Assembly: GCA_020627535.1 (NCBI GenBank)
Contig: JAHDGU010000001.1
Span: forward strand, 164,670 to 228,669
Direction: 5' to 3'
Origin: Saprospiraceae bacterium
Lineage (GTDB): Bacteria; Bacteroidota; Bacteroidia; Chitinophagales; Saprospiraceae
Length of the DNA: 64,000 bases
Shown: in pieces, positions 1-64,000 of the stretch
Layout of the letters: each line of letters starts with the position of its first letter
Position numbering within the stretch: the stretch's first letter is position 1
Translations under genes and position numbers: made by a program
Notes under the pieces: generated by a model
What the model saw: the letters and a program-made list of their open reading frames with translations, nothing else
What the model was told of the DNA's origin: nothing
Database searches by the model: none

Positions 1-3000
1 AACCCTTGATCATCATAACAATCCAGGAGGGACTCGGCTTGATCCGATTGAAAGCTTGCTGTGCCTTGGATTGTATCTCCACAGCTCACACGTGTAGCAG
101 TCTTACACTCTGACCCGGAGAGCTCGTAGGCACCGATATCCACATACTGATCCATGATGCGGAATGAACCTTGGAGGTCCGTCTCTACGTCTGACGGAAT
201 CGCATCATTGTTGCCCTGATTGATGGCAGGTGAGCCTGTGGAGAGGCGAAGATCTCCTGTGAGCGTATCTAAGAAGAGTGGATCAGCGTCAAGATTATTC
301 CCGCCGTCAGTGACATTGGGAGGCATGATGACCATTCCATCTTCTGTGTCATCTTCCAAGATGGAATATGCTATGGTGACACTTTCTGATGATGTACTAG
401 CGATCTGAGCTCCAGAACTATTTGGGGCAGTATTTCCCCAGAAAATTGATCCCTGAATATCCAAGGAGCTCATACCTTCAGAACTAATGGCACCTCCTTG
501 TTGAGAGGCCATGTTTTGTGAAAAACTACAGTTGATAATTTCGTGATCATTCTGGCCTACGCTTCCTGTACTAAATATTGCTCCACCGTTGGCACAACTA
601 TTTTTGTAAAAAGCACAGTTGATCATCTCCGTAGAGCAACTTCCTGTGGAGCCCCAGTTATATATAGCAGCTCCTGCCAGGCTTGTTTCGTTTTTTGTGA
701 ATGCACAATTCAAAATTCTTGTGCTATTATTCCCCAAAGAAGCTCCATCGTTGAAAATACCAGCGCCAAAGATTCCAGAATTGCTGCTGAAAGAACAATT
801 GGAAATCGTGGGACTGCAAATGTTTCCTCCTTCTCTACCTCTCGTGTGGATGCCTCCCCCGGCACTTTCCGGGAAGGGGCCATCGCAATTCCCTCCTCTA
901 AAGCTGAAGCCATCCACCACGCAGCTCGAGTCTATATTTCCACGCACACTTTCACCATGGATGATCATGATGTGATAGCTATTGTCAGTGCTATCCCCGG
1001 TGACACCTATATCTCCTGAGAGTATGGTCTCATGTGCACGGAAGTCTCGATCTGCCCGAGCTGTCTCTGATCCATCAAAGCCTCCATAGATGGCAAGATT
1101 CTTTGGGATATAAAAAGTCTTGTGTCTGTCACTGGCAGGTAGAATTCCCAAACTCACGGTATCCGTCGGAAGATATGTCCCCTCTGCCACCCATATCTCC
1201 CCTGCGAGACTATCACACTCACAGGCGAGGTCGATAGCGTCTTGCAGATCTCTGAATGCACCAGACCAGATATTGCCGTGCTCAGGACCAGTCGCATCGA
1301 TATCTACGAGCAGGGCATTTTGCGCGCCGGGACAGAGATTTTCGTATGCACCCATGTCTACGGTATCTCGTATGATCCGAGGACTGCCTGCAAGATCGGT
1401 CGTGATGCCATCTGGAATGCTATCATTGTTCCCTGCATTGATGGCAGGGCTACCTAGCGTCAGACGCAGATCGGTGCTGTCTCGGAAGAGCGGGTCGCTA
1501 TCTAGATTGTTACCGCCGTCGATGACATCAGTCGGGACTCCACCTCCTATGATGGAGTGGCTGAGAGTGGTATGGTTGAGTGATGAGCTCTCATAGATTT
1601 CGTTTTCTAGGTTGGCTTCATTCTCCCAGAAGATGCAATTGCTGATAGTGATTGAATCTGTTACAGAATTGTAAATAGCCCCTCCATTAATGACAGCCAG
1701 ATTTTTTGAAAAACTACAATTGGTGATTGAGGCGTAGCATGCATTATTATATATCGCTCCACCAATATTGGCCTTGTTATTCAAAAAGACAGAGTTGCTC
1801 AATTCATATCTGGTAGAAGCTGTATTCCAGGCGTAGATTGCGCCGCCATCATTTGAGACTTCATTCTTCAAGAATGAGCAGTTAGCGATCTTGGCAGAAG
1901 TTTCACCTAATCTGCCATCTAGAAAGATTGCACCGGCATACCGGCCTTGATTTTCTCTAAATGTACAGTTGGCAATGGTCGGATTACAGACATTCCCTGC
2001 ATTTCGTCCTCGCACATATATCGCTCCTCCAGCATAGGCAGGATTGGTGCCATTACATAGGCCATGCTCAAATATAAATCCGTCGATCTCACAGCTCCTA
2101 TCGATATTGCCTCGCTCCAGCTCCCCATGGATCAGCATGATATGATAGCTATTGTCAGTGCTATCCCCAGTGACGCCGATGTCTCCCGAGAGTATGGTCT
2201 CATGCTCTCTCCAGTCTCTCTGAGATCTGGCATACTCTGTCCCGTCAAATCCACCAAATAGCTTGACATTCTTTGGGATGTAAAATGTCTTGTCTCGGTC
2301 TGTAGCAGCGACATCTGGATTGAAAGTGAGCGTCGGCAGATAGGTGCCTTCTGCCACCCAGATCTCACCCACCAGAATATCACAGTCGCAGGCGAGCTCT
2401 ATGGCGTCTTGTAGGTCTGTGATGGCATCGGACCATCGAAGGCCATCGTCATTACCTGTGGCATCTATATCTACCAATAGCCTTGAACCAGTGCCAAGTG
2501 GACAGAAAAACTCATAAGCACCCATGTCTTGTACTTCGTTGATCATTCTTTTTCTTCCTCGGATGTCTGTGGGCTCAGATTGATCTATATTGGTCCCAGT
2601 GTTGAGACAAGGACTTATGTACTGCAGGCTGTAATCACCTCCTCCGACAAATCGTGGATTCTCAGAAATATTTCCGTTGCTACCATTGGTCAGACCGCTC
2701 CCAGTATATTCTTCTAGGCTATTATGATGGCCCACTGTTATATTGCCTCCACCCGCGATATCTGAGGGCGTGCCATTGTCAAGGTTGTTATAAAAGATGC
2801 AGTTGATCAGTGAGTCAATATTGGCGGCTTTTTCTAGGGCTCCACCCGTTCCATTGGACTCATTATCGGCGAAAGTGCAGTTGAATATATCCATGCTTCC
2901 CACCTCATGTGCCAGTGCTCCAGCTGTGGTGCCAGATGTATTCCCAACAAATAGACAGTTGGTAATACGATTGCTATCTGCACGGCTATTGACTGCACCA

Positions 3001-3530
3001 CCGACGATGGCTGATCTATTGCCCCGGAAGCTGCATCGGTTCATGAACAGCTCTGTGCCCTCGTTGAGTCGGATGGCTCCTGCGAGGAATGAGGAGTTAT
3101 TCTCGAAGTTGCAGTCCTTGAGTATGAGAGCGTCCGCTCCAGTGGTAATTATCGCCCCTCCAAATCCTGTCGCAAGGCTTGTATCACCGCCATTAGAAAA
3201 GGAAATTCCAGTGAGTCGTAACTCTCCGCCAATATGATTGATAAATCTGCTGTCACGATCGACATCCTGCGAACCATCGACGAATGTGAGTCCTGGTCCA
3301 TTGCCCAATATAACCAGACTCCGGTTGATGGTGATCTGACCACTCGTCAAGAAGATGGTGTCCCCATCCAGAGATGTATCAAATCGTATGGTGTCTCCAC
3401 TACTTGCAGAATTGATGACATCTCGTAGACTACCAGTGCCACTGTCATTGAGATTGATGACTGTATCCGCTTGCGCGAAAATGCAAAGTGCGGTGAGGCT
3501 AAGTGCTAGGGTGAAAATGGTCCTTTTCAT
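1..3530 (-). CDS. Secreted right-handed parallel beta-helix repeat protein (three choice-of-anchor-Q-like modules); 5' end complete, 3' end beyond the window
   Basis: Absent from the ORF track because it has no stop codon in the window. Reading the minus strand from the ATG at 3528-3530 gives an open frame down to position 3 (about 1176 codons). The N-terminus MKRTIFTLALSLTALCIFAQA is a signal peptide. The body is full of NCxFxxNxAxxGGAIY-type beta-helix turns. Each of three modules ends in DPxF...SPAINxGNND...D(I/M)GAYE. The + strand track ORFs at 220-3615 are shadow frames of this gene. Confidence 0.85.
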   Translation of the reverse strand, partial: MKRTIFTLALSLTALCIFAQADTVINLNDSGTGSLRDVINSASSGDTIRFDTSLDGDTIFLTSGQITINRSLVILGNGPGLTFVDGSQDVDRDSRFINHIGGELRLTGISFSNGGDTSLATGFGGAIITTGADALILKDCNFENNSSFLAGAIRLNEGTELFMNRCSFRGNRSAIVGGAVNSRADSNRITNCLFVGNTSGTTAGALAHEVGSMDIFNCTFADNESNGTGGALEKAANIDSLINCIFYNNLDNGTPSDIAGGGNITVGHHNSLEEYTGSGLTNGSNGNISENPRFVGGGDYSLQYISPCLNTGTNIDQSEPTDIRGRKRMINEVQDMGAYEFFCPLGTGSRLLVDIDATGNDDGLRWSDAITDLQDAIELACDCDILVGEIWVAEGTYLPTLTFNPDVAATDRDKTFYIPKNVKLFGGFDGTEYARSQRDWREHETILSGDIGVTGDSTDNSYHIMLIHGELERGNIDRSCEIDGFIFEHGLCNGTNPAYAGGAIYVRGRNAGNVCNPTIANCTFRENQGRYAGAIFLDGRLGETSAKIANCSFLKNEVSNDGGAIYAWNTASTRYELSNSVFLNNKANIGGAIYNNACYASITNCSFSKNLAVINGGAIYNSVTDSITISNCIFWENEANLENEIYESSSLNHTTLSHSIIGGGVPTDVIDGGNNLDSDPLFRDSTDLRLTLGSPAINAGNNDSIPDGITTDLAGSPRIIRDTVDMGAYENLCPGAQNALLVDIDATGPEHGNIWSGAFRDLQDAIDLACECDSLAGEIWVAEGTYLPTDTVSLGILPASDRHKTFYIPKNLAIYGGFDGSETARADRDFRAHETILSGDIGVTGDSTDNSYHIMIIHGESVRGNIDSSCVVDGFSFRGGNCDGPFPESAGGGIHTRGREGGNICSPTISNCSFSSNSGIFGAGIFNDGASLGNNSTRILNCAFTKNETSLAGAAIYNWGSTGSCSTEMINCAFYKNSCANGGAIFSTGSVGQNDHEIINCSFSQNMASQQGGAISSEGMSSLDIQGSIFWGNTAPNSSGAQIASTSSESVTIAYSILEDDTEDGMVIMPPNVTDGGNNLDADPLFLDTLTGDLRLSTGSPAINQGNNDAIPSDVETDLQGSFRIMDQYVDIGAYELSGSECKTATRVSCGDTIQGTASFQSDQAESLLDCYDDQG
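123..2480 (-). repeat. Internal tandem duplication of a ~1.15-1.2 kb (about 390 aa) module inside the beta-helix gene
   Basis: The protein segments LVDIDATGNDDGLRWSDAITDLQDAIELACDCD...ETILSGDIGVTGDSTDNSYHIMLIHG and LVDIDATGPEHGNIWSGAFRDLQDAIDLACECD...ETILSGDIGVTGDSTDNSYHIMIIHG are collinear. The DID codons at 2463-2471 and 1296-1304 are 1167 nt apart. DNA identity is still visible, for example tgatagctattgtcagtgctatcccc near 975 and near 2140. Confidence 0.8.
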
Positions 3531-3579
3531 GAGGGTATTTTATGATTGTTACAAAGTTGGAATCGTGAAGGAGTCATGT

Positions 3580-3598
3580 CAACTACATGATGATGTGG
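3580..3598. promoter_or_regulatory. Dyad-symmetric box CAACTACATGATGATGTGG, candidate LuxR-type operator, 49 nt upstream of the beta-helix gene ATG
   Basis: Shares 17 nt with the box at 7136-7154 and its arms with the perfect palindrome at 3730-3747. Spacing and orientation relative to the downstream minus-strand start codon match the 7136 copy. Confidence 0.45.
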
Positions 3599-3645
3599 TG
3601 GTTGATGGTTCGTAGTTCAGAGTTCGTAGTTCAGAGTTCAGAGTT
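3595..3645. repeat. Degenerate heptanucleotide tandem array (7 units)
   Basis: GTGGTGG TTGATGG TTCGTAG TTCAGAG TTCGTAG TTCAGAG TTCAGAG. Includes an exact 14-mer CGTAGTTCAGAGTT twice (3611-3624, 3625-3638). Intergenic, between the divergent beta-helix and response-regulator genes. Confidence 0.8.
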
Positions 3646-3729
3646 TCTCCATGCCTGAAATACGTTGACCTTAATGGAAAATGGCTGATGAGACTTTGGA
3701 AAGAAACTCAATCACACAATCAGTCGCCG

Positions 3730-3747
3730 ACTACATGATCATGTAGT
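3730..3747. promoter_or_regulatory. Perfect 18-bp palindrome ACTACATGATCATGTAGT, candidate LuxR-type operator, 36 nt upstream of the response-regulator ATG
   Basis: Self-complementary by direct reading. Same arms (CTACATGAT / ATCATGTAG) as the boxes at 3580 and 7136. Confidence 0.5.
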
Positions 3748-3783
3748 TGCAGCTCGACTTGAAGCGCTGTACCTTGGTACTTC

Positions 3784-4425
3784 ATGGAAGAGATAGCCGT
3801 TGCCATTATAGAAGATGATCCCGTGATCAGAGCCAGCTTGGTCAAGAGTGTGGAAATGTATCCTGCGATGAATCTGGTCTTTGCCGCTGGAAGTGTAGAG
3901 GATGCCCTTGACCATTTGGATGACAATCCTTCTGACATCCCAGATGTGGTCATGATGGATATAGGTCTGCCTGGCATGGATGGCATCTCTGGGATACCAC
4001 AGGTCAAGGAACGTCTGGAGAAAACCAATATCATCATGCTCACCACCTATGAAGAGCAAGAAAAGATATTCGCGGCGCTCTGCGCTGGCGCCTGCTCCTA
4101 TATTTCTAAGCGTACATCTCTCAAGCAGATCATGGATGCCATCTTCACCGTGTATCGCGGAGGTAGTTACATGTCACCTTCTATAGCGCGCAAAGTCGTC
4201 GAGCACTTCAAGCCGATCCAAGCCGTCAATCATACGGAGAAGCTGTCAGATCGGCAACTTCAGATCGTCGAGCATCTCAGTGATGGCAAGAGCTACAAGG
4301 CGATCGCTGATGTGCTTAAGATCAGTATCGATACGGTAAGATTTCACATCAAGAAGATCTATAAGCTCCTTGAGGTCAACACCAAGCTGGATGTCATCAA
4401 TCTGTATCGAGATGGTAAGCTCTAG
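3784..4425 (+). CDS. NarL/FixJ-family response regulator (receiver + LuxR/GerE HTH)
   Basis: Receiver motifs IIEDDP...VVMMDIGLPGMDG...IIMLTTY, followed by the C-terminal HTH LSDRQLQIVEHLSDGKSYKAIADVLKISIDTVRFHIKKIYKLL. Confidence 0.9.
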   Translation: MEEIAVAIIEDDPVIRASLVKSVEMYPAMNLVFAAGSVEDALDHLDDNPSDIPDVVMMDIGLPGMDGISGIPQVKERLEKTNIIMLTTYEEQEKIFAALCAGACSYISKRTSLKQIMDAIFTVYRGGSYMSPSIARKVVEHFKPIQAVNHTEKLSDRQLQIVEHLSDGKSYKAIADVLKISIDTVRFHIKKIYKLLEVNTKLDVINLYRDGKL

Positions 4426-6755
4426 GGATTGACCAAGAAGCTAGCGGAGATTTTAAATCCTCCATCCATCTTATATTCAAAAGATCCACCGCACTCTTCG
4501 GCTCGTTGACGCATGCTTTGAAGACCAAGTCCAGAGGTCTTGATTTGTTGTGGATCTGGCTTGCCATTGTCTTGGATGGTCAGGTGTAGCATAGCACCTT
4601 CATCCTTGATTATGGCCTTGATTTCCGATCCGCCGCTGTGCTTAAGTGCATTGGTGATGGCTTCCTTGTAAACTAGATAGACGTTTTGTCGAGTCTTGGG
4701 ATGGATTTTCCTATGCTCTTTGAGCTTGCTTCTCAGGCTGATACTCTGATGGCTGAGATTGTCGCTCTCCGCGGTAAAGTCTCTCATGCGATCGATGAGA
4801 TCCGAGGTGTTGTCTTTGCGAGAGTCAATCGCCCAGACTGTGTCTCGCATGCTTTGCATGGCTTGACGGCTCATCTTGGCCAAGTTTTCTGTGGCTGCCT
4901 TGTCTTTTTCACTACTGAAGTCGTTGAGCAACTCTGACTGCATGGCTAGACCTGTCAGCGTGGAGCCGACCTCATCATGCAAGTCACGCGAGAGCTGAGA
5001 TCTGAACTGCTCTCTCTCTGATGCTCGTTGCTTATTGATGCGCTGTCTTTGGAGTTGATTTCCGAGATAAACCAGCAGCCCAAAGAATATCAGGGTGGCG
5101 ATCGTCAGCCAGCGCCATAGGCGTTTTTGACTACTTTCTTTTTGGCTCTGGAGCTCAAGACTGAGGATCTCCTTATCTTGCTCCGCGGTCTTATATTTGG
5201 TCTCCCACTCAGTGATGGCTTGCGTGCGCTCAGATCGATACATGCTATCGCGGAGTATAGCATAGTCTTCTAATGCTTGAGATTGGGCTCTGGGATTGTC
5301 ATAGCGCTTGTAGAAGCTACGCATAGTCTTGAGAGCGAGTAGCTGATTTTCCACATTGCCTTGCTCCTTGCTCATCGCATATGCCTGCTGCAGCTGCGCT
5401 TCGATTTCTGCCAGTGAGACAGGTACATTTTCAGTCTTGGCACTTTTATCACCGTCGCTTTGGTCGTATAGATCTGCGTAAAGCTCAGCCAGATTGATGA
5501 GGATCGCAGCTTGCTCGGGCTTCAGGCTAAGCTCGATGGAGGATGCCAGTGCATCTTGCAAGATCACATATGCTTCTTGGTGTCTCTCAAGAGAGATGAG
5601 ATCTTGACCAATTGCTTGATTGATTTCTAGAACGAGCTTTTTTTGCTGGAGTGGAGTTGCAAGTTTTTTGGCCTTGAGGTGAGATTGGAGTGCTTCGCTG
5701 TGTGCTGTCTGCGCCCGATGACAGTTGCCGATGCGTAGAGCATTGTATGCTTGTAAGAATTCATACGAGAGCTCTTCGGCTATTGCATTTGATAGACCAA
5801 AGCTCTCCATGGCCGACGGATAATCCTCCAGATCATACTTCACAGCGCCAATATTGTGATGCGCTAGCGCTGCACTACGTCGATTGCCTAGTCGCTCCTT
5901 GATCTCGAGGGACTGATAGTAGTACTGAAGTGCCTGGTCATACAGGCCTTGAGTGTGAGCTATATTCCCCAGATTATTAGTGACGACGGCAATCTGTGTT
6001 TCGTGATCGACCAGCATTGCAAGATCCAGTGCCTGGCGATAAGACTCGTATGCTTCTTCATATCTGCCAGCACTTCGATGGAGTCGCCCTTGTGTGCTGT
6101 ATGCTGAAGAGACCGCGGTAGTCATCTCATGCGACATCTCATTTGCACGAAAGTGCAGTGCTCGATCCAGTACCCCAAGTGCAGAATCAGGCTTACCATC
6201 ATCTCTGAGTTGCTGTGCTTGCTCTACAAGTGTGTAAATGATATTGGCGCTATCGTTAGTATTCCGATAGATCATTAAGGCAGAATCTGTCAGGCTTTGA
6301 GCCAAGGAGTGTTCTCCGCGCTCCTTGGCGAGCTCGCCAAGGCCCAAGAGAGCTTTGCCTTGGAATACTGTCAAGCCACTAGTACTTGCCATGTCGAACA
6401 AGACATAATACATCGACCCCGCCATCTCGACTTCTCCAAGCTGCACCAGTCGACCTGCCGAGAGGTGAGTCAATCTATGGGTACAGCTATCTCCCGTACA
6501 TTTTTTTCGGGCTTCCGCCAAAATGACCTCAAGGTCCTCTGGAAATCGAGTCTTGCCAATGAGTCTCGTGAGGGACTCTTCCACATTGACCACTTCTTCA
6601 TCTTGATATGCTGCCCAGTGATCCTTAAATGTGATTTGTCCTGGAGGCGCTTGTGCGTGAGTCACAGCCAGAAAAAACACCTGACAAAAAATGACGACAA
6701 CAAGATGCGCTGGTCGGAAGAGGGGTAATAGGAGAGTGACTTTTCTCCTGATCAT
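4422..6755 (-). CDS. Sensor histidine kinase: TPR-repeat sensor region, one TM, HisKA_3 + HATPase_c
   Basis: N-terminal signal/TM segment. About 450 aa of TPR-like repeats (YSTQGRLHRSAGRYEEAYESYRQALDLA and similar). TM WRWLTIATLIFFGLLVYLG. H-box LSRDLHDEVGSTLTGL. ATPase motifs KEAITNALKHSGG, DNGKP, GLGLQSM. Confidence 0.85.
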   Translation of the reverse strand: MIRRKVTLLLPLFRPAHLVVVIFCQVFFLAVTHAQAPPGQITFKDHWAAYQDEEVVNVEESLTRLIGKTRFPEDLEVILAEARKKCTGDSCTHRLTHLSAGRLVQLGEVEMAGSMYYVLFDMASTSGLTVFQGKALLGLGELAKERGEHSLAQSLTDSALMIYRNTNDSANIIYTLVEQAQQLRDDGKPDSALGVLDRALHFRANEMSHEMTTAVSSAYSTQGRLHRSAGRYEEAYESYRQALDLAMLVDHETQIAVVTNNLGNIAHTQGLYDQALQYYYQSLEIKERLGNRRSAALAHHNIGAVKYDLEDYPSAMESFGLSNAIAEELSYEFLQAYNALRIGNCHRAQTAHSEALQSHLKAKKLATPLQQKKLVLEINQAIGQDLISLERHQEAYVILQDALASSIELSLKPEQAAILINLAELYADLYDQSDGDKSAKTENVPVSLAEIEAQLQQAYAMSKEQGNVENQLLALKTMRSFYKRYDNPRAQSQALEDYAILRDSMYRSERTQAITEWETKYKTAEQDKEILSLELQSQKESSQKRLWRWLTIATLIFFGLLVYLGNQLQRQRINKQRASEREQFRSQLSRDLHDEVGSTLTGLAMQSELLNDFSSEKDKAATENLAKMSRQAMQSMRDTVWAIDSRKDNTSDLIDRMRDFTAESDNLSHQSISLRSKLKEHRKIHPKTRQNVYLVYKEAITNALKHSGGSEIKAIIKDEGAMLHLTIQDNGKPDPQQIKTSGLGLQSMRQRAEECGGSFEYKMDGGFKISASFLVNP

Positions 6756-6852
6756 AGGACTACTGGTTCAGACCTACAAGATAGTTTTATTATTTGGAGT
6801 GCGAAACGGTGTTCTTATTCCTCAATTGGCCAGCCCGATCCTGCGAAGGCGA

Positions 6853-7086
6853 CTATGAAGCCAAAGAATACTTCGCCAATAGATTTTGTAAAAGGGCTTC
6901 GCGTACGATGCCTGCCACATTGCGTACCTGTAGTTTTTGCATGATCTTCTTGCGATGCGACTTGACGGTCTCGTCACTGATGTAGAGTCTCTGTGCGATT
7001 TCCTTGGTGCTACACTCTTGGACAATGAGCTCAATCACCTCTGATTCTCTTGTGCTTAGGCGGGTTTCGTGATTTTGAATTCTCAT
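6853..7086 (-). CDS. Stand-alone LuxR/GerE-type HTH regulator (77 aa, no receiver domain)
   Basis: LSTRESEVIELIVQECSTKEIAQRLYISDETVKSHRKKIMQKLQV is a full GerE helix-turn-helix. ATG at 7084-7086. Confidence 0.75.
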   Translation of the reverse strand: MRIQNHETRLSTRESEVIELIVQECSTKEIAQRLYISDETVKSHRKKIMQKLQVRNVAGIVREALLQNLLAKYSLAS

Positions 7087-7135
7087 GGTGATTTTCTTTT
7101 CTCAGGATAAAGGTTTGATTCTCTGACTTGTCAAT

Positions 7136-7154
7136 CAACTACATGATGATGTAG
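7136..7154. promoter_or_regulatory. Dyad-symmetric box CAACTACATGATGATGTAG, candidate LuxR-type operator, 49 nt upstream of the LuxR-solo ATG and in the divergent region with the M36 protease gene
   Basis: Near-identical to 3580-3598, with the same 49-nt spacing to a minus-strand ATG. Confidence 0.45.
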
Positions 7155-7539
7155 CGAGCGCATCAGTCCTTGACGCATCTGACGCTGAAGTCTGCCCGAA
7201 GTGCGGTTGGGAAAAACTGTCTAATGTCAATCGTGTTGAAAACGGCGAATGGTGCAAGATAGATAGCACCAGGAGCATAGGTATGCCAATAGGACGCTAG
7301 TAAGAGATCTCCAAAGAGTCCTGAAACCTCCATCTCGGGTTATAAATCCAGAAGAGTCTGTTGCATTAGTTCTGGAATAGATTTGTCCAAAACTATCCTA
7401 GCCAAGTTCAGTTCATAAGAGCTTCTGATGCATCGATTCTCATGGTCAGACCGACGGTTTTTGAAGCATACATTTTATCCCCATCTATGTCTGTAGAGAG
7501 TCAAGAAAAAGCGGCATCTTGATGCTATCTTTAGAAGTA

Positions 7540-10068
7540 ATGAGATACGCTATTGTTGCTATTTTTCTTGCCTATTTTTCTGACCTCAGTGCTCAAGAAG
7601 AACTGCTTGTTCATCGACTCAATCAAGAGCTTGCTTCAGGAGTTTGCTCAGATTTGCAGTTTGAAGTTTCTTCCTATTACCAGAATTCCAAGAGCAAGAT
7701 CCAATACTTGTATGCCTATCCCTTTATTCAGGGCATACGAATTGCCAATCACCAAGTCCAGTTGGTCGCTGACGAAAAAGGGCAGTTGATTCACAGTCAT
7801 CTTCTCACGTGTGATTGGGATGATTCTCAGTCAGAGCATCTGAGAGGTATGGAAGAGTCTCTGTGGCAATATATCCAGTCGAAAGAGTATGATGTCGATC
7901 TGAGCGCGTATTCAGCTCAGCTTTCACAGGCCAAGTGGGAAGTTGAGAATCCCTCGGAGATCCTAGAGGAGATGCAGGCAGAAAAGGTCTATTATTTGAC
8001 ATCGACAGAAGTACGAGACTCAGACGGGTCTAGTTCTTTGCAATTTTCATTGAGAGCGGCCTACGAAATCCATATTCGTGAAAGCTCAGGAAATCACTGG
8101 TGGAACGCGATCGTGAGTGCTAGCGATGACGAAATTCTGCAAGATCAAGATCTTGTCTTGCACTGTGAGTTTCATCATGTCAAGGCTCCGAATCATGATT
8201 GTGGCCATGATCATTCAGAAAATCTTCAGGCGACGATCCCCAATTCATACAGAGTTCTACCCCTATATGTGGAATCACCATCACACGGTGATTTTACCTT
8301 GGAGGTGGATCCAGCAGATTTGGACGTAAGTCCCCTAGGATGGCATGATGACGGTACGACGAGCTACACGGATACACGGGGCAACAATGTGGACGCCTAC
8401 GAAGATCGAGATGCCAACAATGCTCCTGGATACAGACCAGATGGTGGAGCAGACCTTGAGTTTGATTTCTCTTTTGATCCCAATAGCCCTCCGATCAACA
8501 GTGAGGATGCGATTATCACCAATCTCTTTTATTGGAACAATCTGATGCATGATGTATGGTATCGATATGGTTTTGATGAGGCATCAGGAAACTTCCAAGA
8601 GGACAATTTCGGCAATGGCGGGATAGCAGGAGACTATGTAAGAGCAGAAGCTCAAGATGGATCCGGTACCAATAATGCCAACTTCAGCACACCGACAGAT
8701 GGTGGCAATCCTAGGATGCAGATGTTCCTCTGGACTGGCGTGGCCCAGCTCGAGATTACCAATCCTTCGAGCAGTGCAGGATTCTACAACTACAGCGCAG
8801 CAGGATTTGGCCCGTCAATCAATAGCAATATATCTGGTAACATCATCCTAGCATATGATGCCAATCCGGACAGTTCGCAAGCTTGTGGTGCAATTGTAAA
8901 TAGCGCGGAGGTCAATGGAAATATCGCCTTGGTAGATCGTGGAGCCTGCTTTTTCGAGACCAAGGTCAACAATTGTGAAGCTGCTGGTGCGATCGCTGTC
9001 ATTGTATGTAATAATCAGCCGGGTGCAGGGACATTCGGTATGGGAGGTGTGGATACGATACCTGACCCAGGCATTCCGTCTATAATGATCAGCTACGAGG
9101 ATTGTCAGACTATCCGGATGGATCTTGACAATGGACTGGCCGGGACGATTGAGAGTGAATCCATTGCTTTTGACTCGGATCTAGACAATGGGATTATCTG
9201 CCACGAATACGGGCATGGCATCAGTATACGTTTGACGGGTGGTGCGGGGACCAATAGCTGTCTAGGCTCTGCCGAGCAAATGGGTGAAGGCTGGTCAGAT
9301 TACTTCGGTCTTGTGATGTCCCAAAAGCCTGGTCATACTCACGATCTGCCTCGTGGTATCGGTACCTATGTGCTCGGGCAGGATACACTGGGATCTGGAA
9401 TCAGGCCGGCAGAGTACTGTACGGATTTTGCAGTGAATGACTTTACCTACGACGATATCGACCAGGTCTCTCAGCCACATGGTGTAGGATTTGTCTGGTG
9501 TACCATGATCTGGGATATGACATGGGCACTAGAGAACCACTACGGCTATGAGCCCGATATCTTCAATGATTCTAGTAGTGCTGGGAATATTGTTGCTTAT
9601 CACCTAGTAATGGAAGGACTAAGACTACAGGCATGCAATCCTGGATTTGTGGATGGAAGAGACGCTATATTGATGGCAGATTCGATTCTCTACAACAAGG
9701 AACACGAATGCATCATATGGAATGCGTTTGCACGACGTGGACTAGGCTTTAGTGCAGATCAAGGCTCAGCGAATAATCGGAGCGACGGGGCGGAAGCTTT
9801 TGACCTGCCAACTGGCTGTGATGCTTTGAGCTATGAGGAGCTATTTGTCATTGGTCCCAATCCTTGTGATGGCGACAATCTAGTAATTGAAGATCCCATC
9901 ACGATGGATTCTACTTACAGAGCCAAGTTTTTGATAGAGAGTAATGCCACCATCGGCTCTGGTCTAGATATTATCTATCAAGCTGGGCAGTCGATAGAGC
10001 TAGATACCAATTTTACGGTAACTACTGGTGCCTTGTTTGAGGCGAGGATCGATCCTTGTCAGGATTGA
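7540..10068 (+). CDS. Secreted fungalysin-like (MEROPS M36) zinc metalloprotease with an inserted PA domain
   Basis: Signal peptide MRYAIVAIFLAYFSDLSAQ from the ATG at 7540 (the track ORF begins at an upstream TTG at 7519). Zinc motif HEYGHGIS and downstream GEGWSDY as in fungalysins. PA domain IALVDRGACFFETKVNNCEAAGAIAVIV. The C-terminal approximately 90 aa (...AGQSIELDTNFTVTTGALFEARI) is not a classical T9SS tail. Confidence 0.8.
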   Translation: MRYAIVAIFLAYFSDLSAQEELLVHRLNQELASGVCSDLQFEVSSYYQNSKSKIQYLYAYPFIQGIRIANHQVQLVADEKGQLIHSHLLTCDWDDSQSEHLRGMEESLWQYIQSKEYDVDLSAYSAQLSQAKWEVENPSEILEEMQAEKVYYLTSTEVRDSDGSSSLQFSLRAAYEIHIRESSGNHWWNAIVSASDDEILQDQDLVLHCEFHHVKAPNHDCGHDHSENLQATIPNSYRVLPLYVESPSHGDFTLEVDPADLDVSPLGWHDDGTTSYTDTRGNNVDAYEDRDANNAPGYRPDGGADLEFDFSFDPNSPPINSEDAIITNLFYWNNLMHDVWYRYGFDEASGNFQEDNFGNGGIAGDYVRAEAQDGSGTNNANFSTPTDGGNPRMQMFLWTGVAQLEITNPSSSAGFYNYSAAGFGPSINSNISGNIILAYDANPDSSQACGAIVNSAEVNGNIALVDRGACFFETKVNNCEAAGAIAVIVCNNQPGAGTFGMGGVDTIPDPGIPSIMISYEDCQTIRMDLDNGLAGTIESESIAFDSDLDNGIICHEYGHGISIRLTGGAGTNSCLGSAEQMGEGWSDYFGLVMSQKPGHTHDLPRGIGTYVLGQDTLGSGIRPAEYCTDFAVNDFTYDDIDQVSQPHGVGFVWCTMIWDMTWALENHYGYEPDIFNDSSSAGNIVAYHLVMEGLRLQACNPGFVDGRDAILMADSILYNKEHECIIWNAFARRGLGFSADQGSANNRSDGAEAFDLPTGCDALSYEELFVIGPNPCDGDNLVIEDPITMDSTYRAKFLIESNATIGSGLDIIYQAGQSIELDTNFTVTTGALFEARIDPCQD

Positions 10069-10073
10069 GTATA

Positions 10074-10991
10074 TTATCTATAGAGTTCGAAAATACTCGC
10101 ATCCACCCAGTACAGATCTTGATCACTCGTGTAAAAAAAGTACTTACCATCCGGTGTCACGTAAGGACATAGTTCATGCTTGCTTGTATTGATGAGAGGA
10201 CCCATCGAAACGGCTTCAGACCAGAGGCGATCTTCATTTCTGAAGCTGATGTAGAGATCGCCTTGACCAGAGCCATCTCTCCGTATCGAGCAAAATATGA
10301 GATATGATTCATCAGGTGCCACAAACACATCTGCCTCATACCGCGCTGTATTGATACTGTCGCTCAGTCTCTCAGGTTTTAAAAACTTGTGTCCGTCCCA
10401 CTGGGAGCGATAAATATCCATCGCATAGCTGGGAGCCTCAGGTGCTAGATCTCGAGACGAAAAGTATAGGCTGCCATCACTGGTAAAAGAGCTGTAGTAT
10501 TGGTCAAGATGATTGTTGATAGGAGCACCAAGATTGATGGGATCGGACCAGTGATCTCCTTCTCTGGTAGCGTACCATAGATCGATATCACTTTGCCCCT
10601 CCTTGGCTTCCTTTGGACGATTAGAGATGAAATATAGCCGATCTTCTTGAGGAGAGAGCATCGGGTCATTGTGCCCAAAATTTTCCAGAGCAAAAAGCTG
10701 AGTTTCTTCAGACCAACTGCCTTGAGAAAATCTCCGATGATATATTTCAGTCACACCGTTATTGTCTACGCCGAAGTAGAGGTCTTCTCCATTTTTCGAA
10801 ATGGTGCAGCCAAATTCATATCGATCAGGTAACGAGATGATTCCTGGGGCAAATATCATAGGGGTATCACGTGGAGCAATTTGACCTAAGTATTTTACCT
10901 TCTCTGTTTTGTTATTTTGCTGGACTTGATCTTGACAGCACAATGTTGCTATCATGCCTAGAATTAAAAGAAGGAATAGAGCAACTCTCAT
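10074..10991 (-). CDS. Secreted TolB-like PD40/WD40 beta-propeller repeat protein
   Basis: Signal peptide MRVALFLLLILGMIATLC. Repeated ...DxxPxxSPDGxxLYFxS...-type blades (DPMLSPQEDRLYFISNR, SSFTSDGSLYFSSRD, DVFVAPDESYLIFCS, CPYVTPDGKYFFYTSD). Confidence 0.7.
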   Translation of the reverse strand: MRVALFLLLILGMIATLCCQDQVQQNNKTEKVKYLGQIAPRDTPMIFAPGIISLPDRYEFGCTISKNGEDLYFGVDNNGVTEIYHRRFSQGSWSEETQLFALENFGHNDPMLSPQEDRLYFISNRPKEAKEGQSDIDLWYATREGDHWSDPINLGAPINNHLDQYYSSFTSDGSLYFSSRDLAPEAPSYAMDIYRSQWDGHKFLKPERLSDSINTARYEADVFVAPDESYLIFCSIRRDGSGQGDLYISFRNEDRLWSEAVSMGPLINTSKHELCPYVTPDGKYFFYTSDQDLYWVDASIFELYR

Positions 10992-11003
10992 CTTGGTTTT
11001 GAT

Positions 11004-12164
11004 TTATATTGCAGCAAAGCCCCTCTCCAAATCCTCAATAATCACCTTCACATCCTCCAGCCCAATACTCAAGCGATACAGATTCCAAGGATGCTGCTCC
11101 TCTGCTGGTGCAGACGCATCCCAGAAGGTCACCAGCGGTATGATCAAGGATTCATATCCTCCCCAGCTCACAGCAATCCGAATGTGCTCGAGGGCATCAG
11201 CAAATGCTTCTGCCTCCTCTCGCGTGCCTAGTTGAAGCTCAAAGCTGAAGAGTCCTGTGCTTCCAGACATTTGCTGGCAGGCGAGATCATACTGAGGATG
11301 AGAGGAATGTCCTAGATGGTGCACCGCAGATACCTTCTCATGAGATACAAGGTAGTCTACCACCTTCTCAGTTGTTTCTTGTATCCTTTTCATACGCACA
11401 GGCAAGGTCCTGAGTCCTCTCAGGATCAGACTCGCGTCATGAGGCGACATCACTGCACCAAATGTCATATAGCCCTTGTAGAAGATGTGATCAATGAGCT
11501 CCTTGGATCCCATCACTGCTCCAGCGACCACATCGCTATGACCTGCAATGTACTTGCTGATGCTATGCGTCACAAGATCCACGCCAAGCTCTGCAGGATT
11601 TTGGAAGAGTGGAGTAGCATAGCTATTATCGAGCGTAGTGAGAATGTCATTTTTTTTGGCCCAGTCACAGGCAGCCTTGATGTCTTGCAGATGGAAGTAC
11701 ATGCTATTGGGGCTCTCGAGGATCAGCATGCGTGTGTGATCAGTCTTCGCCGCCATGATTTCTTCCATAGATCGGCCATCGACGAAGCTATGGCTTACGC
11801 CAAAATCCTCAAGAATATTGATCAATAGCTTATTGGTCCATGAGTATGCTCCTTTGACACAAATCACATGGTCACCCGCCTTCAGAAAACTGCAAATCGT
11901 CGCACTGATCGCAGCGATTCCACTGCTGAAGACTAGACAGGACTCCGTCTTCTCCAGAGCGGCAAGTTTTTGACACAATAGCACCTGACTGGGATTGTTC
12001 CCTCTGGTGTAGAGTGTACTATCCGCTTCCGCTAAAAAAGCCAGTCGAAAACTCTCGACACTGTCAAAAGCAAAGTTGCTCGTCTGGTAGATTGGCGGTA
12101 CGATGCTGCCATACGGATCAAGTGCATTTTCCTTAGGATCAAAGAGGCCGGACATAAGATTCAT
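11004..12164 (-). CDS. PLP-dependent trans-sulfuration family enzyme (cystathionine beta-lyase / gamma-synthase / methionine gamma-lyase type)
   Basis: Cys/Met-metabolism PLP fold. Schiff-base lysine context THSISKYIAGHSDVVAG. YTRGNNPS near the N-terminus. Substrate specificity cannot be resolved by eye. Confidence 0.8.
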   Translation of the reverse strand: MNLMSGLFDPKENALDPYGSIVPPIYQTSNFAFDSVESFRLAFLAEADSTLYTRGNNPSQVLLCQKLAALEKTESCLVFSSGIAAISATICSFLKAGDHVICVKGAYSWTNKLLINILEDFGVSHSFVDGRSMEEIMAAKTDHTRMLILESPNSMYFHLQDIKAACDWAKKNDILTTLDNSYATPLFQNPAELGVDLVTHSISKYIAGHSDVVAGAVMGSKELIDHIFYKGYMTFGAVMSPHDASLILRGLRTLPVRMKRIQETTEKVVDYLVSHEKVSAVHHLGHSSHPQYDLACQQMSGSTGLFSFELQLGTREEAEAFADALEHIRIAVSWGGYESLIIPLVTFWDASAPAEEQHPWNLYRLSIGLEDVKVIIEDLERGFAAI

Positions 12165-12201
12165 ATTGTGGAACCTAAATCTAGCAGATTCTCAGGGAAG
12201 G

Positions 12202-12257
12202 GGTGTTGGTTGATAGTTAAGGGTTTCGTGAACCGAGGACCGTGAACCGTGGACCGA
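12202..12257. repeat. Degenerate heptanucleotide tandem array (8 units)
   Basis: GGTGTTG GTTGATA GTTAAGG GTTTCGT GAACCGA GGACCGT GAACCGT GGACCGA. Lies about 40 nt upstream of the start of the 11004-12164 gene. Confidence 0.75.
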
Positions 12258-12524
12258 AGTGATGTTTGCTGAGCGCGCCCGCCTGCCTTTGGTAGGTCTC
12301 GCTAGAGCTTTATGCGTCCTCGTACTGAGAAGGATGAACTGGAGTTGGAACTTGGGACAAACCGTTTCTCGAGTGAGCTAGTCAATCGATGCACAAATTC
12401 ATAAAAGCAATGAATCTCTGCAAAAGCCCTAGAATTCAACGAAGCCAAAGCCCAGCGTATAGCATGCAAGAGGTACGATCAAAAAGCTGCTCTGCGAACG
12501 AACAATCGTGGCACGAATAATAAA

Positions 12525-12594
12525 CAACTGTCACCTGTCAACTATCAACTGTCAACCGCTCGACGGTTTACGGTCCACGGTTCACGGTAAACCT
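12525..12594. repeat. Degenerate heptanucleotide tandem array (10 units)
   Basis: CAACTGT CACCTGT CAACTAT CAACTGT CAACCGC TCGACGG TTTACGG TCCACGG TTCACGG TAAACCT. Ends 3 nt before the GH9 stop codon (12598-12600). Confidence 0.8.
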
Positions 12595-12597
12595 CCC

Positions 12598-15294
12598 TCA
12601 CTCCACCTTCACGATCTTCTGCACACAAAGTGCACTATTGCCAGGGTCATACACCTTCACGAAGAACAATCCATTGCCCAGTAGTTCTGTATTGATATTG
12701 ACCTCTGTTCCTACATTGGGGAGCTCTTGGATGAGTGTACCACTCGCATCCAGTATTTGAAGTCGATATGATGGAAGATCTCCTTGGATCCTGAAGTAGT
12801 TGTCCACAGGATTGGGGAAGACTTCGATGCAGCTAATTGTCGCCTCTATCTGTCTCGAACTGGTAGCAACTTCACTGCAATCATAATCTCCACTGAGTGC
12901 ACCGTAGACGACAGCTGCTGTGACACTGTTTTGGTTGATGGTAAACTCGCCGGTGAGAGGACTTGGGCGCTGTTCGAAGAATCGCTCATGTCCTGGCCAC
13001 TCTTCGATGGCAGGATATACATTTTGATCAGGCCAGTGATGCTCCCAGGGACCGACATTGAAGAGTCCTCCACGTCTCCATGGACCATATGGTACAATAC
13101 CGGCTTTGATTTCGCCTTCTCCCGTAGCCCAGCTATCGAGATGCAGCAGACCTTGAGGGCTTTTTTCGCCGATACCAGTGATCCAAGTCATACCTAGAGG
13201 ATTGGTCCCGAGGAAGTAGTCTGCCGTAGTGTGTATGTACTTGAGGTAGTCAGCTGCCTTGGTAGGATCAGTGCCTTGCAGTATGGCGGACATAAACACT
13301 GCTTCCGCGACAAATGGCGTCGTGCCGTGCCCTACGAGCATAGGGAAGTAGTGGTTCCCTCCCCAGCGACAAGCGCGGAGATCAACATTGTCAAGAATAA
13401 GGAAATCCGCAGTCTGTATCATTTTGTCGCTGACGATCGTGCGTTGACTGGCATCTTGGTTGTCTGCATCGGTCATGAGGTAGATCAGAGCACCGTAGGC
13501 CTGCTCACCTTGGACATTTTCCCAAAACTCGAGCCCCGCCTGATCCCAGCTCTGCTCAAAATCTTGCTGATAGAAATCATTTTCTGTGAGTCTGTAGAGA
13601 GCCGCGGAGGCGAAGCTTCGCTGCCAGATCATCTCGTAGATATGACAAGCAAAGTCAGGGTCATATTGCGCATTGGCCCAGGCATATGCATCGATGGCTT
13701 CTTGCTCCCAGTCGATCTCCTCCGGATCAGTCCAGCCATTAGTCTCTAGGAGGTAGGCGATCTGCGCGGCCACGCCTGCGTAGTAGTAGCTCATGATCGG
13801 ATCAGGAGCGGATACGACCCAGATGCGATCTGTATCTTCCCAGCTGCCTCGGATAATATCATCATCGCCGAGATCGTAGCCCCAGAGATCACCAAATATC
13901 CGTCCACCTGGCACACCTCCTGTCGTGTAGCCTTTCTCCTCTGTTTCTTGCTTGAGATGATAGTAGAATCTCGGCAACCATCTCGCTTCATCAAAGACAT
14001 CTGGTAGTCCATTGCCACTCTCTGCGATCTGTAGCTGGCCATCGACGAAGTTGTCTCCGTACAACTCTAGCAGTATCAGTAGCTCCACAGGGACTTCCAT
14101 ATGTCTGATGTACGCGTCCCAGTCGCCAGCGTCCTGGTACCACCCAGCAGTCTCGATATCTCCGAGGATGCCAGCATCCCAAGTGGCCTTGTCATCCTCT
14201 GAGGCATCCTCGTCTGTCACATCGCAGATAGATACGTCACTATACTTCAGCTGCCCTGCAAATCCGGGTGTCACAGCAGGATTGTGTGGCGCTGGACGTG
14301 TGGCTTCCGTGTGCGGATGATCCAGAGCAATTCCACTGCGCTGATTGTAGAGGCCCTTCATCACCAGTTCGAATGCAGGCCTGAGACCATTGCAAGCAAG
14401 GTCAAACTCATGAGATCTGCCGATACCATCAACCACGAGGTAGTAGGATCCAGGCGTATTGTAAGCACTAAAATCACACTCGTATACCTCAGCACTATTG
14501 AAATTTTGATTCGGGGTTTCATCGCTATCATCGACAAATGTCTCTTGCGTCATCTCATCCTTGCGAAAAGTCAGATTTCCTGTGAAGACTGCATCGCCTG
14601 ATGTCGCATCGATAAGACGAAATTCATTGCCAGCGTAGCTGCTAAGATCCAACTTGCCGCCGTCTCCCATCCAATGATATACGTAGGCATACTTGAGCTC
14701 TGCATTGGTAGAGTAGGCTAGATTGTTGACGTGTATAGCAGGAGAAAGGAAGCTGTTTTCATCATATTTTAAGATCCATTCTGTCTGATCTGGACTGATG
14801 GCTTGATCTATGTTGATCTCGTAGGTCTTACCCGGTTCTAGTGCAATAGGTAGCTCCAGATACAGCCAGTGTTCCTTGGCATGATCAGGCTCTTGATTGG
14901 CACATCCCCAGACACCATAGTAGTCCAGGAGCTCCCAGCCTTGACACACATCTAGGAATTCTGTAGGCTTGCTTTTTCGCGAAAGCGATACTGGACTCTC
15001 CCCACTGCCATAAGCTGCATCATCAGGCGAACTGATCATGTAATTGTTGAGGTCTTCGGCAATGGGTATATCCAGCAGATCTACGAAGATCTCTCCACTA
15101 TTTTTAGGTTCACCGGCTTTGGGCTGTAACACATAGCCTTCATCGACATGGATCAAGAGGATCTTATCTGTGAGCATGGTCAGCTCCACCTCACTTTGGG
15201 CCATGATCTGGTCGGTCAGGCAGGTCAATAGGATAAGGACTAGAGCAGATTGTAGGACTTTCATTGTTGCAAATGATTTGAACTTCACTTGCAT
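12598..15294 (-). CDS. Secreted glycoside hydrolase family 9-like endoglucanase with a T9SS type-A C-terminal sorting domain
   Basis: Signal peptide (an alternative start at 15264 gives MKVLQSALVLILLTCLTDQIMAQ). N-terminal Ig-like region. GH9-type motifs AGWYQDAGDWDAY and ...GEFTINQNS.... The last approximately 80 aa, FPNPVDNYFRIQG...LFFVKVYD..., is a Por/T9SS tail. Confidence 0.7.
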   Translation of the reverse strand: MQVKFKSFATMKVLQSALVLILLTCLTDQIMAQSEVELTMLTDKILLIHVDEGYVLQPKAGEPKNSGEIFVDLLDIPIAEDLNNYMISSPDDAAYGSGESPVSLSRKSKPTEFLDVCQGWELLDYYGVWGCANQEPDHAKEHWLYLELPIALEPGKTYEINIDQAISPDQTEWILKYDENSFLSPAIHVNNLAYSTNAELKYAYVYHWMGDGGKLDLSSYAGNEFRLIDATSGDAVFTGNLTFRKDEMTQETFVDDSDETPNQNFNSAEVYECDFSAYNTPGSYYLVVDGIGRSHEFDLACNGLRPAFELVMKGLYNQRSGIALDHPHTEATRPAPHNPAVTPGFAGQLKYSDVSICDVTDEDASEDDKATWDAGILGDIETAGWYQDAGDWDAYIRHMEVPVELLILLELYGDNFVDGQLQIAESGNGLPDVFDEARWLPRFYYHLKQETEEKGYTTGGVPGGRIFGDLWGYDLGDDDIIRGSWEDTDRIWVVSAPDPIMSYYYAGVAAQIAYLLETNGWTDPEEIDWEQEAIDAYAWANAQYDPDFACHIYEMIWQRSFASAALYRLTENDFYQQDFEQSWDQAGLEFWENVQGEQAYGALIYLMTDADNQDASQRTIVSDKMIQTADFLILDNVDLRACRWGGNHYFPMLVGHGTTPFVAEAVFMSAILQGTDPTKAADYLKYIHTTADYFLGTNPLGMTWITGIGEKSPQGLLHLDSWATGEGEIKAGIVPYGPWRRGGLFNVGPWEHHWPDQNVYPAIEEWPGHERFFEQRPSPLTGEFTINQNSVTAAVVYGALSGDYDCSEVATSSRQIEATISCIEVFPNPVDNYFRIQGDLPSYRLQILDASGTLIQELPNVGTEVNINTELLGNGLFFVKVYDPGNSALCVQKIVKVE

Positions 15295-15406
15295 GACGCA
15301 TTGCTCAGATCATACCCTACGACAAGTCAGGAAAGATTTATTTTTTGATGGAGACCTTGCCTCAAGGATTGATCTAGGCAAAGTAAAACTGCGAAAATGC
15401 TCTGGG

Positions 15407-15958
15407 TTATTTTCCGTGATTCGCCTGCCAGTCTTTGACAATCTGTGGTGGCTCTTCTCCTTCCGCGACAAAGATGAGTGACGCAGAATTCATACAGTAT
15501 CTCAAGCCTGTGGGCTCTGGCCCATCTTTGAAGACATGCCCCAGATGAGATCCACTTCCGCTATCCACTACTTCTATCCTGACCATACCGTAGCTTTTAT
15601 CGACGACCTCGACTACGGCATCTTCCTCAATCGGCTCGTAAAAACTTGGCCAACCAGTACCTGAGCGAAATTTCGTCTCTGAGCTGAATAAGGGCTGACC
15701 AGTGGCAGCAGAGTAGTAAATGCCTTTCTTCTTATTGTCCCAATACTCACCTGTGAATGCACGCTCAGTACCATGCTTGCGCAAAATGTAAAACTGCTCA
15801 TCCGTCAGCTGTTGCTTCCACTCTTCATCCGTCTTTTGGACTGGGTAGTTTGTATGATCATCAGACGAAGTGCTTTTTGTCTGACAAGACACGGGTAAGA
15901 ATGCAAGACAAAGACCAAGAACCAGTGAAAATCTCATAATACGCTTGTTTGACATCAT
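15407..15958 (-). CDS. msrB: Peptide-methionine (R)-S-oxide reductase MsrB, exported/lipoprotein form
   Basis: [20 protein letters not shown] and [21 protein letters not shown] are MsrB hallmarks. The likely start is [26 protein letters not shown] (lipobox-like). The track ORF extends to 16039 through an unlikely N-terminal extension. Confidence 0.9.
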
Positions 15959-16057
15959 AATTCGAAAAACCAAGTTTTTGTTGTCCAGTCCCATGGTAGC
16001 ACCAAGACAAAGTCTCCAATCTATCCATGCTTCGGTCAACGTATTTCAGGTATGGAG

Positions 16058-16120
16058 AAACTATCAACTATCAACCAACAACCAACAACCAGTCCACGGT
16101 CTACGGTCCTCGGTTGACGA
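16058..16120. repeat. Degenerate heptanucleotide tandem array (9 units)
   Basis: AAACTAT CAACTAT CAACCAA CAACCAA CAACCAG TCCACGG TCTACGG TCCTCGG TTGACGA. Lies between the divergent msrB and tail-fibre-like genes. Confidence 0.8.
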
Positions 16121-16196
16121 AACCAAATACCGAACTCGGGGGATTGCGCCCATCTGATTCCACTCAGTTCTTTGCGTCATAAATCAAAGCTACACT

Positions 16197-18485
16197 ATGA
16201 TGTATTCTAGATTCAATCTCATTCTTGCCTTATCACTCTTGACCATTGGCCTTTCTGCACAGGCTATCGACGACGCTGAGATCCGTGGTGACGGTATCGT
16301 CGTGCCTGCTGTGGATCGGCTGGCGGTCGTTGCCCCATCCACTGGTCAGCTCGTCTTCGATGTCAATACGCTCAGCTACTGGATGCACGATGGTAATGTG
16401 TGGCGGGCTGTAGGAGACAATATTGTCGGTAACATGATTCAAGACGCGGATGGAAGCACCAGTGTGCAGACAGAACCTGGCGGACTAGAGCAAGTCCTGA
16501 TCGAGGTCGATGGTCGAGATCGGTGGAGGTTTTTGGGACATGCGCTAGAGCCTCTCATTCCCAGTAGTTCCATATTCATGGGACAGTCAGCAGGTGCCGC
16601 TAGTTCTGATACAGCTTACAACAATGTCGGCATCGGAAATTTCTCGCTGATCTCGGTCAGCTCAGGAAGATGGAATGTAGGCATCGGCCATAATGCCCTG
16701 AGCGACAATACATCAGGAGAAAAAAATGTTGCCATCGGTTCTTCCGCAATGCTTGGCAACAAGGCGAGCTCCGACAATGTCGCCATAGGTAATAGTGCAT
16801 TACTCTCGGTCGACTCCTCACAGTTCAATGTCGCTATCGGCTCTTATGGACTCCATAGCCTAGACAAAGGTCTTCGCAATGTAGCCATCGGAACCTCTAG
16901 CCTCTATGAATCCGAGACAGGAAAGCTCAACACCTCCATCGGCTATGCTGCAGGACACAATACCCTCGGAGATGGCAATGTATTTCTCGGCCACGAGGCT
17001 GGTTTCAATGAACTAGGAAGTAACAAACTCTACATCGCCAACTCCAATGCCGATAGCGCCGATGCGCTGATCTACGGTGACTTTTCCAGTTCTGAACTCT
17101 ACATCAATGGAGATCTGCAGTCTGATCAGTTCACCACAGATCAGATCACGACCACTACCATAGACGTCGACGACAAACTCACCGTCAAGAGCGACTCTCG
17201 CCTGTTTGGTCATCTCTTTCTACACGCCCTCCAGGGCCTAGGGCAAAGTGGCACAGCCTATATCCAAGCCAGAGATCACACTGCTGCTACGAGTGTTGGT
17301 CTACAGTTTCGCGTGACGGACAATGGTGTGGTTGATGACGCCCTCGCGATCAATAAAGATGGTCAAGTCCTGTTTCAGAACAAGGAGATCTACTTCGGTA
17401 CGAGTCTCTTGATTCACACCACAGGTAGCAACAACTTCTTTGCAGGATTTGCTGCTGCCCCTTCAGCCTCGGGTTCCTCCAATACAGCGGTCGGTTCGCA
17501 AGCAGCTCAGAGCCTTTCTACGGGCTCTCAGAATTCAGCAATCGGCCGGCTTGCAGGTCAGGACCTCTCCAGCGGATTTGGAAATACACTATTGGGTTTT
17601 TCTGCGGGTAAAGACTTGACGACCACGACTGGCAACACCATGATCGGTAACAATGCAGGTGCTTCGATCAATAACGGGGGCTCCAATACCATCATCGGTA
17701 GCCAAGCAGGATGGAACACCAGCTTTTCGTCAAGCAACACCTTCATAGGATTTGATGCGGGCAGGTACACCGCTGGAAGCAAAAACACATTCCTTGGGAC
17801 CAATGCTGGTGAGACCACTTCTGGTGGTCCCAGCTACGATAATAGCATAGCTATCGGATACAGTGCTGTGGCCAATTGCCATAACTGTGCAGTGATCGGC
17901 AATGATGGATCAGAGGATGTTAATCTCGGTATCGGTATCTCGGCTCCTCAGTCCGTCATCCATGTCAAGCAGCGCAACTCAGGCACAGATCGCGGTATCC
18001 GTATAGAAGACACCGATGGGACATACTGGAATACCTACATCGACGCATCTAATGATTACAACTTCGCTCACGACGGCACACTTCGTGCTTACATACAGGA
18101 TGGTGCTGGTGCCTTTGTCATCACTTCTGATCGCAGCGTCAAGACAGCCATCAGCTCTGTCGGAGACGTATTGCCACGGGTGATGGGGCTTTCGCCCAAA
18201 TGGTACAGATACAACAACATGTCACCCGATCAACCCAAGGTCATGGGCTTCATCGCACAAGAAGTGGAGGAGCAGTTTCCTGGCATCGTACGCCAAAAAG
18301 GAAAGCTCAAGACCCTCGCATACGATGACTTTGCCATCATCAGCATCAAAGCCATCCAAGAACTCAATGACAAGGTCAACGAAAAGGATTCAAGGATCAC
18401 AGAACTAGAAGAGCAAAATGAGGAATTGGCCAAGCGACTAGAGAGATTGGAAGCGTTGGTACTCAGTGATCCATTGACTGACTAA
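16197..18485 (+). CDS. Tail-fibre-domain protein: signal peptide, two blocks of GxxNxAIG-type repeats, C-terminal S74-type intramolecular chaperone domain and coiled coil
   Basis: MMYSRFNLILALSLLTIGLSAQA. Repeats NVGIGNFSL / NVGIGHNAL / NVAIGSSAM / NVAIGNSAL / NVAIGSYGL / NVAIGTSSL, then LYIANS...LIYGDF. The C-terminus SDRSVKTAISSVGDVLPRVMGLSPKWYRYNN...MGFIAQEVEEQFPGIV...LAYDDFAIISIKAIQEL resembles the phage endosialidase/tail-spike chaperone (Peptidase_S74) domain. Confidence 0.75.
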   Translation: MMYSRFNLILALSLLTIGLSAQAIDDAEIRGDGIVVPAVDRLAVVAPSTGQLVFDVNTLSYWMHDGNVWRAVGDNIVGNMIQDADGSTSVQTEPGGLEQVLIEVDGRDRWRFLGHALEPLIPSSSIFMGQSAGAASSDTAYNNVGIGNFSLISVSSGRWNVGIGHNALSDNTSGEKNVAIGSSAMLGNKASSDNVAIGNSALLSVDSSQFNVAIGSYGLHSLDKGLRNVAIGTSSLYESETGKLNTSIGYAAGHNTLGDGNVFLGHEAGFNELGSNKLYIANSNADSADALIYGDFSSSELYINGDLQSDQFTTDQITTTTIDVDDKLTVKSDSRLFGHLFLHALQGLGQSGTAYIQARDHTAATSVGLQFRVTDNGVVDDALAINKDGQVLFQNKEIYFGTSLLIHTTGSNNFFAGFAAAPSASGSSNTAVGSQAAQSLSTGSQNSAIGRLAGQDLSSGFGNTLLGFSAGKDLTTTTGNTMIGNNAGASINNGGSNTIIGSQAGWNTSFSSSNTFIGFDAGRYTAGSKNTFLGTNAGETTSGGPSYDNSIAIGYSAVANCHNCAVIGNDGSEDVNLGIGISAPQSVIHVKQRNSGTDRGIRIEDTDGTYWNTYIDASNDYNFAHDGTLRAYIQDGAGAFVITSDRSVKTAISSVGDVLPRVMGLSPKWYRYNNMSPDQPKVMGFIAQEVEEQFPGIVRQKGKLKTLAYDDFAIISIKAIQELNDKVNEKDSRITELEEQNEELAKRLERLEALVLSDPLTD

Positions 18486-18677
18486 GTGATACTTCTCGCG
18501 CGCGTTCCTTTTTTCTTGCTGTGCCTGTCTACCTCTGGCAGGCGCGTCCCCGCGCCAGCCACTGCGAGGCAAGTCCCTCATGTCAAGAGGGATTTAGGGA
18601 GTTCTCACTACACAGTTTTCAGCCAGCAAGGAACCCACCCAAACGCCCTCAAGAAAAAGGGCTTACACCAATTTTTC

Positions 18678-18765
18678 TATCAACGCCCAACTCCCAATCA
18701 GTCCTGAATTCACGGTCCACGGTTCTCGGTCCACGGCTCACGTCCTCGCTCTCCAGTCCACAGTC
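18678..18765. repeat. Degenerate heptanucleotide tandem array (about 12 units)
   Basis: ...TATCAAC GCCCAAC TCCCAAT CAGTCCT GAATTCA CGGTCCA CGGTTCT CGGTCCA CGGCTCA CGTCCTC GCTCTCC AGTCCAC AGTC. Lies in the convergent gap between the tail-fibre-like gene and the histidine kinase. Confidence 0.75.
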
Positions 18766-18804
18766 TTGATAGCTATCGGGAACGATTTACGACCGTCAGC
18801 CATG

Positions 18805-21800
18805 TCATTCATCCAAAGGCATTACTAGTCTTATACGATAACCATCTTCTCGGTCAATCTTCAGAGTGCCTCGGATCTGCTCAGCGCGCAAGCGCATATT
18901 GCTGATGCCGAGACCATCTGTGCTGAGAAGTTCGTGCTTGGAGCCATTGTCATGGACAGTATAGGATAGTCGAGGGCCTTCTGCTACTAGACGGATGGCT
19001 ACTGCATTTCCGTCTGAGTGCTTCTGGATGTTGGTGATGGCTTCTTTGTGGATGAGATAGAGCTGCTGCCGCAGGGTGGGGCTCATGCTTTTTGAGCTAT
19101 CGATACCTGTGACCTGAAAGTCTACGGCCCAGCGCTGTTCTGGCAGTCGCTTTTGGGCGAAAGCTCGCATCCGATCGATGAGATTCTCGTACTTGTCTTT
19201 GCGAGAATCTATGAGCCAAACGGTATCGCGCATCCTCTCCATCGCATCACGACTCATCTCATTCATCTCGGCGAGTGATTCCTTGTCTTCTTCTTTGGCC
19301 GTCATGCTCATGATCTCGGACTGCATGGCCAGACCTGATAAGATGCTACCTACATCATCATGCAGATCACTGCTGACTTTGACGCGCCACTGATTGAGCG
19401 CTTTTTCCTTATTCACTTTTGCGCGAAAGCGCGCATAAAATACACCAAATACGATCCCACAAGCAAGTAGCAAGCCCAGCGCCTGTACCCAGCGACGATG
19501 ATACCAGACTGCAGGTCGATAAAAATCAATATGATGCTCAGCGTACTGCTCACCCTGTGGATCTGCACTGGCTCTGAGATGCACAGTGAATGCCCCTGTA
19601 GGTAGTGAGATCAATTCCAGCTCCGATCTCGTATCGTATCGACTCCAGCTGCCTTCTTCGCCATTGAGACTGTAAGCGTACCAGCGATCGTCAGTGATGC
19701 TGGGAGAGCTGTACCTCATGGTCAAGAGTTCGTCAGATGGGAGTAGTTTGATGGGCTCAGTCCGAGACATGAGATCCGAAAATACACTGCGGTACTCATC
19801 GAACTTACTGTTGTAGATACTCACATTGTGCACAAATAGATCGGATATACTTTCCTTCGGCGAGGCAAAAGGCAATATATCTGGATTGATGCGGAAGAGC
19901 CCCTCTACGCTCCCAAGATACGTATGTCCATCGCTTGCGCTAAAATGTGCATTGCGATTATATTCTACTTGACTGAGAGGATGACCATCGGGAAGTCGCT
20001 CGATGAGACCAGTGTCCATGCGATAGATCAATAGTCCTTGCCCCGTACCAAGTAGCAGCCTAGAGTCTGCCAAAGGATGGATGAAATAAATGGCGTCGTG
20101 TACATCTTCACCGTCCTGCTTACGGGCAAATCCCGGCAGGAGCTCACCTTGATTTTCTCCTTCTCGGATGACAGCTAGGCCAAAGTGTGTACCGTAATAC
20201 AGATCACCTTTAGCTTGATGCAGGGAGGTGACAATCGTATTTTTTCTGGTCAGCCCTAAGTCCTCTCTGATCATTTGCTTGGTCATATGTCCACGACGAT
20301 CTAGCCAGTGGATCCCTCGCAGGTCTGTAGCTAGTATGAAGGCGCTCTCGCTTTGATCCTGATTGCGAATGAGTGCATTCCCTATGATCGGTTTGTCAAA
20401 GAGGGCTTCTTGGATAATGGTATCCCTCATACTCTCGAGCTGTGTCTTGAATATCCTGGCATTGCGATCATAGGTCCAGAGAGTGTCCTTTTCGTGGAGA
20501 TGAAGGCTCATAGACTTCTTGAGAGACCCAGGGAGGCGACTCAGCTGGAGGTCGCTGAGTCGATACCTGTAGTTGTCCCAGATGAGATGTGTCGCAGAAG
20601 TCGACAGGCTAAAGGCTTCATTGTAGGTGTTCTGAGGATTCAGACGCAGTGACCTAAAGCTCTCTGTGCCAGCTTCGCATACGCTGACATCGGTATAGTA
20701 GCTCACATATACATTTCCCTCGGAGTCCTCACATATCTGTCGCACGCTCGGATATGGCTCTGTCTGCGATACTGGAACTCGCCAGTCATCTAGAGAAGCT
20801 GCCACTGGCTCTGCCAGATATAAGGTACTATTGAAGACTAGAATGTAGGAATCAGCACCATAGCTGATGACCTGCTGCAAGGTCTCATTCCTTTTTTTGA
20901 GATCAAAGCGATCATTGAGTTCCGCGAGCTCAGATGTATAGTCCTCTGTGGTTTTTGTAGTGCTATTGTACAGCCAGACGCGCTGTTTGAAGTCACTGAG
21001 CCAGACCTCTTGTGGAAAAGTGAATGTGTTGTAGCTGCTTCCTTCAAATTCAGCGTTTTTGATCTCGATAGGTTTGACGATTTGGCGGATCGGATCTACA
21101 CTGAGGCTCTTTTCTTCGCTCGCGCGCATGATGTGCAAGCCGGGTTGATTGGTCAATTCAAAGCTGCCATAAGCTGGCAACGTCATCAGCTCGTTGCCCA
21201 TGCGATCTAGAGCGATCAAGGAGAGATCCTTGAAGATCCAAATAGTGTCCTGGAGGACTCTCGGTGGAGAGGAACTTCCAACTGGTAACTTCGTCTTGAA
21301 GAGTAGCGAGGTATCCTCAGTCATCTCATATACATGGCCAAGGTCGGACTTCCTATGACGGGCAATGAAATAGGATTTTCTTGTGGCAATATCCTGGCAC
21401 AAATAAAGCAGAGCGAATTTGTCCTCCAATCTTATTTCCTTCATCACCTGCCGTCGATCTGTGTCCCAAAGACAGAGCTTGTAGTGGAAGTTGATGTTGT
21501 CAAAGAAGATCAGCCATATCCTTGAGCTATCAAGGCCTGCCATCGACAAGAATCCATAGCCGTCTTGATTGATTTGCAAGGTGTCGCCTGCTGCCGTGAA
21601 GTTGTATCTCGTCGCTCGCTGACCGTCAAAGCAGATAAGATTTTCTTGTGCAGCATACCACAGGAAACCATGACGGTCCCAGTGTGGAGGATTGGACGAG
21701 ACGATCCAGAGACCTTCATCCTCAGGACTACTGAGTAGGCTGATATTATAACTGAGCTCTTCATCATTCTGCGCGTGTGCAATCTCTGGGATCAGAGACA

Positions 21801-21837
21801 AGACAAGTAGGATCAAGATGTAAGGACTGAGTCTCAT
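18805..21837 (-). CDS. Sensor histidine kinase with a large periplasmic beta-propeller/Y_Y_Y-type sensor, HisKA_3 + HATPase_c
   Basis: The likely start is MRLSPYILILLVLSLIPEIAHAQ at 21837 (the track starts at 21876). About 750 aa periplasmic region. TM ALGLLLACGIVFGVFYARF. H-box VSSDLHDDVGSILSGL. HKEAITNIQKHSDG, DNGSK, GLGISNM. The kinase core is clearly paralogous to 4422-6755. Confidence 0.85.
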   Translation of the reverse strand: MRLSPYILILLVLSLIPEIAHAQNDEELSYNISLLSSPEDEGLWIVSSNPPHWDRHGFLWYAAQENLICFDGQRATRYNFTAAGDTLQINQDGYGFLSMAGLDSSRIWLIFFDNINFHYKLCLWDTDRRQVMKEIRLEDKFALLYLCQDIATRKSYFIARHRKSDLGHVYEMTEDTSLLFKTKLPVGSSSPPRVLQDTIWIFKDLSLIALDRMGNELMTLPAYGSFELTNQPGLHIMRASEEKSLSVDPIRQIVKPIEIKNAEFEGSSYNTFTFPQEVWLSDFKQRVWLYNSTTKTTEDYTSELAELNDRFDLKKRNETLQQVISYGADSYILVFNSTLYLAEPVAASLDDWRVPVSQTEPYPSVRQICEDSEGNVYVSYYTDVSVCEAGTESFRSLRLNPQNTYNEAFSLSTSATHLIWDNYRYRLSDLQLSRLPGSLKKSMSLHLHEKDTLWTYDRNARIFKTQLESMRDTIIQEALFDKPIIGNALIRNQDQSESAFILATDLRGIHWLDRRGHMTKQMIREDLGLTRKNTIVTSLHQAKGDLYYGTHFGLAVIREGENQGELLPGFARKQDGEDVHDAIYFIHPLADSRLLLGTGQGLLIYRMDTGLIERLPDGHPLSQVEYNRNAHFSASDGHTYLGSVEGLFRINPDILPFASPKESISDLFVHNVSIYNSKFDEYRSVFSDLMSRTEPIKLLPSDELLTMRYSSPSITDDRWYAYSLNGEEGSWSRYDTRSELELISLPTGAFTVHLRASADPQGEQYAEHHIDFYRPAVWYHRRWVQALGLLLACGIVFGVFYARFRAKVNKEKALNQWRVKVSSDLHDDVGSILSGLAMQSEIMSMTAKEEDKESLAEMNEMSRDAMERMRDTVWLIDSRKDKYENLIDRMRAFAQKRLPEQRWAVDFQVTGIDSSKSMSPTLRQQLYLIHKEAITNIQKHSDGNAVAIRLVAEGPRLSYTVHDNGSKHELLSTDGLGISNMRLRAEQIRGTLKIDREDGYRIRLVMPLDE

Positions 21838-21915
21838 GCTGTAAGAAGCGGTGTGAAGATATAGTGCAGTTCCCAATCACCCCATCTCGGTATGGTGTCC
21901 GCGCTAGAGAAGCTC

Positions 21916-21923
21916 TACATTTG
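21916..21923 (+). promoter_or_regulatory. Candidate Bacteroidota -7 promoter box TACATTTG (consensus TAnnTTTG)
   Basis: Exact match to TAnnTTTG, 17 nt upstream of the ATG at 21941. Confidence 0.4.
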
Positions 21924-21940
21924 AAACTGAATATCTCCAG

Positions 21941-22570
21941 ATGAAGCTACACATCATAGAAGACAATCTCAAGATCAGAGCTCACCTCGAGACCTTTCTT
22001 GGCCATCAAGAGGATATCGCCTGTGTGCAAAGCCACACAAGTGTAGAGTTTTTCTTGAGTGCTGTGGATTCTGGTCAAGCCAAGCCAGATGTGATTCTAT
22101 TGGATATCGGGCTTCCTGGGATGTCTGGTGTAGAAGGTATCCCGGAGATCACTCAGCGACTTCCCGAGACAGATATCATCATGCTCACCACCTATGAGGA
22201 GGAAGAAGTCATACTCAATGCGCTCTGTGCCGGTGCTCATGCCTATCTCAGCAAGAAGAGTAGTCTGCAAGAGATCCATACTGCGATCAAGGTGGTACGG
22301 GCTGGAGGAAGCTATATGTCGCCCAATATTGCTCGCCAGATCGTGAGACATTTTGGCGGAAGCCGTACACCTAAAAAAGCCGAAATCCTCACCGAACGCC
22401 AGCTCAAAGTCCTCAAACTACTTGTGGATGGATTGACCTACGGAGCGATTGCCAAAGAGCTTTTTATTTCTGCAGAGACGGTCAAGACGCATGTCAAGAA
22501 CATCTACAAGAGTCTCCACGTGAGCAACAAGGCCGAAGCCATCCAGAAGTATATGCGAGGAGAGATCTAG
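21941..22570 (+). CDS. NarL/FixJ-family response regulator (receiver + LuxR HTH), paralog of 3784-4425
   Basis: IIEDN...VILLDIGLPGMSG...IIMLTTYEEEE and the HTH LTERQLKVLKLLVDGLTYGAIAKELFISAETVKTHVKNIYKSL. Roughly half of the positions are identical to the first regulator by eye. Confidence 0.9.
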   Translation: MKLHIIEDNLKIRAHLETFLGHQEDIACVQSHTSVEFFLSAVDSGQAKPDVILLDIGLPGMSGVEGIPEITQRLPETDIIMLTTYEEEEVILNALCAGAHAYLSKKSSLQEIHTAIKVVRAGGSYMSPNIARQIVRHFGGSRTPKKAEILTERQLKVLKLLVDGLTYGAIAKELFISAETVKTHVKNIYKSLHVSNKAEAIQKYMRGEI

Positions 22571-23346
22571 AGGTAAATCGTACCCTCTAGATACTTCTGA
22601 CATCGTCCACTGATCAAGACACGATCTCCGAGGAACGTGCTTGTGAATTCCGCGCCTCTCGTAGAGAGCTGTCTGGAACTGAGTCGATCCTTGCCCAGTC
22701 GATCACTCCAATAAGGCACCAATGGTGTCTGCGCGGATCCAGTTGCTGGGTCCTCATCGATACCAGCCTGCGGGAAGAATCCACGATAGACAAAGTCGCT
22801 CTCCCTACCAGGCGCAGTGGCCAAAAATCCACGTCCATCCGCAGAGCGAAGTGCTGAGAAATCGGGAGACAGATCGGCTACAGTCTCTTCTGTCTCATAG
22901 ATGAGCAAATAGTCATCTCTGCCCGTCCATATCTCGATTGGCGGAGTGCCAAGTGCCTCGATGAAGTGCTCATCAAGTGATGATCTAGATGGCGGATCAG
23001 CCGGAAAATTTAGCTGAATATCGTCACTCTTGATGTCCACACTGAGCTTACCACTCAAGCTGTCCATCTCTATGTGTCGCTCGCCAGTCTTCTCTTGGAT
23101 CATATAGGCACTCGCTAGGGTAGCGTGGCCACAAAGCCTTACCTCCACCGCAGGTGTAAACCATCTGATGTGCCAGTGATCTTCTTTGCGTACCAAGTAG
23201 GCGGTCTCAGATAGATTGTGCTGCTCTGCAATCTGCTGTAGTCGTTGATCGTCTAGCCAGCTCTCTAGTAAGATGACGGCAGCCGGATTACCACTGAATG
23301 CATGATCAGTGACGAAGGCATTGACGATGTCAACATGTAGCATCAT
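22567..23346 (-). CDS. PhzF-family isomerase
   Basis: AFSGNPAAVILLE, LSETAYLV, RWFTPAVEVRLCGHATLASA, DPATGSAQ. The start ATG overlaps the tyrS stop (TAATG). Confidence 0.85.
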   Translation of the reverse strand: MMLHVDIVNAFVTDHAFSGNPAAVILLESWLDDQRLQQIAEQHNLSETAYLVRKEDHWHIRWFTPAVEVRLCGHATLASAYMIQEKTGERHIEMDSLSGKLSVDIKSDDIQLNFPADPPSRSSLDEHFIEALGTPPIEIWTGRDDYLLIYETEETVADLSPDFSALRSADGRGFLATAPGRESDFVYRGFFPQAGIDEDPATGSAQTPLVPYWSDRLGKDRLSSRQLSTRGAEFTSTFLGDRVLISGRCQKYLEGTIYL

Positions 23347-24620
23347 TAGTCTTTGATGACCAAGAGATACTTATTTTTCTTGCCATTTTCTATCATGATA
23401 TACTTGTTGTGTATCAGATCAGTGGACTCGATCAGGCGATCCGGATCTAGCGTCTTGACCTTGTTGATAGAGATGGCATTGCCCTTGAGAGCACGCCGAG
23501 CCTCGCTACCGCTACTGGTGATATCCGTGGCTTCCGCCAAAATGTCTACGATGTTTTTTCCGATCATCTGATCTGATGACATCTCGTAGTGTTGGATCTC
23601 GAGCTTGATGATTTTGAATGAGTCTACACTCAATTCTCTGAGTTGCTCTTCGCTGCTTTTTCTACTAAACAATAGAGACGTCGCATCCATGGCCGATTTT
23701 GTCTCATCAGCGCTATGTACCTGAGTAGTGATCTCCTCGGCAAATTGCTTCTTGATTCCAGCAGGATCATTCTCTAGCTCAGCGATCATCTCCTCCATCT
23801 CAGATCTGCTTCGATCGGAGAAGTATTTGATAAATTTTGGGATGTCCGCATCCGCTGCGTTGATCCAGTATTGGTAAAACTTGTACGGACTTGTCAAGCT
23901 TGGATCAAGCCAGATATTTCCTTCTGTAGATTTGCCAAATTTGCTACCATCTGCCTTGGTCAGCAATGGGGTAGTCACAGCGTAGGCCTTGCCTTCATTC
24001 ATCTTTCGCACGAGCTCGGTACCACTCGTGATATTGCCCCACTGATCCGATCCACCCATTTGGAAGCAGCAGTCATATCCTTTGTGAAGACAGACGTAGT
24101 CATAGGCCTGTAACAGCTGGTAGGAGAATTCTGTGTAGGATATTCCGGTCTCGAGACGAGTCTTCACCGAGTCCTTGGCCATCATGTAGTTGACCGTGAT
24201 ATTCTTGCCTACGTCGCGGAGAAATTCCAGCGCACCAAGGCCTTTGTAGAAGTCATAGTTGTTGATCAGCAACGCTGCATTCTTACCGCTATCAAAGTTG
24301 AGATACTTGGATGCTTGTGCTGCTTGATGCTTGAGATTGTGGTCTAGATCCTCATAACTCAATAGAGATCTTTCTTTGTCTTTGCCACTAGGATCTCCGA
24401 TGCGACCGGTGGCTCCACCCATCAGCACGATCGGTCGATGTCCATGCTGCTGAAAGAGCTTTAGGATCCTGAGCTGCACATAGTTACCTATGGTCAAAGA
24501 AGGCGCTGTAGGATCGAAACCTATGTAACCCGTCTGCATCCCTGATGCCAACTTCTCCTCCGCTCCAGGAGACTTGTCGAAGAGCATTCCTCTCCACTCT
24601 AGTTCTTCTATAAACCCCAT
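23346..24620 (-). CDS. tyrS: Tyrosine--tRNA ligase
   Basis: Class I signature region GFDPTAPSLTIGNY, KMSKS-type GSKFGKS, and a C-terminal S4-like domain (SGSEARRALKGNAISINKVK). The likely start is MGFIEELEWRG at 24620; the track start at 24644 adds 8 codons. Confidence 0.92.
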   Translation of the reverse strand: MGFIEELEWRGMLFDKSPGAEEKLASGMQTGYIGFDPTAPSLTIGNYVQLRILKLFQQHGHRPIVLMGGATGRIGDPSGKDKERSLLSYEDLDHNLKHQAAQASKYLNFDSGKNAALLINNYDFYKGLGALEFLRDVGKNITVNYMMAKDSVKTRLETGISYTEFSYQLLQAYDYVCLHKGYDCCFQMGGSDQWGNITSGTELVRKMNEGKAYAVTTPLLTKADGSKFGKSTEGNIWLDPSLTSPYKFYQYWINAADADIPKFIKYFSDRSRSEMEEMIAELENDPAGIKKQFAEEITTQVHSADETKSAMDATSLLFSRKSSEEQLRELSVDSFKIIKLEIQHYEMSSDQMIGKNIVDILAEATDITSSGSEARRALKGNAISINKVKTLDPDRLIESTDLIHNKYIMIENGKKNKYLLVIKD

Positions 24621-24630
24621 GTGATTGACT

Positions 24631-24649
24631 GCGCTTTCGCGCAAAAGTA
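24631..24649 (-). promoter_or_regulatory. tyrS upstream element: -7 box TACTTTTG fused to a GCGC-GAAA-GCGC mini-hairpin
   Basis: The minus strand reads CTACTTTTGCGCGAAAGCGCagtcaatcacATG. TACTTTTG matches TAnnTTTG. The same 18-mer precedes the ppk2 start (39860-39878). Confidence 0.45.
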
Positions 24650-24693
24650 GAGCTTCTTCTAGATCAGATCGAGAATTGGGGTGCTCAAGTGAT

Positions 24694-26025
24694 ATGATTC
24701 ATTCTGCTACCACTTCCACGTATCTTCACATCGTGAATCTACCTGCATTTATCGCGAGACGTACCATCTTCCCTAAGGGAAAAAGTTTTGCAGGTTTCAT
24801 CATGCGCCTGGCCATCATCGCATATGCCCTGAGTATCGCTGTGATGATCATTGCAAGTGCACTCATTCGAGGGTTCAAGAAGGAGATTAGCCAAAAGATG
24901 TTTGGCTGTTGGGGACACATTCATATCGTCAAGACGACCAGCAATCGCAACTTTGAACAAGACCCTATCAAGCTCGACGATGCTTTTTATCCATCTCTTG
25001 AAGAGACAGAGTCTGTGAGATATGCGGAGGTCATCGAGGATGACCTCGAAGCTGATCCCATCTGGCGAGAGACCAAAGGAGGCATTCGAAAGATCCAGGT
25101 CTTCACCAATCTTCCAGGAATTATCGTCAGGGGTGATCAGTTTGAAGGTATGATCTTGAAGGGCGTGGACCGTGACTATGACTGGGAATATTTTGAGCGA
25201 CAGCTAGTCCATGGGTCTACTCTTGAGCTGCCTCGAGATAGCCTTACAGATCAGTTGATGATCAGTAAGACCACGAGCGATCGGATGCAAATCGACACGG
25301 GAGATGCTGTTGTCGTACACTTCATTCGCAATCGCAAAGAAGTCAGGAAACGCTTTCGAGTATGCGGCGTCTACAGCACAGGTCTCTCAGATTTTGACAG
25401 CAAGTTTGCCTTGATCGATATGCGCAAGGCAAGAGAGATTTTGCAGTGGGAAGACAATTGGATCGGTGGATATGAGGTTTTTGTAGATCACCTTGAAGAT
25501 GTCGAGCCGATCAATGACTACATCTATGGTGATGTCATACCTCATGATCTGTACTCGGAGAGTATCAAGACGAAGTTTCCCAATATTTTTGATTGGCTAG
25601 AGCTGCAAGACATCAATGAGTGGGTCATCATGGGCCTCATGCTCATCGTAGCCATGATCAATCTGGTCATCATGCTGCTCATCATTATCCTAGAGCGCAC
25701 ACAGATGATCGGTGTGATGAAGTCGCTAGGTGCACGGGACACAAGTCTGAGACGAGTTTTCCTGTACAAGGCTGCCATTATCATGGTGATAGGTACACTC
25801 CTAGGTAATGTGATCGGTATCGGTCTTTGCAAGATTCAGCAGTGGACCAAGTGGATCAGCTTGAATGAAGAGAATTACTTTTTGGATTATGCACCAATTT
25901 ATCTTGATCCCTGGATCATCTTGCTGATCAATGTGGGAGCCATGATACTCTGTTTGTTGATTTTGATCATACCGAGCACGTTGATTTCGCGGTTGACACC
26001 GAGTAAGGTGCTGAGATTTCGGTGA
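24694..26025 (+). CDS. LolC/LolE-FtsX family ABC transporter permease
   Basis: LPAFIARRTIFPKGKSFAGFIMRLAIIAYALSIAVMI (N-terminal TM), a large periplasmic loop, and a C-terminal FtsX 3-TM domain (MLLIIILERTQMIGVMKSLGA...). The ATG at 24694 is chosen because the track start at 24625 overlaps the tyrS promoter region. Confidence 0.8.
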   Translation: MIHSATTSTYLHIVNLPAFIARRTIFPKGKSFAGFIMRLAIIAYALSIAVMIIASALIRGFKKEISQKMFGCWGHIHIVKTTSNRNFEQDPIKLDDAFYPSLEETESVRYAEVIEDDLEADPIWRETKGGIRKIQVFTNLPGIIVRGDQFEGMILKGVDRDYDWEYFERQLVHGSTLELPRDSLTDQLMISKTTSDRMQIDTGDAVVVHFIRNRKEVRKRFRVCGVYSTGLSDFDSKFALIDMRKAREILQWEDNWIGGYEVFVDHLEDVEPINDYIYGDVIPHDLYSESIKTKFPNIFDWLELQDINEWVIMGLMLIVAMINLVIMLLIIILERTQMIGVMKSLGARDTSLRRVFLYKAAIIMVIGTLLGNVIGIGLCKIQQWTKWISLNEENYFLDYAPIYLDPWIILLINVGAMILCLLILIIPSTLISRLTPSKVLRFR

Positions 26026-26153
26026 GATTCTACTCTAAGTTATGTGTCTGTCAGACTTGCATGACGACTTTGTATAAGGTCTGATGAGGTATTTAACAGA
26101 ACCTTTCGAAGGTCATATATTAATCGATGGCCCAATCATGATTAACTTGGTCA

Positions 26154-26843
26154 ATGGTGACTAGAATTTTCTTACTGCTGTCTTTTTTGCTTGTATCCGG
26201 ATTTGCTAATTGCCAATCTTCTATCGAGGCATCAGTTTCAATTTGGTGTGAGATCATGAATCCTTCTTTTGAAGAGGCAGGTAGCGACTCAGGTCAATTT
26301 AATATGACTGGGAAGTCAGGTGAGTTTGGTCATCTCTCAAGCTGGACAAACTGTGGAGATGTCAATCAGTCACCTCCTACCTTGCATACATCTGAGGACG
26401 GGATATTTAATGTAAAGACTACTGCAAGTCACGGAGACCACTTTTTATCTATGGTTGTGCGTGATATAGAGAGCGTAGAGCGAATTTCTCAAAAGCTGAT
26501 AAAGCCGCTTGAGGCGCAGATGAGCTACTATCTAGAGCTAGATCTGGCCATGGCCGCTAAAATGAAGAGTGCAACAACCAGATCACAAGGCAAGGAACTT
26601 TCTTTTGATAGAGCCTGCATACTCAGGGTCTATTGTGGTATGAGTGATTGTGATAAAGCAGAACTACTGACACAGACCAGTTTGATTGAGCAAGAAGATT
26701 GGACAAGGGTACGGTTGGAATGGAGCGCAAAACAGGCGTGCTCACATCTTATTTTTGAAGTCTTCTACGACATCCCAGTCCTCCAAGGCTACAACGGAAA
26801 TATGCTCATCGACAATTTGAGTCCGATTTATGTCATTGAGTAG
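26154..26843 (+). CDS. Hypothetical secreted protein
   Basis: Signal peptide MVTRIFLLLSFLLVSGFANCQ. No motif recognised. Confidence 0.5.
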   Translation: MVTRIFLLLSFLLVSGFANCQSSIEASVSIWCEIMNPSFEEAGSDSGQFNMTGKSGEFGHLSSWTNCGDVNQSPPTLHTSEDGIFNVKTTASHGDHFLSMVVRDIESVERISQKLIKPLEAQMSYYLELDLAMAAKMKSATTRSQGKELSFDRACILRVYCGMSDCDKAELLTQTSLIEQEDWTRVRLEWSAKQACSHLIFEVFYDIPVLQGYNGNMLIDNLSPIYVIE

Positions 26844-26858
26844 CAGGACTAGCGAGCA

Positions 26859-27368
26859 TTACTCTTCACAGTCTCCATAGCACTGATCATAGATGGAGCA
26901 ATAGCAGATTTCGATATTTCCCAATAGCTCCGCAAATACTTCATGTGGTATGGGGACGGGTAGTTCAAGTTTAAGAATATCGAAGCTCTCTTGAGGTGCC
27001 ATCACCCTGTTGGAAGCATCACCGAAGGAAAGATTTTCTGGTTGATACTCTACGAGTTTTTGCAATAGCGTCTTGTAGTCCGATAGAACGACCCCTTCCG
27101 AGATGATATTGCAGCTTTTGATTTTGGCTGGGCCAACGCCCTTGTTTTCGATGGCAATATGGATCTCTTGTCTCCCATTTTTGGTAATGAGTCTGGTGGC
27201 TGTAGTGACATGTGGCCACACAGATCCCTCCTGCTGAGAGGCCATGATCTCTTGCTGTGACTTCAATATCTGCGTCTGCTTGACTGCAATGATCACAGCA
27301 CCGAGACTCATGAGCAAGGCCATGAAAGCTATGAGATCTGATCTGCTAATTCCTTTCTGATTTGTCAT
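26859..27368 (-). CDS. Hypothetical single-pass membrane protein, Cys-rich C-terminus
   Basis: The likely start is MTNQKG at 27368. One TM, LIAFMALLMSLGAVIIAV. C-terminal ...ICYCSIYDQCYGDCEE. No family recognised. Confidence 0.45.
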   Translation of the reverse strand: MTNQKGISRSDLIAFMALLMSLGAVIIAVKQTQILKSQQEIMASQQEGSVWPHVTTATRLITKNGRQEIHIAIENKGVGPAKIKSCNIISEGVVLSDYKTLLQKLVEYQPENLSFGDASNRVMAPQESFDILKLELPVPIPHEVFAELLGNIEICYCSIYDQCYGDCEE

Positions 27369-27419
27369 GATCAAATAATATGAAATGTGCCTCTCTTGTT
27401 TGCAGATTGTCAACAAACA

Positions 27420-27796
27420 CTATGCAAGTAGACCATCTCTTTGATAGAGTTTAATGGCCTTTTCAATCATACTCTTGATCTCAGAATGCAAGGCATCATC
27501 CAAGTACTTGATATGAAAGCAAGACTTGCCTTTCTTCATTTTGCTGAGTTCACTGGATAGATTTTCAAAGCTATCTGGATTTGTATAACTCGGGTAGAAG
27601 TAAAATCTTACATCCTTCTCCTTTGGCACGAGATTGGAAAATAAATACCCTCAACCATTTTCTTACCCTGTGGAGCCTCTATGGTGCCATGCACTTCAAA
27701 ATTTGTGGGCTTATCTACTCTCACTCTGAGGCTACTGGGATGGCTCAATAGCATCGCTTTGAGGGCCTCGCGTATCTCTTGCAGATCTTTTGTCAT
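27420..27796 (-). pseudogene. Frameshifted small gene (YdhG/DUF1801-like), split into track ORFs 27608-27847 and 27420-27629
   Basis: The upstream frame reads MTKDLQEIREALKAMLLSHPSSLRVRVDKPTNFEVHGTIEAPQGKKMVEGIYF. The downstream frame continues as (SNLV)PKEKDVRFYFYPSYTNPDSFENLSSELSKMKKGKSCFHIKYLDDALHSEIKSMIEKAIKLY. The frames join if one extra T is added in the run at 27638-27641. The DUF1801 assignment is a recollection of the family pattern, not a search result. Confidence 0.5.
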
Positions 27797-27827
27797 ACGA
27801 CGAATATAGCCCCAAAAGTCTTGAAGC

Positions 27828-29162
27828 TTACTGACAGCCCAGATCACTCAGACTCTGGAAGTCTGCATTGGGGAAGCAGTTGCCACTTGGAAGCTCCTCT
27901 GGTACAAATCTGTCTAGCTCGTGATCGTAGAGTGCTTTCTCTATGAATGTCGTGAGATCACTGATCTCTGACTCTGTCAATCCAAGAGGTGTAAAAAATG
28001 GACTGACATGATCAGATGGTACACGATCATTGTCTATCTCGGCATCATTGAAGTAACGTACCACACTTTCTATATCTGGGTGACTTGCGCCATGAAAGAA
28101 ATGGTCATTACCAAACAGGTTGTAGAGTTGTGGAACACGAAACTTGAACATGTCCTCCGCTCTGCCAGTGAATCCTCCTCTACCGAGGTTCTTTTTGTCA
28201 TCAGCATCTGTGAAAAGTGCGTCAGAGTTTTGCCAGAGATCATTGACTCCTAGCGCGTGGAAGCCATCGCTTCCGAGATTGGGCCCATTGTGGCATCGTG
28301 CACATCCCGCCTTTCCAAAGAATAGGGTGGCACCTGCTATTTCCGTCTCTGTCATGGCATCTTCGTCACCTCGAAGATATTGTTGAAAGCCTGCCCTTGA
28401 TGTGGTGAGACTTCTGATATATGCACTGAGTGCATGACTCAAGCTAAGATTGTCATATCGCTCACTCACGGGTACATCAGCAAAGGCCAAGTCAAATAAC
28501 TCCTTGTAACCAAGTTCTGTGATAAGCTCTTCATCAATGCTCATTCTATGCAACTTGATGCCTTCAATATTTTGAGACTCTATGGCTTCAAAGCCAAGAT
28601 CATTCACCTGTGTCTCTTCAAACTGTCTCCAGACATCTTCGAGTCCTGTGTTCACACCGCCACTGCCAAATTGTCCATTCCAAAGGGTGTTGCTCACAAA
28701 GGCACTATTCAGCACTGAGAGTGGTCTGATGCCTTGTGCATCGATCTGATTTTCAGCGTAACCGCCATTGAGCACTCGACCGTCTCCGTCATCACCAAAT
28801 CCTAGTCCTCCATCGGCAATTCCTTGTGCTCGACCAGGTCTGAAACCCTTATTGGCCACATGACAGCTAGCACAGCTGTATGTATTGAGACCAGCGGTGT
28901 GAAATGCTTCTCCTCCTATACCAGTTTCATGGAACAGCATCATGCCGAGTTCTACCTTCGCAGCATTGAGCGGATTCCGGTCATCTGCAGGGATGGCTGA
29001 GAGATCGACGTGATCTGGAAGGATATAATCATGATAATCACCGCTTGGAGCGGTCGATGCGATGAGGGCAAGTAAGCTGTCATCTTGTACAGACACCGAT
29101 TCATGGGTGCATGAGGATAACAAGAGCAGACTTGCAAGTGTGCTTAAGGTCAGATATTTCAT
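27828..29162 (-). CDS. Di-haem cytochrome c peroxidase family lipoprotein
   Basis: Lipoprotein signal MKYLTLSTLASLLLLSSC from the ATG at 29162. Two haem c sites, CASCH and CARCH, at CCP/MauG-like spacing. Confidence 0.85.
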   Translation of the reverse strand: MKYLTLSTLASLLLLSSCTHESVSVQDDSLLALIASTAPSGDYHDYILPDHVDLSAIPADDRNPLNAAKVELGMMLFHETGIGGEAFHTAGLNTYSCASCHVANKGFRPGRAQGIADGGLGFGDDGDGRVLNGGYAENQIDAQGIRPLSVLNSAFVSNTLWNGQFGSGGVNTGLEDVWRQFEETQVNDLGFEAIESQNIEGIKLHRMSIDEELITELGYKELFDLAFADVPVSERYDNLSLSHALSAYIRSLTTSRAGFQQYLRGDEDAMTETEIAGATLFFGKAGCARCHNGPNLGSDGFHALGVNDLWQNSDALFTDADDKKNLGRGGFTGRAEDMFKFRVPQLYNLFGNDHFFHGASHPDIESVVRYFNDAEIDNDRVPSDHVSPFFTPLGLTESEISDLTTFIEKALYDHELDRFVPEELPSGNCFPNADFQSLSDLGCQ

Positions 29163-29205
29163 GGTCAAGACTAAACGTCCTAACGACAAAATTAAGACCA
29201 AAAAT

Positions 29206-30474
29206 CTACGCGTCGAATTTTAATAGCACTTTTTCTATAATATCGCAGCACTCATGCAATTGCTCTTCCGTCATCACGAGCGGTGGTGCAAATCGTATGA
29301 TATTCCCATGAGTAGGTTTGGCCAGGAGGCCTTGATCTCTCAAGGCTATACAAATATTCCAGGCAGTCTTGCTCTCAGGGGAGTCATTGATTACCACAGC
29401 ATTGAGCAAACCTTTGCCCCTGGTCAGCGAGGCAATATTGGTCTTGTTCACTACCCCTTGCATCCTAGCACGGAAGATTTCACCTAGACGCTGTGCATTT
29501 TCTGCGAGTGCTTCATCTCTTACGACTTCAAGCGCTTCTTTGGCTACTGCACAGGCTAGTGGGTTTCCACCAAATGTGCTGCCGTGCTCTCCGGGCTTGA
29601 TGCACATCATAATATGATCATCTGCTAATACAGCACTCACGGGCATCATGCCACCGCTCAAGGCCTTGCCCAAGATCAAGATGTCTGCTTTGACTTCGGG
29701 GCGCTTTTCGCAGCTCTTGTTACAGTCGCAATTGCCACAAGTGGCTAGTAGCTTGCCGGTTCTTGCGATTCCTGTCTGAACCTCATCTGCGATGAATAGA
29801 GCATTGGCTTCTTCGCAGAGCTTTTTGGCGGAAGCCAGATAGCCCTCATCAGGGACGACCACACCAGCTTCTCCCTGTATCGGCTCCACAAGAAATCCTG
29901 CGATATGAGGATCTTGCAGCGCAGTGCGCAATGCTTCAATATCATTGTAAGGCACGAGCTCGATCCCTGGCATGTAAGGACCGTACTCATTGCGTGCATC
30001 TGGATCGACGCTTGCACTGATCACTGCCAGGGTGCGGCCATGGAAGTTTTGCTCGGCAAAGATGATCTTGGCGCTGTGCTCAGGGATGCCTTTCTTTTGG
30101 TAAGCCCATTTGCGGCATAGCTTCATAGCGGTCTCTACAGCTTCGACACCAGTATTCATCGGAAGAATCTTGTCATAACCAAAGTACTCGCTCATATACT
30201 TCTCATACTCACCTAGCTGATCATTGTAAAATGCTCTGGAGGTGAGTGTCAGAGTTTCCATCTGTCCCTTCATGGCTGAGACGAGTCGAGGATGACAATG
30301 CCCTTGATTGACGGCCGAGTAAGAGGACAAGAAATCAAAGTACCTCTTGCCTTCTACATCCCAGACATAGACGCCTTCTCCACGGGATAGGACGACTGGA
30401 AGTGGGTGATAGTTGTGCGCTCCGTACTTGTCTTCGAGCTGCATCAGTTCTTGGGAAGTCTTGGTCTCAATCAT
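29206..30474 (-). CDS. rocD: Ornithine--oxo-acid aminotransferase
   Basis: Collinear by eye with ornithine delta-aminotransferases: YGAHNYHPLPVVL, DEVQTG, ILGKALSGG, EHGSTFGGNPLA, LAKPTHGNIIRFAPPL. The likely start is MIETKT at 30474. Confidence 0.88.
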   Translation of the reverse strand: MIETKTSQELMQLEDKYGAHNYHPLPVVLSRGEGVYVWDVEGKRYFDFLSSYSAVNQGHCHPRLVSAMKGQMETLTLTSRAFYNDQLGEYEKYMSEYFGYDKILPMNTGVEAVETAMKLCRKWAYQKKGIPEHSAKIIFAEQNFHGRTLAVISASVDPDARNEYGPYMPGIELVPYNDIEALRTALQDPHIAGFLVEPIQGEAGVVVPDEGYLASAKKLCEEANALFIADEVQTGIARTGKLLATCGNCDCNKSCEKRPEVKADILILGKALSGGMMPVSAVLADDHIMMCIKPGEHGSTFGGNPLACAVAKEALEVVRDEALAENAQRLGEIFRARMQGVVNKTNIASLTRGKGLLNAVVINDSPESKTAWNICIALRDQGLLAKPTHGNIIRFAPPLVMTEEQLHECCDIIEKVLLKFDA

Positions 30475-30658
30475 AATCTTAAAAGTACAAAGTAGTCTTG
30501 CATACATCCCTGTGAAGTGTATCTTCCTATCAGATTTTTCCTCAACTCGATCAACTACTAGAAATCATCGACCAATCAAGCCATCCGCTGAAACTTAAAA
30601 CCATAGAAATGGCATTGATTTTAGTAATCCTTAACACTTTTTCAAAAAGCTAGAAACC

Positions 30659-31195
30659 ATGACAATCATCGATATTCTCTTTTGGATCTCCATCTTCAGC
30701 GGTGGTTTACTTGTACTGATGCTCTTGCTTTCTATCTTCAGTGGTCTTGATCTCGACATGGATGTTGATCTGGATACAGGTGATGGAGACGTCAGCCCAG
30801 GATTTGGTTTGACCAAATCGATATTGACACTACTCTCTGTCGGTTCCTGGGTCACTAAAATCATGATCGCCAAGGAAATCAATGTCGTAGTTGCACTACT
30901 GATTGGATTGGCGGCCGGTGGTATAGCCATCGTTCTTTTTGTCCTGGTCTTCAAATTTTTCTTGAGCCAAGAAGAGGAAGTGAATTGGGATGTAGCCGAT
31001 GCCATTGGCCAGAGAGCCAAAGTCTATGTCACAGTGCCTGCTGACGGCAAAGGGATCATCCAAGTCATGCTCGGCGGGACTAAGAGAGACCTATCGGCAG
31101 TATCACTTGATCATCAAAGCTTCCCTACAGGCGCAGAGGTCCTCATTGTGGATCGCAATGATGATCAGATGGTCGTCACAAATACAGATTCTTAA
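30659..31195 (+). CDS. NfeD-family membrane protein
   Basis: Three or four N-terminal TM helices and a C-terminal OB-like beta domain (GQRAKVYVTVPADGKGIIQVMLGGTKRDLSAVS...GAEVLIVDRNDDQMVV). Immediately upstream of a flotillin gene, the classic NfeD-SPFH pairing. Confidence 0.75.
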   Translation: MTIIDILFWISIFSGGLLVLMLLLSIFSGLDLDMDVDLDTGDGDVSPGFGLTKSILTLLSVGSWVTKIMIAKEINVVVALLIGLAAGGIAIVLFVLVFKFFLSQEEEVNWDVADAIGQRAKVYVTVPADGKGIIQVMLGGTKRDLSAVSLDHQSFPTGAEVLIVDRNDDQMVVTNTDS

Positions 31196-31225
31196 ATCCT
31201 ATCACTATACCAAAAATCAATCATT

Positions 31226-32776
31226 ATGAACACACAACTGCTCATTCTCTTAGGAGGCGTCCTTTTTCTTTTCCTCCTCGTAGTTATCTTTTTTGTCAGC
31301 AGATACAAGAGATGTCCATCAGATAAAATTCTTGTAGTCTATGGGAAGACCGGAGGTCAGCAAAGCTCTAAGTGCTACGCTGGAGGCGCCAAGCTTGTAT
31401 GGCCAGTGATTCAAGACTACAAGTACTTGGACCTCACGCCTCTGAGTATAGATGTCAATCTGCAGGATGCTCTGTCCAAGCAGAATATCCGGGTAAGCGT
31501 GCCGTCGCAGTTCACAGTCGGTATCAGCACCAAACCGGATCTCATGCAAGCTGCTGCCGAAAGACTTCTCGGCCAAACGAGATCTGATATCTCTAGACTT
31601 GCTCACGATATCATCATGGGACAGATGAGACTCGTCATCGCCAATATGGATATCGAAGAACTCAATACTGATCGCGACAAATTTGTCCACAGTGTGTACG
31701 ATCATGTCGGTGCGGAGCTTCATAAGATCGGTCTGGATCTGATCAATGTCAATGTCACGGACATCCATGACGAATCTGGCTATATCTCAGCTCTCGGAAA
31801 GGAAGCTGCGGCAAAAGCCATCAATGATGCTAAGATCAAGGTCGCCAATGAGGTCAAGATCGGTAGTATCGGAGAAGCTCAAGCCGTACAGGAGCAGCGT
31901 ATCAAAGTCGCAGAAGCGAACACGCAGGCAGAAATTGGTGAAGCCAATGCCGAGCAAGAGCAACGTGTGCAGGTTGCTGGTGCCAATAGTCGAGCTGAAA
32001 TCGGTGAAGCTGATGCCCTGCAGAGCCAGCGTATCCAAGTCGCAGAAGCCAATTCCAAGGCAGAGATCGGAGAAGCAGACGCGAGAGCCAATGCTACGGA
32101 GGGTAAGAACTCTGCAGCCATCAAAATTGCCAACTCTGATGCTGCCCGCGATATTGAGATGGCAGAAGCACAGCGAAAGGCAACGGCTGCACGCAAAGTC
32201 GCTTCAGCAAAGGCGCTTGAGGAGGCCTACAAGGCAGAAGAAGCAGCTGAAGTTGCTCGAGGCTTGAAAGAAAAGGCAAAGCGTGAGGCCGATGAGGTCG
32301 TCATCGCAGACATCGAAAAGCAAAAGGCTGTGATTGCTGCACAGGCAGAAGCGCAGACGCAGAAGGAAATCGCAGAGGGAGAAGCTGCCGCGATCCTCGC
32401 CAAGTTCAAGGCACAAGCAGAGGGTACAGAAGAGCTGCTCCGTAAGCAGGCCGAAGGATTTTCCAAGCTCGTGGAAGCTGCAGGTGGAAGCGCCAAAGAT
32501 GCAGTAGGATTTCTGTTGATCGACAAGCTCACTGAGTTGGCGAGTATCCAGGTAGAGGCCATCAAGGAAGTAGACATCGACAAGGTTGTCGTCTATGACA
32601 ATGGATCTGGAAAGGGTGTCGGCAATTTTGTCCAGGGACTATACTCTATGATGCCACAGCTCAATGACTTCCTTAACCAGGCAGGGATGAGTCTGCCAGA
32701 TGGCTTGATCAAGCAAGCTGAAGAGGCAGAAGAGGACGAAGAGTCTGAGGCAAGTGCACAGACACAGCAAGGATAG
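31226..32776 (+). CDS. Flotillin (SPFH/band-7 domain protein, FloT/YuaG-like)
   Basis: N-terminal TM, SPFH domain (KILVVYGK...LSIDVNLQDALSKQNIRVSVPSQFTVGI), a long Glu/Ala-rich coiled-coil repeat region, and a C-terminal flotillin-like tail. Confidence 0.88.
   Translation: MNTQLLILLGGVLFLFLLVVIFFVSRYKRCPSDKILVVYGKTGGQQSSKCYAGGAKLVWPVIQDYKYLDLTPLSIDVNLQDALSKQNIRVSVPSQFTVGISTKPDLMQAAAERLLGQTRSDISRLAHDIIMGQMRLVIANMDIEELNTDRDKFVHSVYDHVGAELHKIGLDLINVNVTDIHDESGYISALGKEAAAKAINDAKIKVANEVKIGSIGEAQAVQEQRIKVAEANTQAEIGEANAEQEQRVQVAGANSRAEIGEADALQSQRIQVAEANSKAEIGEADARANATEGKNSAAIKIANSDAARDIEMAEAQRKATAARKVASAKALEEAYKAEEAAEVARGLKEKAKREADEVVIADIEKQKAVIAAQAEAQTQKEIAEGEAAAILAKFKAQAEGTEELLRKQAEGFSKLVEAAGGSAKDAVGFLLIDKLTELASIQVEAIKEVDIDKVVVYDNGSGKGVGNFVQGLYSMMPQLNDFLNQAGMSLPDGLIKQAEEAEEDEESEASAQTQQG
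31868..32095 (+). repeat. About 3.4 tandem 66-nt (22-aa) Glu/Ala repeats inside the flotillin gene
   Basis: IGEAQAVQEQRIKVAEANTQAE / IGEANAEQEQRVQVAGANSRAE / IGEADALQSQRIQVAEANSKAE / IGEADARANA... Confidence 0.85.
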
Positions 32777-32800
32777 AACACAGTCGATGCGGACGTGTGA

Positions 32801-32830
32801 GGTCGGCGCCACTAGGCGTCGGCCTTTTTT
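32801..32830 (+). terminator. Rho-independent terminator of the nfeD-flotillin operon
   Basis: GGTCGGCGCC-acta-GGCGTCGGCC (10-bp stem including two G-U pairs) followed by TTTTTT. Overlaps the 3' end of the convergent coaE gene. Confidence 0.75.
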
Positions 32831-33411
32831 AGTTGAGTCAAGAGCCACACGTGGCACTCGAGTACCTGCTGGATGAGACCCTGAGTGCCATCATTGTATA
32901 TGACCCAATCAGCAAGTCGATCCTTTTCCTCTTGTGACATTTGTTGGGACATCCTTGCTCTGACCTGCTCTTCTGATAGACCATCTCTCGAGATGACCCT
33001 CTCAAGTCTGACCTGCTCAGGTGCAGACACAGATATGTTGTAATCCATTCGCTCGTGACCGCCTGTCTCAAAGTGCAGGGCTGCTTCATTGATGACATAC
33101 TTCGAGGTCTGGGCTTTCGCCCAAATGTCAAAATCTCTGCGCACAGCTGGATGCACCAGCGCATTAAGCCCTACAAGTAATTCTTGATTGCCAAAGACTT
33201 GCTGTCCAATGTATGCTCGATTCAGCTCTCCATTGTTGTCATAGGCATCGTTTCCCAATAGACCAGTGATCGCTCCTACAAGCTCAAGATCCTTGGTCAT
33301 CAGCCTCTTGGCCTTTTTGTCGGAAAAATAAATGGGTATACCCAATACCTCAAATACTCTGGCAACTGTAGACTTTCCTGCTCCAATACCTCCAGTGAGA
33401 CCTACTCGCAT
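32812..33411 (-). CDS. coaE: Dephospho-CoA kinase
   Basis: MRVGLTGGIGAGKST P-loop at the N-terminus; length and layout are typical of CoaE. Confidence 0.88.
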   Translation of the reverse strand: MRVGLTGGIGAGKSTVARVFEVLGIPIYFSDKKAKRLMTKDLELVGAITGLLGNDAYDNNGELNRAYIGQQVFGNQELLVGLNALVHPAVRRDFDIWAKAQTSKYVINEAALHFETGGHERMDYNISVSAPEQVRLERVISRDGLSEEQVRARMSQQMSQEEKDRLADWVIYNDGTQGLIQQVLECHVWLLTQLKKADA

Positions 33412-33420
33412 ATCAAAAGA

Positions 33421-33888
33421 CTACTGAAATAAGCCGATGATCCCAGCTCCAGCTCCAAATAGTATCATGATGAGAAATGTACCTCCATACAGCGCGAGGA
33501 AAATGATGAGGAGTACGCCTTGAAACTTGAAGTAAGATTTGAGATTTTTGAATGATTCGGTGAGGCTCATATCATCTTCATGCTCTAGTGCCATTCTCAT
33601 CTTGGTAGCAAACTTGTAGAGGTACAGATAAAACCAGATGAAAAGCCCTATGAAAAGCAGCATCGGGATTACCATCAAGATGGGAGCTACACCTAGTCCT
33701 AATTCACTAGCAGCACTGGCCGTGCCCATAATCGCACCGAAAAATAAATAAATGATAGCGATGAGACCGAACAATACAAAGCCCGTAATGGCAATAAACT
33801 TGGACCACTTGGCTGCGGAGTTGAGATATGTGCGTTTTTCTTGGTCGAGAGTCAGCTGTGACTCGTAGGAGGATTCTACGTTTTCCAT
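33421..33888 (-). CDS. Hypothetical multi-pass membrane protein
   Basis: Four predicted hydrophobic helices (FIAITGFVLFGLIAIIYLFFGAIMG and others). No family recognised. Confidence 0.55.
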   Translation of the reverse strand: MENVESSYESQLTLDQEKRTYLNSAAKWSKFIAITGFVLFGLIAIIYLFFGAIMGTASAASELGLGVAPILMVIPMLLFIGLFIWFYLYLYKFATKMRMALEHEDDMSLTESFKNLKSYFKFQGVLLIIFLALYGGTFLIMILFGAGAGIIGLFQ

Positions 33889-33977
33889 TATTGTTTGTTT
33901 AGTGAATTATCAGTGATGGGACATTAAATCATTGACTTGGACTCGTGCCGCCACACGCAAGGTAAGCAAATCACTCG

Positions 33978-35705
33978 TCAATAGGCAAATATCATTGACT
34001 TGACATCAACCTTCTCTCCATCGATCCAAAGTCCATAGTAGTAAGTACCTGCTCGATTGTAGCCATGCCTAAAAAGGTATTCATTGAGTCCAAGCTTGAG
34101 ATCGAGATAGTCTCGCTTGATCTCTCGACCTGTATGGTCAAATATTCGTAGAAGCGCTTCGTCATGTGGGACTTCTTCTTTGAGAAGTACATTGATGTAA
34201 GTGGCTTCATCAAAGGGGTTAGGAACATTTTGCATCAATTCAATTTTGGACGAAAGTCCTATGAGATCCTCGGTGCTCGTAGTCCTAGCAAATTCCTCTT
34301 GACCAAAGCAACTCTCGACTCCTGCGCTATCCACACTCGCTACACTGATAAATCGTATCCCTCCAGTGCTGAAAGGAAGTAAAACCTCTCGTTCCGTAGT
34401 CTGGATCAATGTGTCCCATTCTGTACCCGTTTGTCTGACACTGACCAAGTAGTTGTCATAGTCTAGACTATCATAGATGCGCAGTAAAATATCAAAATTA
34501 TCCGTCCGGAAAACTTCAAAATCAGGGGTGACCGGAGCACGGCTAATCATGGCAGCTGCATTGGCATTGATCGTAGCATTGCGTCTCAGGTAATTGAAGT
34601 CTACAAAAAAGCTATCCACCATACCGTCTCCATCCAGATCTACACCGGCGACATCTCTGTGCGAATGTTGGCGATCCGTATAGCCGGGTGTGGGATTGGC
34701 ATTGCCGTGCTCATGTGCAGATGTAAATCTGATCGCCGGGAAGCCTCTCCTTCTGAAGGGGATATGATCACCACCACGCCCTGTGCGATCCTCCGCGCTC
34801 ATGATAGAAATATTCATTGGTACCTTGGCCTCGTCGATGAGCATGTCTCCGTACTGCAACTTCACATAGCGCGCCAGTTGCTTGTGGACGGATCCACCAC
34901 CACTAGAGAAAATCCTGACCTGTGTGGAATCAATGAGATTCTCTCCAGGACAAGATGGTGGTGAGCTCGTCGCTCCGCAGATGATGCCACCAATGACATC
35001 ATTGTTCAGAACTGCTTTGATCGGTAAATTGCGCTCTTGAGCATAGAGCGCCATGGCATCTGCTCCGATCAGGCCTTGCTCTTCGCCAGTGGTGCACATA
35101 AATACCATCGTATGCTTGAAGCTCAGTTGACTCATCACACGAGCTAATTCCATGACCAGAGCCGTACCTGTGGCATTATCCTCCACACCTTGCGCTATAC
35201 AGTCTATGTCACAAGGATCCTCACATCGAGAGTCAATATGTCCCTCGATGAGTATGATACCATGCTCTTCTGGCGCATATCCTGGTAGTACTGCAATCAT
35301 ATTGCGATGTGCAGACATACCACAGACGTCGGCATCAAAGTCTACATAGCCTGTAAGCAATCGACCATTCACTCTCCTGGCATAATCGTCAAAGACTGAT
35401 TTGGCCCACCTTCTAGCAGCTCCCATTCCCCAAGTATTGCTCACTGTATCCGCGCCAGTATTTCGGTTGCCAAAACTTGCAATTTCCAAGACGAGCTTCT
35501 TGAGAGTGTCTGCCGATATCTCGTCATTCAACCACTCAGTGATCTCTTGCGGGTCATCGATTCTCATACCTCCGGCATAGTCTTCTGACACGAAGTCTCC
35601 ATCGAGGACTTCGGCCATGATTGGATTTGACAATCGGACATTGGTCTGCGCTGTAAGGGAATTGACCGTGAGAATGAACAGGGTGGAGGCCAATAAGTGT
35701 TTCAT
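33978..35705 (-). CDS. Secreted M28-family aminopeptidase with a T9SS type-A C-terminal sorting domain
   Basis: Signal peptide MKHLLASTLFILTVNSLTAQ. M28 metal-ligand contexts IEGHIDSR, EDNATGTALVMELAR, TTGEEQGLIGA, LNNDVIGG. C-terminal LMQNVPNPFDEATYINV...YYYGLWIDG... is a Por tail. Confidence 0.8.
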   Translation of the reverse strand: MKHLLASTLFILTVNSLTAQTNVRLSNPIMAEVLDGDFVSEDYAGGMRIDDPQEITEWLNDEISADTLKKLVLEIASFGNRNTGADTVSNTWGMGAARRWAKSVFDDYARRVNGRLLTGYVDFDADVCGMSAHRNMIAVLPGYAPEEHGIILIEGHIDSRCEDPCDIDCIAQGVEDNATGTALVMELARVMSQLSFKHTMVFMCTTGEEQGLIGADAMALYAQERNLPIKAVLNNDVIGGIICGATSSPPSCPGENLIDSTQVRIFSSGGGSVHKQLARYVKLQYGDMLIDEAKVPMNISIMSAEDRTGRGGDHIPFRRRGFPAIRFTSAHEHGNANPTPGYTDRQHSHRDVAGVDLDGDGMVDSFFVDFNYLRRNATINANAAAMISRAPVTPDFEVFRTDNFDILLRIYDSLDYDNYLVSVRQTGTEWDTLIQTTEREVLLPFSTGGIRFISVASVDSAGVESCFGQEEFARTTSTEDLIGLSSKIELMQNVPNPFDEATYINVLLKEEVPHDEALLRIFDHTGREIKRDYLDLKLGLNEYLFRHGYNRAGTYYYGLWIDGEKVDVKSMIFAY

Positions 35706-35713
35706 GATTGCAA

Positions 35714-35721
35714 TAGCTTTG
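35714..35721 (+). promoter_or_regulatory. Candidate -7 promoter box TAGCTTTG
   Basis: Matches TAnnTTTG, 19 nt upstream of the menA GTG start at 35741. Confidence 0.35.
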
Positions 35722-35740
35722 AGCTCGTAAGTATAGTGCT

Positions 35741-36643
35741 GTGAATCTAAAGAAATCTGTCGGAATTTGGCTATCTGCCTTGAGACTGAGGACGATACCT
35801 CTTGCGATCAGTAGCATTCTGATGGGTAGTTTTCTCGCTGCGCGAACTGGAGATTTTCGCTGGGATGTGATGATCCTGGCTTGCCTGACCGCGATCTTAC
35901 TGCAATTGCTCTCAAATCTCGCCAATGACTATGGAGATAGCATTCACGGTGCGGATAGCGACTTGCGAAAAGGACCATCACGTGCTGTCCAATCAGGCAT
36001 GATCACGGCAGATCGTATGAAAAGAGCAATCTACCTCTTTGCTGCACTGGCGCTCGTCAGTGGTGTGACATTAGTAATCATGGCATCCATTACGGTGAAG
36101 ATGAAGCTCCTTTTCCTTGGGCTCGGTTTAGTTGCTATCGCGGCTGCCTACTACTACACCAATGGGGCTCGACCATACGGATACGCTGGGCTAGGAGATA
36201 TCAGTGTTTTCTTATTTTTTGGACTATTGGGAGTGATGGGTAGTTACTATTTGCACACTGCACGATGGGATCAGGCAGTGATCTTGCCAGCCGTCTCAGT
36301 AGCAGCTTTCTCTGTCGGTGTGCTCAATGTGAATAACATCCGAGATATGATCTCCGATCAGAAAGCTGGGAAGTACAGTGTACCCGTCAGACTAGGCTAT
36401 ACTGGAGCGCGAGTCTATCACTCACTCCTCATATTGACAGGTATATTGGCGGCGATGATCTATAGTGGTGCTGCACAAGGCGTCTGGACTACGTACCTGT
36501 ACGCTGCTCTTTTACCGATATTTTTTCTGCATCTGCGTGCCATTTGGTCGAAAGACCGTGAACAGCTAGATCCACAGCTCAAGCAGCTCGCCTTGCTGAC
36601 TTTCAGTTTTGTCATCTTATTTGGTGTAGGGCTATTAGTCTAG
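35741..36643 (+). CDS. menA: 1,4-dihydroxy-2-naphthoate polyprenyltransferase
   Basis: UbiA-superfamily polytopic membrane protein. First Asp-rich motif NLANDYGDSIHGAD. N-terminal WLSALRLRTIPLA is typical of MenA. GTG start. Confidence 0.85.
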   Translation: MNLKKSVGIWLSALRLRTIPLAISSILMGSFLAARTGDFRWDVMILACLTAILLQLLSNLANDYGDSIHGADSDLRKGPSRAVQSGMITADRMKRAIYLFAALALVSGVTLVIMASITVKMKLLFLGLGLVAIAAAYYYTNGARPYGYAGLGDISVFLFFGLLGVMGSYYLHTARWDQAVILPAVSVAAFSVGVLNVNNIRDMISDQKAGKYSVPVRLGYTGARVYHSLLILTGILAAMIYSGAAQGVWTTYLYAALLPIFFLHLRAIWSKDREQLDPQLKQLALLTFSFVILFGVGLLV

Positions 36644-37845
36644 CCCTTTGTGACTGCAGTGTAGATATACACTCCACAAAATGCTATGCCTGTCACAATG
36701 ATACCCGTGATAAAAATAGTATAGCAGATCCGTAGTCTTGAATACTTGAAGCCAAGACTCTTGCCCAGATAAAATAGATCCATCAAGGCGGCATTGTCCA
36801 AAACGACGTTGTCCTCAAAGATGGAGAGCATACCTTCCTTGAATTTGTTGTAGTCCATACGGAAGAAGTTGCCAAAGAAGAATAGATTGAGATTTTTTTG
36901 TGCCTCTTTAGATATCTCTGATCGCCCTGTCATGGCGATGGGTCGAGTGACCATCGTAGCATAAAACATGGTCGTCAAGCAAGTGAGGGTCAAGGGTATG
37001 ATGCCAAAGAGCAACAGGCTGTTTTCATTGACATCATCTGCCAATATCGGTAGTGCCACCGATAAGATGATGGCATTGATACTGAGCATGATATTTGCCT
37101 TGTTGTCTGCGATGGCGGTAAGATCAATCTGATTGCGCATCGTAGTCTTGAACATCATCTGAGCGCTCTTCTTGTCAAGAATGGCATCTACATCTGTGGC
37201 AGGTTTTTTCGCCATTTTCTTCTTCTTTTTTTTCTTTTTACTGCTGCCATCAAGTTGAGCCTCTTGATTTTGGATCTTGAGCAAGTGCTCGGCCTTTGAA
37301 GGATTGTAGATTTCTTGCGCTGAACGGGTGTAATACTTGTGTCCGAGGAGAAAATTAAGATTAAGCTCTCGCCATCCTTCATCGGTAAACTGATGACCGA
37401 GTGCCGACCACTCTTCGCGGAGGCGATGATTGCATGGGCCAAATCTCTCTGTGCCCAGATGGGACAGGTCAGCATCACACATGATCTGAGATAGGTGATC
37501 TTCCGGCTCTTTGCCCATGCGTGTTGATTCTATGATCTTATGGATCTGCGGTAGTATTGCTGCTTCCAAATGGTGTGACTTGACATAGGCGGTTAAAATA
37601 TTTTTGCTATGTGTCTCGTGATCTTCTGCCTGTACCGTAAATCCTGTGTCATGAAAGAGCACAGCTAGCTCCAGGAGCCTGAGCTGGTCTTCCTGAAGCC
37701 CTTCTTTGGCCGCCAGATTTCTGGCAGCCTCCAGCACATTGGCAGTGTGTCGCCAGTCGTGATAGATGATCGCAGGATCAAGTTGATCACTCAAAAGCTT
37801 TTTGACGTAAGTCTCGGCTTGGGATATGTCCTGCCTTGTCAGCAT
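36640..37845 (-). CDS. HD-domain phosphohydrolase fused to a C-terminal Pycsar-effector-like (DUF5706/PycTM-type) transmembrane domain
   Basis: N-terminal HD motif YHDWRHTANV...LAVLFHDTGF. A poly-Lys linker SSKKKKKKKKMAKKP. The C-terminal approximately 180 aa, ...LTAIADNKANIMLSINAIILSVALPIL...IIPLTLTCLTTMFYATMVTRP...ICYTIFITGIIVTGIAFCGVYIY, has three or four TM helices laid out as I recall for DUF5706. Confidence 0.65.
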   Translation of the reverse strand: MLTRQDISQAETYVKKLLSDQLDPAIIYHDWRHTANVLEAARNLAAKEGLQEDQLRLLELAVLFHDTGFTVQAEDHETHSKNILTAYVKSHHLEAAILPQIHKIIESTRMGKEPEDHLSQIMCDADLSHLGTERFGPCNHRLREEWSALGHQFTDEGWRELNLNFLLGHKYYTRSAQEIYNPSKAEHLLKIQNQEAQLDGSSKKKKKKKKMAKKPATDVDAILDKKSAQMMFKTTMRNQIDLTAIADNKANIMLSINAIILSVALPILADDVNENSLLLFGIIPLTLTCLTTMFYATMVTRPIAMTGRSEISKEAQKNLNLFFFGNFFRMDYNKFKEGMLSIFEDNVVLDNAALMDLFYLGKSLGFKYSRLRICYTIFITGIIVTGIAFCGVYIYTAVTKG

Positions 37846-37927
37846 AGTAGAATAAAGTTAGCTCGTCTGCACTTCACTTCAACAATCTGGCCATACAAGC
37901 ATTGTGATAGCTAAAAGTGCCTGCCCT

Positions 37928-38422
37928 ATGATTGAGATTACAAAGAAGTCTGGTATCTATCAGTTGGTTTCGCGTCAAGCTCTCGCGGCTAGTAGAGAAG
38001 AACTTTGGGACTTTTTATCGGATCCGGGAAATCTCAAGGTCATCACACCTGAGCACATGAACTTTGAGATCACCACTGACCCTATAGATCGTGTCTATCC
38101 AGGTGTGATGATCAGTTATCGTGTGAGCCCTCTTCCTGGTCTGAGGACCAACTGGGTCACGGAGATTACCCATGTTCAAGAGGGGCAGTACTTCGTTGAT
38201 GAGCAAAGAGTAGGGCCGTACGTCATGTGGCATCACGAGCATCATATCCTCGAGGAGGATGGCCAGATGTGGATGCATGACATTGTTACCTACAAACTTC
38301 CTATGGGTGCCTTAGGTAATCTTGTTGGAGGTGGATTCGTACAAGGACAACTCCGTCAGGTCTTTCAATACAGAGAGGACCAACTCGAAAAAATATTCAA
38401 CCAAAGAGAGGTGCTAGTCTGA
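37928..38422 (+). CDS. SRPBCC (START/Bet v1-like) superfamily protein
   Basis: About 165 aa. REELWDFLSDPGNLKVITPE...W.TEITHV..G..FVDEQ..GPY..W.H.H pattern of cyclase/dehydrase-like ligand-binding proteins. The ATG at 37928 is preferred over the track GTG at 37904. Confidence 0.6.
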   Translation: MIEITKKSGIYQLVSRQALAASREELWDFLSDPGNLKVITPEHMNFEITTDPIDRVYPGVMISYRVSPLPGLRTNWVTEITHVQEGQYFVDEQRVGPYVMWHHEHHILEEDGQMWMHDIVTYKLPMGALGNLVGGGFVQGQLRQVFQYREDQLEKIFNQREVLV

Positions 38423-38474
38423 GACTCAGTAGTCTTGCTTCTTCGCGAATGGAAGATGTATCGGAGCTCTAGAC

Positions 38475-38642
38475 TTAGATTTTATTCGTCGCGACCACGA
38501 AGTAGGTCAGGACAAAGGGTAGTGGTACCCAAAACCATTCTGGCTTGGTAAATAGAAGCCATAAAGTGATTACAAGACTGACCAAAAAGATGACCCAAGG
38601 GATGAGGGTAGATTTGTTTTCTTCTTGCTGTGTACTTGACAT
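38475..38642 (-). CDS. Small two-TM membrane protein (55 aa), below the track length cut-off
   Basis: MSSTQQEENKSTLIPWVIFLVSLVITLWLLFTKPEWFWVPLPFVLTYFVVATNKI has two clear hydrophobic helices. It is in a different frame from, and more protein-like than, the 70-aa track ORF 38482-38694. Confidence 0.4.
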   Translation of the reverse strand: MSSTQQEENKSTLIPWVIFLVSLVITLWLLFTKPEWFWVPLPFVLTYFVVATNKI

Positions 38643-38680
38643 GTGTCTGCGTGTTAAGATCTGAGTGCAAAAGTAAGCTT

Positions 38681-39106
38681 TCAGTCCTGATCATCTGGAG
38701 ATATCATATCATGATCTTCGAACATATCATCTTTGAAATCTGATATCGTTCGACGTTCACGCTTGGTTGGCCTTCCGGCTCCTTTCTCCCTGATCTCGGA
38801 TCTGCCTTTACCGACAAACCAGCTCTCATATTTGTTCAATTCTTCTGCGGAGGTAAGGTCGGTGTAGCACTCTTGAGCGAGTGGGGCAGAGACGCGCTTG
38901 GCGATGAGCTTATCCACTTGGATCTCATAGGTAAAGCCATTCTTTTTGACATAGAGTAGATCACCGACTTGTATGAGGTATGAAGGTCTCAAGATCTTGT
39001 CCCCGAGGATCACCTTGTTGGATTTGCAGGCATCTGATGCGATAGATCTTGACTTGAAGATTCTCACGCTCCAGAGCCACTTGTCGACGCGCAATTTTTC
39101 GATCAT
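38681..39106 (-). CDS. S4-domain RNA-binding protein (Hsp15/HslR-like)
   Basis: LRVDKWLWSVRIFKSRSIASDACKSNKVILGDKILRPSYLIQVGDLL is an S4 fold. The start MIEKLRVDKWLW at 39106 forms an ATGA overlap with the upstream ppk2 stop. Confidence 0.8.
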   Translation of the reverse strand: MIEKLRVDKWLWSVRIFKSRSIASDACKSNKVILGDKILRPSYLIQVGDLLYVKKNGFTYEIQVDKLIAKRVSAPLAQECYTDLTSAEELNKYESWFVGKGRSEIREKGAGRPTKRERRTISDFKDDMFEDHDMISPDDQD

Positions 39107-39852
39107 GACGGAAGCTCCATATCTACGATCGGCCAATCTTGAGGTAAAGCTTCCATGGCCTCCAGGACCTTGCTTGCGATGAAGTAATTCCTATACCATC
39201 TCTGGTCTACAGGGGCGATGATCCATGGGATCTCGCTGCGATTGATGGCATCTTCGTAGCACCGGCGATACTCGTTCCAGTGCTTTCTTGCTTCCCAGTC
39301 ACCGACATTGTGTTTCCAGTTTTTTCGCTGCATATCGATGCGCTCTTGGAGCTTTTCTTGTTGGCGCTCTTTGGAAAGGTGTAGATAAAATTTGAGCACG
39401 ATGGTATTTGCGTCTTCTGAGATGAGTCGCTCCCAATCATTGATCGCTCTGATACGACGGAGCGCTTTCTCTTCACTGATCCATCCATGCACCCGCTGGA
39501 TCAACACGTCTTCATAGTGCGATCGTACGAAGATCTTGATCTGCCCCTTACCTGGTGCATTTTTGTGGATGCGCCACAGGAAGTCATGGGCAAACTCTTC
39601 ATCTGTGGGCTTTTTATAGCCTACGGCCGATGCGATCGACGGACTTACTTTCCGAAAGACCTTCTCGGTGGCTCCATCTTTTCCGCTGCTATCCATACCT
39701 TGGAAGACAACCAGTATACTGTGTTCTTTTCTTGCAGCGAGTATCTCCGAGAGCTCAGCGATACGATCTGTGATCCGGTCGAGTTCTATGCTCGCGGTCT
39801 TCTTGTCGAGACCTTCTGGAGCTCGTGTGGATATTTCTGAGAGTTTGATCAT
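39103..39852 (-). CDS. ppk2: Polyphosphate kinase 2 family (polyphosphate:nucleotide phosphotransferase)
   Basis: Walker-A-like VVFQGMDSSGKDGATEKV, FLWRIHKNAP, VRSHYEDVL. The single-domain size (about 250 aa) is typical of PPK2/PAP. The likely start is MIKLSEIST at 39852. Confidence 0.82.
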   Translation of the reverse strand: MIKLSEISTRAPEGLDKKTASIELDRITDRIAELSEILAARKEHSILVVFQGMDSSGKDGATEKVFRKVSPSIASAVGYKKPTDEEFAHDFLWRIHKNAPGKGQIKIFVRSHYEDVLIQRVHGWISEEKALRRIRAINDWERLISEDANTIVLKFYLHLSKERQQEKLQERIDMQRKNWKHNVGDWEARKHWNEYRRCYEDAINRSEIPWIIAPVDQRWYRNYFIASKVLEAMEALPQDWPIVDMELPS

Positions 39853-39859
39853 GATGTGA

Positions 39860-39878
39860 GCGCTTTCGCGCAAAAGTA
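39860..39878 (-). promoter_or_regulatory. ppk2 upstream element: -7 box TACTTTTG fused to a GCGC-GAAA-GCGC mini-hairpin
   Basis: The minus strand reads TTACTTTTGCGCGAAAGCGCtcacatcATG. The 18-mer ACTTTTGCGCGAAAGCGC is identical to the one upstream of tyrS. Confidence 0.45.
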
Positions 39879-39891
39879 ACGCTTGATCAGA

Positions 39892-40821
39892 CTATGTTGC
39901 CATCCTGGAACGCTTGACCAAATAGGCTTGCAAGACTTGGTCAAATCCTCGATTGATATCGCAATCCACAAAGTCAATCCGATATTGCAGACACTTGGCT
40001 TTGATCGCATCGAGATAGCCGCTGACTTGTGTCTGGTAGTATTCTTGGATCTGGTTGGCCTGGAGCCTCACCTTGTCCCCAGATTCCAAATCTATCAGCT
40101 CGTAGGGGCGATTCTCAAATTCAAAGTCAAGCTCTAGCTTTTTGTCTGCCACATGAAATACGACGACTTCGTGTTTGTTGTACTTCAGGTGTTGTAGCGC
40201 AGCAAAGAGATTTTCGAGCTCGTAGTTGTCTTGGAACATGTCACTGAAGATCATGACGAGAGATCTCTTGTGCACAGTCTCAGCGATTTGATGCAGTGCC
40301 TCAGCCACACCACTTTTCTTGTTCTCTTGCATTTGCATCACATATTTCTCGATGTGACTCAAAAGAAGACGGTAGTGCGCTGTGCTCGATTTGCACCGCG
40401 TATTGATATGTACTTCCTCATCAAAGAGACTGAGTCCAAAGGCATCTCTTTGTCTGCGAAGCAAATTCATCAATGAAGCAATGGCCAATGCCGAAAATCT
40501 GAGCTTATTGATTTCTGTGTAAGCATCAGATTTGGGAACAGGGAAGTTCATGGAGGAGGAGATGTCTAGGAGCATCTGACAGCGCAGATTGGTCTCTTCC
40601 TCAAACTTCTTGACAAACAACTTGTCCGTACGAGCATAGACCTTCCAGTCGACATTCTTCGTGCTGTCACCTGGATTGTACAGACGGTGCTCAGCAAATT
40701 CTACACTGAATCCATGAAACGGACTTTTGTGGAGTCCAATGATAAATCCCTCAACTACCTGCTTGGCGAGTAGCTCGAGATTATTAAGATTGCGGAGTTC
40801 GTGTTGATCAAAAAAACTCAT
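39892..40821 (-). CDS. DUF58-family protein (vWA-like, MoxR-associated family)
   Basis: GFSVEFAEHRLYNPGDSTKNVDWKVYARTDKLFVKKFEEETNL is the DUF58 signature region. No MoxR ATPase or Bat genes are adjacent. Confidence 0.75.
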   Translation of the reverse strand: MSFFDQHELRNLNNLELLAKQVVEGFIIGLHKSPFHGFSVEFAEHRLYNPGDSTKNVDWKVYARTDKLFVKKFEEETNLRCQMLLDISSSMNFPVPKSDAYTEINKLRFSALAIASLMNLLRRQRDAFGLSLFDEEVHINTRCKSSTAHYRLLLSHIEKYVMQMQENKKSGVAEALHQIAETVHKRSLVMIFSDMFQDNYELENLFAALQHLKYNKHEVVVFHVADKKLELDFEFENRPYELIDLESGDKVRLQANQIQEYYQTQVSGYLDAIKAKCLQYRIDFVDCDINRGFDQVLQAYLVKRSRMAT

Positions 40822-40835
40822 AGATGCTAAAACAA

Positions 40836-40870
40836 CGCAGGAGAACCAAGTAGATTATGGTTCTCCTGCG
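40836..40870 (-). terminator. Rho-independent terminator downstream of trxA
   Basis: Perfect 12-bp stem CGCAGGAGAACC / GGTTCTCCTGCG with an 11-nt loop. On the minus strand it is followed by TTGTTTTA. Confidence 0.7.
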
Positions 40871-40898
40871 AGACTTATTGGCTAAAATAAGTATTCTC

Positions 40899-41219
40899 TT
40901 AGTTGAGTAGGGCGTCGATTTTGCTCGCAAGAGCTTGCTTGCTGGCTGTGCCGACATGCTTGTCCACGACCTCTCCACCTTTCATAAAGAGGATGGTAGG
41001 TATGCTTCTCACACCAAACTGGAGTGATACTTCTGGATTGTGGTCCACATTGACTTTCCCAATGAGTGCTTTCCCTTCGTATTCTGTTGCTAGCTCTTCG
41101 ATGATGGGGCTGATCATTCTGCATGGTCCACACCACTCTGCCCAAAAATCAACGACTGCGACGCCTTCAGTCTCGACTGCTGATTCTTTAAAGTTTGCGT
41201 CTGTAAATTCAAATGCCAT
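40899..41219 (-). CDS. trxA: Thioredoxin
   Basis: WAEWCGPCRM active site; 106 aa. Confidence 0.95.
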   Translation of the reverse strand: MAFEFTDANFKESAVETEGVAVVDFWAEWCGPCRMISPIIEELATEYEGKALIGKVNVDHNPEVSLQFGVRSIPTILFMKGGEVVDKHVGTASKQALASKIDALLN

Positions 41220-41331
41220 GATGCTTCTTTTGTAGTAATAAATTCAATCTCTATAACTCCAAACAAAGATATAGGTTCCACAAGAGCCTCGACATCGTGA
41301 CATTTGTCTTGTGAACGATGTACTGAGATTA

Positions 41332-42381
41332 ATGAAATCTTATCATGGGGTGGTTTTGGCTGCCTTGGTGCTCGCAATATCATCGCTGATAGGACAGGAG
41401 TCTGCCTTGGTTGAGCGATATTATAGTCGAGGATTTTACCTGTATTTGCGTAGGCTATATGATCTGATTGATCCAGTCTTAGTGGTTCCGGGAATCTTGA
41501 TCGCGATTGTGCTGGTCATCATAGTCCCACTATGGCGGGCTTTCGCCCAAAAACGCTCTTGGAAAAGCAAGCTCAAAACGATCGTCAACATCATTGGCTG
41601 GATTGTTTTCCTTTTTTACCTGCTGTGGGGATTTAACTATCAGCGCATCCCATATGTCAAGCAGACCAATCTTGGAATTGTTACACCTAGCGACAGTCTT
41701 CTCCGTGCTGAAGTAGTAGAGACAGTGATGACATTGACTGAATTGCGACACAGAAAGGTGTGGTCGAGAGATTCTGCCATCAATCTGTCCGCTCTTCAAG
41801 GTCTCTTGTCTGATGAGATGGGAGTCTATCTATCTTCCGTAGATTATCCAACAAATTTTGATGTACGAGTCCGGGTATGGAAGCTCAAGGGCTTGCTACT
41901 TAGATTCAGTACGGCAGGAATCTACATCCCTCACAGCTTGGAGGGGAATGTAGATGGTGGCTTACACCCTTTGCAATTGCCATTCACAGGTTCTCATGAG
42001 ATGGTTCATGCCTTTGGCATCACGCATGAAGGAGTCGCCAATCTCTGCGCATACATGGCTTGCTCCAAATCTGAAAATATCTATGTGCGCTACTGTGCCG
42101 AATTGGCATACTTCAGATATCTCCTGACAGATCTCAGACGAAGTGATCAGGCGGCCTGGGAGGAAGTATGGGCGGGGCTAGACCCTCTGATTGTGAAGGA
42201 TCTTCAAGACATCCGACAGCAAATGGATAAATATCCAGATTTCATACCCAAGATCAGGAACAAGGTCTACGACAGTTATCTCAAGCAGCATGGAATGGCA
42301 GATGGCCTGAAGAGCTATAGCCAGATGGTCAAACTTGTCATGAGTGAGAAAGCACGAGCTTCAACCCATTTCGTCCATTAG
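41332..42381 (+). CDS. DUF3810-like membrane-associated putative zinc metallopeptidase
   Basis: N-terminal TM helices. The HEMVHAFG (HExxH) motif is preceded by IYIPHSLEGN. The family name is from memory of similar Bacteroidota proteins. The ATG at 41332 is preferred over the track GTG at 41311. Confidence 0.6.
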   Translation: MKSYHGVVLAALVLAISSLIGQESALVERYYSRGFYLYLRRLYDLIDPVLVVPGILIAIVLVIIVPLWRAFAQKRSWKSKLKTIVNIIGWIVFLFYLLWGFNYQRIPYVKQTNLGIVTPSDSLLRAEVVETVMTLTELRHRKVWSRDSAINLSALQGLLSDEMGVYLSSVDYPTNFDVRVRVWKLKGLLLRFSTAGIYIPHSLEGNVDGGLHPLQLPFTGSHEMVHAFGITHEGVANLCAYMACSKSENIYVRYCAELAYFRYLLTDLRRSDQAAWEEVWAGLDPLIVKDLQDIRQQMDKYPDFIPKIRNKVYDSYLKQHGMADGLKSYSQMVKLVMSEKARASTHFVH

Positions 42382-42631
42382 GACTTATGTGCTCGGATTG
42401 AGCATTCTATTTGTAATTTTTACTTAGGGTAAAATTGATACTTTCCTTTCAAGAAACTGCGGTTTTGGGTTGACTGTGTCAGGTTCTTCGCGCATTGCGT
42501 ATTTCTGCTTCACAATCAAGCACTTCCTCTCCTCGCCATAGATTGCTATGCCTCATCGACTAAGCAGCTGATTCTTTTGCAAGAATCCACTATCCATCGA
42601 AGCCCAATGCAGGAATTGGGTTTAACCAACC

Positions 42632-42663
42632 AAAAAAGCCTGTCTCTCATTGAGAAACAGGCT
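42632..42663 (-). terminator. Rho-independent terminator of groES-groEL
   Basis: The minus-strand RNA forms GCCUGUUUCU...AGAGACAGGC (10-bp stem with one G-U pair) followed by UUUUUU, 35 nt after the groEL stop. Confidence 0.8.
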
Positions 42664-42697
42664 TTCTAATTTCTAGTTGTCTTGACTTGATGATTGA

Positions 42698-44389
<1,692 letters not shown>

Positions 44390-44659
44390 CTACTCAATGA
44401 TGACGAGGATGTCATCTTCTCTCATGATGAGATAGTCAGCACCTTCGTAATTGAGCTCTTGTCCGCTGTACTTTCCGTAGAGTACGACGTCACCGACATT
44501 TACTGTCATCAGATTGCCGTCTTTTCCAGGTCCCACTGCGATGACCTCACCTCTTTGAGGCTTTTCTTTAGCCGTGTCAGGGATGATGATTCCACCTGCT
44601 GTCTTCTCGTCTGCAGCTGCTGGCTTGACGACGACGCGGTCATTGATTGGTTTGAGCAT
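44390..44659 (-). CDS. groS: Co-chaperonin GroES
   Basis: [13 protein letters not shown]...[26 protein letters not shown]; 89 aa, directly upstream of groEL. Confidence 0.97.
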
Positions 44660-44748
44660 ATTTCCTTTGATTTTGTGTTAGTTAAAATTGGATATGCCTG
44701 CAAGATCATACTCCGTGCCAAGGCATGTTCCATGACATTATTTCCGAT

Positions 44749-44814
44749 CATCAATGACACATGATTCCATTGAGACTCACTTGTCAGCTTTCACTGGACA
44801 ATCTGTCATTGATG
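44749..44814. promoter_or_regulatory. 11-bp perfect inverted repeat CATCAATGACA-N44-TGTCATTGATG upstream of groES
   Basis: Arms at 44749-44759 and 44804-44814, 90-155 nt upstream of the groES ATG (44659). This is not the CIRCE consensus. Confidence 0.3.
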
Positions 44815-44857
44815 GCCTCCGCATTTTGGCGAAAGCCTAGAAATAAAATGAATGATA

Positions 44858-45091
44858 CTAGGACGCGACCACGTGTGTCGTCACGATACAGAGCGCAAAT
44901 AGAAGGACTGCTAGTCCCCAAGTGACCTTTTCGATGAAGTCCGTGCTTCTTGATGCCCCAAACATCTGGTTGGCGCCTTGACCACCGAAAGTTGAATCGA
45001 TACCACCTCCCTTAGGATTTTGGATCAATACGGCTAGAATCAACAAGATGCTGATGAGTGCGATGAGTATGGTAAGTACAGTAATGCCCAT
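44858..45091 (-). CDS. secG: Preprotein translocase subunit SecG
   Basis: Two TM helices flanking LIQNPKGGGIDSTFGG. Confidence 0.88.
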   Translation of the reverse strand: MGITVLTILIALISILLILAVLIQNPKGGGIDSTFGGQGANQMFGASRSTDFIEKVTWGLAVLLFALCIVTTHVVAS

Positions 45092-45093
45092 GA

Positions 45094-45858
45094 TTATCCT
45101 CGGAGCTTTTGAATTTGGTCTGCAAAGATGGAGCTTTTTTCGGGATTGCGCAATGTGAGCTCCTGATACATTTCTATGGCTTCCTTCTTATAGCCCTGAT
45201 TCGCTAGTAGAGCCGCTAAGGCTTCACTTGCAGGAGCATTGGCGGAGGCTTCATTGCTGATTATAGCTGGCTTCGGACTTATAGACTGAGCTTCTGCTGC
45301 TTGATCCTTAGTAGGACTCTCAGTGGGTATAAGCTGCTGTAGCCAAGATACGAAGCTGTCAAGCTCCTCATCTTCTTTGCTCGGACTTCGCTCAGCATGT
45401 GCCACTTTATCCGGTATGGGACTCGTCATTGCAGCCGTCTCAGTATGGTCGGATTGAGCTTCTGATATGGCTTTTGGCGATTGATCAGACTCCTTTTGGG
45501 CAGCTGCGAGCTCCTCAGTCACTTTGGGACTCGGAGTAGCCTCGCTTTTTGTGGCATCAGTGACGATGTCAAAACCCAGCGTGCTAGCGTCAACATTGTC
45601 TGTGGGAAGGTCTTGAGAGATATCAATATGCTCGTCGATAGATATGGCCTCCAGAGGGACGACCTCTTCAAGAACTTTGTCCTGCTGCATGGATGCTATA
45701 TCATCCGCTGTCTCTGTCATCAGATGATAATAAAGCGGATTTCCACTGAGATCGGCGGCAGAGGGAAGCGTGCCTTGCTTGGCGAGTAGGGCTTTCGCCC
45801 AAATGGAATTTGACTGCTCCTTCAAGATCTTATCAGCCCACTTGTCCTTCTTATCCAT
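45094..45858 (-). CDS. Hypothetical acidic low-complexity protein with a C-terminal TPR-like helix pair
   Basis: No enzymatic motif. The C-terminus LLANQGYKKEAIEMYQELTLRNPEKSSIFADQIQKL is TPR-like. Packed 2 nt from both secG and the lptE-like gene. Confidence 0.5.
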   Translation of the reverse strand: MDKKDKWADKILKEQSNSIWAKALLAKQGTLPSAADLSGNPLYYHLMTETADDIASMQQDKVLEEVVPLEAISIDEHIDISQDLPTDNVDASTLGFDIVTDATKSEATPSPKVTEELAAAQKESDQSPKAISEAQSDHTETAAMTSPIPDKVAHAERSPSKEDEELDSFVSWLQQLIPTESPTKDQAAEAQSISPKPAIISNEASANAPASEALAALLANQGYKKEAIEMYQELTLRNPEKSSIFADQIQKLRG

Positions 45859-45860
45859 GT

Positions 45861-46358
45861 CTACCAGTTTGAAAAAGCCTTGTTAAAGATATCTTCTAAG
45901 ATCTGATCATACACTTCCTCGATGAGCTGATCCTCGACATCTGCTAGGTTGGTGTTGCGATCAAAGTCTGTGTAAAATGTGAAGGTATTCGTCCAGCTGT
46001 CTTCATCAATGACGTTCTCATAGTCTACTTTGACGGCGACCTCAAGACGATTGATGGCACCTCCGAGACCTTGCTGAGGAGCAACTGTCTCGACATCATA
46101 TCTCGTGATGCTACCTGTGAAAGACAGGTGAGGATCTACTTCCTGGTACTCTAGGCGTGTCTCCTGCAATAGTTTGTCCCTCAGACTTTCGCTAAAGATG
46201 ATACCGATAGTCGGTGGGGCCGAGAATGCGTCAATCTCAAATGTCCCGATGTAAAAACTCTTTACTGCAGGTGATATGCTGGTGTTCTTAAATGACACGG
46301 TGCATGATGAGAGTACAATCACGATGCTTAGGAGAAAGTATGAGAGAGGACTTCTCAT
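45861..46358 (-). CDS. lptE: LptE-like LPS-assembly lipoprotein
   Basis: Lipoprotein signal MRSPLSYFLLSIVIVLSSC. Size and position (between the sigma-54 activator and secG) match what I recall for Bacteroidota LptE. Sequence-level evidence is weak. Confidence 0.55.
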   Translation of the reverse strand: MRSPLSYFLLSIVIVLSSCTVSFKNTSISPAVKSFYIGTFEIDAFSAPPTIGIIFSESLRDKLLQETRLEYQEVDPHLSFTGSITRYDVETVAPQQGLGGAINRLEVAVKVDYENVIDEDSWTNTFTFYTDFDRNTNLADVEDQLIEEVYDQILEDIFNKAFSNW

Positions 46359-46359
46359 A

Positions 46360-47631
46360 TCAAATGTTGTATTGCTTGATCTTGCGATAGAGCGTGCGCT
46401 CTGAGATACCGAGCTCGGAGGCTGCCTCTTTGCGCCTTCCCTTGTACTTGCTAAGGGCTTTTCCGATCATCTCTTTTTCCATATCTTCTAGGGACAATAT
46501 CTCCTCTACGATCTCGGCATTGCTCAAAGGCTCTGCACTGTGATCGATAGTAAATGACTCTTCTTGTCCGCCATAGAGGAGTGACTCATCCGACGAGTAG
46601 TCTGTTGCTGGCGAGCTGGCGCTGTAGTCTCGATCATTTTGCGGAAGCAGCTCCGTGATGGAGGTAATCTGCGATCCATTTTGAAATGACGGGATATCGA
46701 GATCATTCTTTTGGATCAGCCCAAAGACTAGGCCCTTGAGGTCATTGAGGTCGGACTTCATATCAAAGAGGAGTTTGTACAAGATCTCTCTTTCCTCCAT
46801 GCTTCCAGATGCCTCGCCTTGCTCTGTTTTTGCTGGCAGATTTCTTTTGAGTAAGTAAGGGAAATTGTCAAGAAGGATTTGCGCATCAATCTGCTTTTCT
46901 TCAGACAGAACGCTGAGTTGCTCTACAAGATTTTTGAGTTCACGGATATTTCCTGGCCAAGCATAGTTTTGGATCACAAGTTCCGCTCTCTCATCCAGCC
47001 GGACCGGACTTGTGTTGTACTTTTCAGCAAAGTCAGAGGCAAATTTTCTAAAGAGTACAGTGATGTCTTCTTTTCGTTCTTTGAGAGCAGGTACTTCGAT
47101 TGGCACTGTACTGAGACGGTAGTATAGATCTTCACGGAACTTGCCTTTTTTGATTTTTTCAAGCAGATCTACATTGGTCGCTGCAATGATTCGTACATCT
47201 GTCTTTTGGACTGTGCTCGAGCCGACTTTGATATACTCACCGTTTTCTAGGACTCTGAGAAGATAGGCTTGGGTGTCAAGTGGCATTTCTCCGATCTCGT
47301 CTAAGAAGATCGTCCCCTTATTTGCCACTTCGAAGTAGCCTCGCCGATCCGAGGTGGCTCCGGTAAAGGCTCCTTTTTCGTGACCAAATAACTCAGAATT
47401 GATGGTGCCAGCCGGAATCGCTCCACAATTGATTGCGATGAAGGACTCGTGCTTACGTGCGCTCTGCTGGTGAATGATCCGTGAAAAAACCTCCTTACCT
47501 ACACCGCTCTCTCCCTTGATGAGGACAGTCAGATCTGTAGGCGCCACGCGCACAGCTGTGCTCAGGGCGCGATCTAGTAGCTCAGAGTGACCGATGATGT
47601 TGTGGCGAAGTTTGACGGACTTTAGATTCAT
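46360..47631 (-). CDS. Sigma-54-dependent transcriptional activator (AAA+ + Fis-type HTH, no receiver domain)
   Basis: GESGVGKE Walker A, GAFTGA sigma-54 contact loop, C-terminal HTH EAASELGISERTLYRKIKQY. Confidence 0.9.
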   Translation of the reverse strand: MNLKSVKLRHNIIGHSELLDRALSTAVRVAPTDLTVLIKGESGVGKEVFSRIIHQQSARKHESFIAINCGAIPAGTINSELFGHEKGAFTGATSDRRGYFEVANKGTIFLDEIGEMPLDTQAYLLRVLENGEYIKVGSSTVQKTDVRIIAATNVDLLEKIKKGKFREDLYYRLSTVPIEVPALKERKEDITVLFRKFASDFAEKYNTSPVRLDERAELVIQNYAWPGNIRELKNLVEQLSVLSEEKQIDAQILLDNFPYLLKRNLPAKTEQGEASGSMEEREILYKLLFDMKSDLNDLKGLVFGLIQKNDLDIPSFQNGSQITSITELLPQNDRDYSASSPATDYSSDESLLYGGQEESFTIDHSAEPLSNAEIVEEILSLEDMEKEMIGKALSKYKGRRKEAASELGISERTLYRKIKQYNI

Positions 47632-47633
47632 AG

Positions 47634-49082
47634 CTAGGCGTGAATCTTCTCTTGTACAAATACCTCTCCGATGAGGGTGACGGAGTTGAAGTCAGTCACT
47701 TTGACATGGCAATAGTCACCTGCGCTGAGACCAGGAAGTTTTGGGAAGACGAGCATCTTGTTCTGGCTATTTCTTCCTTTGAAGTGCTGGGCACTTTTTT
47801 TGGAGTCGCCTTCTATCAATACTTTGAAGACCTTGCCAAGATCGGCCTTATTGTGCTGATAACTGACTTGTTGTTGGATTCGGATGATCTCTGCAAGTCG
47901 ACGTTTCTTTGTCTCCAAGGGGATGTCATCTTCGTACTTTCTAGCTGCAAGCGTTCCGGGTCTTTCGCTGTAGAAAAACATGTAGCTCATGCTATACTTT
48001 GACCACTCGATGATGCTCAGACTGTCTTGATGCTCTTCTTCCGTTTCACTGCAGAATCCGGCAATCATATCAGAGCTGATAGCGCAGTCAGGTAGGATGC
48101 GATAGATGGATTCAACTCTTTCCATATACCACTCCCGATCATAGGTGCGGTTCATCTTTTTGAGGATGCGGCTATTACCTGATTGCACAGGAAGGTGTAT
48201 GTACTTGCAGATATTCTCATAGGCTGCCATCGTGTGCAGCACCTGGTCTGTAATATCCTTAGGATGACTCGTGCTAAATCGCACGCGCAGCTGCGGATCT
48301 ACAAGAGCTACTCGCTCAAGGAGCTCAGCGAAGTTGACCGACTCCCCAGATTCTTCATGACTCCAGTGGTATGAATCCACATTTTGGCCAAGCAATGTGA
48401 CTTCTCTATATCCACGATCAAAGAGATCTGTTGCTTCGGCAACGATGCTGTAAGCATCACGACTCCGCTCTCTCCCTCGTGTAAAAGGGACTACACAAAA
48501 TGAGCACATATTGTCACAGCCACGCATGATACTGATAAATGCTGTGACGCCATTGCTATTGAGTCGGATGGGGGATATGTCAGCGTAGGTTTCTTCACGA
48601 CTGAGGATGACATTGATTCCTTTCTCGCCATCATCGGCTTCTGCGACGAGCTTGGGCAAATCTCGATAGGCGTCTGGTCCTACCACGATGTCTACCAATT
48701 TTTCTTCTTCTAAAAACTTCTTTTTGAGCCTTTCTGCCATGCAGCCCAGCACACCGATGATCGTTCCCGGGTGCTTCAGCTTGATCTTGTCAAATTCTCG
48801 CAGACGCTGACGCACTGTCTCCTCGGCCTTCTCTCTGATGGAGCAAGTATTGATCAAGATGAGATCCGCGATGTCCATATTACCGGTGGAGCTATAGCCG
48901 ATCTCGTGTAAGATGGAAGCAACGATCTCGCTGTCGCTAAAATTCATCTGACATCCATAGCTCTCAATGTAAAAGCGTTTTTTGCCTTCGACTCTTTCCA
49001 TATCCGAGGCATATACCTCGCCTTGTCTTTCTCCGTCGATTTGATGATCGCTGAGGCCTCGTGATTTGCTTTTCTTTAGCAT
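47634..49082 (-). CDS. miaB: tRNA-2-methylthio-N6-dimethylallyladenosine synthase
   Basis: [11 protein letters not shown] (UPF0004 domain), radical-SAM [12 protein letters not shown]-terminal TRAM domain. The start is uncertain (49082 MLKKSK, or the track start at 49115). Confidence 0.93.
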
Positions 49083-49188
49083 AGTGCAAAGGTAGGCAGG
49101 GTGACAAAATGTCATAGAGACAAACTTGCATCAATTGTCATCTTTGTTTCCCTTCTTTTGTTGAAACCAAAAATGAACAGCTAGCCAC

Positions 49189-50367
49189 TTGAAGACTCAG
49201 CTCAACTTTGAAGATTATCAGACTGCTTTTGCTCATCTGAGCGATTCAGACCTGAGAGCCGCGCATCGGTTGTTTTCCCTGATGAATCAATCATGGCTGG
49301 TCAATCTAGCCAGTCCTCTCGGATTGGCAGCCTTGCGTCTCAGAGTGCCACTGACGCGATACATGATCGAAAAGACCATGTTTCGGCAGTTTTGTGGTGG
49401 GAAGACACTAGATGGCAGCAAGCAGACCATTGCCGGATTGTGGGAAAGTAGAGTCGCCACATTACTTGATTTTGGGATGGAAGGCAAAAATCACGAAGAC
49501 GCCTTCGAAAAGACACTTGCAGAAAATCTCCGTGCCATCGAGTTCGCAGCTTCAGAGCAGTCAGTGCCGGTAGTAGTCACCAAGATCTCTGGGCTAGCAG
49601 CCAATGAGCTGCTCGAAAAGTCAGATCGAGAAGAGGAGCTAAGCGATCAAGAGCTGATCGCCTACGGCAAACTAGAGAACCGACTGCATCTACTGGCCTC
49701 CAAGGCCTCAGAACTAGGGGTGTCATTGTTTATCGATGGAGAAGAGAGTTGGATGCAGAACACGATTGACCGTCTGACAATAGATCTCATGGCGGAGTTC
49801 AACAAAGACCGCGTAGTGGTTTACAATACTTACCAGATCTACAGATGGGATAAGCTCGCTGACCTGAAGTCAGATATCGAAGAAGGGCAAAAGAAGGGAT
49901 ACAAGATCGGCGCAAAACTTGTCAGAGGAGCTTATATGGACAAGGAGCGCAAAAGAGCAGAACTGCTAGCTTATAAGAGTCCTATCCATGCCAATAAGGA
50001 AGCTGTGGATGCCGACTATGATGAGGCCTTGATCTACTGTGCGGATCGCTACGAAGATGTCGCACTCTGCTGTGCATCACACAACGCGAAGAGCAACAAG
50101 TTACTCGCAGACTACATTGTCGAAAAGAAGCTCCCCAAGGATCATCCACATCTCAATTTTTGTCAGTTACAAGGCATGAGCGATAATCTCACATTTAACC
50201 TTGCCTCACAAGGCTACAATGTCGCCAAGTACGTGGTCTATGGTCCTGTCAAAGAAGTATTCCCCTATCTCGTCAGACGTGCAAAGGAGAACAGCTCTGT
50301 CACCGGAGATGTCAGCCGAGAGCTATCAATGATCAGACATGAGATGAAGAGAAGGGATCTCTGCTAG
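49189..50367 (+). CDS. Proline dehydrogenase (monofunctional PutA-like)
   Basis: The N-terminus FEDYQTAFAHLSDSDLRAAHRLFSLM and KLVRGAYMDKER, QLQGMSD, VVYGPVKEVFPYLVRRAKEN match PRODH family motifs. TTG start. Confidence 0.85.
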   Translation: MKTQLNFEDYQTAFAHLSDSDLRAAHRLFSLMNQSWLVNLASPLGLAALRLRVPLTRYMIEKTMFRQFCGGKTLDGSKQTIAGLWESRVATLLDFGMEGKNHEDAFEKTLAENLRAIEFAASEQSVPVVVTKISGLAANELLEKSDREEELSDQELIAYGKLENRLHLLASKASELGVSLFIDGEESWMQNTIDRLTIDLMAEFNKDRVVVYNTYQIYRWDKLADLKSDIEEGQKKGYKIGAKLVRGAYMDKERKRAELLAYKSPIHANKEAVDADYDEALIYCADRYEDVALCCASHNAKSNKLLADYIVEKKLPKDHPHLNFCQLQGMSDNLTFNLASQGYNVAKYVVYGPVKEVFPYLVRRAKENSSVTGDVSRELSMIRHEMKRRDLC

Positions 50368-50371
50368 ATTA

Positions 50372-51100
50372 CTATCTGCCAAATAAGATCAACTTATTTC
50401 GACCAGTACATGTGGTTTTGGCCAACTTTCCGAAAGCATATGTCAGTTCGATATTGAACTGAGCCGAAAGCTCCGTAGTCTTAGCGTATTCTGGATATGT
50501 CACAGATGCAGTTTCAGGAACACGAGCGCCTCGGCCATCATCGGCCACCCAATCCGTGAAAGCATAGTGAATCCTCATTCCGAGACTCAATGTCACCACG
50601 TCCGATCCAGCAAGATAAGACCCGAAGCCAAATACTCCAGAGATGTTATCTCGTAGAGCTCCAGAAATATCTATGTCTGTTTGGTTTGCAAAGTCTTGGG
50701 TGGCAGCTGAGACGATGGAGTACTTAGGGCCAAGTTCGATATAGGCACCTCGTCCGCTATATCGATACAATAGCATCAAGTCATGATTTCTCCAGTTGTA
50801 TGCGACTGGCTGATCTCCCACGACAAGATCGGATCTGAATGTAAACTCTTGGTTGGAATTGGCGAAATTGTAGAGAATATGGAAGCCAGAATACTTGCCA
50901 TTATTAATTCCCAATTTGACGCCAAATCGCTGACCACTGTTGATTTTATAGTCGAAGTCACTGTCGTTGAGGAGGTTGCTATTCAAGAGGGCCGTAGGAC
51001 CGTACGAGAAGTTCACACCTATGTCAAACCATGTAGACTGCGCATGGGCCGCCGTGCAGATTAGTCCAAGTGCCAGGAGAGTTGTTGTAATTCTTTTCAT
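50372..51100 (-). CDS. Outer-membrane beta-barrel (porin-family) protein
   Basis: Signal peptide MKRITTTLLALGLICTAAHAQ. Alternating amphipathic beta strands. The C-terminal ...ELTYAFG is followed by a short tail. Confidence 0.65.
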   Translation of the reverse strand: MKRITTTLLALGLICTAAHAQSTWFDIGVNFSYGPTALLNSNLLNDSDFDYKINSGQRFGVKLGINNGKYSGFHILYNFANSNQEFTFRSDLVVGDQPVAYNWRNHDLMLLYRYSGRGAYIELGPKYSIVSAATQDFANQTDIDISGALRDNISGVFGFGSYLAGSDVVTLSLGMRIHYAFTDWVADDGRGARVPETASVTYPEYAKTTELSAQFNIELTYAFGKLAKTTCTGRNKLILFGR

Positions 51101-51163
51101 ATGATCTAAGTAGTGTTAATCATCATTTAAGACCGAAGGTATAGGCTTTTTGTTGTACTCTCG

Positions 51164-53047
51164 TCAAGGACTCATGTATTCCCATGCCGATCTGTAAGCA
51201 TTGACTGACTCAGCGAGATCGAGCAATTTGTCATAGGGGTAGTGTCTGCCAAGAGTGGAGAAGTCACCAATGACGACAAGTTTTTTCTTCGCTCTTGTCA
51301 ATGCAACATTGATCCTGCGGGCATCAGAAAGAAATCCTATCTCACCCTTGTCATTGGACCTGACGAGGCTGAGATAAATGACATCGCGCTCTTGACCTTG
51401 AAATCCATCAATACTATTGGCCGTGACATCTATGCCGCGAAAGAGATCCTCGGATTCGAGCTTTTCTCTGATCAGTTTTACTTGACTCACATAAGGGCTG
51501 ATGATTCCGATATCTTGCTCCTCGTATTTTGAGATATTTTGACGGAAGTGCTCTTCAAGGATAAAGTACTCTCCTGGATTGTGGCTACTTGTGCTATCAT
51601 AGTGCCGTGCCTCGTCAAATCCACATCCACTGGTATCGATCACCACCAAGGGTTGATCATCCAGAGAGCGCTCCGCGACAGATGTGTCAGAGACCAACTT
51701 TCCTTCATAAAACTCTCGATTGCTAAAGGCTAAGATCTGGTCATGCATACGATACTGCGTGGTCAACAAGTGACTCTTTGAGATGCGTCCCATGAGGAGA
51801 TCGAGCATCGTGACACCGAGCCCTAGCTTCTGAGCTTCAGCTGATTTGACCGTAGGAGGCAACTGTTTGTGATCTCCTGCAAGGATGATGCGCTCGGCTC
51901 GCAGCATAGCATTCCAGCTTTCTGCTTGCAGTGCCTGAGATGCTTCATCGATAACCACTGTACGAAATCTCATGTCTGACACATCTGGATGGCTCAAGCC
52001 AATGAGCGTGCTACAAATAACTTGTGCACCGTCAAGCACAGACTGCGTGATGCGCCTCTCAAGATCTCTCGCCCATTTATTGAGTTCTCGGGCTTCTTTG
52101 TGCAGCATCTTTCTTTGCTCTCGCTGACTGGGGCCGTATTTCCGTTTGAAGACCTCTGCCTGTCTCTTGGCTTCTGCCGCCTCTATTTTGATCTTTTTGA
52201 TGTGATTCCAGTCTTGGTGCCCACGGGCTCTTTCTGCCAGACTCAGTGAGATGGCACGCTCGCTGACTCTGGTGACATTTCCGACGCGTACGACATCCAG
52301 GCCGATTTCTTGGAGCCTTTCGGCCAAAAGATCCACCGCATTGTTGCTGGCCGCTGTGACCAGGATTTGCTTCTCTTGATGCGAGAGCTCTTTGATGAGC
52401 CTTGCCAGGGTAGTCGTCTTGCCAGTGCCTGGTGGTCCATGTATGATCCCTACGAGTTCGCTATCAAGCATACCTGCTATTGCCTGATTTTGGGAAGGAT
52501 TGAGTCCATAGTGTCCAGAGGATGCAGGAGCCTGTTCTTGATGAGTGATTTCATCAGTTGCTGAGTAAAGCAGTTCTCGGAGACGGGCGGCAGGTCCAGA
52601 TCGCAGAGACATGGCTGTCTCAAGAGCTTCTTTCATGACGCGATAGGGGCGCTCGTCATAGATCCGCTCTACAGATGCTCTCGTTTTCCTGGAGACTTGT
52701 TTAAGATCATAGACTTCTTTGCTAAGGATGATGCCCATAGTGTCCCTTCGGACAAATGAGACTGTGCCACTATACTGTGCTCCGTCTTGATCTAGGAAGC
52801 TCAACTGGCATCCAGTGCCTGTTTTAAAACTATGAGAGCCTTTAATGGCGGGTCTTTGGATGACCACTTCGATCGCTTCTCCCAGTGTGTAGTGTGCCTT
52901 AGTGATCTCTATCGGGTACCAAGCCATACCAGACTCGACCTTTTCCTTTAGACTCTTTTTGGCCGAAAGGCCGCGAAAATACTCGAGCTCTGCAAGCCGC
53001 TCTGCCTCAGTAGCATCGATCAACCTCTGTATAGAATCTGTCATCAT
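51164..53047 (-). CDS. Superfamily-1 (Upf1/IGHMBP2-like) AAA helicase
   Basis: N-terminal beta-barrel region. Walker A GPPGTGKTTT. DEASQ (motif II). Later helicase motifs QYRMH, GFQGQERDVIYLSLVRSN, RRINVALTRAKKKL. The ATG at 53047 is preferred over the track TTG at 53071. Confidence 0.85.
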   Translation of the reverse strand: MMTDSIQRLIDATEAERLAELEYFRGLSAKKSLKEKVESGMAWYPIEITKAHYTLGEAIEVVIQRPAIKGSHSFKTGTGCQLSFLDQDGAQYSGTVSFVRRDTMGIILSKEVYDLKQVSRKTRASVERIYDERPYRVMKEALETAMSLRSGPAARLRELLYSATDEITHQEQAPASSGHYGLNPSQNQAIAGMLDSELVGIIHGPPGTGKTTTLARLIKELSHQEKQILVTAASNNAVDLLAERLQEIGLDVVRVGNVTRVSERAISLSLAERARGHQDWNHIKKIKIEAAEAKRQAEVFKRKYGPSQREQRKMLHKEARELNKWARDLERRITQSVLDGAQVICSTLIGLSHPDVSDMRFRTVVIDEASQALQAESWNAMLRAERIILAGDHKQLPPTVKSAEAQKLGLGVTMLDLLMGRISKSHLLTTQYRMHDQILAFSNREFYEGKLVSDTSVAERSLDDQPLVVIDTSGCGFDEARHYDSTSSHNPGEYFILEEHFRQNISKYEEQDIGIISPYVSQVKLIREKLESEDLFRGIDVTANSIDGFQGQERDVIYLSLVRSNDKGEIGFLSDARRINVALTRAKKKLVVIGDFSTLGRHYPYDKLLDLAESVNAYRSAWEYMSP

Positions 53048-53206
53048 GAGCTGCAAAGGTGCATGCAACAATCGTCAGTATTTAGTCAATCTTCCCAACA
53101 TATACAAGTATTTTTTAATATGTAAGGAATTAATCTGAAATTTGTCTTAAGAAAGTAAGATCTAGCAAACACGGCACGTTACAGCCACATATAAATCGAA
53201 AAACTC

Positions 53207-53908
53207 ATGTATTCTCTCTTCTTTTCTCTCTTTCAAGACGCCACTCCCACACAAGAAGAAGGTGGATTGGCATTTGTCAGTTTATTCCAAATTATCAAGG
53301 ATAGTGGAATCCTTGGTCAGATCATCATTGCCATATTGTTCGTACTGCTTTTGATAGCTCTCTACATCTTCATCGAAAGATATCTCACGATTAAGAAGGC
53401 GGGCAGAATCGATCAGACATTCATGAATCAAATCAGGACAAGTGTGCTCGCGGGCAACATCAAGCATGCAGAAGGCCTCTGTGCTGATGAGGATTCACCG
53501 ATTGCGCGACTTGTAGAGAAAGGAATTCAAAGAATCGGCAAACCGCTAAGAGACATTGATGCAGCTATTGAGAATGTCGGTAATCTTGAGCTCTTCAAAC
53601 TGGAGAAGAGATTGTCCACCTTGGCCAGTATCGCAGGAGCAGCACCTATGATCGGCTTCTTCGGGACGGTCACGGGTATGATCCTTGCATTCTTCCGGAT
53701 GTCTACAGAGCAAAATGTCACGCCACAGGTCCTAGCGGGTGGTATCTTTCAAGCGCTACTGACCACAGCCGCTGGTCTACTCATAGGTATTGTCGCCTTC
53801 ATAGGATACAATTTACTTGTGGCCAATGTCGAGAAGGTCGTCTTTAAGATGGAACGCTCGACGATGGAGTTTATGGATCTCCTGCAGGAGCCCTCTTCAA
53901 AGTCATAG
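53207..53908 (+). CDS. exbB: MotA/TolQ/ExbB proton-channel protein
   Basis: Three TM helices. LASIAGAAPMIGFFGTVTGMI signature. Confidence 0.88.
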   Translation: MYSLFFSLFQDATPTQEEGGLAFVSLFQIIKDSGILGQIIIAILFVLLLIALYIFIERYLTIKKAGRIDQTFMNQIRTSVLAGNIKHAEGLCADEDSPIARLVEKGIQRIGKPLRDIDAAIENVGNLELFKLEKRLSTLASIAGAAPMIGFFGTVTGMILAFFRMSTEQNVTPQVLAGGIFQALLTTAAGLLIGIVAFIGYNLLVANVEKVVFKMERSTMEFMDLLQEPSSKS

Positions 53909-53941
53909 ATCAATCAATCACCAAATCATAAATCGTAAGCC

Positions 53942-54337
53942 ATGGGATTGAAAAAAAGAAATAAAGTCAGTGCAGAGTTCTCGATGTCCTCATTGACTGA
54001 TATCATTTTCCTACTTCTGATTTTCTTCATGTTGACCTCGACGCTCGTGAGTCAAAATGCGCTCAATCTGAAACTGCCAAGTTCTAGTAGCAAAACAGTC
54101 GCTCCTCAGTCCATCGCTGTATCAATCCAAAAGAATGGCCGATACTATCTCAATGGTACCAGGACATCATATGCCAATCTCAAGACCGCTATCAGAAACA
54201 AAGCTCGATCAGAGCCCAATGCGTCTATCACAATTTTGTCAGAGCTTGGCACACCGATCGAGTATGTCGTACAAGTGATGGATATCGCCAATCAGCTCAA
54301 GATTAGTGCCATCTTGGCTACCGAGCCAGTGAAGTGA
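53942..54337 (+). CDS. exbD: ExbD/TolR biopolymer transport protein
   Basis: MSSLTDIIFLLLIFFMLTS N-terminal TM containing the conserved Asp; 131 aa. Confidence 0.88.
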   Translation: MGLKKRNKVSAEFSMSSLTDIIFLLLIFFMLTSTLVSQNALNLKLPSSSSKTVAPQSIAVSIQKNGRYYLNGTRTSYANLKTAIRNKARSEPNASITILSELGTPIEYVVQVMDIANQLKISAILATEPVK

Positions 54338-54411
54338 CCCACCTGTTAAAGATTGAATAAGAGACTTGACAATCTAGCCGTCAGAGGGTAGATTCATACC
54401 AACTACAGATC

Positions 54412-55431
54412 ATGTATACAGATATACTCATATACGAAGAGAAGCACAAGAAGATCGCACGGGTGATCACTGGAATCATTGGCGTCCTCTTGTTGCTATT
54501 TCTTTTTTTGAGGATGATGAGTTATCCTGACCCTCCACTGGAGCAAGAAGGCGTACTTGTGAGTTTTGGGGAGCCAGACAAGGGTAGCGGTCAATCCATG
54601 CCAGATACGCAGCAAGATGAGCCAGTAGAAGAAACCGGTGCCGAAGAAGAGGAAGCCGAGGCAGAAGCTGTCGAAGAGGTCGTCGAAGAAGTGCCAGAAG
54701 AGACAGTAGAAGAAGTCGTTGAGGAAACTGTGGATGCCTCTCCTCCAGAAGAATCAACGCCTACAGAAAGCTCTGAAAAAGAAGTCGTGACCCAAGAAGA
54801 TCCGGCTGAGGTCGCTATGAAAAAAGCAGAGGAGGAAGCCAAGAAGCGAGCACAAGAACAAGCCGAGAAAGAAGCACGAGAAGAAGCAGAACGTGAGGCA
54901 AGAGAAGAGGCTGAGAAAAAAGCAGCCGAGGAAGCCAAGCGGAAAGCGGAGGCCGAAGCCAAGCGAAAGGCAGAAGAGGAGGCCAAGCGTAAAGCCGAAC
55001 AAGAGGCAAAGGAAAAAGCAGAGTACGATGCCAAAAAGAAGCAGTACGGAGATCTCTTTGGCGATGGTAAAGGCGAGACAGACACAGATGGTAATCAAGG
55101 AGACCCTAATGGAGATCCCAATAGCGATATCCTAGAAGGAATCAGCACTGGAAGTGGTAAAGTCGGTGGTGGGCTCTCTGACCGAGGACTCAAATATGAG
55201 CCAGAAGTCAGCGACAATACGCAGAAAACCGGTAAAGTTGTCATGAAAGTCTGTGTAGGTGCCAATGGCAAGGTGATCCCTTCAAGTGTGCAGTACACCC
55301 AGCGTGGTAGCACCACAACAGATTCTCACCTCATCGAGCTGGCCAGAAAGAACGCTCTCAAGTTTGAGTTTGATGGCAGCACGATTGACAAGCAGTGCGG
55401 GACAATTACCTTTGATTTCAAGGTGCAGTAG
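54412..55431 (+). CDS. TonB-like energy transducer with a long Glu/Lys/Ala-rich spacer
   Basis: N-terminal TM VITGIIGVLLLLFLFL. About 150 aa of spacer (EEAKRKAEAEAKRKAEEEAKRKAEQEAKEKAE). The C-terminal approximately 80 aa is a TonB_C-like beta domain (GKVVMKVCVGANGKV...GTITFDFKV). Follows exbB-exbD. Confidence 0.7.
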   Translation: MYTDILIYEEKHKKIARVITGIIGVLLLLFLFLRMMSYPDPPLEQEGVLVSFGEPDKGSGQSMPDTQQDEPVEETGAEEEEAEAEAVEEVVEEVPEETVEEVVEETVDASPPEESTPTESSEKEVVTQEDPAEVAMKKAEEEAKKRAQEQAEKEAREEAEREAREEAEKKAAEEAKRKAEAEAKRKAEEEAKRKAEQEAKEKAEYDAKKKQYGDLFGDGKGETDTDGNQGDPNGDPNSDILEGISTGSGKVGGGLSDRGLKYEPEVSDNTQKTGKVVMKVCVGANGKVIPSSVQYTQRGSTTTDSHLIELARKNALKFEFDGSTIDKQCGTITFDFKVQ

Positions 55432-55440
55432 CGATAGGCG

Positions 55441-56736
55441 ATGAGTGCTTTGCAGCGCGAGTATCAAGAGACCATTGATTACCTTTTTAACACGATTCCT
55501 GCTTTTTTCAGAGCTGGAAAGACTGCCGTCAAAAAGGATCTCAGGAATATCAGACTCCTTTGTGATCGTCTAGGCGACCCACAGTCAGATCTTAAGTGCA
55601 TTCATATTGCTGGTACCAATGGAAAGGGCTCCGTGAGCCATATTCTAGCTAGTCTTTATCAAGCCTCAGGGCTCAAAGTAGGGCTCTACACCTCACCGCA
55701 TTATGTAGACTTCAGGGAGCGCATCAAGATCAATGGTGAGTGCTGTGATCAGCAATTTGTGATCGATTTTGTGTCTGCACATCGTGATCTTTTTGAGGAA
55801 ATCATTCCGTCATTTTTTGAAGTGACCGTGGCCATGGCCTTTCAGTATTTTAAAGAGCAATCAGTAGATCTTGCGATCATCGAAACAGGGCTAGGTGGAC
55901 GACTAGATAGCACCAATATCATTGAGAGTCAACAACAGATCATTACCACCATCGGCTTCGATCATATGGATTTTCTAGGAAACACGCTAGAGGAGATCGC
56001 TGGTGAAAAGGCGGGCATCATCAAGACAGGTGGATCAGTGGTCATAGGGGAAACTATCGTGGATAGTGCTCGAGAAGTCATTTTGGCGAAAGCCTCTGAG
56101 AAGAGAGCCGTGGTGGAAGCCACAGAGAGTGTGGTAGATGTGACGCTGAGTGATGCGGGGGAAATCCAGATCTCGACAGGAGGAGTAAGCTGCACTTGCC
56201 CATGTGACCTCTCAGCGAGCTACCAAGCTGATAATTTGAAGACAGCATTGGCAGCCTACATGATAGCCAATGAACCTTGGGAGGAGTCTGTCCTGGTGAG
56301 TATCTTGAGGCGTGGTCTGGCTGACATATCTCGTCGCACAGGCATGATCGGACGCTGGCAGCAGATACAAGATTCTCCTGTGGTGATTGTCGATGGCGCT
56401 CACAACGAACAGGCTTTTGAGCATCTAGTCAAGGAGATCGAGCGCAGAGGCCCCGACCACTGTATCGTCCTCCTCGGCTTCAGTGCCGACAAGGATGTGC
56501 AAGCACTGATTGATATGCTGCCAGCCGTCAAGCGTAAATTATTCACCTCAGCAGCAATGAGTCGTGCCATGAGCAAGGAACAATTTCAGGAGATTTCTGG
56601 CTCAGGAGACTTTGAGATGATAGAGAATTCTTCTCTTGCCTTATCTCAGGCAATTGCTTTAGCCGATGAGGATGATGTTGTTATCTGTAGTGGCAGCATT
56701 TATCTCGTGGGAGAGCTGCTGGCTAGTAGAGTATGA
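55441..56736 (+). CDS. folC: Bifunctional folylpolyglutamate synthase / dihydrofolate synthase
   Basis: HIAGTNGKGS P-loop, Mur-ligase fold, ETGLGGRLDSTN. Confidence 0.92.
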   Translation: MSALQREYQETIDYLFNTIPAFFRAGKTAVKKDLRNIRLLCDRLGDPQSDLKCIHIAGTNGKGSVSHILASLYQASGLKVGLYTSPHYVDFRERIKINGECCDQQFVIDFVSAHRDLFEEIIPSFFEVTVAMAFQYFKEQSVDLAIIETGLGGRLDSTNIIESQQQIITTIGFDHMDFLGNTLEEIAGEKAGIIKTGGSVVIGETIVDSAREVILAKASEKRAVVEATESVVDVTLSDAGEIQISTGGVSCTCPCDLSASYQADNLKTALAAYMIANEPWEESVLVSILRRGLADISRRTGMIGRWQQIQDSPVVIVDGAHNEQAFEHLVKEIERRGPDHCIVLLGFSADKDVQALIDMLPAVKRKLFTSAAMSRAMSKEQFQEISGSGDFEMIENSSLALSQAIALADEDDVVICSGSIYLVGELLASRV

Positions 56737-59458
56737 GCGGAAACTGCTGTCGCGTTTCGCCGTCCAGTAATTCAAGAATGTAGTATCCCGAAGGCAAATG
56801 CGCAAGATCTTTCGTAGTCCTGAACATTCTACCTATCTCTGACATCTCTGTCCATCTTTCAAGGCTTCTTCCTTGAAGATCCCAGATTGTCAGTTGCACC
56901 AACTCACTCTTGGCATCAGGATACCGAATTTGAATATACCCTTGTGTTGGATTTGGAAAGGCCGTTAGTCGTTCAAAATTGGGAAATTCCTCTGTATAGA
57001 CTACGTTACTGACCAGGTGCATTCGATCCTCAGCGATACCCTTGATGAAGTAGAAGCTCTCTCCAAAAAGTGGCTTATTGTCTCTGGCGGTTCCTTCGCT
57101 ACCAGAGAATCCATCCAGCGCATCATAGAATTTGAAAGGCTCATCTTTAGGTGCTCTCCAGAGCTCAACCTGAGTGATTCCTACACTAGATCCGATGAGC
57201 TCAAATGGCAGATCAATGTAGGTGTTCTTAACGTCAGCGCTCAGAACGAGACTTCGATCTTCATCGAGCAAGCAATTTGGGTAAATCTCCACTTCATCTA
57301 TGGTAGACAGACCTTGTGGATCTGTCACAGTCAATCTGATGCGATACCAAAATGTCTCGAGATTACAAGGCGTAGGTAAAAGGTCGGCCACTGGTGACGT
57401 CGCTCGGATGACCGGTTCCTCATGAAAGTGAGTATTGTGATGAAAAAAGACTTGCCACTCGTATGTCAGTTCGTCTTCGAGGCTTTGAGCATCTGATACC
57501 TCTGCTCTCAGCTTGTAGAAATGGTCATCATCCTGGTCATAGATGTCTCCGTCGAGAGGAGCGGTAATCCTGACTTGTGGAGGCGAGTTGTCAAGGTGGA
57601 TAGTCGCTGTTGCCGTATCTGAGCGATCAGCACTGTCAGTGACGACCAACTGCACATCTTGTGTCGATGGGCCGTTTGCTGCACTAGTGAAGGTCCTCTG
57701 GAGCGATACCTCGGTCGATCCGCTTCCATCTGGAAGTAGCCACTCATAAGTCAATGGGAGATCTAGAGGATGAGAGCTGCCACTAGCATCAAGATCGATG
57801 GTCAGTGGGCTTTCGCCAAAATGAGTTGAGAGCTTGATCTCTGCTCTTGGAGGCTGATCTGTGCCAAAAGAGATGCGCACGATCGTGTCTTGATAAACCC
57901 TTGTATAGTAAATGTCTTCGGTGATGGGATTGATATTGACCGTGACGACATCTGGCGTAGAAGTGGCGAAGCTGTCAATCTTTGTCACGCGGAATATCTC
58001 ATCCTCTTCTTCAATCACGACTGAGTGGATAAAGCCGTAGAAGTCCGAGAAGATCACGCGCCCTTGATACTCCTCTGGGAGCTTGCTGCCCTGATAGACG
58101 AAGCTAGGGATGCAAGAGAAGCCTGCCATGGTAAAGCCATCAATGATCGCCTCTTCATCCTCGAGATTATAACTGATATCATTGCCATTATCATCGAAAG
58201 AGCCTGCAATGGTTCTCGGCGGATTATTCCAGTTGATATTGGCATAGTTGAACTGAGGTCTAGTATGGATGTGCTTGTACTCCTCTGATATCTCGATTTC
58301 TGGATTGCATTGGTTGGGGAATGCTCTAGGCGAAAAGAGCTTGGGTTGGCGGACGAGTTCATCATAGCTATGAAGGCGCTGTGTACAGGAGGCTCCGTCA
58401 TAGAGTGGGTTGGGCGCAAGGTAATTGGTCGTATCTAGCGAACGGAATGTCCAGCTGAATCCTTGGCCTTCATATTTGGGCCAGCCGAGATTTTCTCCCG
58501 GGCCATGGATGATATTGAATTCTTCATACTGCCAGCTTCCTACATCTCCCATGATGAGAGTACCAGGGCGACCGGCATCGGGATTTGTAGATCCAGTGTT
58601 CGGGATCTTGATGAACTTAAAGGGATTGCGCATGCCCATCGCATACACCTTTGATCTCCATGAGTCTGGCTTTTCTGCGTCATACCAGGGATTGCTAGGA
58701 ATACCCAAGCCAGTTTCTGGATCAAAGCGTAGGATCTTTCCGCTGGGCGAGTCAATATTTTGAGCGCGCCAAGCACCGACATTGAGCTCAGGTTTGAGGA
58801 TGCCATCATCGATTGCCTGCGCATACCAAGTCTCTGGTGAAGAGCCCACATCGCCTGACTGGAAGCTGGCAGCATCTCCTACAGAGAGAAGGAGAGTGCC
58901 ATCAGTCCCAAATACTAGGCTACCCATGCCATGGGATATCATCAGGATGGGGATTTGATCTGTGATCTCTTTACCGAGGATGATTTTGCGACTATTGGGG
59001 ACAAGTGTGCTGAAGTTGGTGGTAGGATCGAGTGTGTATCGTGTGACTCTGCCGATCGTAGCTTCACTGTTTTGATTCACTTCTGGGTCATATTCAGCCG
59101 TACCGAAGTAGAGCAAGTGGTGGCGATCAACGACATAGGCTAGATAGATATCTCCACTTGTCTCAAAGTCTGGAGCAAGGGCCAAACTTGTAAGACCGTG
59201 ATCAGCATAGGCAGCGACCTCTTCCGATATATCCAGGACCGGCTCGGATGTGATCTTTCCATTGAGAGTCATGATGTAGACCTTTCCATCTTTGGAAAAG
59301 ACATAGCCTTGACCATTATGGTCAAATTCGATTCCCAGAGGATTGGAAACCTCATGTTCTATTACCTCATGAAAAAAGCCTTCCGGCAACTCTGGACTTT
59401 GTGACCAAAGACCCCAAGATGAAATGAATAGCGTAGCAATCAGCACATATCGAGACAT
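56723..59458 (-). CDS. Secreted PQQ-dependent sugar (glucose/sorbosone) dehydrogenase-like beta-propeller with PKD-like domain(s) and a T9SS type-A sorting domain
   Basis: Signal peptide MSRYVLIATLFISSWGLWSQ from 59458. GSDH-type motifs (GLTSLALAPDF, MGMRNPFKF). PKD-like LDASGSSHPLDLPLTYEWLLPDGS. C-terminal FPNPTQGYIQIRY...GYYILELLDG. Confidence 0.7.
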   Translation of the reverse strand: MSRYVLIATLFISSWGLWSQSPELPEGFFHEVIEHEVSNPLGIEFDHNGQGYVFSKDGKVYIMTLNGKITSEPVLDISEEVAAYADHGLTSLALAPDFETSGDIYLAYVVDRHHLLYFGTAEYDPEVNQNSEATIGRVTRYTLDPTTNFSTLVPNSRKIILGKEITDQIPILMISHGMGSLVFGTDGTLLLSVGDAASFQSGDVGSSPETWYAQAIDDGILKPELNVGAWRAQNIDSPSGKILRFDPETGLGIPSNPWYDAEKPDSWRSKVYAMGMRNPFKFIKIPNTGSTNPDAGRPGTLIMGDVGSWQYEEFNIIHGPGENLGWPKYEGQGFSWTFRSLDTTNYLAPNPLYDGASCTQRLHSYDELVRQPKLFSPRAFPNQCNPEIEISEEYKHIHTRPQFNYANINWNNPPRTIAGSFDDNGNDISYNLEDEEAIIDGFTMAGFSCIPSFVYQGSKLPEEYQGRVIFSDFYGFIHSVVIEEEDEIFRVTKIDSFATSTPDVVTVNINPITEDIYYTRVYQDTIVRISFGTDQPPRAEIKLSTHFGESPLTIDLDASGSSHPLDLPLTYEWLLPDGSGSTEVSLQRTFTSAANGPSTQDVQLVVTDSADRSDTATATIHLDNSPPQVRITAPLDGDIYDQDDDHFYKLRAEVSDAQSLEDELTYEWQVFFHHNTHFHEEPVIRATSPVADLLPTPCNLETFWYRIRLTVTDPQGLSTIDEVEIYPNCLLDEDRSLVLSADVKNTYIDLPFELIGSSVGITQVELWRAPKDEPFKFYDALDGFSGSEGTARDNKPLFGESFYFIKGIAEDRMHLVSNVVYTEEFPNFERLTAFPNPTQGYIQIRYPDAKSELVQLTIWDLQGRSLERWTEMSEIGRMFRTTKDLAHLPSGYYILELLDGETRQQFPLILY

Positions 59459-59468
59459 GGACTCAAAG

Positions 59469-60410
59469 CTAAGGAGTATCCACATCTTGAGCTACTTCTT
59501 CTGCTTCCATCAGGCGATAAGTGTCTTGGTTGACAATGATGCTGGTATTGAGCTCAAAGCCGATCAGGAGTATCAAGGAATTGAGCTGAAACCACACCAT
59601 GATCAAGACCAGAGATCCGATCGACCCGTAGATCTTATTCCATGCCCCAAATTGATTGGCTATGTAGCTCAGAATCAAAGTGCACAGTATCGACAGTATT
59701 GTGGCGAGTATCGTCCCTGGACTGAAGAAACTCACCTTGCGACGGAAAGATGGCCCCAATTTATAGATGACACTGATGATGCTGTAGAAGAGAAAGAGAA
59801 TGGCCATCCACTTGACCACTGTCAGCATATTCACAGCAAATCGAGAAAGATTGAGCAAGTCAAGGGCAGCCAGTGTCAGTCGATTGCCAAGGAGAATAAG
59901 TATGACGCTGGTTGCACCTAGCAAGAAAAGAAAGAAGGTCAAGAGTATAGCAATACCGCGCTTCTTAAGACCTGATCGACGCTTGAATGAGATCTTGTAC
60001 TCCTTGTTGAAGCCTCGCATCATATTGATCATTCCATTGCTGCTGAAAAATAGTGCCGCCAAAAAACCTATGCTCAGGAGACCACCTCTTTTGATATTAT
60101 TGAGTTCACTGACGAGGTCAGTAATGAATATTTCAAACTCATCAGGGAAAAACTCTAGAAGCTTAAATTCCAAAAAGCTCTCGGCGCTACTATACGGGAT
60201 ATACGTAATCAGAGTGATCCCCACGATGATCAGCGGAAACAGAGAAATGAAAAAACTGAAAGCCATCGAGTTAGCCCTCATCATGACATTGTCCTTTTTG
60301 ATCTCTTGCCAGATGAAGCTCATGACCTCGTAGATGCTTAAGCCTTTGAAGCCAGCAAAACTCCTTGACTTACTCCATTGGATGAGGGCGGATCTGAGAC
60401 TGGATATCAT
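59469..60410 (-). CDS. YihY/BrkB-family membrane protein
   Basis: Six TM helices. N-terminal WQEIKKDNVMMRANSMAFSFFISLFPL is typical of the family. Confidence 0.8.
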   Translation of the reverse strand: MISSLRSALIQWSKSRSFAGFKGLSIYEVMSFIWQEIKKDNVMMRANSMAFSFFISLFPLIIVGITLITYIPYSSAESFLEFKLLEFFPDEFEIFITDLVSELNNIKRGGLLSIGFLAALFFSSNGMINMMRGFNKEYKISFKRRSGLKKRGIAILLTFFLFLLGATSVILILLGNRLTLAALDLLNLSRFAVNMLTVVKWMAILFLFYSIISVIYKLGPSFRRKVSFFSPGTILATILSILCTLILSYIANQFGAWNKIYGSIGSLVLIMVWFQLNSLILLIGFELNTSIIVNQDTYRLMEAEEVAQDVDTP

Positions 60411-60413
60411 GGT

Positions 60414-60839
60414 CTAAGGCGTGAAGTGCCTTCCGATTTTATCGATCACAGCTTGAGGAAGAGTGGTTTTTTTGCGCGAAAGCGCTTCGACATAGCATAG
60501 CCTGACCTTGGCTACACTCAGGAGTTTGTCTGCTTCATTTGTGATTTCAGATCTTACTGAGACCTTCTCATGATCAAATTGTCTGAAGCTAGTCTCGATG
60601 GTCAGTAACTCGTCATATTTGGCTGGGCGGAGATATCGACACTCAAAGTTGAGTACTGGCATGAGGATATCATACTCTTCCTCAAGCTGCCGATAGGAGA
60701 GTCCTACTTCGCGTAATGCCTCTACACGCGCTACTTCGCAGTAGCTGGCATAGTTGCCGTAGTAGACATAGCCCATCTTGTCGGTCTCTGAGTAGCGGAC
60801 CCTGATCTGGGTCTTGAAGCTATTTCGTATTGCTGTCAC
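60414..60839 (-). CDS. YbgC/4HBT-type acyl-CoA thioesterase
   Basis: RVRYSETDKMGYVYYGNYASYCEVARVEALR hot-dog fold signature; 141 aa. Confidence 0.85.
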   Translation of the reverse strand: MTAIRNSFKTQIRVRYSETDKMGYVYYGNYASYCEVARVEALREVGLSYRQLEEEYDILMPVLNFECRYLRPAKYDELLTIETSFRQFDHEKVSVRSEITNEADKLLSVAKVRLCYVEALSRKKTTLPQAVIDKIGRHFTP

Positions 60840-60905
60840 AATGCTCTATCTTGGGTACAAAGATCAGTACCTTCTGGAACCACCAAGGATGTTTTGATGT
60901 AAGAT

Positions 60906-60913
60906 TAATTTTG
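60906..60913 (+). promoter_or_regulatory. Candidate -7 promoter box TAATTTTG for the 60931-64000 operon
   Basis: Exact TAnnTTTG, 17 nt upstream of the ATG at 60931. Confidence 0.4.
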
Positions 60914-60930
60914 TAGTCGAATCTACACAG

Positions 60931-61620
60931 ATGTCAGGCATACTCAATAAGATGAAAGGTCTCTTTGTCACAGAGACCGGGGGAACCACTTCAAAAAGCA
61001 AATCGACCAAGGACGAAGCTAAGCCTGAAGAGGAAGTTGAACAAGTATCTCCACAGTCACGCCCATCAGAGGTCACACTAGAGATTGCCGATGTAGAAGG
61101 GCAAGTTGATGACAAGTTTCTTGAAATCTTGCTCAATGCGATGAATGAGGCCAATACCCCGGGTTTTGACTACCTCGAGTATAAGAGATCTCTTGTGAGC
61201 TTGCGCGAAATGAACATGGATGAGCCCACTCGCTATAAGGCGGCCTATGCAACAGCAGAAGCGATGGGGGCCAACCCCGCAGCACTACAAAACAGTGCAA
61301 AGTACTATCTCGATATACTCGGCAAAGAAGATGCGAAGTTTCTGGACGCACTCAAGGCTCAGTCGGTAAAGCGGCTATCTGGTGCTCAGGAGGCCATACA
61401 AGATCTTGAATCTGGAATTCAAGATAAGATCTCTCAGATCGAAAGACTCTCTCAGGAGATCGAAGAGGCAAAATCTGAGCTTTCGCTCAAAAAACAAGAG
61501 CTAGAAGCCAGTCAAGAAAAGCTTGGAAGAACCAAAGCAAACTTTGAAGCCTCCTACTCAAATCTCAGAGATCAGATTGCAAGTGATCTCCAAAACATAT
61601 CAAAATACCTCGCCGGCTAA
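60931..61620 (+). CDS. Hypothetical coiled-coil protein with an N-terminal amphipathic helix
   Basis: MSGILNKMKGLF, an acidic/Ser-rich linker, a helical domain (GFDYLEYKRSL...RYKAAYATAEAMG), and a C-terminal heptad coiled coil (IQDKISQIERLSQEIEEAKSELSLKKQELEASQEKL). No family recognised. Confidence 0.6.
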   Translation: MSGILNKMKGLFVTETGGTTSKSKSTKDEAKPEEEVEQVSPQSRPSEVTLEIADVEGQVDDKFLEILLNAMNEANTPGFDYLEYKRSLVSLREMNMDEPTRYKAAYATAEAMGANPAALQNSAKYYLDILGKEDAKFLDALKAQSVKRLSGAQEAIQDLESGIQDKISQIERLSQEIEEAKSELSLKKQELEASQEKLGRTKANFEASYSNLRDQIASDLQNISKYLAG

Positions 61621-61625
61621 GGAAT

Positions 61626-62648
61626 ATGGCAGAACAAAAACCTAAGACATTTTGGCGAAAGCCTGAAGGAAAACTGGGAGCTATAGTCCTCGCAGGTCTG
61701 ATCATCGGCGCAGGTGCGATTATCACAGCAAGCCTATCGGCCATAGCTAGTTTCGTAGCGACTACGCTGGGACTAGCGCTAAGTCTGCTTGCTCTCGGTG
61801 TGATCATTTTTGTAGCACTTGATAGCAAGGCACGCAGCCTCATCAGCTATATGTACAAGAGTGTGATGCGATGGATTACTGGACTATTTATCGAGATGGA
61901 TCCTATCGCAATTCTCAGAGGCTATGTCTCTGACCTCAAGGCCAATCTGCGAAAGATGAATCGCCAGGTGACGCAGCTCCGCGGCCAGATGCACAAGCTC
62001 AAAGAGCTGATACTCAACAATCAGAAGCAAATCCAATCCAATCTAGAGCTCGCTTCACAAGCAAAGGACACCAACCAACAGAAGGTCATGATCCTCAAGT
62101 CTAGAAAGGCAGGACGACTCAAAGAGTCGAACATGCGCCTTGAAGATCTCTACAAGAGGATGGAGGTGCTCTACAGAGTGCTCTTCAAAATGTATGAGAA
62201 CTCGGAGATCATGATGGAGGACATCAAGGATCAAGTTGAGGTCAAAGAGCAAGAGCGAAAGGCCATCAGAGCATCACATGGCGCTATGAAGTCAGCGATG
62301 AATATCATCAACGGCAATCAAGACAAGCGCTACATGTTTGATATGGCTCTCGAGGCTATCGCCGATGATGTCAGTCAGAAAGTGGGGGAGATGGAGCGCT
62401 TCATGGATATGAGTGAGGGCTTCATGAATAGCATTGATTTGCAGAATGGTGTCTTTGAAGAAGAAGGCCTGAAGATGCTCGAGAAATGGGAAAAAGAGGG
62501 GACGTCACTCCTGCTCGGAGAAAGCAAAGAGACTCTCTTGCTACAAGCCAATGACGACAGCGACGTCCTTGATCTTGACTCACCTATCGCCAAGCCTGAG
62601 CCCGTCAAAGCACGCGGTGGCAACCAGTACGACACATTTTTTGAATAA
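61626..62648 (+). CDS. Membrane-anchored PspA/IM30-like (ESCRT-III-superfamily-like) helical protein
   Basis: A two-TM hairpin (LGAIVLAGLIIGAGAIITASL...LGLALSLLALGVIIFVAL), then about 250 aa of all-helical sequence starting FIEMDPIAILRGYVSDLKANLRKMNRQVTQLRGQMHKLKE...ASQAKDTNQQKVMILKSRK. This has the layout of the PspA helical hairpin. The assignment is by pattern only. Confidence 0.5.
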   Translation: MAEQKPKTFWRKPEGKLGAIVLAGLIIGAGAIITASLSAIASFVATTLGLALSLLALGVIIFVALDSKARSLISYMYKSVMRWITGLFIEMDPIAILRGYVSDLKANLRKMNRQVTQLRGQMHKLKELILNNQKQIQSNLELASQAKDTNQQKVMILKSRKAGRLKESNMRLEDLYKRMEVLYRVLFKMYENSEIMMEDIKDQVEVKEQERKAIRASHGAMKSAMNIINGNQDKRYMFDMALEAIADDVSQKVGEMERFMDMSEGFMNSIDLQNGVFEEEGLKMLEKWEKEGTSLLLGESKETLLLQANDDSDVLDLDSPIAKPEPVKARGGNQYDTFFE

Positions 62649-62667
62649 GCAAGCATAGCATAAACAA

Positions 62668-64000
62668 ATGGCACGTAGACTCACGACATTCTCCAAACTC
62701 TTGATCACACTTTTGATCTTGGCGCTGATCTTCTTCGGTGGTAGATTTCTCTTGCAGAAGACAGGGCTAGGAGATAGCATCCTCAAAGGCGAACAAACAG
62801 AACAGAGTTCTGGCACATCAAACTCACAAAATGGGAGTAGTTCCGCGACGGGAACCCAAGATAAGAAGGGTGGCGGACTATTCGGAAAGTCGGACAAGGA
62901 AAGTAGCAGCCAGGCTGATGGCAATGCGGTAGGAAGTGACGATACAGACGCTATTGATGTGCATGTTGTAACATGGGGCGGGTTTGCTCCGGGTATCTAC
63001 TTCAATGAAGGTCTCAAGCACAGCGAGTATTCACGCTATTGGAAAGAATATGGTCTCAAGGTCAATTTCGTCTTGATGGATGACATGGTCTCCTCTTGGC
63101 AGGCTTGGAAAGGAGATCAACTCGATATGAGGGCCAATACATTTGATGGGATGCTCCTCGAGTATGAAGGTATGACCAAGGATGAGCCAGTGGTGGTGCT
63201 ACAAACTGACTGGTCACGTGGTGGAGATGTCTTGATAGGGCAACGGGGTATCAATAGTATCAATGATCTGAAAGGTAAGAGAGTGGTACTCACACCGATG
63301 ACGCCTTCTCAGACTTTTTTGATGATGGCGCTAGATGCGGCAGGGATGAGCTTGGATGATATCACAATCATCGAATCTGTAGATAATCCCACAGCAGCGA
63401 CTATCTTCAAAGCCGGAGAGGCGGATGCAGCTGTCGTATGGAGTCCTACACACTTTGAGATCATGGAGACAATGCCTGGTTCCCAAGTGATCCAGTCGAC
63501 CAATGATGCGGCCTACGCCTTGGCGGGTATTCTCTACGCGAAGAAAGACTACGTCGACGCCAATCAGGACAAGGTGCAGAAGTTCTATGAAGGCTGGATG
63601 AAAGCGTCAGCCGAACTCCGCAATGAAGCTAACAAAGAAAAAGCCGCGAAGATCCTAGGTGAGGCCTTTAACCTACCCGTCGAGGCGACAATGGGGATGA
63701 TGTTTGACGCCTACCATGCGACACATGGTGACAATAAGAGCTTCTTTGGCCTGCGCAATGATGGAGCCTTCAGTGGACAAGCACTCTATGACAATGTCAA
63801 TCGACTTTTCACCAAGCAAGGGATCATCAATGAGGCTCTTCCGTCCTACAGAAGTATATTGGCGAGCAGCTCAGTGAGTCGGACCTCGCTCACTGGTGCC
63901 TCTCATGATGGAGAGAAGTCGAAGAAGTTTACAGCGGCCACTACAGAGCAAAAGAAGGCCAAGGCCATGAGTACGAAGCCAGTCTCCATCAATTTCGCGA
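62668..64000 (+). CDS. Membrane-anchored NMT1/SsuA/NrtA-type solute-binding protein; 3' end beyond the window
   Basis: Not in the track (no stop in the window). From the ATG at 62668 it reads MARRLTTFSKLLITLLILALIFFGG (TM anchor), a Ser/Gly/Gln-rich linker, then VVTWGGFAPGIY...DLKGKRVVLTPMTPSQTFLMMALDAAGMSLDDI...GEADAAVVWSPT... typical of the nitrate/sulfonate/bicarbonate binding fold. The frame is open to the window end (444 codons). Confidence 0.75.
   Translation, partial: MARRLTTFSKLLITLLILALIFFGGRFLLQKTGLGDSILKGEQTEQSSGTSNSQNGSSSATGTQDKKGGGLFGKSDKESSSQADGNAVGSDDTDAIDVHVVTWGGFAPGIYFNEGLKHSEYSRYWKEYGLKVNFVLMDDMVSSWQAWKGDQLDMRANTFDGMLLEYEGMTKDEPVVVLQTDWSRGGDVLIGQRGINSINDLKGKRVVLTPMTPSQTFLMMALDAAGMSLDDITIIESVDNPTAATIFKAGEADAAVVWSPTHFEIMETMPGSQVIQSTNDAAYALAGILYAKKDYVDANQDKVQKFYEGWMKASAELRNEANKEKAAKILGEAFNLPVEATMGMMFDAYHATHGDNKSFFGLRNDGAFSGQALYDNVNRLFTKQGIINEALPSYRSILASSSVSRTSLTGASHDGEKSKKFTAATTEQKKAKAMSTKPVSINFA

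Follow-up and report, generated by a model that had tools for sequence, protein, structure and literature searches.

The three genes that close the window, the 64,000-nucleotide stretch of Saprospiraceae DNA analysed here, are termed a, b and c and on balance appear to belong to a five-gene inner-membrane cassette, in which a tethered ESCRT-III-like assembly of proteins a and b would work with an ABC importer stapled to the cell wall. PspA, Vipp1 and ESCRT-III are universal membrane-repair and membrane-remodelling proteins, and Ravi et al. 2024 (PMC11237479) explicitly pose the question of what targets and regulates their bacterial members in the absence of Vps4-like ATPases. The cassette offers a natural case: its ESCRT-III-like protein is built into the membrane, and the gene for it is linked to those for a wall-anchored, periplasmic ligand-binding protein and an ABC ATPase. 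The window shows a, b and most of c, and the permease and ATPase were read from orthologous loci.

The operon, its binding protein and its spread

The three closely packed same-strand reading frames described in the earlier note are exact in their coordinates (Table 1), with gaps of 5 bp between a and b and 19 bp between b and c. Judged from conservation they are real genes, since the homologues of b number more than 5000, at about 70% identity, and both a and c are conserved beside it. The -7 box placed ahead of gene a is also present: of 58 related loci, 17 have TAnnTTTG within the 100 nt 5' of gene a, compared with a background of 0.06 per 100 nt (about a five-fold enrichment), and TAATTTTG is taken as a putative promoter element of gene a. 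The sequence upstream of the gene has no -33 TTTG at the usual spacing from it.

Table 1. Features of the a-b-c locus, numbered from the first letter of the window
Feature	Position	Strand	Residues	Description and basis
-7 element TAATTTTG	60906-60913	+		match to Bacteroidota sigma-A -7 element (TAnnTTTG), read from sequence; 25 nt 5' of gene a ATG
Gene a	60931-61620	+	229 aa	ORF; predicted cytoplasmic coiled-coil protein
a, N-terminal peptide			1-15	conserved; 38-sequence alignment A4
a, acidic/polar linker			16-60	variable; alignment A4
a, helical domain			~61-135	conserved, GFDYLEYK...; alignment A4
a, coiled coil			~136-229	alignment A4
Gene b	61626-62648	+	340 aa	ORF; membrane-anchored divergent PspA/IM30-like (ESCRT-III superfamily) protein
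b, two-TM hairpin	61674-61823	+	~17-66	hydropathy, flanking charges, AF2
b, PspA-like helical domain	61896-62555	+	~91-310	opens at DPI motif; AF2, PF04012 register
b, C-terminal tail	62622-62645	+		NQYDTFFE, short acidic-aromatic motif, conserved; alignment A1
Gene c, partial	62668 to past 64000	+		444 codons in window, no stop; ~530 aa in relatives
c, signal-anchor TM			4-31	hydropathy, sequence
c, low-complexity linker			~32-95	Ser/Gly/Gln; hydropathy, sequence
c, solute-binding domain			~96-400	NMT1/SsuA/TauA-type; profile matches

Protein c was described earlier as an anchored NMT1-type binding protein, and its TM segment, its linker and its profile matches (NMT1, 3.5e-13; SsuA_fam, 1e-24) bear this out. 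The last eight residues within the window, KPVSINFA, open an OmpA-like peptidoglycan-binding domain, the rest of which lies past the window end. The full-length orthologue in locus L001 combines NMT1 and OmpA domains, and its KPVSINFASGKF... matches the window's final residues. Among the orthologues, the OmpA-like family PF00691 is matched by the L001 protein, PDB OmpA-family matches reach 1.7e-12, and the phage copies of c score 59-74 bits against a PF00691 cut-off of 27.2. These matches identify c as a solute-binding protein of the NitT/TauT type that has a signal anchor and, at its C-terminus, an OmpA-like domain. Because it has both a TM anchor and this domain, its binding domain is predicted to be fixed in the space from the inner membrane to the cell wall. 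As no NCBIfam equivalog cut-off is reached (SsuA_fam, 87 against 163.5; TauA, 35.8 against 304), no substrate can be assigned to the importer.

In relatives the operon has five genes, with a permease of the TauC/SsuC type and then a TauB-type ABC ATPase after a, b and c. In L001 the products have 222 (a), 340 (b), 530 (c, NMT1+OmpA), 361 (BPD_transp_1) and 269 (ABC_tran) residues, and the ATPase motifs are intact (Walker A GASGSGKST, signature LSGGQ, Walker B LMDEP and H-loop VTHD), so that, together with the NMT1/SsuA-type binding protein and the BPD_transp_1 permease, the ATPase gives all the parts of a NitT/TauT importer. In a sample of 80 Saprospiraceae/Lewinellaceae species the synteny on which the earlier proposal depended is conserved. 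Of 76 Saprospiraceae loci about 68 have gene a directly 5' of b, as has every phage locus examined; c adjoins in about 55 of 64, and about 36 of the 53 loci with enough flank contain the complete ABC set. Since a permease and an ABC ATPase follow c in relatives, c would be the binding component of an ABC importer. That part of the earlier note's own counter-argument therefore stands; its other part, that the importer is an ordinary one unrelated to a and b, fits poorly with five genes that travel together. The coupling of a and b to transport is nevertheless not obligatory, because about 15% of Saprospiraceae loci and one Sphingobacteriales metagenome-assembled genome (MAG) have a and b without c or ABC genes.

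Species-level genomes with the cassette number at least 556, at about 70% identity. The identical a-b-c-permease-ATPase order recurs in Aquimarina sp. BL5, in Lak-C1, in the 735-kb phage LR756501, in the phage-like contigs L084 and L086 and in IMG/VR contigs, with b at 20-45% identity across Saprospiraceae, Flavobacteriaceae (Aquimarina) and huge phages. Judging by this shared gene order, the cassette moves as a whole between huge phages and the chromosomes of Bacteroidota. ABC genes are missing from Ralstonia phage RsoM2USA, in which a and b are accompanied by an anchor-like protein, gp53, and by gp52, an NMT1_3 binding protein. We found no report of this cassette, in the same order, throughout Saprospiraceae, Aquimarina and huge phages. 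Neither the phage copies nor the OmpA-like domain of c featured in the earlier note.

In Saprospiraceae the cassette occupies a stable chromosomal site, with BrkB/YihY, 4HBT thioesterase and tRNA synthetase genes as neighbours and no phage genes nearby. A single-domain AAA+ ATPase (PF00004 with AAA_lid_6) lies beside the cassette only in Aquimarina and the Sphingobacteriales MAG, and no AAA+ ATPase is found in the window, in the Saprospiraceae flanks within 7 kb or in the phage loci. There is likewise no recognisable canonical PspA in the window or in those flanks.

Proteins b and a

Hydropathy gives b a single hydrophobic block (residues 14-73), which the AF2 model resolves into two TM helices, with helical segments at 13-35, 37-44 and 47-65 (pLDDT about 94). 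Both termini are predicted to be cytoplasmic because positive charges flank the hairpin on either side. Ahead of the hairpin lies a conserved cytoplasmic motif, FWxxPEGxxG, in which F9, W10, P13, E14, G15 and G18 are invariant. In the same model (m903913311639; pLDDT 84.8, pTM 0.72) the helical domain consists of a long hairpin of 56- and 74-residue helices (93-148 and 152-225) followed by three shorter ones (233-269, 279-290 and 300-309). This is the ESCRT-III layout of a long α1-α2/3 hairpin and then α4 and α5; the amphipathic helix α0 is missing and the two-TM hairpin occupies its position. At the C-terminus, N333, Q334, Y335, D336 and F339 are invariant in alignment A1, and (D/E)(F/Y)xxFF is retained in L084 and L086. 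The tail may serve as a partner-binding peptide.

The earlier note regarded b as a TM-anchored, all-helical relative of PspA/IM30 with an ESCRT-III-like fold, and the modelled helices agree with this. Fold searches return Vipp1, PspA and CdvB2 among their matches, and NCBI labels some Aquimarina members as 'PspA/IM30 family protein'. The profile search recommended at that time gives a divided answer. PF04012 is matched, in a single register and each time below threshold, by 25 of 120 family members, and any other family by at most four; window b itself has no PF04012 match at E ≤ 1. About 15 relatives scanned individually (14 of them listed) score 18.6-32.7 bits against a Pfam gathering cut-off of 33.9, the best being P0197 at 32.7 and the others lying between 18.6 and 28. 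The similarity is remote, consistent and in register over the full domain: residue ~89-105, at the DPI motif, falls on profile position 20-23 in the scanned members, the alignments end at 109-204, and several extend to positions 185-204 of the 220 columns. With hhalign, b 96-231 aligns to PspA 23-151, in agreement with the PF04012 register and a local HMM, and the hairpin-tip motif A..A...G......L..R.AGRL is paired with Vipp1 AKLALTNGEENLAREAL, at a probability of 1-5% against shallow PspA alignments. A PDB sequence profile search returned coiled-coil noise only, and Pfam Snf7 is not one of the families listed as matched by A2 members of the b family at E ≤ 0.01. Together, the profile and model evidence supports b as a remote PspA/IM30 homologue of the ESCRT-III superfamily that has a TM hairpin at the position of α0. 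Because this N-in/C-in hairpin replaces α0, the helical hairpin domain would be fixed to the inner membrane at all times, on its cytoplasmic side.

Protein a is predicted to be a cytoplasmic coiled-coil protein of an unnamed family whose gene is nearly always directly 5' of b. Hydropathy detects no TM helix, Pfam and PDB searches return coiled-coil noise and no known family, and there is no in-register similarity to PspA. Alignment A4, which includes phage copies, shows the N-terminal peptide to be conserved as MLKKLKSLF[IV]xE. Its hydrophobic moment of 0.25-0.29 lies below the 0.42-0.57 of PspA/Vipp1 helix α0, so the amphipathic α0-like helix claimed for it is not established. Identity is about 38% among a proteins compared with about 70% among b proteins, a difference that fits b being a polymer with many contacts.

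Proposed mechanism and alternatives

In the mechanism we favour, a and b would form a membrane-tethered ESCRT-III-like assembly, with a as co-polymer or regulator, that stabilises or shapes the inner membrane at the wall-stapled importer. The NMT1-type domain would supply the periplasmic ligand, which could be a transport substrate or a signal. At the core would be a, b and the binding protein, with the permease and ATPase frequent but dispensable. Huge phages may carry these genes so that the inner membrane of the host is maintained or remodelled, and perhaps a solute taken up, while infection proceeds. A bolder proposal, which we consider unlikely, is that of a self-contained, horizontally mobile machine, in which the wall-stapled, ligand-responsive ABC unit directs where or when the anchored polymer of b with a assembles, and which huge phages of Bacteroidota and Proteobacteria deploy to reshape or preserve the inner membrane of the host throughout their long infections. 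Were it true, this would be the first ESCRT-III-type remodelling system shown to serve bacteriophages and the first coupled to an ABC transporter. That the cassette is important and portable is argued from the approximately 70% identity of b across a bacterial family and from its carriage by the largest known phages. Its function is directly testable because cultured hosts exist (Aquimarina spp., Flavilitoribacter nigricans and Portibacter marinus), as does a cultured jumbo phage with a, b and the binding protein, RsoM2USA on Ralstonia.

The operon could instead, though this is unlikely, hold two unrelated units, a stress or scaffold pair of a and b and an ordinary NitT/TauT importer for sulfonate, taurine, nitrate or similar whose binding protein is incidentally anchored. 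The completeness of c, permease and ATPase as a type I ABC importer with intact motifs suits such a division, as do the loci with a and b alone (L009, L031, L045, L051, L055, L060, L076, L097 and RsoM2USA) and those with c but no neighbouring permease or ATPase (about 9 of 53). Chance linkage is nonetheless improbable, because the five-gene order survives in Saprospiraceae, Flavobacteriaceae and several huge-phage lineages at 20-45% b identity. Moreover, RsoM2USA, which lacks ABC genes, still has a binding protein of the NMT1 clan and an anchor like that of c beside a and b, and a PBPB binding protein is paired with a TM-anchored ESCRT-III-like protein in independent lineages in PMC11237479. 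Quite unlikely, in our estimation, is that b is a generic anchored coiled coil or BAR-like bundle whose PF04012 matches reflect composition: such matches would scatter, whereas every inspected alignment starts at the DPI motif on the same profile positions, and no other family approaches PF04012 in the number of members matched. The lengths and order of the b helices are also reportedly those of PspA in the 2021 structures. An independent sensitive-profile study likewise classed a TM-anchored protein of the same kind of operon as a divergent Snf7 (PMC11237479).

It is very unlikely that the cassette primarily serves phages or mobile elements, for instance in superinfection exclusion, lysis timing or anti-defence, and that the Saprospiraceae copy is a domesticated prophage remnant. 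Its presence in Lak megaphages, the 735-kb phage, RsoM2USA and about 12 IMG/VR contigs would fit, as would the match of c to phrog_25518 (2.4e-27). Against this, the chromosomal neighbourhood is stable and free of phage genes, the cassette is present in at least 556 species-level genomes at about 70% identity, and no PADLOC defence model is matched specifically, the few weak hits being coiled-coil matches to JetC/LmuB/PbeC-type models. These features fit host genes that are inherited vertically as a set and were borrowed by phages.

Relation to known systems

Protein b shares with the PF04012 proteins PspA, Vipp1 (IM30) and LiaH the long α1-α2/3 hairpin, the shorter helices after it, an (E/I)DP at the start of α1, a similar hairpin-tip motif and a predicted site at the inner membrane on its cytoplasmic side. 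Sequence similarity to them is in register but sub-threshold, and the fold matches include Vipp1 and PspA. Unlike these soluble or peripheral proteins, which bind through α0 and are recruited by PspB/C or LiaI, b is integral through its TM hairpin and has a and the binding protein-OmpA fusion as neighbours. It also has a conserved acidic-aromatic tail, unlike canonical PspA/Vipp1/LiaH, and falls below the Pfam threshold. In the LiaI-LiaH system of Bacillus subtilis, which is under LiaFSR control, a small membrane anchor recruits a PspA homologue. The concept of a PspA-family protein kept at the membrane by TM helices is the same, but anchor and homologue are separate proteins there and one fused polypeptide in b, and the cassette has no adjacent two-component system. 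The importer resembles TauABC, SsuABC and NrtABCD/CmpABCD in the NMT1/SsuA/TauA-type fold of c, the TauC/SsuC-like permease and the TauB-like ATPase; it differs from them in the N-terminal TM and C-terminal OmpA-like anchoring of c and in its genetic tie to a PspA-like module.

The earlier note could not place this combination in any described system, a view that has to be given up. Ravi et al. 2024 (mSystems; PMC11237479, section 18 and Table S3) report, from comparative genomics only, operons of PspA, a TM-anchored divergent Snf7, PBPB+OmpA and an ABC permease and ATPase, often with a double AAA+ ATPase, for example in Handelsmanbacteria (OGG56892.1), Archangium (AKJ06548.1) and Salinibacter (CBH24266.1). 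Matched by description, the shared parts are a soluble helical or coiled-coil protein, an anchored ESCRT-III-superfamily protein, a binding protein-OmpA fusion, a permease and an ATPase, and the last four occur together in L001, L096 and the phage loci. By these descriptions only, b is likened to 'SIG+TM+Snf7' and a to 'PspA' or 'Rmar_0091 coiled-coil' of that paper. The Saprospiraceae cassette differs in lacking the canonical PspA and the double AAA+ ATPase of the class, and its a-b-c-permease-ATPase order contrasts with that in Handelsmanbacteria (PspA, PBPB+OmpA, permease, ATPase, TM+Snf7, AAA+). The portion of the paper at hand yielded no mention of phages. In its Salinibacter example a 'coiled-coil' gene lies directly 5' of the TM+Snf7 gene, as a does before b, and the AAA+ ATPase gene 3' of the Aquimarina cassette is likewise reminiscent of its examples.

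The five-gene operon in Saprospiraceae and its relatives

Genes a, b and c are three open reading frames that lie exactly where the earlier note had placed them, with gaps of 5 bp (a/b) and 19 bp (b/c). Of 58 related loci, 17 carry the motif TAnnTTTG in the 100 nt before a (background 0.06 per 100 nt), and this frequency, together with the -7 match in the window itself, makes a promoter before a plausible. The upstream genes, on the opposite strand, are ordinary chromosomal ones, encoding a 920-aa protein, a BrkB/YihY-like protein and a 4HBT thioesterase. The 920-aa protein joins a glucose/sorbosone dehydrogenase-like (GSDH) domain to a PKD domain and carries a T9SS sorting domain at its C terminus, which marks it as a predicted secreted T9SS cargo. 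Its gene and the start of the BrkB-like gene share 17 nt, and the BrkB/YihY-like and thioesterase genes also adjoin the cluster in one relative.

A protein 100% identical to b (P0001) is encoded on a 551-kb contig; the gene content past the window end was read from orthologous loci. The complete operon is found at L001, a locus from a Saprospiraceae MAG with an orthologue 70% identical, where c is followed by a permease and an ABC ATPase, which answers the question raised earlier of what comes after c. The window ends in KPVSINFA, the opening of the OmpA domain seen in the L001 protein (KPVSINFASGKF...), and comparison with solved OmpA-family domains gives a match to that domain at 1.7e-12. 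The similarity of the binding domain of c to TauA and SsuA is weak. The permease resembles TauC/SsuC and the ATPase TauB; in the ATPase the Walker A, signature, Walker B and H-loop motifs are all intact. None of the transporter proteins reaches a substrate-specific NCBIfam cut-off.

Synteny was sampled in 80 species-level Saprospiraceae and Lewinellaceae genomes (matching stretches number at least 556); loci were counted only where the flank was long enough, with a correction for overlapping stop-to-stop ORFs. Gene a lies immediately before b in about 68 of 76 loci, and c comes after b in about 55 of 64; the three-gene synteny on which the earlier note had proposed a check is conserved across these relatives. 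The permease and ATPase are present downstream in about 36 of 53 loci; in about 9 of 53 Saprospiraceae/Lewinellaceae loci (including L015, L046, L054, L062, L074 and, in Flavilitoribacter nigricans, L078) c is present without either inside about 6 kb, and about eight loci, such as that of Portibacter marinus (L009), have a and b alone. Protein b, at about 70% identity, is far more conserved than a (about 38%) or c (45–65%).

In Aquimarina sp. BL5 (Flavobacteriaceae) a small TM protein and then an AAA+ ATPase of 634 aa come after a, b, c, the permease and the ATPase; in a Sphingobacteriales MAG the order is AAA+ gene, a and b, without a transporter. The long N-terminal region of the AAA+ ATPase contains a TerB-like 'KADGT(I/L)..EE' motif. 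No AAA+ gene of this type was found in the 64-kb window, the Saprospiraceae flanks or the phage loci.

Features of the window and of related loci
Feature	Location	Strand	Size	Remarks
GSDH/PKD/T9SS-tail gene	56723-59485	-	920 aa
TAATTTTG	60906-60913			25 nt before start of a; fits Bacteroidota -7 consensus TAnnTTTG
Gene a	60931-61620	+	229 aa	ORF
LKSLF(I/V)xE peptide	60931-60975		a residues 1-15	N-terminal
Gene b	61626-62648	+	340 aa	ORF
FWxRPEGxTG	61626-61680		b residues 1-18	before first TM
(D/E)(F/Y)xxFF tail	62622-62645		b residues 333-340	C-terminal
Gene c	62668 to beyond window end	+	444 codons	without stop
Anchor of c	62668-62760		c residues 1-31	MARRLTTFSKLLITLLIL...
Nearly invariant residues of c	~62974-63735
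L001 a			222 aa
L001 b			340 aa
L001 c			530 aa	NMT1 + C-terminal OmpA domain
L001 permease			361 aa	BPD_transp_1
L001 ATPase			269 aa	ABC ATPase
AAA+ ATPase by a-b, Aquimarina sp. BL5	L096 13024-14928		634-645 aa (both)	PF00004 + AAA_lid_6
AAA+ ATPase by a-b, Sphingobacteriales MAG	L097 5232-7169		634-645 aa (both)	PF00004 + AAA_lid_6
RsoM2USA locus (L088)	MG752970.1 34586-49437
RsoM2USA gp53	L088 7935-8303
Lak-C1 locus (L089)	MK250029.1 318154-332855
735-kb phage locus (L090)	LR756501.1 643992-658678
Phage-like contig (L084)	ENA contig k141_266566, 1-3200 and 16881-17110
IMG/VR loci	L092-L095, L098-L105

Proteins b and a

Protein b opens with an invariant FWxxPEGxxG motif, followed by a predicted N-in/C-in two-TM hairpin (about residues 17–66, from hydropathy and flanking charges) and an all-helical domain. 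In one search its family numbered more than 5000 proteins; clustering at 50% identity leaves 1323 representatives, and almost all are 320–360 aa long with the same layout. The earlier note had read b as a TM-anchored PspA/IM30-like protein. The window protein itself matches no Pfam family; the reading draws its support from relatives, since 25 of 120 diverse family members match PF04012 (PspA_IM30) and every other family is matched by four at most. In some 15 members scanned singly the PF04012 alignment always starts with the DPI motif at profile position 20–23, and several alignments extend to positions 185–204 of 220. The scores, 18.6–32.7 bits, are all below the curated 33.9, and b falls outside PF04012 by the formal Pfam test.

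A local HMM of PspA and Vipp1 and hhalign both reproduce the PF04012 register, and pair the hairpin-tip motif A..A...G......L..R.AGRL of b with AKLALTNGEENLAREAL of Vipp1. Compared by hhalign with aligned enterobacterial PspA sequences, the b family gives a probability of 1%, rising to 4.5% when Vipp1 is added, values that weigh neither for nor against homology because the template alignments are too shallow (Neff 1.2–1.8). The search for E. coli PspA homologues gave only relatives at least 86% identical. Shallow and deep b profiles run as HMMs against PDB sequences found nothing but coiled-coil noise, CHMP1B having an E value of about 6. Some Aquimarina members of the family bear the NCBI name 'PspA/IM30 family protein'.

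With 27 close homologues AF2 gave a poor model (pLDDT 63), and with an alignment of 120 sequences a usable one (pLDDT 84.8, pTM 0.72). In this model helices of 56 and 74 residues form a hairpin, followed by helices of 37, 12 and 10 residues. The two long helices are close in length to α1 and α2/3 of PspA in the 2021 PspA/Vipp1 structures, and the TM hairpin occupies the usual place of helix α0. The top Foldseek ranks went to CdvB2, Vipp1 and PspA, all with E values of 0.018 or above, and the second match in a viral fold library was a phage 'PspA/IM30 family protein'; the fold searches, made with a predicted model, agree in part with the PspA-type reading. Protein b is probably a true, though distant, member of the PspA/ESCRT-III superfamily. 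The TelA and XpaC families, also named in the earlier note, gave no Pfam match and were rejected, the sole trace being a phage 'tellurite resistance protein' at a Foldseek E value of 0.18.

Protein a has neither a signal peptide nor a TM segment; in it a variable linker separates a conserved N-terminal MLKKLKSLF[IV]xE from a conserved helical domain (GFDYLEYK...TRY.SA.A.A..MG), after which comes a coiled coil. Its N-terminal peptide had been likened to the amphipathic membrane-binding helix of PspA/Vipp1, a likeness that is not established, as the peptide is less amphipathic, its hydrophobic moment being 0.25–0.29 compared with 0.42–0.57 for α0 of those proteins. Pfam and PDB searches with a gave generic coiled-coil matches only. 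As to whether a may be a PspA paralogue, a weak hhalign match of a to b (38% probability) places 'TP..L..SA.HYL' of a onto the DPI motif at the start of α1 in b. No in-register PspA match and no PF04012 match was found in a, which on its sequence is treated as an unnamed family.

Three short linear motifs, two in b and one in a, are kept from Saprospiraceae through the phage copies and look like putative docking peptides.

Phage copies and the recurrent core

Among GenBank phages, tblastn with b picks out 15 Prevotella Lak megaphages (540–550 kb), the 735-kb uncultured phage LR756501/LR756503 and the Ralstonia jumbo phage RsoM2USA; phrog_25518 matches c along its length. The phage loci were scanned with HMMs built from the Saprospiraceae proteins, Lak-C1 being read with TAG as a sense codon, and IMG/VR contigs were found with a back-translated IDPIGIxKNY pattern. 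The full cassette of a, b, c, permease and ATPase occurs in the same order in the 735-kb phage, Lak-C1 and two phage-like metagenome contigs, as well as in the IMG/VR contigs (19–215 kb) wherever the locus reaches far enough, and is transferred as a unit.

In RsoM2USA a is gp55 and b is gp54, gp53 is a 122-aa TM-plus-linker protein resembling the N-terminal anchor of c, and gp52 is an NMT1_3-type binding protein (2.4e-34); no OmpA domain and no nearby ABC genes were found. Since this phage keeps a, b and the binding protein without these additions, the recurrent core is a, b and an NMT1-clan binding protein, to which the permease and ATPase are a frequent extension. The three genes singled out in the earlier note are exactly this core.

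A b homologue (P0269) is also carried by a phage-like contig (L084, also L085). The PARP, ThyX, MazG-like PRA-PH protein and split PCRF/RF-1 release-factor ORFs encoded on L084 suggest a large phage, possibly with stop-codon recoding.

Described systems and a possible mechanism

The combination had been thought undescribed, but it was already noted computationally in the operon examples of Ravi et al. 2024 (PMC11237479), which come from Handelsmanbacteria, Archangium and Salinibacter and bring together PspA, a divergent Snf7 with a TM anchor, a PBPB+OmpA binding protein and ABC permease and ATPase genes. In the Salinibacter example a coiled-coil gene likewise precedes the TM+Snf7 gene, and those authors suggest that membrane remodelling and solute transport are linked. 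Operons of PspA/ESCRT-III proteins with transporters are known so far from computation only. In contrast to these, the present cassette has neither a canonical PspA nor an AAA+ ATPase, and it is distinguished by its a-b-c-permease-ATPase order, its strong conservation in Saprospiraceae and its presence in huge phages. The 2025 bacterial/archaeal ESCRT-III review, the Psp survey of Popp et al. 2022 and the Lak megaphage papers contained no relevant terms, and no report of the phage distribution of the cassette was found in the searchable literature, including the Lak and huge-phage papers searched. The observation made earlier is confirmed overall and its interpretation partly supported.

From the parts list and predicted topology, the hairpin of b would keep its cytoplasmic domain at the membrane, where that domain would form an ESCRT-III-like assembly with a. 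Protein c would bridge the periplasm, with its N-terminal anchor in the inner membrane and its OmpA domain on peptidoglycan, and would offer its NMT1-type binding domain to the permease. Both halves would work at one membrane site, where the polymer may stabilise or organise the membrane surrounding the importer, or may itself be controlled by ligand binding and ATP turnover.

Such a single coupled, membrane-anchored ESCRT-III-like and importer cassette is on balance the favoured picture. Its retention across very distant carriers, and that of the binding protein where the ABC genes are lost, argue from gene content for functional coupling of the parts. Loci with a and b alone argue that the core can do without transport; set beside that retention, two independent units sharing an operon are an unlikely reading. 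That b is not ESCRT-III-like is somewhat less likely again, its sub-threshold scores standing beside alignments that keep the PspA register. A primarily phage or defence role, which the copies in huge phages bring to mind, is improbable. PADLOC gave no specific defence-system match, with only a few weak coiled-coil matches to JetC/LmuB/PbeC-type models, and the defence reading is therefore rejected.

The N-terminal anchor of c is kept across Bacteroidota and in the 735-kb phage, and this conservation, with its occurrence as a separate small protein in RsoM2USA, hints that the anchor may have a role of its own, such as packing on the TM hairpin of b. Within the binding domain of c, the polar and aromatic residues W103, D160, S183-R184-G185-x-D187, D253, W258 and D355-N356 are nearly invariant among 14 copies from bacteria and phages, and such a combination of aromatic, acidic and arginine side chains would suit a zwitterionic small ligand.
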